From the human T2T-CHM13v2.0 reference genome, Homo sapiens: a DNA stretch of 64,000 bases. Both the position numbers and the translations under genes were made by a program. The DNA is taken from assembly GCF_009914755.1 (NCBI RefSeq), contig NC_060928.1. The stretch is one strand, 5' to 3'. The notes under the pieces were generated by a model. That model had not been told where the DNA came from and did not search any database. It saw only the letters and a list, made by a program, of their open reading frames with translations. Positions 1-64,000 of this stretch are shown one piece after another; positions within the stretch are counted from its first letter, which is position 1, and every line of letters begins with the position of its first letter.

Positions 1-130
1 ATAGTGTCTGCTTATGTTCAAATTTAAAGCTATTTTTCAAAGTGATACACCAAATTACACTCCAACATTGTCTGAGAGTTTCTGTTGCTCCACATTATTA
101 AAAACAGCTGGTATAAGGCTAATTGTGTTT
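1..130 (-). mobile_element. Ancient L1M (L1ME/L1MC-like) ORF2 3' fragment; appears to resume near 10815
   Basis: Degenerate antisense L1 text (ttcaaagtgatacacc...ctgttgctccacat). The next expected L1 segment (cagtggtatctcgttgtggttttaatttg) occurs near 10840. Confidence 0.5.
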
Positions 131-143
131 TATATCCACAAAC

Positions 144-808
144 TTTTTTTTCCATGTGTACATTTCACCTAGCTCCCATTTATAAGTGAAAGCATACAGT
201 ATTTGACTTTCTGTTTCTGAGTCATTTCACTTAAGATAATGGTCTCAAGTTTCTCCCACGTTGCTGCAAAAGACATAATTTCATTATTTTTTATGGTTGA
301 ATATTATTCCATTGTATACATATACCACAACTTCTGTATCCACTAACCCACTGATGGACACTTCCGGTGATTCCATGTCTTTGCTACTGTGAATAGGGCT
401 ATCATAAGCATACAACTGCAAGTATCTTTTTGGTATAATGATTTATTTTCCTTTGGGTAGATACCCAGTAGTGGGATTGCTGGATCAAATGGTAGTTCTA
501 CTTTTAGTCCTTTGAGAAATCTCCACACTCTTTTCCATAGAGGTTGTACTAATTTATATTCCCTCCAGCAGTGTGTAAGCCTTCCCTTCTCTCTGCACCC
601 TCACCGGCATTTGCTATCTTTTGTATTTTTAATAATACCATTCTGATAGGGTAAGAGTATATCTTATTGTAGTTTTCATTTCCATTTATCTGATGATTAG
701 TGATGTTGAGCATTTTTTTCATGTGCTTATTGGCCATTTGTATGTCTTCTTTTGAAAAATGTCTATTCATGTCCTTTGCCCACTTTTTGATGTGGTTGTT
801 TTGTTTTG
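144..808 (-). mobile_element. 5'-truncated L1PB/L1MA-type element, 3' part (continues at 7476-7532)
   Basis: ORF track pieces [25 protein letters not shown] and [19 protein letters not shown] are the ORF2 C-terminus. Poly-T at 144-151; TSD tatatccacaaa at 131-142 and 7533-7544. Confidence 0.8.
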
Positions 809-1033
809 CTTTTTTATTTTTATTTTAAATTCCAGGATATATGTGCAGGATGTGCAGGTTTGTTACATAGAAAAATGTGTGCCATGGTGGTTTGCTGCAC
901 CTATCAACCCATCACCTAGGTATTAAGCCCAGCATGCATTGGCTATTTTTCCTGATGCTCTCTCTCCTGCCGTACCTGCCAACAGGCCCCAAGGTGTGTT
1001 GTTCCCCTCCCTGTGTCCATGTGTTCTCATTTT

Positions 1034-4000
1034 TCAGCTCCCAATTATAAGTGAGAACATCCAGTGTTTGGTTTTCTGTTCCTGCGTTAGTTTGCTGAGG
1101 ATAATGGCTTCCAGCTCCATCCATATCCCTGCAAAGGACATGATCTCATTCCTTTTTATGGCTGCATAGTATCCTATGGTGTATATGTACAACATTTTCC
1201 TTATCCAGTCCATCATTGATGGGCATTTGGGTTGATTCCATGTTTTTGCTATTGTGAATAGTGCTGCAATGAAGTATGAGTGCATGTATCTTTATAATAG
1301 AATGATTTATATTCCTTTGGGTATATACCTAGTATTGAGATTGCTGGGTCAAATGGTACTTCTGTCTTTAGGTCTTTGAGGAATCTCCACACTGTCTTCC
1401 ACAGTGGTTGAACTAATTTGTATTCCCACCAACAGTGTAAAAGTGTTCCTATTTCTCCACAGCCTCACCAGCATCTGTTGTTTCTTGACTTTTTAATAAT
1501 AGCCATTCTGACTGGCATGAGATGGCATCTCATTGTGGTTTTGATTTGCATTTTTCTGGTGATTGGTGATGTTTAGCCTTTTTATATATGTTTGTTGGCT
1601 GCATAAATGTCTTCTTTTGAGAAGTGTCTGTTCATGTCCTTTTCTCACTTTTTAATGGGTATTTTTCTTGTAAATTTGTTAAAAGTTCCTTGTAAATTCT
1701 GGATATTAGTCAGATGGATCGATTGCAAAAATTTTCTCCCATTCTGTAGGCTGTCTGTTCACTCTGATGATCATTTCTTTTGCTGTGCAGAAGCTCTTCA
1801 GTTTAATTAGATTCCATTTGTCAATTTTTGCTTTTGTTGCAATTGCTTTTGATGTGTTTGTCATGAAATCTTTGCTCATGCCTATGTTCTCAATGGTATT
1901 GCCTAGATTTTCTTCTAGGGTTTTTATAATTTTGAGTTTTACATTCAATTCTTTAATCCATCTTGAGTTAATTTTTGTATAAAGTGTAAGGAAGGGGTCC
2001 AGTTTCAATTACCTGCAAATGGCTACCCAGTTCTTTCAGCACCATTTATTAAATAGGGAATCCTTTCCCCATTGCTTGTTTTTGCCAGGTTTGTCAAAGA
2101 TCAGATGGTTGTAGATGTGCGGTCTAATTTCTGAGTTCTCTATTCTGTTCCATTGATGTGTGTGTCTGTTTTTGTACTAGTACCATGCTGTTTTGGTTAT
2201 TGTAGCCTTGTAATATAGTTTGAAGTCAGGTAGCATAATGCCTCCAACTTTGTTCCTTTTGCTTAGGATTGTCTTGGCTATTTGGGCTCTTTGGTTTCAT
2301 ATGAGTTTTAAAGTCATTTGTTCTAATTCTGTGAAGAATGTCAATGGTAGTTTAATGGAAATAGCATTGAATCTATAAATTACTTTGGGCAGCATGGCCA
2401 TTTTCACAATATTGATTCTTCCTATCCATGAGGATGGAATAATATTCCATTTGTTTATGTCCTCTCTGATTTCCTTGAGCAGTGGTTTGTAGTTCTCCTT
2501 GAAGAGATGCTTCACTTCCCTTGTTAGCTGTATTCCTAGGTATATTATTCTCTTTGCAGCAATTGTGAATGGGAGTTCATTCATGATTTGACTCTCTGCA
2601 TGTCTATTTTTGGTGTATAGGAATCCTTGTGATTGTTGCACATTGATTTTGTATCCTGAGAATTTGCTGAAGTTGCTTAACAGCTTAAGAAGTTTTCGGG
2701 CTGAGACAATGGGGTTTTCTAGATACAGAATCATGTCCTCTACAGAGACAATTTGACTTCCTCTCTTCTTATTTGAATTCCTTTATTTCTTTCTCTTGCC
2801 TGATTGCCCTGGCAAGAACTTCCAATAATGTGTTGAATAGGAGTGGTGAGAGAGGGCATCCTTTTCTTGTGCTGATTTTCAAGGGGAATGCTTCCAGCTT
2901 TTGCCCATTCAGTGTGATATTGGTTGTGGTTTATCATAAATGGCTCCTATTATTTTGAGATATGTTCCATCGATAGCTAGTTTATTGAGAGTTTTTAACA
3001 TGAAGAGATGTTAAATTTTATCGAAGGCCTTTTCTGCGTCTATTGAGATAATCATGTGGTGCTTGTTTTAGTTCTGTTTATGTGATTAATTATGTTTATT
3101 AATTTGTGTATGTTGAACCAGCCTTGCATCCCAGGGATGAAGCTGACTTGATCATGGTGGATGAGCTTTTTGATGTGCTGCTGGATTCAGTTTGCCAGCA
3201 TTTTATTGAGGATTTTTGCATCGATGTTCATCAGGGATATTGGCCTGAAGTTTTTTGTTGTTGTTGTATCTCTGCCAGGTTCTGGTATCAGGATGATGCT
3301 GGTCTCATAAAATGAATTAGGGAGAAGTCCCTTCTTTTTAATTGTTTGCAATAGTTTCAGAAGAAATGGTACCAGCTCCTCTTTATACCTCTGGTGGAGT
3401 TCAGCTGTAAATCCGTCTGGTCCTGGGCTTTTTCTTGGTTGGTAGGCTATTTATTACTGCCTCAATTTTAGAACTTGTTATTGGTCTATTTAGGGATTCA
3501 ACTTCTTTCTGGTTCAGTCTTGGAAGGGTGTATTGCTCCGGAATTTATCCTTTTCTTCAAGATTTTCTAGTTTACTTGCATAGAGATGTTTATAATATTC
3601 TCTTATGGTTGTTTGTATTTCTGTGGGGTCAGTGGTAATATCCTCTTCATCATTTTTTATTGTGTCTATTTGATTCTTATTTCTTTTCTTCTTTATTAGT
3701 CTAACTAGAGGTCTATTTTATTAGTTTTTTCCAAAAACCAGCTCCTGAATTTGTTCATTTGTTAAAGGGTTTTTCACGTCTCTATCTTCTTCATTTCTGC
3801 TCTGATCTTTGTTATTTCTTGTCTTCTTTGGGGTTTGTTTTCTCCTGGTTCTATAGTTCTTTTAGTTGTGATGTTGGTTAGGGTGTTGATTTGAGATCTT
3901 TCTAGCTTTTTGATATAGACATTTAGTGCTATAAGCTTCTCTCTTAACACTGCATTAACTGCATCCCAGAGATTCTGGTACGTTGTCTCTTTGTTCTCAT

Positions 4001-4823
4001 TGGCTTCAAAGAACTTCTTGATTTCTGTCTTAATTTCATTAATTACCCAGGAGTCATTCAGGAGCAGGTTGTTCAATTTCCATGTAGTTGTGTGGTTTTT
4101 AGTGAGTTTTTAATCTTGAGTTCTAATTTGATTGCACTGTGATGTGAGAGACAGTTTGTTATGATTTCAGTTCTTTTGCATTTGTTGAGGAGTGCTTTAC
4201 TTCCTGTTATGTCATCGATTTCAGAGTAAGTGCCATGAGACACTGAGAAAAATGTATATTCTGTTGTTTTGGGGTGGAGAGTTCTGTAGATATGTATCAG
4301 GTCCACATGATCCAGAGCTGGGTTCAAGTCCTGAATACTTTTGTTAATTTTCTGTCTCGACAATCTGTCTAATATTGACAGTGGGGTGTTAAGGTCTCCT
4401 ACTACTATTGTGCAAGAGTCTAAGTCTCTTTGTAGTTCTCTAAGAACTTGTTTTATAAATCTGGGTGCTCCTGTATTGGGTGAATATATATTTAGGAGAG
4501 TTAGCTCGTCTTGTTGAATTGAACCCTTTACTATTGTGTAAAGCCCTTCTTTGTCTTTTTTGATCTTTGCTGATTTAAAGACTGTTTTGTCAGAAACTAT
4601 GATTGCAATCCCTACTTTTCTTCTGTTTTCCATTTGCTTGGTAAATTTTTCTCCATTTCTTTATTTTGAGCCTATTTGTGTCTTTGCACATGAGACAGGT
4701 CTCTTGAATACACCACATGGATTGACTCTTTATCCAGCTTGCCATTTTGTGTCTTTTAATTGGAGTGTTTAGCCCATTTTCATTTAAGGTTAATATTGTT
4801 ATGTGTGAATTTGATCCTGTCAT
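1034..4823 (-). pseudogene. Disrupted L1 ORF2 (endonuclease/reverse transcriptase)
   Basis: [14 protein letters not shown] start at 4823, then fragments GIAIIVSDK...[26 protein letters not shown] and [17 protein letters not shown] in shifting frames. Confidence 0.9.
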
Positions 4824-4884
4824 CTTGATGCTAGCTGGTTATTTTTTAGACTTGTTGAGGTAGTTGCTTCATAATATCATTGGT

Positions 4885-5830
4885 CTTTGTACTTCAGTGT
4901 GTTTTTGTAGTGACTGGCAACGGTTTTTCCTTTCCATATTTAGTGCTTCCTTCAGGAGCTCTTGCAAGGCAGGCCTGTTGGTGATGAATTCTCTCAGCAT
5001 TTGCTTGTCTGAAAAGGTTATATTTCTCCTTTGCTTATGAAGCTTAGTTTGGCCACATAGGAAATTCTGGGTTGGAAATTCTTTTCTTTACAAATATTGA
5101 ATATTGGCCCCCAATCTCTTCCTGCTTGTAGGGTTTCTGCTGAGAGATCCACTGTTAGTCTGATGGGCTTCCCTTTGTAGGTGACCTGGCCTTTCTCTCT
5201 GGCTTCCCTTAACATTTTTTCCGCCATTTCGACCTTGGAGAATCTGATCATTACATGTCTTGGGGTTGATCTTCTCATGGAATATCTTAATGGGGTTTTA
5301 CAGATTTCCTGAATTTGAATGTTTGCCTGTCTAGCTAGGTTGGGGAAGTTCTCCTGGATAATATTCTGAAATATGTTTTCAAACTGGGTTCTGTTCTTCC
5401 CATCTCTTTCAAGTACCCCAATCAGTCATAGGTTCAGTCTTTTTACATATTCCCATAGTTCTTGGAGATTTTGTTCATTCCTTTTTATTCTTTTTTCTCT
5501 AATCTGGTCTGCCTGTCTTATTCAGCAAGATAGTCTTCAAACACTGATATTCTTTCCTCCACTTGGTCTATTCAGCTATTAATACTTGAGGTTGCATTGT
5601 GAAGTTCTCGTGTTGTGTTTTTCAGCTCCATCAGGTCATTTATGTTCCCCTCTAAACTGTTTATTCTGGTTAACAGCTCCTGTAATGTTTTATCATCATT
5701 CTTAGACTCTTTGATTTGGGTTAGAAGATGCTCCTTTAGCTCGGTGATGTTCGTTATTACCCACCTGCTGAAGCCTACTTCTGTTAGTTCATTCATCTCA
5801 GCCTCAGCCTAGTTCTGTGCCCTTGCTGGA
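4885..5830 (-). pseudogene. Disrupted L1 ORF1
   Basis: Fragments RRSTPRHVMIRFSKVEM...REKGQVTYKGKPIRLT...ISYVAKLSF and the coiled-coil segment at 5572-5796. Confidence 0.85.
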
Positions 5831-7193
5831 GAGATGGTGCAATCATTTGGAGGAGAGGATGTGGTCTGGCTTTCTTGAGTTTTCAGCATTTTTTTATTGA
5901 TTTTTTTCCTCATCTTCATTAGTTTATCTAGCTTTGATCTTTGAGGCTGCTGACCTTTGGATGGAGTTTTCGTGAGGAAATTTTTGTTGATGCTCTTGTT
6001 GCTGTTGCTTTCTGTTTCTTTGTTTTTCTTTTAACAGTCAGGCCTCTCTTCTGCAGGGCTGCTGTGGTTTGCTGGGGGTCCACTCCAGACCCTATTTGTC
6101 TGGGTCCCTCCCACACCTGGAAGTGTCATGAGTAGAGGGTGCAGAACAGCAAAGATGGCTGCCTTCTTCTTCTGGGAGCTCTGTCTCAGAGGGGCACCGA
6201 CCTGATGCCAGCAAGCTCCTGTATAAGGTCTCTAGCAACCCCTGTTAGGGGTGTCTTACCCAGTCAGGAGGCATGGGATCAGGGACCCTTGTAACAAAGT
6301 ACTCTTGCTGCCTCTTGGTGGAGGGATTGTGGTGTGCTGAGGGGAATCTCACTCCTCCAGACTGCCTGGATTCCTCAGAGCCCGGAGGGAAAAAGACTAA
6401 GTCCACTGATCTATGGAGGCTGCAGCCACCCCTCCCCACTGGGGCTCCACCACAAGGAGATCAGAGCTCTGTTTGTAAACCTCTGGCTGAAGTTGCTGAA
6501 ATTACCACAGGGATGCCTCACCTGGTGAGGAGGGATGGGCCCGGGTCTGGCCTAAAGAGGCAATCTGACCATGATCTGCCACAGCTGCTGTGCTGTGCTG
6601 TGGGGAATTCCTCCTGGGTCCAAACTGCCCAGTCTCCCCAGCACCGGCAGGGGAAAATGGATGACTGAAGCTGCAGTAATAGCTGCTGCCCCTCCCCTCA
6701 GAAACTCAGTCATCTTAGGCAGCAGGCAGCTGCAGTGATGATAGCCGGCCCACCCTCCAGGAACTCGGTAGCCTTAGGCAGTCTCCAGCTGAGCAGCTGA
6801 GAATCTGCACAGCTCTGTGCTGGAGACCTAAGGCCCTGGTGGCACAGGCTCACAAGGGAATCTCCTGATCCACAGGGTTGCACAGATCCATGGAAAAAGC
6901 ATGGTTTCCTGGGCAGGGTAGCACAATCACTGCATCCCATGGCTGGGGTTGGGGGATCCCCTTGCCCTGTGTAGTTCCCAGTAGGCCATTGCTCCACCCG
7001 GCTTTTCCTCATTCTCCGTGGGTTGTGTCAACTGCCTAGTCAGTCCCAATGAGAGAACCTGGATATCTCAGTTGCTAGTGCAGGATTCACTTGCTGTTTT
7101 TTTTCTTCTCAGTGGGAGCCTACCACAGCTGTTTCTGGTCTGGTCGGCCATCTTGGCCCCTCCCTTTTTAGTCAATCCAGAGAAAAAGTAAAG

Positions 7194-7476
7194 ATGATCA
7201 CAAGATGAAGTCCCACAATAGGCCATCTGCAAGCTGAGGAGCAAGAAAGCCTGTCCAAGTCCCAAAATCTCAAAAGTAGGCAAGCTGACAGTGTAGTCTT
7301 CAGTCTGTGGCTGAAGGCCTGAGAGCCTTGGCAAACCACTGGTGTAAGTCCGAGAGTCCAAAAGCTGAAGAACATGGAGTCCAATGTTCAAGGGCAGTAA
7401 GAATCCTGAACAGGAGAAAGATGAAGGCCAGAAGACTCAGCAAATCTGCTCTTTCCATCTTCTTCTGCCTGCTTTT
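7194..7476 (-). mobile_element. MLT2A2 (ERVL/HERV-L LTR) internal fragment ending at the LTR splice-donor position
   Basis: Matches remembered MLT2A2 text (cccacaataggccatctgcaagctgaggagcaag...aaagctgaagaac...ttctgcctgctttt). Both LTR termini are missing. Confidence 0.85.
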
Positions 7477-7677
7477 GGTTATTTGTTTTGTTGTTGTTGT
7501 TGTTGAGTTGTTTGAGTTGATGGTGAATTCTGTATATCCACAAAGTTTTATTTATTTTTTAAGTTACAAGTAAAAATTGTACATATTTATAGTGTACAAT
7601 ATGATTTTTTGATATATGTATACATTGTGGAATGGCTAAATCAAGTTCTTTAACACATGCATGACATCACATACTTA

Positions 7678-8161
7678 TGTAACCCAGAGTCCCTGGGTTT
7701 GGGGGTATGTACTGTGAAAAAGTACCCACTTGTAACTTGTACCTTGAGTTATTATTGTTTCAAAACAGTTCCAGGAAGAAGTTCAGCCCCCAAAAAACAA
7801 AAACCAGTTAGATTCAGAAAGGCCTGAATTGGAGATGAACTTTGGCAAACTCTCCTCATTACTATTCTAAGATCTTGCCTATGGAGGAGTTTTTCACCAT
7901 TTTCTATACATACAATGTATGTAGAAGCATGATCAGTGACTGTGCTTGCACTGCCTTTACTGCACCTCTACATCCATAAAGTTAGCTAGTCCAATACAAG
8001 ATGTTTTCACCTTTATTTGGAGAGGCACTGCTTTGGGAAATATCCCAGGTGTCCTCTTTACTTATTGCATGTAATAAAATCCCTGTGTTAAATCCTCCTT
8101 GGTTGTGGTCATTGGACTGTCACCCACCAAGTGATCGAACCCACCCATTGTGTGGTTAACA
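7678..8161 (+). mobile_element. Solo LTR, ERVL class (MER73/MER54-like, family uncertain)
   Basis: TGT...ACA termini, AATAAA near 8073, cleanly interrupts the L1MA 3'UTR. Confidence 0.65.
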
Positions 8162-8887
8162 CCTATTTTGTGCACGTGGTGAGAACATCTAAAATCTCTC
8201 TTAGCCATTTTCAAATATGATATATAATGATTAATTGTAGTCACCATAATAGACATAGGAAATAGACATCTTGAAATTATTCCTTCTGCCGAGATAAAAT
8301 TTTGTGTCTTTGACTGGCATCTCCCCAGTCTCCTCAATCCCCAGCCTCTGGAAACCAACATTGTATTCTCTGCTTCTATGAGTTCTATATTTTTAGATTT
8401 CACATGTAACTAATATGATGCAGTATTTGTCTTTCTGTGCCTGATTTATTTCACTTAGCATAATATCCTACAGGTCATCCTTTTTGTGACAAATGCCAGG
8501 ATTTTCTTCTTTTTTTAGGATGAATAGTATTCCATCGTGTATATATACACTACATTTTCTTTATCCATTCATCTGTTGACAAACACCTTGCTTATATTAT
8601 ATCTTAGCTATTGTGAGTAATGCTGCAGTAAACACAAGACTGCAAATCTCTTTGACATACTGATTTTACATTGTTTGGATATGCACCCAGTATTAGGATT
8701 ATCAGATCATATTATAGTTCTGTTTTTAATTTTTTGAGGTGCCTCCATACAGATTTCTGTAATGGCTATAATAACTTATATTCCCACCAACCTCTAGCAG
8801 AGTTCCCTTTTCTCCACATCCTAGACAACATTTCTTATGTTTCATCTTTTTATAATACCCATCTGAATGAGTGTGACATTGTATCTC

Positions 8888-9252
8888 TGTATTAGTCTGT
8901 TTCCACACTGCTGATAAAGACACATCCAAGACTGGGTAATTTACAAAAGAAAGAAGTTTATTGAACTTACAGTTCCACATGGCTGGGGAGGCCTCACAAT
9001 CATGGTGGAAGGGAAAGAGGAGCAAGTCACATCTTACATGGATGGTGGCAGGCAAAAAGAGAGTTTGTGCAGGGCAACTCCCATTTTTAAAACCATCAGA
9101 TCTTGTGAAACTCATTCACTATCATGAGAACAGCATGGAAAGATCAACCCCCCGTGATTCAATCATCTCCCACTTGTCCCTCCCACAATACATGGGAATT
9201 ATGGGAGCTACAAGATGAGATTTGGGTGGGGACACAGAGCCAAACCATATCA
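8888..9252 (-). mobile_element. THE1 (THE1C-like) MaLR solo LTR
   Basis: tgtattagtctgtt...gagccaaaccatatca; 5-bp TSD atctc/atctt. Confidence 0.9.
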
Positions 9253-10814
9253 ATCTTATAGTGGTTTTGATTTGCATCTCCCTGATGATTACCATTTGTA
9301 TGTCTTCTATTGAAAAATGTCTATTCAGGTCATTTGCCCATTTAAAAAATCTGTTTTCTTAATACTCAGTTGTTTGAGTTTCTTATACATTTCAGATATT
9401 AATCACTTATTAGATGTGTGGTTTGCAAATATTTTCTTCCATTCTGTAGGCTGTCTCTTCACTAGGTTGAGTGTTTCCTTTGCTGTGAAGAAGCTTTTTA
9501 GTTTGATGTAATCTTATTTGTCTATTTTGCTTTCGTTGCCTGTGCCTTTGGGGTCACATCCAAAAAACTCATTGCCAAGACCACTGTCATAGAGCTTTTC
9601 CTCTATGTTTTCTTGTAGTAGAATTATAGTTTCAGGCCTTATATTTAAGTATTTAATCCATTTTGAATGGATTTTTTATATGATAAGAGATGAGGGTCTA
9701 ATTTTATTGTTCTTCATATGGATATCTAGTTTTCCCAGCACCAATGCTTGAAGAAACTGTGTTTTACCCACTGTGTGTTACTGACATCTTGGTCAAAATC
9801 CGTTGACCATAAATGTGTAGATTTATTTCTGGGCTCTCTATTCTGCTCCATTGATTATGTGTCTGTTTTTATGCCAGTTCCATACTGTTTTGATTACTAT
9901 AGCTTTATATATATTTTCAAATCAAGTAGTGTGATGTTTCCAGCTTTGTTCTTTTTGCTTAAGATTGCTTTGGCTATCCAGTCTGGTCCCATACAAATAT
10001 TAAAATTGTTTTTTCTAGTTCTGTGGAAAATGTCATTGGAATTTTGATAGGAATTGCATTGAATCTGTAGATCACTTTGAGTTTTATTCAACAATATTAA
10101 TTATTCCAATCTACAAACATGGGATATTTTTCTATTTGTTTGTGTCTTGTTCAATTTCTTTCATTAGCATTTTATAATTTTCAGTATACAGATATTTCAC
10201 CTCCTTGGTTAAATTCATTCCAATTTTTTTGGTAGCCATTATAAAGGGGATTTTTTTCTTAAATTTTTTCAAATAGTTTGTTGTTAGTATACATAAATGC
10301 TACTAAGTTTCAGATGTTGATTTTTTATCTTGCAGCTTTACTGAATTCATTTATTCACTCTAACAGTTTTTTGCAGAGTCTATGTATATGATTATGTGTC
10401 TGCAGAGACAATTTTATTTCTTCCTTTCCAATTTGGATGCCTTTTATTTGTTTCAATTGCTTTGCCTAGTATGTCCAGTATTATGTTGGTTAAAGTTGCA
10501 AAAGTGAGTGTTCTTGTATTATACCTAATCTTAGAGAAAAAGCTTCTCCCCCATTGAACTTTTCATCATTTAATATGGTGTTAGCTATGGGCCTGTCATA
10601 TATGACCTTTATTGTGTTGAGATACATTTCTTCTTCACCTAATTTGTTGAGAGTTTTTATCATGAAAGTATGTTGAATTTTGTCAAATGTTTTTTCTGCA
10701 TCTATTGAGATAATCATATAGCTTTTGTCCTTCATTCTGTTTATGTGGTGTATCACATTTATGGATTTATTTATGTTGAAACATCTTTGCATCCCAAAGA
10801 TAAAATGCTTTTTC

Positions 10815-13170
10815 ATTTTGTCCCATATGTTGGGTATACAGTGGTATCTCGTTGTGGTTTTAATTTGTATTTTTCTAATTCTAATGATGTGAGTACCTTT
10901 TTACATCTCCACTAGTCACTTGAATCTCTACTTTTATAAAGTGCATATTAAAACTTTTTCTCTATTTTCTATTGAGTCTCTCTTTTGTTGATTTGCAGAT
11001 CATTATGTATCTTGAATATTAATCCTATTTCAATTACATTTGTTGTAAAATATCTTCCCACTTGTGATGTCTTTTCACTCTCTTTATGTGTCTCTTGAGA
11101 GAGACATTCATCATTTTAAAGTGGCCAAACTTAGTCTTTTCTTTATGGGTCTCGTTTTTAAAATAATATTTAGGAATTTCTTTCCTACTTTATGTTATAA
11201 AGTTAATTTCTCACATTGCCTTCAAGGTATAAAAATTCTAAAATTTTCATAGTTTTGGTTTAAACATTTAAGTACTTAATCTACATGGAATTGATGTTTG
11301 TGTATGACATAAGGTAGGGATTGAATAAAAGTTAAAATTACATTTTGCCTTTTGTATTTGTTTGCAGCTGGTATATGGGAACTACATCAATGTCAATAAA
11401 TTTATTTTCTATTCAGCAGCCTTGCTGATCTTTCACATTGGTTCTAATATTTGTTTGTAGATTTTCTTTGATCTTCTATGTGAAAATCACTGTCTAAAAT
11501 TTTTTTTCTTCTTGCCTGGTGCTTTATCATTTCTTTCTCTATTTATCTATTACATTGGATAAGAGCTCCAGCACAATGTTGCATGGAAGCAGTGACAATA
11601 AGAATTCTTGTGTAGCTCCTGATTTTAAAATAAAATGTTCCTAAAGATACCATTCACTGGACTACAGAAATGTCTTTCTATTCCTAATGCTAAGTTTTCT
11701 TGTTGCTGTTTATTTTAAAATTTTGAATGCATGTTGTATTTTATCGATTTCTTTTTCTAAGATGTAGTAGGCAAAATAACAGCTCTCATAGATGTCTATG
11801 TCCTAAGCCCAATAGCCTGTGAATATGTTGCCTTATATGGCAAAAGATCTTTGCAAATGTATTTAATAATTTTGTGATGGGAGGAATATCCTGGATTCTC
11901 TAGGTAAGTTAAATGTAACCATGGATCCTTGTAAGAGAAAGTCAGGAGAGTCAGAGTCAGAGAGAACAAGATTGGACCATACCACGCTGCTGGTTTTGAA
12001 GGTACAGGATGGGTCCACAGCCAAGGAATGTAGACTGCTTTTAGAAGCTGGAAAAATCAAGGAAACAAGTTTCCCCCTTAAGCCTCCAGAAGGAATGCAG
12101 CTCTGCCAACACCTTGATTTTAGCACACTGAGACTGACTTTGGACTTCTGACCTCCAGACTCTAAGATAATAAATTTGTGTTGTTTTCAGCTCGTAACTG
12201 TGTAGTGATTTCTTTACAGCAGCAATACAGGATAAACGGGCTATTGTATTATGTTTTAACCGTCTTTAGTCTGTGATTATAATAAATTACTTTATAGAAT
12301 TTTAATTCTACGTGATGGAAGTTGCACATCACATCTTCCCACTCTTTCAGTAGCACAAATAAACCATCCTTATATTCTTGATGTGACCCTTGCTTGGTTA
12401 AGATGTCTTATTTTTATTATTCAGTAGTAAATATAGTTTGAAAATATTTTTTTCAGTATTATTATAACTATCTTCATAAATGAGACTGACCTTTAATTTT
12501 TCTTCCTCATAGTATCTTATCTGTTTTGGGTATCAAGGTTCTTGGACTTATTAAAGGAAATTAAGAATATATCCTCTTTTACTATTGTATAGACATGTTT
12601 TATAAGATTGGGGTTTTTTTTTCCTTAAAACCTTCATAAAACTCATCCTTAAAAGGTTCAGAGATCAGTACCACTGTTGTGTGTAGATATTTAAATGCTT
12701 GTTCAAATTTTCAGTGCTTATAAGTCTTTTGGGTTTTGTAATTAATTTTTAATAAATTTTAGTGATTTACATTTTTCCAGAAAGGTGTTTGTCCCAGCTC
12801 TTTTTTAACCCAGTAACATAAATCTGTTTACAGTAGTCTCCTATTTTTTTCACCATTTTACTTTTACTTCACATGTAATTATGCCTACTATTTAATTACT
12901 GCTATTGTTTATTTATGACTTCTCTTAGCTTATCTTGTTCAATGTTGGACCAAGTTAATCTATTTTGTAATCATTTCCAATAATTCACTTTTGGTTTATT
13001 TAATTTTATATTGTTTGTTTGATTTCCATTTTCTTAATTTATGTTCCTATCATTATTATTTTCTTTCTTTTATACTGTTTGTGTTTACTCTATTATTGTT
13101 ATTTTTAACATTTAGTTGAATACTTAGCTTATTATTTTTCAATCTTTTTGTTTTCAAATTTGTATGGAAC
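10815..13170 (-). mobile_element. Ancient L1ME/L1MC ORF2 remnants, interrupted by an MLT1D-like LTR
   Basis: Highly T-rich degenerate antisense L1 motifs (aatctacatggaattgatgtttgtgtatg; gggtatcaaggtt). Confidence 0.6.
11763..12230 (+). mobile_element. MLT1D-like MaLR solo LTR
   Basis: tgtagtaggcaaaataac...gaatatgttgccttatatggcaaaag...gacttctgacctccaga...aataaatttgtgttgtttt. Confidence 0.8.
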
Positions 13171-13450
13171 TATTATGTTTAAGGAAGAAACCGAATGAAG
13201 TACAAACAAAGTAATTGTACCTGCCCCCTGTTGCCTGTTGAAATTTTATTAGGTTGGTTCTTTCTTGTCCTCTGAGGAAATTCTACCACAGGACTGATAA
13301 CTTTTCCACCATTTCAAATAATAAGCATCTTCTGATTTCTGTAGTCCCAAGACTAATCTGATTTCAGTAATTAAAATGGTGGGTCTCGTGTAATAGTCAA
13401 AACTCTGAAATTCATTAAAAGTTAAAGGTTATCCTCATTCAGGTTCTTCA

Positions 13451-13680
<230 letters not shown>

Positions 13681-13825
13681 GTGGCATGTGGTGAGTTTCC
13701 TCTTTATTCCTAACCCTGTCACTTCTGCCCCTCCCCACTAGCTTCGTAGCCAGAAATAATGGTAAGATGCAGGAAGGCCTTCCTCTGCTAGTAATGGTAC
13801 TCAAAGGTTACTCTTTTATTTATTA

Positions 13826-14165
13826 TATTAGTTAAGGTGCAGTCTATGGTGCTATGAAAAAGAAGACTTAAAATACGGTGAGAAGACAAAAGCTTATTGT
13901 CCCTCATAGAGATAGACAAGTGATCTAGGCTCATGAGACAGCTTGGTTCCATGAGGTTTTCCCAAGATCCAGGTTTCTTCTAATTGCTCCATACCTCAAG
14001 AGTTTTGTCCTCATTTTTATGCTCCAAGTGGTCATCACCTTGCCTGCATTCCAACTCACAGGGAAGAGGAGGAGGAAATGGAGTACATCCAAGGAAAGCA
14101 GTTTTCTTTTAAGCAAGTGATGGAAGTTGAACGTCGCATCTTCCCACTCTTTCAGTAGCACAAGC
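13826..14165. mobile_element. Old MLT1 (J/K/L-like) LTR fragment
   Basis: Degenerate MaLR motifs (gatccaggtttcttct; gcattccaactcacagggaagagg; gaagttg). Confidence 0.45.
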
Positions 14166-14244
14166 AGTTCACTCTTCTCTTTGCTTCTGAAACATTTTGC
14201 TTATCAAAAATGTATGCTTTGAACTTAGGCATCTAGATTCATTT

Positions 14245-14642
14245 AGACAAGCCCAAACTGAGGGACATTTGCAATATTTCTGGCCAATACTCTTCAAAAA
14301 TGTCATGGTGATGAAAGACAAAGGAATTATTCCAAATCAAAGCAGACTAAGGAGACATTACAACTGAATGCAATGTGTGATCCTACATTAGATTCTAGAT
14401 GACAAAAAGAACATAAGAACATCCTAAATTTAGATTCTAGATGACAAAAAGAATAATTGGTAAAATTTGAATAAAGTTTGTAGGTTAGATAGGGCTGTGT
14501 TGATGGTAATGTCCTGGTTTTATCATTATACCGTTATTATGTAAGATGTTTACATTTGGGGAATCTGGATATATACAGGATTTTTATACTATTTTTCAAT
14601 TTTTTGTGTGTCCAAAATTATTTCAAGATAAAAGGTAAAAAA
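14245..14642 (+). mobile_element. L1MC/L1ME 3'UTR end
   Basis: cccaaactgagggacatt...ctcttcaaaaatgtcatgg...caactgaatgcaatgtgtgatcct...aattatttcaagataaaag. Confidence 0.7.
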
Positions 14643-14659
14643 CAGAATTTATGTGCTTT

Positions 14660-15720
14660 TGATCTCAAATATCTAGCCCAAAACTCACTTCTGAACTAGT
14701 ATACACAGCTGCCTAATTGAGGTCTCCACTGAGACGTACCACAAGCATTTTCAAGCTTAACATTTCTAAAATTGAACTCTTGTCCTAGCTTCAAAATCTC
14801 TTCTTTCAAAAGTCTTTTCCAGATCACTAAATTCCACCACTACCCATCCAGCCACTCAAAGCAGATTTCTTGACATCATTCCCCATATCCAACTTATGAT
14901 TAAAATCTGTTGATGCTCTCTTCAAATACATATCTCAAATACATTTGATTGTTCCCATCTTCATTGGCCTTACTCTAGTCCAAGTCACTTTATCTCCTGT
15001 GTAGTATATTGTAATCATCTCCTAAGAAGTCTCCCTGCTTTGACTAAGATTTCCCTCCAGTCCATTCTCCAAACAGGAGCAGAAGTGATTCTTTTGAAAT
15101 GTAAATGAGATAATGACTGTCTTATTTTCAAAATATTTCAATAACTTCACATACCTGGAATAAAATTTAGAACTCTTAACCTGATTTAAGATGAACTAAG
15201 CATTATATAATTGTCTGCCTTCCCTACACTTCCTTCAAACACAGAATGTACATTCTGTATACTCTTAGTACTCTCTCACTCACCAGCTCCAGATCACAGT
15301 GCACATAAGGTTCTTTAAGAACTGCAATTTATTTGCTGAACCATAACCCTCTAACATTGCTATTTCTTCTCCATTGGATGCTCCTTCCACACCTAGGACC
15401 CTCTTCCTTATAGTCCTCTCTTGACTAGTTCTTTTTCATCCTTCAAATTCAGATCTCAGATGAAATATCATCTTCTTCTAGAGGTCTTCCTGGCTACCCA
15501 ACTTAAAGTGTGCCCCTACCATTATTCTCTCTCACAGAATTCTGCCACAAGAAAATTTTTAATTATACTTTTACTTGTTATTTGTTTGGTGTCTGCATTT
15601 CCAATTAGGCTAAGAGCTCAATGAGAGCAGAAATCAGGTCTGTTTTATCCACCTTATATATCAAGTACCTAACTTACGTTCAGCAAATACATGGTGAGCA
15701 ACTACATAAATAAATTAATT
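14660..15720 (+). mobile_element. L2a LINE fragment
   Basis: caagcttaacatttctaaaattgaactc; ccctccagtccattctcc; taagagctcaatgagagcagaaatc 3' end. Confidence 0.7.
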
Positions 15721-17360
15721 GAAGTACCTGTGCTGAGATGAACTATTCCCATTTACCAAGAGGATTAGGTAGTTCTGGTTCTGATTCACTGCATGAAATG
15801 TGTCTCTTGTCCTAGGGAACTGAGACAAACGCTCAATTCAGTAGCTAGTAGAAGTACGACTACATCATTTTGAGCACTAAGCTAAATTTGTTTTGTGATG
15901 GTGATCACCCCAGGTTAGAGATGAGGAATTATTTCCATACTTCAAAAGAATATAGAAGAGATGTTCTATTCAGTAAATGTAGTTGAGCACCTCCACTTAG
16001 AGGTCATTCTGTGATTTAATGTGAAGTGAGTAGCTTGACTTCATATGGTTGTTGGGCCATTCTTCTAACCACCAATTCATTCTGGAATTGTATTTTGCAA
16101 TGCATTAAAAAGTACATGCTGGACCTCTGCTTGTATGTTGAAAACATACACCAAGGGACAACCATTTTTGAGTCTCAGAACTATACTCTTGGGAAAAATC
16201 AAAATTATATAGGGAAATTGGCACTTCCTATATTCGGGTCAGAATGTTCTAGATATGGGGTTGCAATAAAAATGTTCTTTTATAACTTACTGAACTTTGG
16301 AAAATGGGATGCATGAGAGATCTGAGTTCAGAATAATTTGCCTTTGAAGGTCTTCTTGGGAATATATTAGTTCCAGAAGCAAAATAAAAAGAAATGAGAG
16401 GGGAGATTTTATTTTAAGGATTTTAATTTCACTGTAGAAACTTGATAATTGAAACAGAATGGAAACAGAAAGTGTTTGGATTTCAAGCTTTCATATTACT
16501 GCATTGTATTAATAGGATTACTGGCATCTGTACATAATTCTCTCTAATTAGCTGAGTTACATAGTCTAAAATGGATTATAAAATAGGGGGTGAAGTTTTC
16601 CAGAATGTAACCTAAGAATTAGCATAAGCAATATAATCTGGACTCATTTCAGAATCTCCTCTGATTATTTCTTAATCTTTTTCCCATAAGAGACATCCTC
16701 AACTTTAGATTTGCCTTTGAAACCCAATGAATTAACAGGATAAGTAGCAAAGTCAAAGAAAATAGGCATTAGGAGAGGGAAAACCACCTCTACTGATTGG
16801 GACTTTTTTACCTGCAAGAAACAACTCTCAACACAAAAAAGGTTAAACAAAAGGGAGATTAATTAGTAACACACTTCCATAATCATAGACTCAAAGAGGA
16901 AGCAAAGAAGCTTTGAAGACCTCAAGGAGTAACTCCCCAGGATCATCTCTCATCAGTCTTAGTTTCCCCAAGTAGTGAGAGACATAGAACCAGCAGCTCT
17001 AAATCATACTCCTTCAGCTTTTTGCAGTAAAGAAAGAAAGAGAAAATTTCCCCCAGAGAGCTACTTAGGAAACAAATCTCAGGGAAGTATTCTGGTTGGC
17101 TACTGAGCCAATCACAGTGTCCAGGGGAACATGATAATCTAATTGGATAGAACTGGATCATGTGCACAGCCCTGAGACAAGTAGCTAGAGGAGTACTATG
17201 ATTGGAAACTCTACCAGAATATCACAATATGAATTAAAAAATAGAACCCACACTTCCCCCACCAAAGGCTAAGAGGACATTTTTGTTACAAGAAGACAAG
17301 AGAAGCTGAGTAGCCAAAACCACAGATATTCCTCTCACTTTCCTTCCATCTACATTCAGG

Positions 17361-17441
17361 AGGGAAAGGAAGAGAAAGGGAGGGGAGGGGAAGGGAGGGG
17401 AGTGGAACGGAGGGGAGGGGAGGGGAGGGGAAGGGATGGGA
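17361..17441 (+). repeat. (GGGGA/GGGAA)n polypurine pentamer repeat
   Basis: agggaggggaggggaagggagggg... seen directly. Confidence 0.9.
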
Positions 17442-17644
17442 GTTTTAATGTCAAAATGACTTAATCAAAACTTTTCCTCACTTTATTTGTGATAGAAAGT
17501 GAATACCTTTTTCTCCCTTTATTTAGAGAGACATACATATATATCAACATTTGAAATGGGGATTTCTATACAGGGGATTTGTAAGAGTTATGTGCATCCA
17601 GTTTTCAATGCATCTTATTATTTTTTTTTTTTTTTTAGAGAAAG

Positions 17645-18155
17645 GTATGGTGGGCAAAATAATGGCCCCAAAGATGTCTACATTCTCATCCTCAGAACAC
17701 ATGAATATGTTGCCTTACATGGCAAAGCAAAGGGGACTTTTAAAATGTGATTAAGCTTACAGACACTGAGAGGAAAAGACTGCCTGTATTATCCAAGTAA
17801 GCCCAATCTAATCACATGAATAATTAAAAATGGAAAACCTCTCCTGGCTTTGGTTAAAGAGAGACTTGGTGAGGGTTAAAAAGTCATGGAGATGCAAAGT
17901 TGCTGACTTTGAAGATGGAAGAAGGACACCAGGAGTCAGATGGTACAGATGACCTCTAGAAGCAGGAAAGGCAAGGAAGCAGATTCCTCCCTAGAGCCTT
18001 CAGAAAGTAACTGAGCCTGTTGATACCTTAACTTTAGCCCAGTGAGACTGGTTGTCAGACTTCTGGCCTACAGAGCTTTAAGATAATAAACGTGTGTTGC
18101 TTCATAACACTACATGTGTGGTAATTTGCTATTGCAGCAACAGACAACTAACAAA
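17645..18155 (+). mobile_element. MLT1D-like solo LTR
   Basis: tatggtgggcaaaataatggccccaaagatgtc...gaatatgttgccttacatggcaaa...gcagcaacagacaactaaca. Confidence 0.85.
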
Positions 18156-19329
18156 AGGCAATAGGAAACTATTTACAAAACTTTGATTAAGAACAATAGA
18201 CCATACACAGAGTCTGTTAATATTTGCTTCCAATGACAAGAAAAAATTGTAAAATAGCTCTTCTATGGGGGTTGCAAGTTCTATTGGGAGGATTTTCCAA
18301 TGAATTAGTAAGATGTGAGGACATAAATTATACCATATTCACACAGGTGATGTCATCCCTTGTATCAAAAGGTTAGTGTACAGTGTAGTTTGGTTTTTTC
18401 TCCCCTGACTTTTTCTTCTAGCTAGCCTAAATTATGGAAAGATTTCAATTGGCTTTAGGAGATTTGGGCCATTGAGTGATATGTTTCTGCTTCTCATATA
18501 ACAAACTGTGGGGCCAGAAACCATGTAGAAATGACCCTGACCTGAGAGACAGAAGCTAAGCAGGGGTGAGAAAGCACTGGGTGAGTCTGAATCTACATTA
18601 TAGAACAGAACTGTAGAAATAAGACATTCTGTCTGGCAGATATCAATGATGCCAGTGGTAATGCTCAAGATCTTTATAGGCAAGAATAATTGAAATGGCA
18701 TGTATCTTCAAGAGAAGAATTCCCACTATAAAAAGAACTCAGCTGGTATTGTGGTGGGAAAATTGAAATCCTGAAAATTGGTGTCACTTCCCTCTTTGTT
18801 CAAATGCCCAATAAATACAAGAGTTCTAAATGTAGTCAAATAATGGATAAACTAAAGAGAACCTAAGCAAACCATGTGTAAATTACATAAGCCATTCTGC
18901 AACAACTGGCCTTAATGTCATCAGATACAAACTCCTTGAAGGCAGAGACTTTGTTTCCTACTTTATACTCAGTGTCTGGCAGTAGATAGTTAATATGAGC
19001 ATGGTGAATACATGAAAAGCATTACAGTTGCATCATGACTTCAGATGCCAGGATGTCCTGTTTGGCTTGGAGCCATCCTAAGAGGACATAATCCTAAATT
19101 TCCTCAGCTAAAGAACAGCCAATTCCAGAGCAGTTCTTTCTTTTGCTTGATAGTGCATGCCAGTCACTTAAAATGAGCAGCAACTCCTGCAGCTGTTATA
19201 AAGACACACACCAATGACTGCTTATCTCCAGGAGAAGCCTGGACATTAGATGTCTAATGTCAGCTGCTTAAATAACAAGCTGATGATATTGGATGAATCT
19301 TTTAGTGCCACACAGCTCTGTCTCCTTCT

Positions 19330-19710
19330 TCCCAAACTGAGAGAGCAATAACCTCTTTCCCCCTCAGGCCTTTGTACCGACTGTTCTCTCTGTTTGGAAT
19401 GCCCTCCCCTAGAATTTGCCAACCTGGCTCCTCCTTACCATTCTTGGCTTAGCTGGAATGCCACCTACTGAAAGAGGCAATCCCATCTGGAGTAGCTCCT
19501 CAGTCACTGTTTATCATCTCATCTCGTTTTATCACCAGCTTACATTCTCTTGCTTCTTTGATTTTGCTTTTGCTTTTGCTTTTATTTTTGTTTATTATGT
19601 CTTCCCACTAAAATTTAGCTCTTTTCCTCCTTCTTCACCTCTATATACCCAGCTGCTAGAACACAGTATATGTTCACAGTATATGTTTAATAAATATTAA
19701 TGAATAAAAT
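19330..19710 (+). mobile_element. L2 3' fragment
   Basis: cctcaggcctttgtac...ctgttctctctgtttggaatgccctcccc...aataaatattaatgaat. Confidence 0.6.
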
Positions 19711-20059
19711 ATGTCAAAGGTAAGTTCATGGGACCCATTCAATAGACAATGTTACAATACCTGAGAAAGGCTTAGGACTGCAGTTCCAGTAGACAAACAG
19801 AGGACAGGAGACTAACTAGTTAGTCCTTTCCCCCTTCCTCCCCACATCCCCTACCTGCACTCTGTAATCCCTTACAGGAGCACCATACATACCATCTGAC
19901 ATTCTCTGGAATGCTGAAGAGTTTCACCACAGACCTAGAGGCTCTCCAGGAAAGAAACAATGCGTTATTCAGTTCCATGTCTCAAACCCCTGGCATGTGA
20001 CAGTCACCAGCAGGGCACTCATTAAATGTTTGGTTGAAGGAATGAAATTGTTGAGACCT

Positions 20060-20215
20060 ATAGTCAACAAAACTGAGCTTAAGTACCATCTTTGCTATAT
20101 AATAGATGACTTGGGCAAATCTTACACTCTCTGAGCCTCAGTTTCCTCATTTGGTTAATAAATATCAAATGAGATAACAATTTAGAATCTCCTAATATAG
20201 GGTCAGTTTTCAAAA
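20060..20215 (+). mobile_element. MIR
   Basis: gacttgggcaaatc...ctctgagcctcagtttcctcatt core. Confidence 0.7.
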
Positions 20216-22475
20216 CACATTGGTTTAGGAAAAAGGGCTATTCACTTTGGTGAAGCTTACTCTTTTGAATGAAAAAAAAAAGTGACAAACAACATTTTGA
20301 AGACTAAGAACAAGAAATATAATTTATTATCCCATAAATAGCAAGACACATATTTCAGTTTCCTACTAAGGAAAATATGGTAAGAGCAATAAAGATAAAA
20401 CCTTGTTGTTTTTCAAAGCTGGAGGAGGAAATGATAATTAAATAACACTGTGATTTTTCTTTTAATGCAATTTTTAAATGCATAAGGAAATGGCTAAAGG
20501 TTGCTAGGATCTGTCACCAAAAGTATTTTAATTCCTCCTTAAGGTTCAGAAACGTATATGAAGTCTCCCCCATTTTTTTCCTAAAAACGGTTAATGTCAT
20601 GATTCAGGAATATTTCACAAACTTTCACAGAGTAATGAGCCCATCTTGTGGCCTTTTATAATATTGCCACTTTCAAAGTGAAATATTACTTGTTAACCAT
20701 AGGTTTAAATGGTGTCTTTTATTCAACAAATATAACTTTTGAGCACTTACTGCATGCCAGGTATTATGCTGCTGAATGCTGGAGATACAATGATGGGAAA
20801 TGAAAAAAAAAAAAAAAAAAAAAGACAAGGTCCCTGCTCTAAAATCATATAAATTTAAAGGTGACAGACTTTTGGGCAGAGACATTATAGTAAAAGAATA
20901 GTTAAGTGCAATTGTACAAGGGTATAAACTTCAGTTACTACACAAGAGTTAAGTGTTCCCAGAACTCAGAATGAAACTGCTATATCCCCACTTCCAGGAA
21001 TAACTCTGATCACTAAAGAAATCCTCTCTCCTTAGAGCCTGGGTTAAATATTAATTTCTAGTCTTCCACTTTATGAGAAAGTGTTACATATTTTCTTAAC
21101 CTACTGAACCCACAGAAACCTGAGTACACCTAGTTCTCATCTAAATCTCTAATTCTCAGAGCACATCAAGGATAAAAATATTTTCAATAGCTTCTTATGT
21201 GTGTTCCCTATTGGTAAACAGGTTTTCTATTTCCTTAGGCCCACTCAAATCATAGCTTTAAGAAAATGGAAAGGCAAAAGTCTTTTAAGGAAGTGAAGGA
21301 TATAAAATAGAAATTTTCATCATGCAGGAAAAGAAAGAGAAAGCCCATTCTTTCCAACCTCATGGTTTTTGGGGGGGAAATAGGGATAGAAGTCAGGAAT
21401 ATTAGCAATCAGATCTGTGCCCCAACCTCCTGGCTTCAAGGTTTTGTGGGATAAGTAGGTTGTAACAAGTGGGGAAGAGCATTCCCTATCTGAAGGTATT
21501 AGAGGACATCATTCTGCAGAGTGGCCTCTGACAAACAAGTGGCCACATCTAGTATAAGGAAGACAGTGGAGAGGTATGGTCAGCCACAGAGATAGAGGGC
21601 TGCTCCTCTATTCCTGTGTGACAGAGATACTGGGATGAGAACCCATGGGCCAATTGTGGGATCTGCCATAGCAGGGGCAAAGCTATTGCTGCTGTTGCAG
21701 GGTGAACATTCTTGGCCAATGGCAAATGGAGGGTGTGAAAAAGACTCAAAAGTGTCTCAGAACTATCAAGAGCTAAAGAGAGGCCAAGTTATCAGGAAGG
21801 GAAAATCTGAATCACATCTTGTCCAAGCTGAGAAAGAGGAATGCATAAGTTTACCCGGCAGAGAGGTCAGCAGTGGACCATAGTAGAAAGCAAGAATTAG
21901 AACAGATCAAACATCCTTCAGTAGACAGCAGATAATCTACACCTAAGGATGCCATGTAGGTTACAACCATATACCCCGATGCCTACATTTCTCTATCTCT
22001 TATGTATAGACTACCACCTTCACTTGCTTTTACAACTCATGCCTCACATACCTTATTCAGCAAAAGAAAGGTTCTTCCTAAGAATCCATTCTTCTTAAAA
22101 GGCATAAAAGAAGGAAAAAAGCTAATTATTTTTAAAATATATCCTCTAACAATGTTTATATGATCATGAGATTGAAAGTGTGAAAGTAGGGTTTCATGGC
22201 AAAAGCAAATTTTAAAATAATATTGAAGGCAATGAAGAGAGAACAGATTTTAAGCTTGACATAAGTTCTTTGGAAAGATCTCTGTGGTAGAAGTATGCAA
22301 GGTGAGCCAAAATTTTCTTCCCCTTCTTTCCCTCTTTATTCATTTAATTTCTTCAACAGATATTTTGGAGAACCTACTTTATACCAGATGCTTAGCAGAT
22401 AATTAGCACAAATATGACTTAAGAGAGAAGGGAATCTTTTCTTCCTCCAAAGTTTTCAGATCTGGAGATTAGATG

Positions 22476-22793
22476 ATTTTTTGTTTTTGTTTTTGTTTTT
22501 TGTTTTTTTGACACACGGTCTCATTCTGTTTCCCAGGCTGGAGTGAAGTGGCAAGATCACCGCTCACTGTAGCCTCAACCTCTCAAGGTTCAGGTGATCT
22601 TCCTGCCTCAACCCACTGAGTAACTGGGACTACAGGCACATGCCATCACACCTGGGTAGTTTTTGTACTTTTAATACAGACAGGGTTTTGCCGTGTTGCC
22701 CAGGCTGGTCTCGAACTTCTGTACTCAAGAAATCCACCTCTCTTGGCCTCCCAAAGTGTTGAGATTACTGGCGTTAGCCTCCCTGCCCAGCCT
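22476..22793 (-). mobile_element. AluJ
   Basis: (TTTTTG)n tail, then ggtctcattctgtttcccaggctggagtg...gctcactgtagcctcaacct...cccagcc. Confidence 0.9.
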
Positions 22794-23638
22794 AAATGAA
22801 TTCTTTAGCAATCCATTCAACAAATATGTGTTGAGTGTTGACTACGTACCACACACTGTGCTAGGCACTAGACAGGAACAGTTGTACCAGAAATTAATAT
22901 AAGAAATGAAATATGTTGCAGAAAGTTTAGATCAAGTAATCTGTCATATTCTGGAGCCATGTAGATGAACCAAGAACATAAGAAGAACATAAGGATTTTG
23001 TTAGTTCCTTCAGATCACTCAATCATAAGGTTGCTCTCCTGAAATTAAAGAATGACTATCAATTCCTCAGTTAAGAGACTGTATGTTGGGGGTCAACCTG
23101 ACAATTTTCTTTATAAATTTCTTTTAAATAAATAAAAATTCAGTTTCTTTCCTGTTCTTCTATTCCTCAATCGTTCAATTTATTCACTAAATATGTATTA
23201 ATTGCTACTATGTGCCAGTAAACTCTAGTTGATGCTTGAGATACAATTATAAACAAGACCTTTTGTCAGTTCCTACAGCATGTTTTTTCCATCAATCTTC
23301 CCTCTCTAAAAGACTCTGGAATTCTAGACTTCTATCCCTGTATCAAGCCCATTCACCTGATCACCTGCCTCAACCATTGCTGTCAACCTCCAAGGTATCA
23401 TGTTTCTCCAGCATCATGACAAACTCAGGGCTTCTCTAAGAGGCTTCCCTGAGTTATGGAAAGGAAAGCAAGGATGGAAAACTCTTTTGCTGTTCTCTCC
23501 CTCATGTTTCAGGATCCTCTACCTGATCCAAGGAGGGCTTTTGTCTTCTCCCTGTATAACTTTCCTTCACCCTCCCTGCCCTAGAGGTTAGAGTAAAATT
23601 TTATCTTAGTCCCCCAAGCTTTGAGTATTGATTATTAA

Positions 23639-23878
23639 CCCATTTCCCATTTGCCCTGAGAGTACTTATCTCCAATCCTAATGTAACATCATATACTTTT
23701 CTGTTACATTAGGATTAGAGACAAGTGCTGTTTAGAAATAACTCCATGAACAGTTTTCGTATTTTATTTTCACATTAAAAATCAGTCAGATTTGCTTCGG
23801 CCTCAAAAAGCATGTTTATGTATAATTAAATGAGCCCTGGAAGTGAGCTGCACCTTTTATTTCTAAATGGGAAATGGG
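23639..23878. mobile_element. MER75B-like piggyBac non-autonomous DNA transposon
   Basis: TTAA TSDs at 23635-38 and 23879-82; terminal inverted repeats cccatttcccattt / aaatgggaaatggg; 240 bp; internal palindrome aatcctaatgtaac...gttacattaggatt. Confidence 0.9.
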
Positions 23879-24254
23879 TTAAAGGGAAGCTTTTGGAATT
23901 CAGGAACCCCTTTTCTCCTTGGGGTGACTACCTCTTGCAACTGAAAGCTTGGCCTTCAAGATTACTGTCATACTATGAACTATTAAATTCAAAACTTATC
24001 AGTGATCTCATTATTCTAGTCTGTCTTTGCCTTCTTCCTAAATCAATGAATGGGAGAAGAACACTAAGATGACAAGAATGATTTCAGTAAAGAGGAATAG
24101 AGAACCCCAGTTTAAAAATCTCCAAAAAGGATTGTTCTGCTTATATTTGAGTAATTACTTAGAAAATGTCAATTTCTCTCACCATGCTGCAAATGTCTTT
24201 ACAACAGGGACTATATCTGTTTCCCTCCCAGTGTGTTCCCAGTTAATGAAGACA

Positions 24255-24830
24255 TGGTCCTTGCCCTGGCAGTGTTAGACTGCTCAGACAGACAATTAAA
24301 CAAACAATTACAATGCAATGTGTTTTGTTCTAAAACAAGAAACTGTAAAGCACCTTAGAAGAACATTTGAGGGTGACAACCCAGACTTGAGCACCAGAGA
24401 AGGATCCCTGGAGGAATTAATAGATAAACTGGGACCTGAAGGGTAAAGAGAAGTTAGTCAAATAAAGGCCATTTGTGAAGAACTCTCTATAAATTATGCT
24501 CCAGAGTTTGGATTTTTTTTTCTAAAGGCAATAAAAAGCCATTGAAGGATATAAATAGGGGATTGGGACCTTTTAAAAGGTCACACTGTAGGATAGAAAT
24601 TGAATATAGAAGAATGTGTGGAGGTGGGAAAGGCTGTTAGGAAATGTTGGTTGAATTCCAAGCAAGTCTGGAATTCCAGGGGGCCTGGCCCAGGATGATG
24701 ACAGTAAGAACAGAGAGAGGTACATGAGTTGCTGATAAAGTAAGGAAGGAGCAAGAGGAATTTAGGACATTAGCTAGATTTCTGGCTTAGGCAATTGGGT
24801 GATGACACTGACCAGTATGAAAAAGAGGTA
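24255..24830 (-). mobile_element. L2 fragment
   Basis: acatggtccttgccct; aagccattgaaggatataaatagggg; gatttctggcttaggcaattgggtg. Confidence 0.6.
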
Positions 24831-25038
24831 TAGAAACAGTTTTGTGAGCAATTTCCAAATGCATTTAGAACAGTTATACATAGTGGCTCCAGGTTCATTT
24901 ATTCATCAATAAATACTTTGATTGTGAAAAAGGTCATTTTCACAAATTCCTCCTTACTAGCAATAATCACTTTACCTTTCCAAGATTTGGAGAGCATTAG
25001 GGACTATTGTTTCAGCACCTACCCTTTAATCTCACTTC

Positions 25039-25262
25039 AACAGAGGCAAAAAACTTTTTCTGTAAAGGGCCAGATAATAAATATTTTTGACTTTGAATAT
25101 CATACAGTTTTGTCACCACTATGCAATTCTGCCACTGTAGCAAAAAGCAGCTGTAAAAAAAATTTTAAATAAATGGGTGTGGCTCTGTTCCAATAAAACT
25201 TTATTTATAAAAATAGACAATGGGCAGGATTTGGCCCACAGGTCCAACTTTGCCAAACTCTG
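25039..25262. mobile_element. MER58A-like hAT-Charlie element
   Basis: aactttttctgtaaagggccagataataaatattttt...gttccaataaaactttatttataaaa...tttgccaaactctg. Confidence 0.85.
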
Positions 25263-25637
25263 ACCTAGAGTTATGTTTCCCAGCACATCCCAGCATTGTG
25301 TAATGTTTCCATACCCCTGGATACACTTTGTGAAAGGAAAATATCTTGGACCCCCAAAATCACTAAGGAAAACTCAAGCTGGAAACTGCTTAGGGCAAAC
25401 TTGCCTCCCATTCTATTCAAAGTCACTCTTCTGTTCATTGAGATAGAGGCATATCTTATTTGCCTCCTTTGGAAAGGCTAACCAGAAACTCAAAATAATG
25501 TAACCATTTCTGTATCACCTACCTGTGACCTGGAAGCTCCCTCCCCACTTCCAGTGTTCCTGCCTTTGCTTCAAGTTGTCCTGCCTTTCTAGACTGAACC
25601 AATGTACTTCTTACATATATTGATTGATGTCTCATGT

Positions 25638-26099
25638 TAAGGGAGGAGACCACCCCTCATATTGTCTTATGCCCAATTTCGGCCTCCAAAGAAAGAAGAA
25701 ATAAAATCTAAAAGGCAGAAATGAAATCCACAGGCAGACAGCCCGGCACCACACCCTGGGACTGGTTGTTAAAGATCGACCACTGACCTAACCGGTTATG
25801 TTATCTATAGATTCCAGACATTGTATGGAAAAGCATTGTGAAAATCCCTGTTCTGTTCTGTTCCGTTCTGATTACCAGTGCATGCAGCCCCCAGTCATGT
25901 ACCCGCTGCTTGCTCAATTGATCATGACCCTCTCACGCGAACCCCCTTAGAGTTGTAAGCCCTTAAAAGGGACAGGAATTGCTCACATGGGGAGCTCGGC
26001 TTTTGAGACACAAGTCTGCCAAAGCTCCCAGCCAAATAAAGCTCCTTCCTTCTTTAACCCAGTGTCTGAGGAATTCTGTCTGTGGCTGGTCGTGCTACA
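25638..26099 (+). mobile_element. LTR2 (HERV-E/Harlequin) solo LTR inserted in the MER4 5' LTR
   Basis: taagggaggagaccacccctcatattgtcttatgcccaattt...gctaca; TSD atgt/atgt; absent from the sister 3' LTR. Confidence 0.88.
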
Positions 26100-27625
26100 A
26101 TGTCTCCCTGAATGTATAAAACCAAGCTGTGTCCTGACCACCTTGGGCACGTGTGGTCAGGACTTTCTGAGGTTGTATCACAGGCACGTCCTCAACCTTG
26201 GCAAAATAAACTTTCTAAATTAACTGAGACTTGTCTCAGATTTTCTGGGTTCACATTTTGGTAATCACGAAGGGATTCTGAGTGGAGATACCCCTGACCT
26301 TTGACAAATCTCCTATCAGTGCTTGGTACCAACATGAACTAACTTTATGGCTCAAACCAATGGGACAATTTGCTGAGGTCTGAGAGCACCCCCTCCAGAG
26401 AATCCCTGAGCTCCAAAAATTTGGGCTAGATTTAAAGTTTATTTTGCTGTACAACTTCCCTTTTTTTGGAGTTTTACTTGCTTCCAACAGGAAGGCAAGT
26501 TTTCCTGCTTCCATGACAATGGAAGGCAGATAACTCCTTTATGGAGTTTGAGCTTGCTTACAAGAAGGAAGATGAGGTTTTTTTCCTACCTCTAGGATGG
26601 TAGAGAGCAATCTACAGCCTGAGGCCCATCACGAGGTAAAAAACTGGTTTGGGATTCTGTCTTCCAAATTCTTTTTAAATAACTAAAGTTAGCATTAACA
26701 ACAAGCTGGTGTTAATTTCTGCTTAAACTTAGAGCTCTCAGAAATTGTATAATTTGTGTGATCATTGTTAGTTTAGCAGCATTTTGTCTTAGCTGAAATA
26801 TGGTAATGAAATTTAAAAAGATTTTTTGTTGTTGTTAAAGGAGCTCAATAGTTAAAAGTCAGCTTAATTAAAAGGCTAACATCCAAGATGTGTGCATGTA
26901 TGTATGCATTTGTGCATGTATTTAAAAGGCCTTCATGTTTTGGGGTTTTTTTGTTTGTTTTTCTCTCCTAAGACCTTGCCTTTTTTTTTGAGCAAAAGTT
27001 TTATTTTTTTCTCTTCAGTTGACTGAATTCTGTTTTCACCCGATTTTTTGACTAAAATAGTATTGCAACAGAGGCTACTCTTGGGTTTTTAAGGAAGAAT
27101 GTAGTTTAGACACTCAGAAATGTCTTCACTTTAAAAAAATTTTGAGTGCACTTTAAAAGCATCTCCCTCTAGCATCACCAGACTTTTGCTCTGTACCTTA
27201 TGATGTAAATTTTGCTATTTGATTTTCACCTCAGTTGTTTCCTTTAATATGCAAATTTAAGGCTATTTAGCTGACAACTGCTTAGGGTTGTGAAACAGAT
27301 TATCAAGAATCTGAAAGTCTAAGATAGAAAAAAACAGGGGGGGAGGGTCTTTATAAATCTATAAAATGTACTTCCACAGCAAGCCTAATACATTTTTATA
27401 TGTATTTACGTGTTATGTACAGAATGTTTTACTACTAAAAACACATAAAAGAGCTCTAATTAACTGGCTTAAAAAAATTAAAAGCGCCTAAATTAGATAC
27501 TAAAAAAGAAAAGACTAGTCAAATGCTTTTTCAAGTTTATATTTTGTAAATTTTACAATAAAATTTTTAATAAAATTAAGTAAAATTTTTAATAAACAAG
27601 TTAGCTTTAAAAATATTGGTAAAGT

Positions 27626-27914
27626 GGCCGGGCACGGTGGCTCACACCTGTAATCCCAGCACTGTGGGAGGCCAAGGTGGGTGGATCACGAGGTCAGGCT
27701 AACCATCCCGGCTAACATGGTAAAACCCCATGTCTACTAAAAATACAAAAAAATTAGCTGGGTGTGGTGGTGGGCGCCTATAATCCCAGCTACTCGGGAG
27801 GCTGAGGCAGGAGAATGGCGTAACCCGGAGGTGGCTTGCAGTGAGCTGAGATCACACCACTGCACTCCAGCCTGGGTGACAGAGCAAGACTCTGTCTCAA
27901 AAAAAAAAAAAAAA
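27626..27914 (+). mobile_element. Alu (AluY/AluSc-like) inside MER4-int
   Basis: ggccgggcacggtggctcac...ggctaac...gagaatggcgt; TSD core tattggtaaagt on both sides. Confidence 0.92.
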
Positions 27915-30900
27915 GTATTGGTAAAGTAATATTAGAAATGTCTTAAGAATTGCCCAGCATACGTTTTTGTTTGAATGTTAATTGAGCAATTTCATACTTA
28001 TCCCTGCCAAATACTACAAGGTGTCAAAATTTGCCATAGGGGTTACAAAACTGTAAACCCATCCCAAATCAGAATGATTTTTGTGCAAGTAATTTTTAAT
28101 AAATAAGACACTGATATGGGTTTAATGAAAATAGCTGCATCTTGAATTTAGTAAGACTACCATAACTTCTAATCCTGCAGCTTTAGGCAGTCTAGTCCAC
28201 AGACAATAAGGAGGTTTGTTTGGGGAAAGGACTGTTATCACCTTTCTTTCAAAGCTAAACTATACACTAAGTTTCTCCCAAAATTAGTTCAGTCTATGCC
28301 CAGGAATGAAAAAGGATGGCTTGGAGGTTATGAGCAAGATGGAGTCAGTTAGGTCAACTCTTTTATGCACTGTCTCAGCTATAATTTTGCAATGGTGGTT
28401 TCAGAACTTTAAATCATGACTATCACAGCTTTCATAAATAATCTAGGTAAACAATTAAAATAAAATAATTAGGTAAATGTAATGGGATAAATACTTGTAG
28501 GCAAACTGGTCATAATTTAGAATGTAAAGTTAAATTAAATAATAGATATTTCATTATTTGGGTATTTCCCAATAAATATATATTGTAGGAAAACATTCTT
28601 GCTAAAAAAAAAAGAAAGAATGAAAAGAAAAACATTGAAGTGTATCTTTTTTTAAAAAAAAAGGTGAAAATTTTTGTCTAATTCAAAGCTTATTTAAAGG
28701 TTATGTATAAAACAAGGCAAAAGGAACCAGGAAATAAAAAAATATGTAAAGGAAGTTATAAAATTAAGGAAGTTTTTTTGAGGTAAAAAAGCTTAAAGAA
28801 AAATAATTTTATATAAGAAAAAAATCTTGTATGGTAAATTTAGTCCTAAAATGAAATAGCTGGTTATTTAAAAAGGAGGGATATTCACGACAAACCAGAA
28901 AGTCATGAATGGTCCATGTAAGTCACAATAAGAGGATTTATATATATTAAAAAAGAAAACCAAAAACTTTAATATAATCAGGTTGTCATATTATTGTTAA
29001 GTTTTAGTTGGTTAGGAAAAAAAAACTAAGAAAATTTTAAATTAAGGTTATTACATCCATGTATTTCCCCGTATGTGCTTTTGAAGTCCTTGTACATTGA
29101 GTTACAGGGCTTTAACTCCTGGGTCCAAAAAGGACACCAAGTTCTGCTAAATCTTAAACACCGACAGCAATTAAAGCCTCATCTTCAGGCCCCATAGAAG
29201 ATGCCAATCAAGATAAACTGCTTTCCTGAGACACAGGGCAAGAAATTAAAGCTATTCAACTCCTCAAGGCCCAGGAACTATTGCAGAAGAAATGGGAGTG
29301 TAAGATTGTAAGGGCCAATTTTGAAAGATAAAATAAGTTCAGTTTATCTATAAATTAATTATTAATGTTAAAGGCACACTGATGCAAAACCAGTATATGG
29401 ACCCTTGAGTCAGATTAACAAGGTTTTCTTGAAGCATTAACCAACTCCTTAATAAAGGTTATAAAAGGCTTATGGAAGTTATATTTTATAATCAAGATTT
29501 AATTTTATAGATTGTTTACAAAATTTTGAAAAACAAATGTAATTGGTTTCATGCTGTTTTTATTAGGGCTTCTTGTTTAGAAAATTAAGTCTCCTCTCTC
29601 AAATAATGAAGATTATTGCTTTTTTTGAAATCCTTGAATTATCATTTTGTTAAACAAATTACTTTACAATGACTTGTAATCCTATTTTGTAATATCAAGG
29701 GTCTTAAACCTTTTATATTTGACAGACTTTGCAAAATCAAATTATGAATTATGTCTTTCTCCAACCTAATTTATCCTTTAAGACATTAGGTTCTCTAAAG
29801 TCCAAAAATGATGAAATTTGGCTTATTTGGTATAAAAAGTTATACAGGAAGCATTGTCAAATATGAAATGGTGTTTGGGTTTCTTTGGGCTGTATTTGTG
29901 TAAATACATTATTGGTATGTGTTCCAAATACACATACCAATAAATTGGTATGTGTACCAAATAAATATATTATTGGTATGTGTTCCAAAGTTATGGGAAA
30001 CTCCTGTAATTCTGGTATAACTTCGTGTACATTATCAGTAATAATCATAATTGCTATGTTAAAATTATTGTGTAGCACAGATGTAACAAATTTCCTTGTC
30101 AATTGTGCCTTTTAACTATGGCTGCCTTAAAACTTATTTTCATCCATGGATAATTGTTGTCTTGTTTCAGTCCTCTTTAAAAGATGGTTTTATAATCAGC
30201 TATAAATCTCCAACAGGTGTTCTTGAATGCAGGTTTCCAATAACTTTGGAAGCTGCGACATGAGAATAGAGGAAAAACTTTCAGGACTCATGGAGAGCTA
30301 AAACGATCATGAGTATCAGGCAGAACAGGAATTAACTGCATGGACTGAACCAATCTTTTTGACTTTTTGCTTAATATGTTTGCTGATCCTTTTTGTTTAT
30401 TTGTTTTTCAGAGTCTTAAAACTTTTCTTTGAGCTATTGACAGCTTTTAACAATTTAGTATACTCCTATAAACAAAATTTGGAGCATATTTTTTTCTCTC
30501 TACCTGATTTCTCCAGAATTGGAAACTACTTGTGAGTGTTCTTAACTTACAATACAGTTATTTGCATAAGTGCAATAATGTGTTTTCATTTGTAACAGGA
30601 CACAATTGGAGAAACTGGTTATTCTACCAACGCTTTGACTGGAATGGTGTGCTTTCCTTTAAGGAATTAAACTTGACTTATGGAGCCAATAAAGCCCTTG
30701 GAAAAACTGGCCTCATATTTTGTGTACACAGTCCCTGTACAGGGTTTCTGACCTGTGGTAAATAAAGAATATCACTTCCTCACAAGCTCAGAAGCCCCAG
30801 GCTTATCTTGGAACCTCAAGAGGAGAGGAAATTTCACCCAACTCATGGGTATTTGATGGCACAGATCTGTGGCTGGGCTAGGCTTTAAAAAGTCTTATCT

Positions 30901-30917
30901 GAGATTCCTCTTATGGA

Positions 30918-31418
30918 ATCCCCCTTCTCCTTTGTTTTTCTTCCTTTCTTTACAGATTCAAGAGATAATCAGCTAAGAGCCAGGCACTCTTTTAGTCCCA
31001 TAAGAAACATTTTACAACCTGCTCTCTCTCTGAAGTCTGCATCTGAGAGATGCCTCTGCACAATAAAACTTGGTCTCCACAATTCTTTATCTTAACCTGA
31101 ACATTCCTTTCCATTGATCCCAGGTCTTCAGATAAACAACCAATTGTCAATCAGAAAATGTTTAAATCTACCCATAGCCTGGAAGCCCTCCTTTGAGCTG
31201 TCCCACCTTTCTGAACCAAAACAATATATTTCTTAATTGTATTTGATGGATGTCTCATGCCTCCCTAAAACACATAAAATCAAGCTGTACCCCGTCCACC
31301 TTGGGTGCATGTTCTCAGGACCTCCTGAGGGCTGTGTCATGTGGCCATAGTCACTCATATTTGGCTCAGAATAAATCTCTTCAAATATTTTACAGAGTTT
31401 GAGTCTTTTGGTGAACAA
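30918..31418 (+). mobile_element. 5'-truncated MER4D/E-type LTR nested in MER4-int
   Basis: LTR 3' text gtcactcatatttggctcagaataaatctcttcaaatattttacagagtttg; partial similarity to the flanking MER4A1 LTRs. Confidence 0.7.
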
Positions 31419-32959
31419 CCTGTTGTTAGATTCCAGTCGTGACTAATTTTTTTTTTCCAATTTTTATTATTTTCTACAGTCTGGACCAAATTTTTACTTT
31501 TCTTGGCTACAAGTCTTCAAAATAATGTTTTCAATTTTTTTCCTTCTCTTTTTTATTTTTCCTACTTTGGAGTCACTGAAAACTAATGGTGCTTTCTTAA
31601 AACCCTGCGAACTGAAGTCAGACAACCTAAAGTTCACCTATTTATGTACATAAGCCACTTTCATACCTACCTACTAATGTATGGACTTCAGAGTAATGAG
31701 GCCTGTGTCAATTTTTCCAGGGTTGTTATTTTGTTGTTGTTTTTTCTCCCTTCCTCTCCCCTGTTTTCTCTTCACAGGACTGAGACTTCATGACCTGCTA
31801 AAAATGAGCTTTTCGGACCTACCCATCTAGGAATAAACTGTCCTAGCCATGAGAGATCAGATGAAACCTGAGGCCAGAGACTCATTTTCTTGTAAAATGC
31901 TTTCTCCAAAAGATTTTAAAAAAGAAAAGGGGAGAAATGTGAAAGGAAAGTATTTTGGGCCCCTAAAATCACTAAAGAAAACTCAAGCTGGAAACTGCTT
32001 AGGGCAAACCTGCCTCCCATTCTATTCAAAGTCACTCCTCTGCTCATTGAGATAGAGGCATATCTCATTTGCCTCCTTTGGAAGGGCTAACCAGAAACTC
32101 AAAATAACGTAACCATTTCTGTATCACCTATCTGTGACCTGGAAGCTCCCTCCCCACTTCCAGTGTTCCTGCCTTTGCTTCAACTTGTCCCGCCTTTCCA
32201 GACTGAACCAATGTACTTCTTACATATATTGATTGATGTCTCATATCTCCCTAAATGTATAAAACCAAGATGTGCCCTGACCACCTTGGGCACATGTCAT
32301 CAGGACTTCCTGAGGCTGTGACACAGGTGCACCTTCAACCTTGGCAAAATAAACTTTCTAAATTAACTGAGACTGTCTCAGATTTTCTGGGTTCACAACT
32401 TTCACTTTGGAATTTTAAAAATCATTTCTTCATTTGGGGGTAGTATATGGTAAAGAAGTAATTTTAGATCATTGTGTTATTAAAAACGGTTGCATTGACT
32501 TTATAACCATGGCATGTTCATAACATATAAAACTAAATTTTTACTCTCTCCCCTTTAACAAGTGACATATTTTAGCTCTTATCATTCATGCTGAGAATAT
32601 TTTCTACATGACAGGATAATACAGAGAGCTTCAGTTTCCCCTGTGCAGATGTGGATTATCCTTATCATTCCTAAATAAAATGCCATTTGAAAAAAATCAT
32701 CACTAAATGTTTTTTTTCTTTTCATATAGGTATTTGAAATACTGGAGATACTTTGACATGCAATATGAGAAAGCTAAAGAATGGAACTTTTGTATCTGTT
32801 GAAAATCAAGTTGAAATAAAATTCAAGAATTATCATCTCCAGGATGTCCTTTCAAATCCCAACATATACACTAGATTACATCCCCCTGCTACATATTCTC
32901 ATAATCATGTAAACCTTTTATTTTGGGAATGACACAGGAGCCGAAAACAGAAGTCACAT

Positions 32960-33520
32960 GGGAGCTGAGATCCTGCATATGTCCAATCATACCAGTCCCT
33001 CTCCTCACAACCCTCCATGGGTGTCATTTCACTCAGAGCAAAAATCAAAGTCTTAACACTTGCTTAGAAGGCCCGGACCTCAATTCCTGCCCTCTTCCCC
33101 TTTGCGTGTTCCACTCGAGCTTCCTTGCAGTTCTCAAACATGCCAAACCCTTTTTCTTATCAAGGCCTTTGCTCTTGACCTTCCCTCTTCCTGGAGCACA
33201 TTGCCTGATATGTGTATGACCCATTCTTTTATTTCTTTCAGATCTCTGCAGAAATGTTAACTTCTTGGTGATACTGACTTAAGGAGCATTCCATGTAAAA
33301 TATCACCAGCAGTGTCACTCCCTGTCTCCTTTCTCTTTCTTGATTTTTCTCTATAATACTTATGAAAGTCTAACTTAGTATCTATATATTGGTTTATCTG
33401 TTCTCTGATATTGCACAAGGATTAAAACCATTTAATTCACTCCTCTATGCCCACTACTTAGAGCAATGCTTAGCAGGCAATTTGTGCTTAGTAACTGTTT
33501 GCTAAATATGAATGCATAGC
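32960..33520 (+). mobile_element. L2 fragments
   Basis: ctcacaaccctccatggg; caaggcctttgctcttgaccttccctcttcctgg. Confidence 0.6.
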
Positions 33521-33656
33521 ATGTATTTAGTTTGTACTTGTATTATTGTGTGATAATTTGATTGAAGTTTGTTTTAGTCAAAACTGTAAACTCTAACTCA
33601 GAGTCTTTATCTGTTTTTATCCTTTTATCTATTTATGTAGAAAGAGTGCATATATA

Positions 33657-34200
33657 TTTTTTTCCATAGGTTTGGGGGGACTAGGTGGCATTTGGTTACA
33701 TGATCAGTGGTCATTTGTGAGGTTTTGGTGCACCCATCATCCAAGCAGTATACACTGAATGCAATTTGTAGCACTTTATCACTTACTCACTTCCCACCCT
33801 TTCCCCTCAAGTCACCAAAGTCCATTGTGTCATTCTTATGCCTTTGCATCCTCATAGCTTAGCTCCCACTTATGAGTGAGAACATAAGGTGTTTGGTTTT
33901 TCATTCTTGAGTTACTTCACTTAGAATAATAGTTTCCAGTTCCATCCAAGTTGCTGTGAATGCCATTAATTCATTCCTTTTTATGGCTGAGTTGTATTCC
34001 ATTATATTTATATATTATGTGTGTATGTGTGTGTGTGTATATACATATATATATGTGTGTGTATATATATATTATATATATATCGGTTTCTTTACTCATT
34101 GATTGGTGGGCATTTGGACTGGTTCCTTATTTTTGCAATTGCAAATTGTGCTGCTACAAACGTGCATGTGCAGGAATCTTTTTGTATAATGACTTGTTTT
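33657..34200 (-). mobile_element. L1PB1-like 3' end containing a (TA/TG)n microsatellite at about 34005-34083
   Basis: tttccataggtttgggggg...ttttggtgcacccatca...ctcatagcttagctcccacttatgagtgagaac. Confidence 0.85.
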
Positions 34201-34331
34201 CAAGAGTGTGCCTATACTATATTAGCAGCGTTCTACAGACTACACAAAAACTTTTGTTTTCATAGAGCCTACATTCTAAAGGTCACTAATTAATTACTTA
34301 CATATAACATAGTGACTGCTACTTAGTACAA

Positions 34332-35333
34332 TGTGGCTGGTTGTATTTCCCAAATAAGACGTAACATTTCCCATATGTTAGGAGTTGAATTGTGACCCAG
34401 CAAAAGACATAATGAATTCCTAACTCCCAGTACCTCAGAATGTAACCAAACTTGGAAATAAGGTCATTACAAATGTAATTAGTTCAGATGAGGCCATACT
34501 AGAGAGTAGGATGAGCCTTTAATGCAATGTGACTGGTGTCCTCAGAAGAAAAGCAGAAAGAGACAGACAGCAAGAGGATGTCATGTGACAATGGAAGCAG
34601 AGATTGAAGTTATGCAGCTACAAGCCAAAGATCGCTGTCAACAGCAGAAGCTAAGAGAAAGGTGTCGAACAGTTTCTTTCTTGAGCTATTGAAAGGATAT
34701 GGCCCTGCAACACCTTGATTTCAGACTTCCAGCCTCTAGAACCGTGAGAATAAAACTTTCTGTTGTTTTAAGTTACCCATTGTGTGGTACTTTGTTGCAA
34801 CAGTCCTAGGAAACTAATATAGCATCCCACATGTTCTTCTTCAAATGTGACCTTGGCACTCCTTCCATCAAGTAGGAGGGACTTCTCCCCTTGAACTTGA
34901 GTGAATGTTTATCACTGTCTCAACCACTACAAAGGAAGTGATGTCATGTGACTTCTGAAGCTAGGTCATAAACATGTCGTCCACTTTTGCATTGTTCTGT
35001 TGGGATCCCGGCTCTTGAAATCTATTCACATGCTGTGTGGAAGCCCAAGCAGTCAATGTCGCAGCCTGTGTGGAAAGGTACCAAAGTACCTGGCCCAGAG
35101 CCTTGACTGAACTCCCAGCCAACACCAACTTGCCAGCCATGTGGGTGAATTATCTTTAAGGTGGATTCTCCAGCTCCCAGTGAAGCCACCCCAGCTAAAA
35201 TTATGTGGAGCAAAGATGAACTATCCCCATTGAGCCCTTCCAAAATATAGATTCATGAGCAAAATAAATGATTGTTTTTATGTTAAGCCAAATTTAGGGA
35301 TAGTTTATTACACAGCAATAGAAAACCAATGCA
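34332..35333 (+). mobile_element. Old MLT1 (G/H-like) LTR interrupted by an MLT1B-like LTR at 34376-34820
   Basis: Inner element tgttaggagttgaattgtg...cccagtacctcagaatgtaacc...ggaaactaatata; outer element ends cagcaatagaaaaccaatgca. Confidence 0.7.
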
Positions 35334-35438
35334 TACATGTTAATTATTTAGTGAATGAACAAATAAACAAATCCCCACTTCATACTGCCAACATGGCTTA
35401 GTGACATTAAGTACATCCCTCAAAACTGATCTAATTTA

Positions 35439-36344
35439 GAGGGAGGAGCCAAGATGGCCGAATAGGAACAGCTCCGGTCTACAGCTCCCAGCGTGAGCGA
35501 CGCAGAAGACGGGTGATTTCTGCATTTCCATCTGAGGTACCGGGTTCATCTCACTAGGGAGTGCCAGACAGTGGGCTCAGGCCAGTGTGTGCGCGCACCG
35601 TGCGCGAGCCGAAGCAGGGCGAGGCATTGCCTCACCTGGGAAGCGCAAGGGGTCAGGGAGTTCCCTTTCCAAGTCAAAGAAAGGGGTGACGGACGCACCT
35701 GGAAAATCGGGTCACTCCCACCCGAATATTGCGCTTTTCAGACCGGCTTAAAAAACGGCGCACCACGAGACTATATCCCACACCTGGCTCAGAGGGTCCT
35801 ACGCCCACGGAATCTCGCTGATTGCTAGCACAGCAGTCTGAGATCAAACTGCAAGGCGGCAACGAGGCTGGGGGAGGGGCGCCCGCCATTGCCCAGGCTT
35901 GCTTAGGTAAACAAAGCAGCCCGGAAGCTCGAACTGGGTGGAGCCCACCACAGCTCAAGGAGGCCTGCCTGCCTCTGTAGGCTCCACCTCTGGGGGCAGG
36001 GCACAGACAAACAAAAAGACAGCAGTAACCTCTGCAGACTTAAGTGTCCCTGTCTGACAGCTTTGAAGAGAGCAGTGGTTCTCCCAGCACGCAGCTGGAG
36101 ATCTGAGAACGGGCAGACTGCCTCCTCAAGTGGGTCCCTGACCCCTGACCCCCGAGCAGCCTAACTGGGAGGCACCCCCCAGCAGGGGCACACTGACACC
36201 TCACACGGCAGGGTATTCCAACAGACCTGCAGCTGAGGGTCCTGTCTGTTAGAAGGAAAACTAACAACCAGAAAGGACATCTACGCCGAAAACCTATCTG
36301 TACATCACCATCATCAAAGACCAAAAGTAGATAAAACCACAAAG
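35439..36344 (+). promoter_or_regulatory. L1 5'UTR internal sense promoter and antisense promoter, with YY1 site and CpG-rich region
   Basis: caagatggccg YY1 motif at 35450-60; many retained CpGs; established L1HS architecture. Confidence 0.9.
35674..35889 (-). CDS. ORF0: L1 ORF0 (71 aa, antisense)
   Basis: MAGAPPPASLPPCSLISDCCASNQRDSVGVGPSEPG...RCVRHPFL*; ATG is the cat at 35887-89. Confidence 0.85.
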   Translation of the reverse strand: MAGAPPPASLPPCSLISDCCASNQRDSVGVGPSEPGVGYSLVVRRFLSRSEKRNIRVGVTRFSRCVRHPFL

Positions 36345-37361
36345 ATGGGGAAAAAACAGAACAGAAAAACTGGAAACTCTAAAACGCAGAGCGCCTCTCC
36401 TCCTCCAAAGGAACGCAGTTCCTCACCAGCAACAGAACAAAGCTGGATGGAGAATGATTTTGACGAGCTGAGAGAAGAAGGCTTCAGACGATCAAATTAC
36501 TCTGAGCTACGGGAGGACATTCAAACCAAAGGCAAAGAAGTTGAAAACTTTGAAAAAAATTTAGAAGAATGTATAACTAGAATAACCAATACAGAGAAGT
36601 GCTTAAAGGAGCTGATGGAGCTGAAAACCAAGGCTCGAGAACTACGTGAAGAATGCAGAAGCCTCAGGAGCCGATGCGATCAACTGGAAGAAAGGGTATC
36701 AGCAATGGAAGATGAAATGAATGAAATGAAGCGAGAAGGGAAGTTTAGAGAAAAAATAATAAAAAGAAATGAGCAAAGCCTCCAAGAAATATGGGACTAT
36801 GTGAAAAGACCAAATCTACATCTGATTGGTGTACCTGAAAGTGATGTGGAGAATGGAACCAAGTTGGAAAACACTCTGCAGGATATTATCCAGGAGAACT
36901 TCCCCAATCTAGCAAGGCAGGCCAATGTTCAGATTCAGGAAATACAGAGAACGCCACAAAGATACTCCTCGAGAAGAGCAACTCCAAGACACATAATTGT
37001 CAGATTCACCAAAGTTGAAATGAAGGAAAAAATGTTAAGGGCAGCCAGAGATAAAGGTCGGGTTACCCTCAAAGGAAAGCCCATCAGACTAACAGCGGAT
37101 CTCTCGGCAGAAACCCTACAAGCCAGAAGAGAGTGGGGGCCAATATTCAACATTCTTAAAGAAAAGAATTTTCAACCCAGAATTTCATATCCAGCCAAAC
37201 TAAGCTTCATAAGTGAAGGAGAAATAAAATACTTTATAGACAAGCAAATGCTGAGAGATTTTGTCACCACCAGGCCTGCCCTAAAAGAGCTCCTGAAGGA
37301 AGCGCTAAACATGGAAAGGGACAACCGGTACCAGTCGCTGCAAAATCATGCCAAAATGTAA
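36345..37361 (+). CDS. ORF1: L1 ORF1p RNA-binding protein, 338 aa, open
   Basis: MGKKQNRKTGNSK...ARR...YPAKLS...NHAKM, full length. Confidence 0.97.
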   Translation: MGKKQNRKTGNSKTQSASPPPKERSSSPATEQSWMENDFDELREEGFRRSNYSELREDIQTKGKEVENFEKNLEECITRITNTEKCLKELMELKTKARELREECRSLRSRCDQLEERVSAMEDEMNEMKREGKFREKIIKRNEQSLQEIWDYVKRPNLHLIGVPESDVENGTKLENTLQDIIQENFPNLARQANVQIQEIQRTPQRYSSRRATPRHIIVRFTKVEMKEKMLRAARDKGRVTLKGKPIRLTADLSAETLQARREWGPIFNILKEKNFQPRISYPAKLSFISEGEIKYFIDKQMLRDFVTTRPALKELLKEALNMERDNRYQSLQNHAKM

Positions 37362-37400
37362 AGACCATTGAGACTAGGAAGAAACTGCATCAACTAATGA

Positions 37401-41251
<3,851 letters not shown>

Positions 41252-41809
41252 ACAATGAGATCACATGGACACAGGAAGGTGAATATCACACTCTGGGGAC
41301 TGTGGTGGGGTCGGGGGAGGGGGGAGGGATAGCATTGGGAGATATACCTAATGCTAGATGACACGTTAGTGGGTGCAGCGCACCAGCATGGCACATGTAT
41401 ACATATGTAACTAACCTGCACTATGTGCACATGTACCCTAAAACTTAAAGTATAATAAAAAAAAAAATTAAAAAAAAAAAAAAAAGGAAAATAAAATAAT
41501 TGCTTCTGAAAAAAAAAAAAAAAAAACTGATCTAATTTAAACCTGAAAGGTTGTTTATTCTGTAAGTTCTAAATAGACATTATAAATTGCACGCACTGAT
41601 ATCAACAACAGACTAAGAATCTGGAGAGGCTTGAGAGAATGGATGCAGTGGTGATGTAGAGACCACTCTGAAGGGAATGAGACACAATTCCTCTACAATG
41701 GAGCGATGGAGGTAAGGACTTGTGCAACTGTAGGACTCTCTTATAATGATATTTGACAAAGTTGAGCATGTGACTATTCTAAATAGTATGAACTTCTATC
41801 CAAAGGTAT

Positions 41810-42560
41810 AACAAGGTTTTGCAGAGGCCTGAAGCTTATACAATTTGAGGTGCTCACTTCTAGAAAAAGAATCCAAAAACGTATATTAAAAACAAGTCTT
41901 ATTGATGGATATTATTTTGAATGAGAAAAATCACAAGTCATAAGTCTTAAAACGTTGACAAAGACCAGAATAATAATATGTTTATTAACTGCCTAGCATT
42001 CATTTATGTTTTTCTGTATTTTTTGGCTGCATTCTCTTTGATCATCTTTTCATAGGGCAAAAATTTTATAATATTTTCTATAGATGGAATAAAAAATAAT
42101 TATTATTTCCTCTAGCACGATTAAAAGGAATTTGGTTTTTTAACTATTGTTAGTTTGGGAAAGTGTCTTTTATCTCTACAATTCATTACAAGAAATGCCT
42201 TGTACGTTTTTACAATTTTTGTCAAATTTTTAAAATCTCTATCATCAAGTTTCTTTCATTGTAAAGGAAAGATTTGGGAAATTTTCCCACAGACTAGCTT
42301 CTGATTCCAGACATTTTAATCCTTGCTTCTCATCCACTAATCACTTACTTCTATTCCTGGTCCCATGAGACAATTTATATGCCAAAATAACCTCTGGTCC
42401 TGTATACCTTCATATCATAACAATGGGTTAACTGACACAGCAGGTGACAGACATATTCCTAGAACCCGTTGCTACACTAGGATAGCTAATAGCTGATAAT
42501 AACCATGCAGAAATGACTACAAGCCACATAAATATTATGCACGAAAGATAAACTAATTAT
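41810..42560. mobile_element. hAT-Tip100 (Zaphod-like) DNA transposon remnant
   Basis: ggcctgaagcttatacaatttg terminal-like text plus degenerate transposase-like sequence (ttttcctctagcacgatt...ttgtcaaattt); recalled similarity only. Confidence 0.45.
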
Positions 42561-42654
42561 ATTTCCTATTCTACTCTCAATTAGCTTCACCTCATATCCG
42601 TCTCTGCTTCCATCTATTCCACCTCCTTCCTCTTTCTTGCCCTACCAAACATCA

Positions 42655-42690
42655 ATACACACTCACACACACACACAGACACACACACAC
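42655..42690 (+). repeat. (CA)n microsatellite
   Basis: Seen directly. Confidence 0.9.
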
Positions 42691-43081
42691 GTACATCTTT
42701 ATTATCAGAGTTTAAGTCTTTGATCTTTATTAAAGTTGTTAAATGCATGAAGTGTTAGAGTCAATTTTATGGTCAGGCTTCTTTAAGATAAAAGCCAAGA
42801 GAATTACTGTCTCCTAATATAGGAAGGCTTAATCAGAACCTAATTAGGGAAGAAATATAATTGAGAAATTAAGATTAATTTTGGCCAATTTCAGTGTTAC
42901 TTGGTTTCCTGGTAGTTTCCACAGAGATAGATTAAATCAATGCCTAATATACTAGGTTTTAGAAATTTGTCATTACGAAATATCTAGAGATTTGCACAAA
43001 GATTGATTTAAAGGATGATTGGGGAAATGAAGGACTAAAAGTGGAGGATGAACAGGGAGTATTAAAATATTGTCAATTATT

Positions 43082-43953
43082 CACTTCTCAAAAGAAGACA
43101 TTTATGCAGCCAACAGACACATGAAAAAATGCTTATTATCACTGGCCATCAGAGAAATGCAAATCAAAACCATAATGAGATACCATCTCACACCAGTTAG
43201 AATGGCAATCATTAAAAAGTCAGGAAACAACAGGTGCTGGAGAGGATGTGGGGAAATAGGAACACTTTTACACTGTTGGTGGGACTGTAAACTAGTTCAA
43301 CCATTGTGGAAGACAGTGTGGCGATTCCTCAAGGATCTAGAACTAGAAATACCGTTTGACCCAGCAATCCCATTACTGGGTATATACCCAAAGGATTATA
43401 AATCATGCTGCTATGAAGACACATGCACACATATGTTTATTGCGGCACTATTCACAATAGCAAAGACTTGGAACCTATAATAAAAAAAAAAAAAGTCTGG
43501 AAAAAATAACAATGAAAAAAAAAAAAAGACTTGGAACCAACCCAAATGTCCATCAATGATACACTGGATTAAGAAAATGTGGCACATATATACCATGGAA
43601 TACTATGCAGCCATAAAAAGGATGAGTTCATGTCCTTTGTAGGGACATGGATGAAGCTGGAAACCATCATTCTCAGCAAACTATCGCAAGGACAAAAAAC
43701 CAAACACCACATGTTCTCACTCATAGGTGGGAACTGAACAATGTGAGAACACTTGGACGCAGGAAGGGGAACATCACACACTGGGGCCTGTCATGGGGTG
43801 GGGGTAGGGGGGAGGGATAGCATTAGGAGATATACCTAATGTAAATGACCAGTTAATGGGTGCAGCACACCAACATGGCACATGTATACATAAGTAACAA
43901 ACCCGCATGCTGTGCACATGTGCCCTAGAAGTATAATAATAATAAAATAAAAT
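43082..43953 (+). mobile_element. 5'-truncated L1PA4/5-like element
   Basis: ORF2 C-terminus [10 protein letters not shown]...[18 protein letters not shown] plus 3'UTR; TSD aaaat(a/t)ttgtcaattatt at 43064-81 and 43954-71. Confidence 0.93.
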
Positions 43954-44220
43954 AAAATTTTGTCAATTATTACATTTCATTGAATGTAATAATTTAGAAA
44001 TTTAGAACTCTAATAATGTGGATATTGGATGTGATGGGCGTGTGTGTGTGGGTGAGTGTATATGTGTGTGTGTGTGAGAGAGAGAGAGACATTGTTTTGT
44101 TTGGGTTTTGGTTTTTATTGCCTTTTTATTTGGGATATTCTAGGAAAAACAAGTTGAAATATTTATAGGATAACCTTATAAAATAATATATAATTCCAAG
44201 CTGATAGAAGTCTGAGTAAC

Positions 44221-44527
44221 TTTTTTTTTCCTTTTTTTTTTTTTTTTTTTGAGACAGAGTCTTGCTCTGTTGCCCAGGCTGGAGTACAGTGGCATGATCT
44301 CAGCTCACTGCATCTCCCTGGTTTAAGCAATTCCCCTGCCTCAGCCTCCCAAGTAGCTGGGATTTCAGGCACACCACACCACACTCGGCTAATTTTTTTG
44401 TATTTTTAGTAGAGGCAGGGTTTCACTGTGTTGGCCAGACTGGTCTCAAACTCCTGACCTCAGGCAATCTGCCTGCCTCAGCCTCCCAAAGTGCTGGGAT
44501 TACAGGCATGAGCCACCACGCCCAGCC
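44221..44527 (-). mobile_element. AluS
   Basis: Poly-T followed by a full dimeric Alu; TSD ctgagtaac at 44212-20 and 44528-36. Confidence 0.95.
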
Positions 44528-45264
44528 CTGAGTAACATATTTTAAGAACATTCTTATTTGTCTGGCAAATAGTTTTCCAAATTCCCAAATGTCTACCCTT
44601 CACATTCAACTCTGGTCCTTGTAATTGCATGTATAATATGTGTGTGGTTTGAGAACACAAATACATAAATGCTTTCTAAGCTTCTACTTCCAGTTCTGAG
44701 TAAATAAGATATAGAATAAAGAGCATAACAGACTGTTGTCCTGTTGTTGTATTATTCTGTTTTTCCTCCTGGCTCCCCTGCTAATGAGCTATGTTGTCTT
44801 GGACAAGAAACTTGGCCTCTTGGTGATTTCAAAAGTTTCTTCCAGACTTTTGTGGTGCCATAACCTTGTTTTAGCCTCCACTTATAATTTCTGGAAATCA
44901 GTTCTACTTTCTAATTCAAGTTCTCTGGGTGACTTTGTTGGCTGTGTACCTCTCAGTCACCAGATGTTTTCTTTACCATACTTGGCTCTGTTAGTATGAT
45001 ATAAAATAACCTCTGCTTTTTTGTGTTAAATAATTCTGAAGCATTCCATTGTTCCCCTCAACGACAGTTTTTTTCTTAATGTTATTCCATGGAAATCTTA
45101 ACTCACATGCTTACATTTACATATTTATTTGTTTAAATTAAACCATGTTGTTTTAAAGTTTTCTGTGTTCAGCATTTCATTTAAATTTTATTTAAATTCT
45201 TTTTGAGTTATTTTCAAGATTTTCTTACAAAAATGTGATGATTATGGTTCTAGGGAAGTACATC

Positions 45265-45518
45265 AGAATATAAAGAATACAGACTCTGGAATCTCTCAAG
45301 ACAGTTCACGCCAGCTTCAGTAATCTCCAGCTGTAGGTCTTCAGCAAGTGATTGTCACTTAACCTGTAGCCTGAAGCTCAATTTTCTCACCAATAAATGA
45401 GAGAAATTCTAGTATGTATCCCCGGGTTGTTATGAAACTTAAATACGGTTATGTGAGTAAAGGGAGTTTAACACAGCATCGAGCCCAAAATAAATATTTC
45501 ATAAGTGTTAGCTATTAT
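45265..45518 (+). mobile_element. MIR
   Basis: agaatacagactctggaatc...ctcaattttctcacc...gggttgttatgaaacttaaat...ataagtgttagctattatt. Confidence 0.7.
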
Positions 45519-46242
45519 TTAAATTGAAGTTATTATTATTTATTTTCCTCATTCTAACTCAGTTAATACCATGAAACAAAAATGATAGGTTTGAACAGAT
45601 AATCTCTACTTTCTTTACAAAAGACCAAGTAGTTTTTAAAGACTCATATATCAGATTAAATTCTAATTTTCTAGTAAGAAATAAGACTCAGTTTCATCAA
45701 AAAAAAGTTTTAAATTCAGTAAAAGCTGAGATGTACTTTGAGGATCATAGCTTAACTAAAAGAGGTATAAAGCTTTCAGAAGGTAATAGACAGTGAATAC
45801 AAGCTAAAAGAAAACCTGGGAAATAATACAGATTTCTCAGGGATCTGAGCAAATAGGAGCTTGGAGAGTAAAAGACAGGAAGAGGTGTGCAGAGTTGTAA
45901 TGCTACAAAACAAGCTTCCTGAGAAGACTTTCACTATCTCACCCGTTCATTCACTCTTAAGTACACTCATCTATTTATTCACCTTACATTTATTAACAGA
46001 GCCTACTATGTGCCATATTCCCAGCACCGGGAATACACAAATGAACAAGATAATAATAATATTACTATAATAGCTAACTGAATGGGTTGCAATCATGGCA
46101 TATTTTAAATGTTTTCCAGAGCTCACAATATTTACTCTAGCTAGCCATCTGATTTCCTGGGGTAGATAAGAATTTATTGCAGAAAGAATGGAAAGAGAAA
46201 GACTGAGTTAATGTTCAGTACTGACCTTCAAAAATATGATTT

Positions 46243-46386
46243 TGGCAGGGCATGGCGGCATGCATCTATAGTCCCAGCTACTCAGGAGGCTGAGGTGGGA
46301 GGACCACTTGAGCCCAGGAGTTAGAGTCCAGCCTGGGAAACATAGTAAGACCCTAAAAAATAAAAAATTAAAATTAAAATTAAAAA
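46243..46386 (+). mobile_element. FLAM Alu monomer
   Basis: ggcagggcatggcggc...gaggctgaggtgggaggaccacttgagcccaggagtt...cagcctgggaaacatagtaagaccc plus A tail. Confidence 0.85.
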
Positions 46387-46419
46387 TGTAATTATGCGCT
46401 TGAACCTTTGATTTAAAAA

Positions 46420-46576
46420 AGAGACTATTGGATTACAGCTCTCTGAGAGCCTAACAAAAGAAGCCACCTAAGCCCTGCCCAGATTCTTGTCCCAAGAAAT
46501 TGTGAGATAAACAGGTATTGTTTTAAACTGCTAAGTTTGAGGTAATTTGTTATACAACAATAGATAACTGATACAG
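46420..46576 (+). mobile_element. MLT1E/F-like LTR 3' fragment
   Basis: cccagattcttgtcccaagaaattgtgagataa...ctaagtttgaggtaatttgttatacaacaatagataactgataca. Confidence 0.7.
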
Positions 46577-49530
46577 AGAATTATTCCTATTTTTCAGTAA
46601 ATGCGTACTAATACCTAAATGTCATTGATGTTATTGGTAATTTTTTTCAGTAGGTATTTTAAGATTTATGCATGTGTGATTAGTCACACTTAATACCTGC
46701 TAGCCAAACATATATTATGAACCTATGACTGCCTATCTATATATAGCTCGCATACTCAACATCTGTAAGAAAGCATTTTGTATTACACCGAAGACTTGCC
46801 TGAGAGGGTGATTGAGTTTTGCTACTTACTACGAAGGAAGAAAACATGCGAAAAAGTGAATGTTACATATATAAAATTTTAAATCCCAAGATAAATTCTT
46901 AGAGAGTGGTGACCTAGAAGGCAGGAAGATTACTTTAAAGCCTGGTTCAAGTTTAGCTTTACTGAACACAGAATTTCAAGTTTGAATAAATTAGGTGTAT
47001 CAGATTATGACCAGAATAAAATTATGGGGTGTAGGTAAAATAAACAAAATATTTTGTTGCCATAGCAAGCCAGGTGTATTTCTATAGAAAGGTATTGGAG
47101 TAAAAACACTAGCTGGCAAATGCACAGTAATTTCATGCTTGTTCAACAGCTTGCAGTAACATTAATTCCTGGTAATCACTAGTAATTAAGATAACTGTTT
47201 TTCCAGTCCTATCCACTTGCAATATGAAAAACAAACTACTTCAACATCACTTTATATTTTTACTTAAGAACTGGCTAGAACAATCTTTAGATTACAAAGT
47301 ATTTACTGAGAACCATTTGTTTCGTTCAACTAATGCTTAATGAGTGTAATGCCAGGTACTAGAAGTGGGGAATAAAATGATAAAAGATGCAGTCCCTGCC
47401 CCAAAGAAGTTTTGATTCTAATGGGGCTCCTTTAATATCCTTTTATGTCCTCAGCTCTATACTAAGCCCTGCTGGTAATTTGTACTAATGATATGCCAGG
47501 TTCTTTACCTAAAGAAATTTGACTGTTGTTGGGGAAGTGGAAATTAATATTCTTAAACTACTGATAACTCTGTTGAAACAGATTGTTCATGACATAAGAT
47601 TTCAGAGAGAGAGACAGAGAGGTTCCTGATGGATGGAATAATCCAAAAAGTCTTATACAAGGACTCAAGCTGAGCCTGAAAGGATAGCTAGAGTTTAGAA
47701 AATCTAAAGAGGAACTAGAGGAAATTCTGGGCAAGGAAAATGTTCCTGAGAAAATGAGTGGAGATAGAAATGGAATTCGAATAGATTTTTTATGTTAGAG
47801 AAACACAAATAAAATGGGTCAATGCAGAGAAGCAGGGTTTTTTCTGATTAGGGTGGAGAATGTGGAAAATAAGAATGTCTGATGAAGGTACAGATTTCAG
47901 CTATAGATAATGTGTTTTTATTCTGAGTTTTCTCATTTAAAAATTGTGTTTGGAATGGGTATCATTTTCAGCAGAATCACTTGGTAATTTCAGTAATAAG
48001 TAGAAGCAATAAAATTCTTCTCTATGTAACGAAATACGTAAAATTATATTCTCTTCATAGCTGGTTCAACAAGTCTTATATAGATATTCTGAAAAGCAGA
48101 TTGGAGAGATGAGACCCATAAAGGATGTGTTCATTTAAGAATAAATGGTTGTAATCAGTTTGTTGTTGTTGTTGTTGTTGTTTGGTTGGTTGGTCAGTCG
48201 GTCAGTCGGTCAGTTGGTAGGGTTGGTTTGGTTTGGTTTTGGTGTTTGCTTTCGTTTTTTGTAAGCACTAAGATGTTAGATTATGCTAAGTTGAGATATC
48301 ATTGGATGACTACAGAGTCATCTCAGCCAGTATGTGAGGTAATCACACTCAAAGTATCATCATTTAATATATTAAAATACATTTAACATATTAAAATAAT
48401 TTAATACATTAAAATCATGTATGATCATTCAAGAAATGCAGAATCCCATCAAGATATAAAAGAAGTTACCTGTGCCCTTGGTAGGTGTGCTGACTTCTCC
48501 CTTTTCAAATAAAAAAAAAAAGAATTGAATAAGGGTATAACTTTAGCCCAGGAATAATAGTTTGTGAAATCTAAAATGCGTGGACTCGAAGGGCCCTGTT
48601 TTCATACAGGATAATGTAGCTGTTGCTGAGGAAGACACACGCACATCTGCAAAAGCAGATTTCATGTCTCACTGTCAAATGTCTGGCCTAAAATAGTCAC
48701 AATAGAATGAACATGAATTGGTGATGTAACCTCAACCTGTTTGAGATGACAAAATTGTTCTCTTAGTGGGAAGTGCCTTTTATACCTCAAAATGGTTTTA
48801 GATGAAAGAAATAATGAAGTAAATGAAATCACAGTATTAATACTTTGGAGATAATGAATAAAGTTCTGAAATTGATGCTTAAATGAATTAGTGCATTGGA
48901 GAATGTAACATTGGCTTCGTGATTCTAATAAAAAATGTATAATTGATTTTAGATTTGTGATTGTGAAGTTGAAAGGCATGAGACTTTAACTTAGGTCACA
49001 GGATTTTACTCCTCATTGAGTGATTGTATCTCTGGAGAGTATAAAGAAATCAGATTTTAAGGTCTCTTAAAGGATCTCTGTTTTGACTAGCTTATAGAGA
49101 TAAATCAAATATTTTGATTTATCTAATGTTTTGATTAGCTTATAGAGATAAATCAAATATTTCTAATATCCTGAGAAAATATGGAAATTGAACTTTTAAT
49201 ATTTTAAATGTGCTAGACTTCTACCAGAATAATTTTCTGTGCCTTATTTTGTGCTTTATTTTTCTGTGCTTTATTTTGGCTTTATTGTGTCTCTGATTAT
49301 TTAAGAGGAAAGGAAACAACAACAACAAAACACTACAGGTCTTCTTTGACAAAAAAGAAGAGTCTCAGAGGCTTATGGAAAGACTCTAACAGGTACTTTA
49401 AACTATTGACACTTCAAAGAATTAACTCTTAAGTACAAGTTTCTGGGCTGATGTTGCTTAGACAGCTACAAGTGAACTCAGTCAGGATTTCCAGGACTTT
49501 TCATGATTACCAATTATTAAAAATGAAATC

Positions 49531-50068
49531 AAAGAGACACATGCACATTTAGGTTTATTGCAGCACTATTTAGGTTTATTAGGTTTATTTAGGTTTATTG
49601 CAGCACTATTTACAATAGCAAAGACTTGAAACAAACCCAAATGCCCATCAATGATAGACTAGATAAAGAAAATGTGGAACAAATACACCACGGAATACTA
49701 TGCAGCCATAAAAAAGAATGAATTCATGTCCTTTGCAGGGACATGGATGAAGCTGGAAATCATAATTCTCAGCAAACTAACACAGGAGGAGAAAACCAAA
49801 CACCACATGCTCTCACTCATAAGTGGAAGCTGAACAGTGAGAACACATGGACACAGGGACGGGAACATCACACACCAGGGCCTGTTGCGGGGTGGGGGAC
49901 AAGGGGAGGGAGAGCATTAGGACAAATACCTAATGCACGCAGGGCTTAAAACCTAGATACGGGTTGATAGGTGCAGCAAACCACCACAGCACATGTATAC
50001 CTATGTAACAAACCTGCAGTTTATGCACATGTATCCTGGAACTTAAAGTAAAAAAAAAAACAAAAAAC
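49531..50068 (+). mobile_element. 5'-truncated L1PA7/8-like 3' end
   Basis: gacacatgcac...gagagcattaggacaaatacctaatgcacgcagggcttaaaacctagat...ggaacttaaagtaaaa. Confidence 0.9.
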
Positions 50069-50439
50069 TTATCCACACACATTTGGTTGCACATTTGGTG
50101 TAATCAGAAAGTACCTGTTCCCCAAAAACTATTAAAATAAAATTCTAAAAAGAGGACTTATATAAAATAAATGAAGTCCACCAGTGAGTACTTTTGTACA
50201 TATGAGCTTCCTTGTGATTTTTCTGAAGAACTAAAACATAAGGCAAAGGATGTTATATCTTATTATCTAACACTGTGAATTAGCACATTTGCAATTATAG
50301 CCCATATCATATAGGATTACTTTTCATTTCACTTCTCAGGAAAATGCTCTATAAATGTCCCCTTCTCCCACACAAATACATATTCTTTACCATAAAAATT
50401 TACCCCTCACATTTAACAGACTCATCATACATGGTGTTT

Positions 50440-50875
50440 ACCGGTTTAATGGGTTGAATAGTGCCCCCTAAAGTTAATGTCCACCCAAAACCTCAGAATG
50501 TGTGTGACCTTATTTGTAAATAGGATATTTGCTGATGTAATTGAAAGGATGGAGATGAGATCGTACTGGATTAGGGTGGGCCCTAAATCCAATAAAAGTG
50601 TCCTTATAAAAGACAGAAAAGGACATCCAGAGGTACAGGAAAGAAAGCCATATTAAGACAGAGACAGACATCGAAGTGATGCAGCCACAAACCAAGGAAT
50701 GCCAGGAGCTGCCAGAAAGTGGAAAAGGTAAGGAAGGATTCTCCCCTAGAGATTCTAGCGGGGAGAATGGCCCTGCTAACAGCTGCCCTTCAGAACAGTG
50801 AGAGAACACATTTCTGTTGTTTTAAGCCACCAAGTTTGTGGTAATCTGTCAGAGTAGCCCTAGGAATCTAACGCA
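50440..50875 (+). mobile_element. MLT1A0/B-like solo LTR
   Basis: gggttgaatagtgccccc...cctcagaatgtg...ggattagggtgggccctaaatccaat...agccctaggaatctaac. Confidence 0.85.
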
Positions 50876-51329
50876 CCTGTTATTAATCATTACTAGTCCT
50901 TAGATGATGAGGCCCTGTTACATATACTTCAGCCTTCTGAAGCTCTGCTTGAGTGCATTTACCCATATTTAGAAACAAAATCATCTCAGAGATCAAATGA
51001 CAAAATGCCCAAGACCTAATAGGATGTTTAATTTTATTACCCAACAAGTCTGAAGAGAAACAAAAATCATTATGTAGATTATATCCAATATCTCTAAGAA
51101 AATATGTCAAAACTTTAATTGGAAATGGGGCTTTAATATGTGTTTTAGCATTAATTTTCCTTTTGAAAAATTAAATTATGTATTTCTAGAATTCAGTTGG
51201 ATTGTTATTAAATTTGTTATATATTTGCTTCTAAATTGTTCTTTATATTTTGAACTTCTTTGAATTGAATCCTTTCACTTTTGCCACTTCAATTATTTTT
51301 AGCTTGTTAGCCTTTAATTACTTTCAACC

Positions 51330-51500
51330 TTTCTTGCAAATTAGAAAAACCAGGGGAGCTTTCGAAAAATATCTATGCCTAGTCCCTATGCCTAGAGATT
51401 CTGCTTTAATTATTTTAAATGGAGCCTAGGCAGCAATATATTTTTCAAATCCATTTTTTTCAGACTCCCTATGATTCCCACGTACACATAAAATTGAATG
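51330..51500. mobile_element. MER5-like hAT fragment
   Basis: ggggagctttcgaaaaatatctatgcctagtccc...agagattctgctttaatt. Confidence 0.55.
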
Positions 51501-52299
51501 CTATTTGCTAAAACTACTAGCCTGCCAGATTAGCAGTGATTTTGTAGTAGATTGAATGAATTTGTATGCCAAGAGCTAATCTGGCAGGCTAGCAGTTTGT
51601 TTTTATTAACACTACATACTATTTAGAGATTTTATAAGACTTTTCATTAATGATAGACAATGATTACACACAGTGAGATATTTTTTAAATGCAGGTAAAA
51701 TAAGTTATTGAAAATGCCACACAATTATAGTTTTAAAATTAGAGCAGAAAGGAACCTAATGGGCCATGGACCCCAACTCTTCCAATTTATAAATAAGATC
51801 TTCTAGAAATGTATGAGATCTGTCCAAATTTAAACAGCTAGAAACTCACAGCATTAGATATTAAACCTGGTTTTCTGATTGCCTATCAACTATAAAGAGT
51901 TGTAATGATTTTTAAAAGCCCTACATTTGTCCTCATAAAAGCTAAGAAACAGAGAGGATTTAGTGTTTCACAGGTGGGTGAAAAAAAATTTTTTTTCTAA
52001 ACCTTAAACTTCACTGGATTTTTGTGTCTCATAGATAACTATTTCCTAGGTCAAAGACAGAAGCATTATAAAAGCTCACTTAAAAAAAAAGAATGATTAT
52101 TCAATATTTGTATAAGAGTAAATGGGTTTTGACCCCATTAAATTTAAATTACACTTTTCAATATGGCAAATTAGCATGGGCTGCTGGCTGTCTCACCTCA
52201 AATCAACCCTGGAGAAACTGTAAAAGCAAGGGACAAACATGGGTTTTAGGTATTAACAGCAATTACAAAAGCCACAGGAGACATCCGTGGAGAAACTGA

Positions 52300-52580
52300 A
52301 CACCATGTCTTGAACAGGTGTAACGGTTATGGAAACCTCTGATTTGTAGTCAAGTTGAACAGAAGTGTGGGAAGCTGGGGATCCACTACTTGCAATTGGC
52401 ATCTTAAGTGGAAGGCAGTCTTGTAGGACTGATCCTTTAACCAATGGGGTCTGCACTAACTCTGGGAAGTTAGTGTCAGAATTAATTAAAGTTGAATTGT
52501 AGAACACTCAGTTGGTGTCCACAGAGAACTGGAAAATTGCAGTGTGTGAAAAACCCACACATTTGGTGTCACAAGTACTG
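52300..52580 (+). mobile_element. MER21-like LTR fragment
   Basis: ggaaacctctgatttgtagtcaagttg...cagtcttgtaggactga...acccacacatttggtgtcacaagt. Confidence 0.75.
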
Positions 52581-52829
52581 TTAGTACAGAAACATGTATT
52601 TGGCCTTTAGTGACAAATATAATTTAGGCAAAATATATGTATATATGAATATATTTATATATATACATATATAATACATGTGTGTATTATACATATGCCT
52701 ATATATACCCAGTATGAATATACATCTACATAATAAGGAAAGAAGGATATAATATACTGAAAAAAGAATGATAAAAAAGAAGAAATATTTATCGTAAATG
52801 TCAATGTACCTAACATCCTCAGATATAGG

Positions 52830-53530
52830 TGGTTGCCAAGCGGTTAGGAACAAAGAAGAAGCACTTGAATTTGGGATATATTTTGAAGGTAGAGCTGACA
52901 GGACTTGCTGATGGACTAGACTTGGGAGATGAGGAAAAGAAAAGAATCAAGAATTCGCTGAGATGGGGAAGAGGATGAGAAAAGCCAGTTGGCAAGGGGT
53001 GGCAGATGCTGGAAATTAAGTATTCAGTTCTGGACTTGCTAAATTTGAGATGCTTATTGACATCCAATTTGAGGCAACAAGCAGGCAGTTGGATACACAA
53101 GTCTAGTTCATGGAGAGGGCAGGAATGTAGGTAAAAATTTGGAAGTCGTTACCATATAGATAACATTGAAAGTGATGGGACTGGATTAGATTACCTAAGC
53201 AGAGCATAAATAGAGAAGAAACCCAGGCTGGGGACTGAAACCCGAACACCCCCAAATACACAGATCAAGCAGAGAATGCATGCAAGTGAAAGAGCCTGAA
53301 GAAAAGCCAGGGAGCTCTGAAGAAAACCAGGGCAATGTAGTGCCCTGAAAACCAAGTACGGTAAGTTTCAATAAGTGGGCAATCAGCTGAGTCAGATATT
53401 GCTGAGAATGTGAATAACATAAGGACAGAAAATTAACATTAGATTTGGCAAAAAGGAGGTAGTGGTTGACATCAATAAAAGCAGTTTCAATGAAGTAGTG
53501 GAGAAATAAATCTCTTGTAAGCTGGGTCAG
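52830..53530 (-). mobile_element. L2a fragment
   Basis: gatatattttgaaggtagagctgacaggacttgctgatggactag; aaatttgagatgcttattgacatcc. Confidence 0.75.
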
Positions 53531-55326
53531 TGTGAGACTTATCACCTCCAGGTAAATAAATCAAAGTCAGTTTTTGGACCAGCAAAACTGAACGTGATAT
53601 GAACGACTGAGAGATGATTCCAGCTGGTGACATGCCACTGAGAGAATCAGTTGCCAACTCTTATGTATTCTATGTCACCTTTTGAAAACTCAGAGTAAAA
53701 ACAGAAGTTTTAATATTATATTTTTAAGTGCTCTGTGACACTTTATGCTTACAGTAGACTTTACGGTTATTGTAATCTAATGGTAAAGTCCTTTGCCAAG
53801 TGAAGAATCTGCTTAAAACCAGTAATTCCTATTTTTTGAATAAGTGAAAAATCTTAAATATATCTTTTATATGTTATTTTCATGAATGATGCACTTGGGA
53901 AGCAAAAAAGGTGGCCCAAATCACCGGGCAGTTGAAGGGCAGTTCCAGGCTTATAATAGAGGATAGAAAAAAGGGAAGATGTGAAAGCACAGAAAGTCAT
54001 GCTTTCCTTTCATACTCTCCAGGGAATAATTTATTCAAGATTGAAAACCTATGCACAGACATGTGATCACAAAGAAACACACATTCTATTTCCTGGAGTG
54101 CTGAATCAAATGGGTCAGGAAGCAGGGATGCTCACTATAATTCATTAAAAGCCCTTCGTCTCTCTAGGACTCCTGACCCCTAATAAGGAAAAAATAAAAG
54201 AAAAAAGGGAATAAGAAAAAGTATCTAACTCACATATTCAAAATTTTTGGTCTTTCTCCATGAGCTTCTGTAGCCCCAAACCCATTCCCCATTCCTCAAA
54301 CATATACATATTCTTTGCTTTTCTCATTCTTCTTTTCTGACCTGGACACAACTCTGAGAAAAGACTGAAAACTCTGAAAAAAAGGCTCCCAATATGACCA
54401 GTGTGGGTGAAAAGACAAAGTTCAGTCATAATGAAAACAAACCTATAAACTAACTGTGTCACCTTAGACAGTCCCTTAAGCCCCCGAGCCTGTTTGCTCA
54501 ACTATTTAAAACAGAAAAAAAAAAAAAACATTGATATTATTAACTCAATGGTGGTCTCTTCTAACTTTAAATTTCTATGACTTTAACAAGGAGGTCTGAC
54601 ACTTCAGCAGTTTACAAAACAATTGGAATAATTTCTAACTTTATCATAATTCATGTATGCCAAACTATCACCTCATTTATTCATGTACTTAACAAAAATA
54701 TTAAATGTCTACTATATGTGAGGCACTGTGTTAGATCCAGAGAATGGAAAGACAGGCCCCTGCTCTTTAGAAGGCCATAGTTGAGTGAAGTTAAATTTTC
54801 CAAACAAATACTTCCCAATATGCTGTCCATGCCATATCAGAGTTCTATGCCAGTTGTGGTCCACAAAGAGAGAGCAACTAACTCTTGAGAAAGGGGAGGG
54901 GATGGTAAGGGAATCATTTGGAGGAAATTATGTTTGAGATGAACCTAGAACCCTTTTGACTGATAAAACATTTTTTTAAAATCTCAACCCCTGAAACAAA
55001 GCAAACAAACCAAAAGCCCTCTTTTTTTTCTTTGAGAAGAACAAATCTTTGTTTACTGTTTATTAATATATATGATCTGAAACCAAGCAATTCTAAAAAT
55101 GAAGTTAGAAAAATTCATTCACAGGAAAGCATTGTTCATCTTGACATTTCATTCAGTTTTATTTGCTTGATTGAATCTTAAGTTATAAGCTTTTCACAAT
55201 GATAAAACTTTTTAAACTCAAGAAAATAAAAACCCTATGGAGCGCTCAGAATTTTGTAATTTTAAATTAGCTTTATAATGTTATCAATATCCAAAGTATG
55301 GATCTTTGCATCTCCAAAGGTTGTCA

Positions 55327-55735
<409 letters not shown>

Positions 55736-55975
55736 TTAACCAAAAAAGAATTTGTATTTAGTGTTTTTAAATGTAAAGATTAAATTTGGCCACAAATTAT
55801 TTTAAGTCTCTCTCATCAAGAAGTGGAGTCTATTTTCCAACCACTTGAGTCAGGGCTGGATTGTGACTTGCTTTGACCAATAGAATTTGCCAAATTAATC
55901 CTAAGTGATTTATAAGTGTTGGTCTCAACCTTTAGAATTCTATTCTCATCCTTGAACCCCTGCCACCACTGCATA

Positions 55976-56333
55976 TGATATGGTTTGTCTCTATGTCCCC
56001 ACTCAAATCTCAACTCAAATTGTCATCCCCACGTGTCAAGGGAGGGAGGTGATTGGATCACGAGGGCAGTTTCCTCCATGCTATTCTCCTGATAGTGAGT
56101 GAGCTCTCACAAGATCTGATGGTTTTATAAGTGTTTAGAAATTCCTCCTTTGTTCTTCTTTCTCCTGCCACCTTGTGAAGAAAGTGCTTGCTTCCCCTTC
56201 ACCTCCTGCTATGATTGTAAGTTTCCTGAGGCCTCCCTAGCCATGCAGACCTGTGAGTCAATTAAATCTCCTTTCTTTATAAATTACCCAGTCTCAGGTA
56301 TTTCTTATAGCAGTGTGAAAATGGACTAATACA
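55976..56333 (+). mobile_element. THE1D-like solo LTR
   Basis: tgatatggtttgtctctatgtccccactcaaatctc...aaatggactaataca; TSD gcata/gcaaa. Confidence 0.9.
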
Positions 56334-57324
56334 GCAAAAGAAACCCAAATTATCCTCGAAGAGATGACCTGTAGATAAGCAAAAGTATCCAGCCAACAGT
56401 CCCAGCTAACAACCAGACATACTCTCAGTGGAGCAGCCAGATTACTGCAGCCACAAAAGTGACCCCAGGAAAAATCAGTAGAAGAACACAGATGAATCCA
56501 ACCAAACTGCATAATCATAAGTAAGTAAATGGGTTGTTGTTTTAAGCCACATCTGGGGGTGCTTTGTTATGCAGCAAAATAATTGATACAGAAATTTATA
56601 CACAGAATTGGGATGCTGACTTAACAAAACACAAAATAGGCATCATTGGATTTTGTGCCAAGTCATGAGCAGTGGCCAAAAATGCAGCAAGAATGACAGA
56701 AGAAATGGTGAACAAACTGTTAGTGGTTCTGTGAGGCTGTGACTTTTTTTATTGGAGTCTAGAAAAATGAAACTCATGGTATGTAGTGGGGGTATAATTG
56801 GTGAAACTGTTATCTGAAATAACTTGAAAGTTAGATCATGTACCTAAAGAATTTTGGGATCCAGCTAATGGGTTGTTATACAGAATATTGAAACTGTCAA
56901 TTATCTTCTTCGGGCTAAGGTATGAGACATAAGAGATTACATAAAGAAGGAGTTTTTCAGTTTGAAAATAGAATATACAAAAAATCTAGAGGGCCCAGAA
57001 CTTGATAACTTAGAATATAAAATTGTTCTCCATGCTAACCCTCTTCAGGAAAATTCTTAAAGCAAGAAATGACCTTCCTTAGAGTAAAGATTATCTCAAG
57101 AGTGTGGCTGTAAGACTCAAGGGTGTTAGCTAAGACCTCAGAAAGATTTAAGATTCTACCTAGTAGACTCTCTCAATTAGACAAATGGTTACTAAGAATT
57201 GTAAAGGTGTTTTTCTCCAGTATCTGTTGCTTCATTCTGATAGAGATCTGTTTCAAACCAAATCATGGATTTGAACTAAAAGTAACTAAGATTATTCAAA
57301 TTGAAAAAAGGACTTCAATTTTCT

Positions 57325-59735
57325 ACAGTGATGGACACTGTATTGCATCATCCAGATCCTACTTCAGGAATAAAGGATTTATCATTTAATATTTGGAAAT
57401 GTTGCTCTGGCAGACATTCCTATGCTGCAGCCCCCTTTGGGACTTGCCATAACTAAAGAGAGTACTTTGATCAAAGTTATGCCTCTCTTAAGAGTCCCAT
57501 ATCCAATAACTGACAATTCTGTGTGTATAAAGGCCCAGCCCTTTCTCCCCAACTCAATCCAGCTTTATAACTACCCATACAGTTAGCTGAGTCCTCCATT
57601 CAGACTTCATTATAGCAGCTCATCATTTCCTTCTGCCCAATCTGGCTTTTTTTTTTTTATCCCTACCTCTCCACAGGCATTGATCCAACAAGCATTCCTA
57701 ATAAGCCTCCCACACACTAATTTCCACCTAAGATTCTACTTTCTGGAGAACCCAATCTGCAAAATTTGGTACAAAGAGTGGGGAAAAGGAAAGTAGAGGT
57801 ATGTGAATGTACGTATATAAAAGTAGTCATGAAATGTGAAAGTCTTTGTTTTGCATGTTAATTAATGCCTACTACAAAGCAAGCATCACAGAAGAGTCAT
57901 TAAGCAATCAGGTAAACAAAATAATTCAGTAAGGTGATGGCAACTATTCTGTCATCAGCCATCTAGTGCTGGTACAATGGGCACCTGAACAGAGTAGCTT
58001 TGGTGTCAGGGATGAAGGAAATACATGAGTGCAGTAGCATAAACTCCCATTTACCAAGGCTTATCTAGCTACTACCACTTCTGAATGTCCAACCTGCCAA
58101 TAATAAAGAACAATGCTGAGTCTTCCATATAGTACCATCTCTTGAAGAGGCCAGCCCACCATAAGCTGGCAAGTTGACAGCACTGGACCACTTTTACCCA
58201 GTGGACCACTGTTACCCTTTAGATGAAAATGAAAAAAAATTCTGGGTATTGGTTTTTCTTTTCTGCCTTCAGCACCTTAACCTGCACCTCTCCCAATGGG
58301 TTGACTGAATGATCTACCAGCATGTGATTACATATAATATTGCATCAGACTAAAGGATACACTTTTCAGCAAAGAAGGTGTGAGTACAAGTATATGACAA
58401 TGAGATCCACTGGTCATATCACATATTACACCATCCTGAAGCAACTAGTTTAATAAAGCAATGGGATAGCCTGTTAAAGGCATACATGAAGCATGTTTGA
58501 ATGAGATTCTTTTTGAATGTAGAGTTCCATCCTCCAAGACAGTGTACACTTCAAATCAGAAAGTTTTATATGGTGCCAGGTCCCTAGTAGAAAGAATATT
58601 TTTCTCTGGGAACCAAGGTGCTCTTGCTTCCTATTCTTCCCAGTGATCCATCTCAGGAATGTATACTTCTCATACCTTCAAGGCTAGGCTTTGTGGATTT
58701 AGAGGTACTGTTTCCCAAGGGAGAAAGCTTATACTAGAGTTTACAGCAAAAGTCCCATTGAACTATAAAGTATGACTGTCTGGGTATTTCAGTCAACTGT
58801 GTTAAAGGACCAGTAGGCAACAAGTCATAATTTTGGCAAGGATAATTGTCCCTGATCAACAGGGAGAGGTAGGAGTGCTGTTATGCTATAGGGACAGGAA
58901 TAACATATGTGATAACAGGTGATACACTTGGGTATATTGTGATACTCCTTTGCCCAATTTTGATGGTAAACAGATAAGTGCAGTGACTCTGACCCAAGAA
59001 GGGCATGGTGGTCAGGGGCTCAAACCCCTCAGGAATGAGGGTCTGGCTGGACCATGCTACCAAATAAGCCACTGAGACTGAGACCACAGGTTCTAATTGA
59101 GGGTGAAGGCAATATAAAATGAATAATAAAGGAGGTAGAGAATGAGAATCATTGCAATACCAGTTGTAGTAATAGGGGTTGTAGTTCATTCCAATAATCT
59201 TTCTCTTCTAAGTTTGACCCACCAGAATGTTGGTGAAGTTATTTCCAAAACTTTTAGGAAGAAGTAGATATGAGCAATATAAAGAGTGGACTATGGTGGA
59301 TTCTGTGATTCACCACCTAGATTCCCCTTCAAGAATGAATAGTTTATTATTTCAGCCTCTGAAAGTGCTGCTGATAGACAGCCTTCCACTCTCAACCTCC
59401 TTAGATTGCTACCTCTGAAGAGAACCACCTCATCCAAAGGCATACCCCTTCCTAGAGTAGCCTACACATGATGATTGATCAACACTATGGTTTAAAGGTT
59501 AAGGCCTCTTGCCCCATCTTAAACAGCTTTGAGGAGTCATCTCATCTTTAGAATACTCTGTAGGGACAGTGGAGTCTTCTATTAAGACTGCATCACAGCT
59601 CAATTTCTCCCCTACCCAGTCCCACTCTCTTCCCTTCCCTTCAACAAGTGTTGGTCCCATGAGCACTCCCTAATAAACATCCTACACAATAATCTCCATC
59701 AAGGAGTTCATTGCCCTTGAAAGCCAACATAGAGG
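57325..59735 (+). mobile_element. LTR16-flanked, internally deleted ERVL-class provirus (ERV3-16A3-like)
   Basis: Two related LTRs (about 57325-57765 and 59292-59735; agatcctacttcaggaat / agattccccttcaagaat; taataagcctcc / taataaacatcc). Interior resembles degenerate integrase (tgaatgtccaacctgccaa; tggcaagttgac; gcatcagactaaaggatacactttt). Confidence 0.6.
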
Positions 59736-59815
59736 CAGACAGGAATCAGCCTCTAGGTTGAGAAAGCTGTTTAGTTGCAAGCACAAGTTATGTATTAGGG
59801 ACAGTATTCCATTTC

Positions 59816-61098
<1,283 letters not shown>

Positions 61099-61119
61099 CA
61101 CTATTCCATTTCAACTCAA

Positions 61120-61880
61120 ACTAGATACACTACAACTCAAATCTAGCTTTAACCACCCAGAGTTAGTGCAGACCCCACAGTTGAGGATTCAGTCCACCAC
61201 AAGATTGTCCTCACTTTAAATGCCAACCACAAGTCCAGGGAGTACCCAGGTAACACATCTCTCTCACTTACTGGCTACAAATTTAGGGGTTTCCACATCC
61301 CCCTCAGGTTCAATAATCCACTGAAACAATTCACACAACTCAGGAAAGCATTACACTTAAAATTATATTTCATGATAAAGAATACAACTCAGAAACAGCC
61401 AATGGAGACACGGATAGGCCAAGGTCTGGAATGGTTCTGGACACACAGAGTTCATGCCCTCTCCTTGTGAAATCAGATTGTGTCACATTCTTAGCACATC
61501 TATATATCACCAACCAGGAAACTCCACTGAGCTTCAGTGTCTAGAGTTTTTATATAGGGTTTCATTACACAGTCATGATTAATAGGGTCATTGGCCATGT
61601 AGGTAAACTCAATCTCCAGCCCACTCCACTCCGTGGAGTTTAGGCTGCCTCAAAGTCCTAACCCTCTGATCATGTAATTGGTCTTTCTGGTGAGTAATCC
61701 ACATCTTGAAGCTATCTAGGGCCCCCATGAGCCACTTCATTAGCATAAATTCAGGTATTATCCAAGGGACTCATGAACAACAAAGACATTTCTATCCTTT
61801 GGGAAATTCCAAGAGTTTAGGTTCTCCTTCCAAGGCACTAGGGACAAAGGCCAATCAAATAGTTTATTATATAACAGACA
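61120..61880 (-). mobile_element. MER21B-like LTR
   Basis: cccagagttagtgcagaccccacag...cacaactcaggaaagcatt...gggaaattccaagagtttagg...gggacaaaggccaa. Confidence 0.8.
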
Positions 61881-62246
61881 AGGAAGAACCCTTTAGAGTA
61901 CAGCAAGAGCCCAGGGGGTAGAGGCAAAAATCACAGAAAACAATGGCTTGGGGAACCACTGCCATGGACAAAACTAGGCCCTAATCAAGCAACATTTCCT
62001 ACATTGGAGTACAGACCCTGACAACATGTGCTCAGCTTGATTTCACAATCTCATGTACTGGTAACAATGGCAACTTTTAATTCACAGTTCTCTGAAACCA
62101 GAAAAATTACTTCAAGAAGCCACATCTGTTTACAGGCTTGATGAAGATCATAAACTCATATGTCAAACTTGATACCAAAATTGAATAAGACTTTGGGGGT
62201 TTTGAGAAGTGATGAGCATAATTTACATGTAGGAGAAATGTACTTA

Positions 62247-62686
62247 CAGTTGATCTGTGGGTAACACAGAGGTTAGGGATGCAAAATCCCCCTCCCTACA
62301 GAGCCAAAAAAAAATGTATAATTTTTACTTCCCCAAAACTTAACAATTAATAGCCTACTGTTGACTGGAAGCCTTGCCAATAACATAAACTGCTGATTAA
62401 CATATATTTCGTGTGCATTATATAATTATATACATGATTAAGGTAAACTAGAGAAAGAAAATGCTATTAAGAAAGTCATAAGGAGGATAAAATATATTTA
62501 CTATTCATTAAGTGGAAGTGGATCATCATAAAGGTCTTCAACCTCATCATCTTCCCGTTGAGTAGAAGGAAGAGGAGGAGGAAGGGGAGGGTTGGTCTTG
62601 CTGTCTCAGGGGTGGCAGAGGTGGAAGAAAATTCTCATAGAAGTGAACCCATGCAGTTCAAACTCATGTTGTTCATGGGTCAACTG
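62247..62686. mobile_element. Tigger2a-like Tc1/mariner element
   Basis: TA TSDs; terminal inverted repeats cagttga... / ...tcaactg; 440 bp; aatagcctactgttgactggaagcctt. Confidence 0.88.
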
Positions 62687-63016
62687 TAATTGTAGCCAGG
62701 GAGTGGACTGTGATAGATGAAGTGTGGCTACTAATTTATTTTGGCTCCTCCCATCAAGAGGTAAAGTCTATTTCCCAACCCCTTAAATCTGAGCTGGCCT
62801 TCTGACTTTCTTTGACTTACAGAATGTGCTAAAAAGGATGAGAATGAAAGTCTAAAGTACCTTCACTTAGGGAGTGGCCTATTTCCCTATTTTCTCATCC
62901 ACTAAGCAAGAACTGTCAGATTAATCAGATTATCCCAAATTAATTACATTATCTTCTCCAACAAACAGAATAGGGAGAGGGATAAAAGCTTCCCTGCCAA
63001 CCTGTCCCCCTAGGGA

Positions 63017-63234
63017 AGGGGTCTGCAAATATAGCCTTTGGGTCAAATCTTCCCAGCCTTCTGTTTCTGTATGGTTGTATGGGAAAATAGCCATGTCCAT
63101 TTGTTTACTTATTGTCTATGGCTGCTTTCATACTATAATGGCAGAGCTGAACATTTGTGACAAAGACCATATGGCCCACAAAATGGAATATATTTACTAT
63201 GTCGTTCTTTACAGAAAAGGTTTGCCAAACCCTG
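63017..63234. mobile_element. MER58A-like hAT element
   Basis: aggggtctgcaaatatagcc...atggctgctttcatactataatggcagag...aaaaggtttgccaaaccctg. Confidence 0.8.
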
Positions 63235-63639
63235 CTCTAGAAATACTGGCTTGGCAAAACTTTATGACCATATCCACAATAAAAAATAGTCTTCATAATG
63301 TGATCCTCTTTACATAATCATATATATTTTATATAATATAATCTGAAACAAATGTTTCATGAAATAATACCTCTTACTACATGTGATGCACTCTGACACT
63401 TTCTCTTCTCTTTTATATCATTTTTAAAGCTGATCACAATTCACTAAATTGACTTCATAACCCACTAATGAATTGCAACCTCCACCTTCTCTGAGGCAAG
63501 CATATAGGGAGAATGGTTTTCTCTGAGCTACAGTACATAAGAAATGCTGAAAAGATGATAGCAGCTGTTTGTTTTTTAATTAACTTTCTAGTAAAATATA
63601 CTACTGCAGTAGGACAGAAAACATATATTTAGATTTTCC

Positions 63640-64000
63640 TGTGCTCAGTATTCATTTATTCAACAAAATTTCAACAATTATTTACATAATACCTATATTT
63701 CAAGTCTTTGCTAGGTTCTGTGGGTATAAAGGTGAAGAAAACAAACATGGAGATTAGACTTTAGTGGGGAAAACAAATTTGAAACAAATACAAAAACATG
63801 TAAGTACCAACTGTGATATGAAAAAAAGGTACTGAGTCCCATACATTTATAATGTGAGACGTGGATAGAAACTTACCTAGTTTAGGGCAGGATGAGGCTT
63901 TGTCTAGTTGGAATGGCTTCACTGGAGAAGTGAAAGTGGACCTGATAACTTCACAATTGAGAAGTTAACTAGGCAAACAAGGTGGGAAAGAGGAAGAGCA
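63640..64000 (-). mobile_element. L2 3' fragment
   Basis: ttcatttattcaacaa...tgctaggttctgtgggtataaaggtgaagaaaacaaacatgg...gaaggcttc-like motif. Confidence 0.6.

What the first reader, a model, noticed from the sequence alone, without database searches (positions are those of the whole stretch)
793..7490. Fossil MLT2A2-promoted, spliced chimeric L1 transcript retrotransposed as one unit (LTR-driven 5' transduction)
Seen: on the - strand the order is TSD (7490-7476), about 280 bp of MLT2A2 (7476-7194), a 29-nt non-LTR linker ctttactttttctctggattgactaaaaa (7193-7165), a full-length L1PA10-13, poly-A, then TSD (808-793). The near-identical flanks tggttatttgttttg and tggttgttttgttttg enclose the LTR piece AND the L1. 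The older host L1 resumes in register after 7490, and no TSD brackets the L1 alone. Established/recalled: MLT2A LTRs are DUX4-responsive promoters in cleavage-stage human embryos and contain ...ttgtgatcgt|GTGAGT. The fragment ends at ttgtgatcat, exactly before that donor, and lacks the upstream promoter part and the downstream poly-A signal. Inference: an MLT2A2 LTR drove a transcript spliced to an acceptor just upstream of a source L1, and that RNA was mobilised by TPRT. This would be a fossil record of an ERV-L promoter launching L1 retrotransposition in the early embryo or germline of an ancestral primate.
Basis: partly seen in the sequence, partly recalled or inferred. Interest (0 to 1): 0.9.

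Follow-up and report, generated by a model that had tools for sequence, protein, structure and literature searches.

The report
Spliced LTR exon riding an L1
An old L1 jumping-gene copy carries at its front a spliced piece of a retroviral LTR, so the two RNAs were joined before insertion; this kind of event is known, but this LTR partner, which turns up at three places in the genome, is not in the published catalogue.

Summary
On the minus strand, a 15/16-nt target-site duplication (7490-7476 and 808-793) in an older L1 encloses three parts. These are 282 nt of an MLT2A2-type LTR (7475-7194), 29 nt of unknown origin (7193-7165), and a complete 6.36-kb L1 with an A-rich tail (7164-809). Related host-type L1 copies carry the duplicated stretch once, so the duplication is real.

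The LTR piece covers LTR positions ~181-462 of ~549. It stops on the last base before GTGAGT, the donor used in 4-8-cell embryos. It therefore reads as a spliced exon mobilised together with the L1 in one TPRT event.

- The piece starts at the LTR's TATA-like box, 24-34 nt upstream of the published embryonic start sites (205-215), so "LTR-promoted" is not established.
- No source L1, sibling copy or origin of the linker was found, so cis-splicing cannot be separated from trans joining or template switching.

This class of insertion (exons ending at donors fused to near-full-length L1) was catalogued by Law and Burns. This locus is absent from the tables of theirs that I could read.

Motif scans found two further independent MLT2A-exon/L1 chimeras, on chr11 and chrX. 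The chrX copy has a 134/136-identical source LTR on chr3. Verdict: a new member of a known kind, of moderate interest.

The parts
7476..7490 (-). 5' copy of the target-site duplication (CAAAACAAATAACCA), host L1 sequence
   Evidence: Related host-type L1 copies carry this stretch once.
7194..7475 (-). 282-nt MLT2A2-type ERVL LTR piece, LTR positions ~181-462 of ~549. It runs from the TATA-like box to the last base before the GTGAGT donor.
   Evidence: 87-90% identity to 19 full LTR copies. 16 of 19 copies read GT right after our end.
7165..7193 (-). 29-nt linker of unknown origin, pyrimidine-rich and ending in AAAAA
   Evidence: Unique in CHM13 at up to 3 mismatches. Not above chance against the LTR 3' tails (380 of 500 shuffles reach the observed score), against flanks of 24 sibling L1s (97 of 300), or against 1.5 kb downstream of 19 LTR copies.
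827..7164 (-). Full-length old primate L1 body, starting at the family's first bases (GGGAGGGGCCAAGATGG); coding frames decayed
   Evidence: 5' end 79-83%, 3' end 88-91% identical to the best relatives; longest ORFs on this strand are 186, 145 and 100 aa.
809..826 (-). A-rich tail of the L1 (AAAATAAAAATAAAAAAG)
   Evidence: Read directly.
793..808 (-). 3' copy of the target-site duplication (CAAAACAAAACAACCA)
151..792 (-). Older host L1 (ORF2 3' region onward) resuming after the insertion
   Evidence: window 805..151 aligns to the inserted L1's own positions 5496-6149 at 75.9%; 81-85% identity to related copies.
7491..7540 (-). Short upstream remainder of the host L1 (5'-truncated near 7540)
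   Evidence: collinear alignment, score 35 against shuffles of 27.1 +/- 4.5, with 31 of 500 shuffles reaching it; collinear with related copies.

Best explanation
Window 793-7490 (minus strand) is a single L1-mediated, target-primed insertion into an older L1. The template was a hybrid RNA made of three parts:
- an exon derived from an MLT2A2 LTR, running from about the LTR's TATA-like box to the base before its GTGAGT donor;
- 29 nt of unidentified sequence;
- a complete L1 mRNA.

The donor-exact end shows that the spliceosome cut the LTR exon. The most economical route is that this exon was spliced to an acceptor lying 29 nt upstream of a full-length source L1. That could happen in cis on a read-through pre-mRNA, as documented for RAP1GDS1-L1PA2 with an acceptor 15 bp upstream, or in trans. 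The L1 proteins would then have copied their own 5'-extended RNA.

Shown here: the TSD, all four boundaries, the donor coincidence, and the completeness of the L1.
Inferred: the acceptor, the source arrangement, and the promoter that launched the RNA.
For: - The TSD encloses LTR piece, linker and L1, and related host-type L1 copies carry the duplicated stretch once.
- The LTR piece is in the same orientation as the L1.
- It ends on the exact base before GT in 16 of 19 full LTR copies. That is one particular position out of ~549.
- Hashimoto et al. report GT donors 'around 450' in MLT2A2 that are used in 4-8-cell embryos (PMC8559712, passages). My mapping places our end at position 462.
- The L1 starts at the family's own first bases and ends in an A-rich tail.
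- There is precedent. Law and Burns describe 17 hg38 insertions with exons fused to near-full-length L1. Six of these end precisely at donors, and one has an identified source L1 with a cryptic acceptor 15 bp upstream (PMC11838501, sections 25-26).
- MLT2A1-to-LINE1 chimeric RNAs are reported in human 8-cell embryos (review PMC13690279, passages).
Against: - No source or sibling was found. The linker 29-mer, the LTR/linker 35-mer and the linker/L1 31-mer each match only this locus at up to 3 mismatches. The 23-mer gives 18 other hits against 32 for the reversed control.
- At this age a 29-mer would be expected to differ at more than 3 sites from its source, so these negative results are weak.
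- No outlier LTR copy stands out: the best is 89.7% and the next 89.0%.
- The acceptor itself is invisible in a spliced product.
- The sequence at the nick site (AA/CAAA in sense) is not the textbook L1 endonuclease motif.
- The chrX analogue found here has the donor joined within 0-2 nt of the L1 terminus. It has no L1 in the 10 kb downstream of its source LTR. This favours a trans mechanism at least for that case.
- Arrival of both parts together was not checked in other primates.
Confidence: 0.55

Rival explanations
1. Two separate RNAs were joined during or just before reverse transcription. The L1 mRNA was copied to its 5' end. The enzyme then jumped onto an independent, already cut or spliced MLT2A2-exon RNA, or the two RNAs were ligated. 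The 29 nt would be a remnant of exon 2 or filler.
For: - The L1 part begins exactly at the family's first bases, which is what a copied natural L1 mRNA would give.
- Law and Burns found no intronic L1 at 15 of 17 partner loci. They also note junctions at L1 positions 1-10 without an acceptor, and short untemplated junction sequence in 4 cases (PMC11838501, sections 25 and 33).
- In the chrX chimera the donor abuts the L1 terminus with 0-2 nt between them.
- The chrX piece's 134/136-identical source LTR on chr3 has no L1 within 10 kb downstream.
- Three independent loci would otherwise each need an acceptor within 0-29 nt of a source L1.
Against: - 29 nt is long for filler.
- Jumping to an internal point of a spliced RNA is less natural than jumping to an RNA 3' end.
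- 10 kb is short compared with the 48-kb median intron reported for such partners.
- Cis preference of the L1 proteins favours a single RNA.
Confidence: 0.33
2. The MLT2A2 LTR's own DUX4-type embryonic promoter started the RNA, which was spliced in cis into a source L1. The locus would then be a fossil of an ERVL promoter launching L1 in the early embryo. This is a special case of the best explanation, not an independent alternative.
For: - The piece lacks LTR positions 1-180.
- The 5' ends of all three chimeras (chr4 ~181; chr11 at the same AAAGCA block, which is position 180-181 in full copies; chrX 225 in its source LTR) fall within ~45 nt around the published start sites. None includes upstream U3.
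- The chrX copy has an extra G at its 5' end that is absent from both the TSD and the source LTR. Reading this as a cap signature is from recall.
- MLT2A families are transcribed at the 4-8-cell stage and spliced from internal donors (PMC8559712).
Against: - Our piece starts 24-34 nt upstream of the reported 205-215 start sites. It begins on the TATA-like box itself.
- 5' truncation of a longer read-through RNA at this A-rich block explains the start equally well.
- MLT2A copies are also active in pineal gland and amniotic membrane, so the cell type is not fixed.
- The DUX4 dependence of the unknown source copy cannot be tested.
Confidence: 0.22
3. Separate DNA-level events. An MLT2A2 LTR and an L1 inserted independently, and later deletions trimmed the LTR at both ends.
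For: None that is specific. Nested repeats and deletions are common in this L1-rich region.
Against: - The host-derived TSD lies outside both parts, and no TSD brackets the L1 alone.
- An ERV integration would leave TG...CA ends and a 5-bp duplication, as the 19 full copies show.
- A random deletion would have to stop exactly at the donor, roughly a 1 in 549 chance.
- The same architecture recurs at chr11 and chrX with other LTR copies and other L1s.
Confidence: 0.04

Closest known systems
mRNA/lncRNA-LINE-1 5' chimeric insertions ('5' transductions'), Law and Burns, bioRxiv 2025 / Cell Genomics 2026, including RAP1GDS1-L1PA2
   Same: - TSD around both parts.
- Sense orientation of the 5' part.
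- Near-full-length L1.
- The 5' part ends precisely at a splice donor.
- In one case an acceptor lies a few bp upstream of the source L1.
- In some cases there is short unexplained junction sequence.
   Different: - The partner here is an exon made of an ERVL LTR (a repeat), not a unique gene exon.
- This locus, and the chr11 and chrX loci, are not in their readable tables mmc2-5. There are no 'MLT2A' or 'CTTGTGAT' strings, and no chr4 143.03-143.10 Mb entry.
- Their PDF supplements could not be read, and table cells over 400 characters are cut.
- No source was found for the chr4 case.
SVA_F1 (MAST2 exon 1 spliced into SVA)
   Same: A first exon is spliced onto a retrotransposon RNA and the product is mobilised by L1 proteins (PMC4859970, passages).
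   Different: SVA_F1 became a propagating subfamily with an acceptor inside the element. Here there is a single copy with no siblings, and the junction lies outside the L1.
U6/L1 and other small-RNA/L1 chimeras (template switching or RtcB ligation)
   Same: Two RNAs end up inside one TSD, with the foreign RNA at the 5' side.
   Different: As I recall, in those chimeras the partner is a complete small RNA and the L1 is usually 5'-truncated. Law and Burns contrast the two classes. Here the L1 is complete and the partner is a Pol II exon cut at its donor. PMC6789731 was seen only as a search listing and abstract start.
MLT2A1-derived TE-TE chimeric RNAs of human 8-cell embryos
   Same: An MLT2A 5' 'head' is fused to LINE1 sequence at the RNA level (review PMC13690279, passages).
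   Different: Those are transcripts. Here a DNA copy is fixed in the genome with a whole L1 behind it. The primary study is not in the library and was not read.
SpIREs (spliced integrated retrotransposed L1s)
   Same: Splicing of L1-containing RNA is recorded in the genome by retrotransposition.
   Different: SpIRE splicing is internal to the L1 5' UTR. The chr4 L1 shows no such deletion. The chr11 chimera does look SpIRE-like. Law and Burns mention deletions of positions 99-624. PMC5860796 was seen as a search listing only.

Membership tests
L1 TPRT insertion carrying a 5' appended exon (Law and Burns class) | One target-site duplication flanks both the appended sequence and the L1 | tested here: met
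   15/16-nt TSD at 7490-7476 and 808-793. The stretch occurs once in related host-type L1 copies.
L1 TPRT insertion carrying a 5' appended exon (Law and Burns class) | Poly-A tail at the L1 3' end and an L1 endonuclease-like target | tested here: inconclusive
   An A-rich tail is present at 826-809. The nick context AA/CAAA is A-rich but not the canonical TT/AAAA.
L1 TPRT insertion carrying a 5' appended exon (Law and Burns class) | The appended part is in sense orientation and ends at a splice donor | tested here: met
   Same strand as the L1. 16 of 19 full LTR copies read GT at the next base. A donor 'around 450' is reported as used in embryos.
L1 TPRT insertion carrying a 5' appended exon (Law and Burns class) | Both parts arrive together in phylogeny (empty site in outgroups) | not testable with these tools
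   No other primate genome or multi-species alignment is held.
Cis-spliced 5' transduction (RAP1GDS1-L1PA2 type) | An identifiable source L1 with an acceptor just upstream, downstream of the donor exon | tested here: not met
   No match to the linker or to either junction elsewhere in CHM13. No L1 5' end in the 1.5-kb flanks of 19 LTR copies. No linker-like sequence in those flanks. Sensitivity is low at this age.
MLT2A2 (ERVL/HERVL LTR) | Homology to a dispersed LTR family with TG...CA ends, 5-bp duplications, length ~549 and an internal GT donor followed by AATAAA | tested here: met
   - 19 copies at 87-90% identity.
- Modal ends TGTGATGG...CTAATACA, with flanking 5-nt repeats.
- Median length 545 nt, range 496-550.
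- The published MLT2A2 length is 549.
- The chr11 and chrX pieces lack a ~91-nt block that our piece has, which fits the A2 versus A1 distinction.
LTR-promoted transcript from the canonical embryonic MLT2A start site | 5' end at consensus positions 205-215, downstream of the TATA box | tested here: not met
   Our piece starts at position 181 (median of 19 copies, range 161-183), on the AATAAAG box. The published start sites are 205-215. My coordinates come from copies, not from the Repbase consensus.
U6/L1-type template-switch chimera | A complete small structured RNA at the 5' side of a usually truncated L1 | tested here: not met
   The partner is a 282-nt internal segment of an LTR, and the L1 is full length.

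The most novel reading that the evidence does not exclude
Donor-terminated first exons of MLT2A LTRs are a recurrent 5' partner of L1. At least three independent events are recorded:
- chr4: MLT2A2-type piece with an old L1.
- chr11: MLT2A1-type piece with an intermediate, internally spliced L1.
- chrX: MLT2A1-type piece with a young-looking L1, copied from an LTR on chr3.

These events span tens of millions of years. Each time, an LTR exon was fixed onto the first bases of a whole L1.

Family-wide MLT2A transcription and MLT2A-LINE1 chimeric RNAs are hallmarks of the 4-8-cell embryo. These fossils would therefore mark the cleavage-stage embryo as a place where heritable L1 retrotransposition and RNA-RNA joining happen. 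They would also show a route by which L1 can acquire a new 5' regulatory region.
Probability: 0.33. Interest if true: 0.75.

Novelty: new member of a known kind. Interest (0 to 1): 0.58.

Why it matters
Where and when heritable L1 insertions arise is hard to read from genomes. The candidates are the germ line and the early embryo. How L1 has repeatedly replaced its 5' region is also unclear.

A chimeric insertion keeps a record of another RNA that was present, and being spliced, in the very cell where the L1 jumped. Here that RNA is an ERVL LTR exon whose family is transcribed mainly at embryonic genome activation.

One locus is an anecdote of a known class. If a systematic scan confirmed that embryo-specific LTR exons are over-represented among L1 5' partners, that would give a genomic, cross-species read-out of the cell state in which heritable retrotransposition occurred. 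It would also allow a test of cis-splicing against trans-splicing or template switching.

Tried and rejected
1. Linker as the 3' end (U5) of the same LTR, which would imply an intra-LTR mini-intron. A collinear-looking alignment exists, but 380 of 500 shuffled linkers score as well. Rejected as unsupported.
2. Linker from elsewhere in the window. No other match at up to 8 mismatches on either strand.
3. Linker as the upstream flank of one of 24 related full-length L1s. The best local score was 21 (L032), and 97 of 300 shuffles reach it. Rejected.
4. Source LTR by identity. There is no outlier among the scored copies: 89.7% against 89.0%.
5. L1 5' end or linker-like sequence within 1.5 kb of 19 LTR copies. 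None found.
6. Sibling copies by junction patterns. Only the locus itself matched. The 23-mer gave 18 other hits against 32 for the control.
7. TSD of the chr11 chimera. Its L1 stops at about position 2662 against an Alu 3' end plus A-tail. No convincing duplication was seen. A 19-mer scan of the flank gave 254 hits against 582 for the control, and the printed list was cut before chr11. This was uninformative.
8. Chance hits of the gapped scans. C3:153482696 was read and is neither LTR nor L1. C2, C5, the two C16 hits and five others were judged from their matched strings only.
10. Naming the L1 subfamily was not possible, because no repeat library is held.

Full report
**Anatomy**

Read on the minus strand, the order is:
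- an old host L1;
- CAAAACAAATAACCA (7490-7476);
- an LTR-like segment beginning AAAGCAGGCAG at 7475 and ending ...CTTGTGATCAT at 7194;
- CTTTACTTTTTCTCTGGATTGACTAAAAA (7193-7165);
- GGGAGGGGCCAAGATGGCC... from 7164, running as L1 to an A-rich tail (826-809);
- CAAAACAAAACAACCA (808-793);
- host L1 again (CATCAAAAAGTGGGCAAAGG...).

**Is the duplication real?**

The downstream flank (805..151) aligns to the inserted L1's own ORF2 3' region at 75.9%, so the host is an L1 in the same orientation.

I fetched 29 related host-type copies, 81-85% identical. In every printed row the A-rich stretch before the ...CATTAAAAAGTGGGC-type block shows no second copy within the 94 nt printed. By my eye, 24 of the 29 rows carry it in recognisable form, for example ...CAACAACAACACAAAACAAATAATCCCATTAAAAAGTG in L050.

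The window has this stretch at the end of the upstream flank and again at the start of the downstream flank. In 3 of 29 loci, BLAST places both flanks on overlapping positions of that single stretch (overlaps of 21, 12 and 17 nt). A fourth alignment stopped short.

The upstream flank is only weakly alignable on its own: score 35 against shuffles of 27.1 +/- 4.5, with 31 of 500 shuffles reaching it. The reason is that the host L1 is 5'-truncated near 7540. There it meets the A-rich end of another old L1.

The nick context is A-rich but not the textbook endonuclease motif.

**The LTR piece**

A search of the window's own assembly (T2T-CHM13) with 7500..7100 scored 40 of 4296 candidates. All 39 non-self hits (86-90% identity) cover only query 13-31 to 300-307. 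None runs into the host, the linker or the L1.

Pairwise comparison of 19 fetched copies gave the following:
- They share ~180 nt upstream and ~86-90 nt downstream of our segment.
- They begin TGTGATGG and end CTAATACA, with flanking 5-nt repeats.
- Their median length is 545 nt (496-550).
- Our segment corresponds to LTR positions 181 (range 161-183) to 462 (443-466).

Directly after our last base, 16 of 19 copies read GT (mostly GTGAGT, twice GTAAGT), 2 read AT and 1 reads GC. AATAAA follows about 18 nt later. L015 and L016 are duplicates of each other.

Hashimoto et al. 2021 (PMC8559712, passages read) report:
- MLT2A2 has a 549-bp consensus.
- Its embryonic splice sites cluster 'around 350 and 450' with GT donors.
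- Start sites lie at 205-215, in an AG-rich region downstream of a TATA box.

**The 5' boundary**

In the full copies, the sequence around our first base reads ...GCTAGAATAAAGCAGGCAGAAGAAG.... Our piece begins on the AATAAAG box, 24-34 nt upstream of the published start sites.

The RNA therefore did not start at the canonical embryonic site. Either it used another start, or it came from further upstream and the copy was truncated in this A-rich block. My coordinates are derived from copies, not from the Repbase consensus. However, the total length agrees with the published 549.

**The L1**

With 7200..6800 as query, 39 non-self hits (40 scored of 1861 candidates; 79-83% identity) begin at query 31-65, mostly 36-40. 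That corresponds to window 7165-7161.

In 23 of 24 fetched copies, the element starts with the same G-rich GGGAGGGGCCAAGATGG-type terminus, and the upstream flanks are unrelated.

The 3' 501 nt are 88-91% identical to the best relatives. The host is older, at 81-85%. No ORF on the L1 strand exceeds 186 aa. The label L1PA10-13 could not be tested.

**The linker**

The linker is unique in CHM13 at up to 3 mismatches and has no other match in the window at up to 8 mismatches.

I checked three possible origins:
- The LTR's own 3' end, which would imply a 55-nt intra-LTR intron ending in AG. 380 of 500 shuffles score as well.
- The flanks of 24 sibling L1s. 97 of 300 shuffles reach the best score.
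- The 1.5 kb downstream of 19 LTR copies. The best match has 11 mismatches, and the null minima are 9-12.

Nothing identifies its origin.

Junction patterns across the LTR/linker boundary and the linker/L1 boundary match only this locus. The 23-mer gives 18 other hits against 32 for the reversed control. Given the age of the insertion, these negative results are weak.

**What is known**

Law and Burns (PMC11838501; abstract and sections 25, 26 and 33 read) describe this class:
- There are 17 hg38 insertions in which mRNA or lncRNA exons are fused to the 5' end of mostly near-full-length L1s inside one TSD.
- 15 of the 17 are in sense orientation.
- 6 end precisely at donors.
- 4 have short untemplated junction sequence.
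- 15 come from loci without an intronic L1.
- One case (RAP1GDS1-L1PA2) has an identified source, in which a cryptic acceptor lies 15 bp upstream of the L1.
- They propose trans-splicing for the remaining cases.

Their main text does not mention ERV or MLT2 partners. The readable supplementary tables of the published version (PMC13174262, mmc2-5) contain no 'MLT2A' and no 'CTTGTGAT'. They contain no entry at my estimated hg38 position (chr4 143.03-143.10 Mb). They contain none of the TSD strings of the three loci. The PDF supplements could not be read, and long cells are cut.

SVA_F1 (MAST2 exon 1 spliced into SVA) is the classical analogue (PMC4859970, passages).

A 2026 review reports that MLT2A1 forms chimeric RNAs with LINE1 and Alu in human 8-cell embryos (PMC13690279, passages). 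The primary paper is not in the library.

None showed such a report.

**Recurrence**

- Five scans were run. Four of them returned this locus. The fifth was spaced for the shorter MLT2A1-type piece.
- Four scans returned chr11:27298342-27298440. Three returned chrX:74762583-74762680.
- The ten other hits are chance. One was read and the others were judged from their matched strings.

*chr11*:
- A 170-nt MLT2A1-type piece begins at the same AAAGCA block. The 39 non-self hits start at query 125-138 of 301, and none starts further upstream.
- It ends ...CTTGTGATCAT, followed by GGCTT, and then an L1 5' end whose 5' UTR looks internally spliced.
- This L1 is cut at about position 2662 by an Alu tail, and I could not establish a TSD.

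*chrX*:
- AGAAACAACTGC at the 5' side and AGAAGCAACTGC after an A15 tail flank the insertion.
- Inside are an extra G, a 135-nt MLT2A1-type piece ending ...CTTGTGATGAT, and then, with 0-2 nt between, the first bases of a ~6-kb young-looking L1.
- The piece is 134/136 identical to a full LTR at chr3:5969927-5970061. The next best copy is 95% identical.
- That chr3 LTR continues with GTAAGT.
- The copy starts at position 225 of that LTR.
- No L1 lies in the 10 kb downstream of the chr3 LTR.

The three pieces are 80-89% identical to one another, so the events are independent.

**Reading**

The single-event, RNA-level origin is well supported; I put it at about 0.9. The donor-exact end and the recurrence make sequential DNA events very unlikely.

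Which RNA-level route applied at chr4 is open:
- The 29-nt linker is most simply the stretch between an acceptor and the source L1. This has the RAP1GDS1 precedent.
- The chrX case and most catalogued cases point to joining of two RNAs at the L1's very 5' end.

The three 5' ends lie at about 181, at the same AAAGCA block on chr11 (position 180-181 in full copies), and at 225. They bracket the published 205-215 start sites but do not coincide with them. None includes upstream U3. This is suggestive of initiation within the LTR, but it is also compatible with truncation at an A-rich block.

The embryonic setting is an attractive inference from the expression of MLT2A. It was not tested here.

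Noticed in passing
L082 (G000:C11:27298250-27298720), with L084-L087 and L094: A second MLT2A-exon/L1 chimera. A 170-nt MLT2A1-type LTR piece starts at the same AAAGCA block and ends at the same donor, followed by GGCTT and an L1 5' end. The L1 5' UTR looks internally spliced (SpIRE-like). The L1 stops at about position 2662 against an Alu 3' end plus A-tail. No TSD was established.
   Followed up: partly
L096 and L097 (G000:C23:74756250-74762960): A third chimera on chrX with a clean 12-nt TSD carrying 1 mismatch. It consists of an extra G, a 135-nt MLT2A1-type piece ending at the donor, and then, 0-2 nt later, the first bases of a ~6-kb young-looking L1 with an A15 tail.
   Followed up: partly
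L098 and L099 (G000:C3:5959650-5970300): The likely source LTR of the chrX piece. It is a full MLT2A1-type LTR, 134/136 identical over the copied part, continuing with GTAAGT and AATAAA. No L1 lies within the 10 kb downstream.
   Followed up: partly
window 6706-7205: The RefSeq 'enhancer' feature given in the hub's annotation covers the first ~460 nt of the L1 5' UTR, the whole linker and the last 12 nt of the LTR piece. The annotated regulatory activity therefore sits on the chimeric junction.
   Followed up: no
window 7541-9500: Another old L1 3' portion lies on the same strand. 8887..8367 and 9498..9300 align to the inserted L1 at 68-72%. It ends in an A-rich run at ~7546, right against the 5'-truncated host L1. 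A 52-nt stretch (9343..9292) is 92% identical to host L1 785..734.
   Followed up: no
L015 and L016 (G000:C16:16436716 and C16:14795302): Two MLT2A2 copies whose flanks are similar over the full 400 nt compared on both sides, so they lie in a segmental duplication. I counted them as one independent copy where it mattered.
   Followed up: no
L002-L020: Full MLT2A2 copies show TGTGATGG...CTAATACA ends with 5-nt flanking repeats. They also carry a CCATCTAATCA-type motif about 30 nt upstream of the AATAAAG box. Its resemblance to the DUX4 site is from recall, and the paper reports DUX4 motifs in these LTRs.
   Followed up: no
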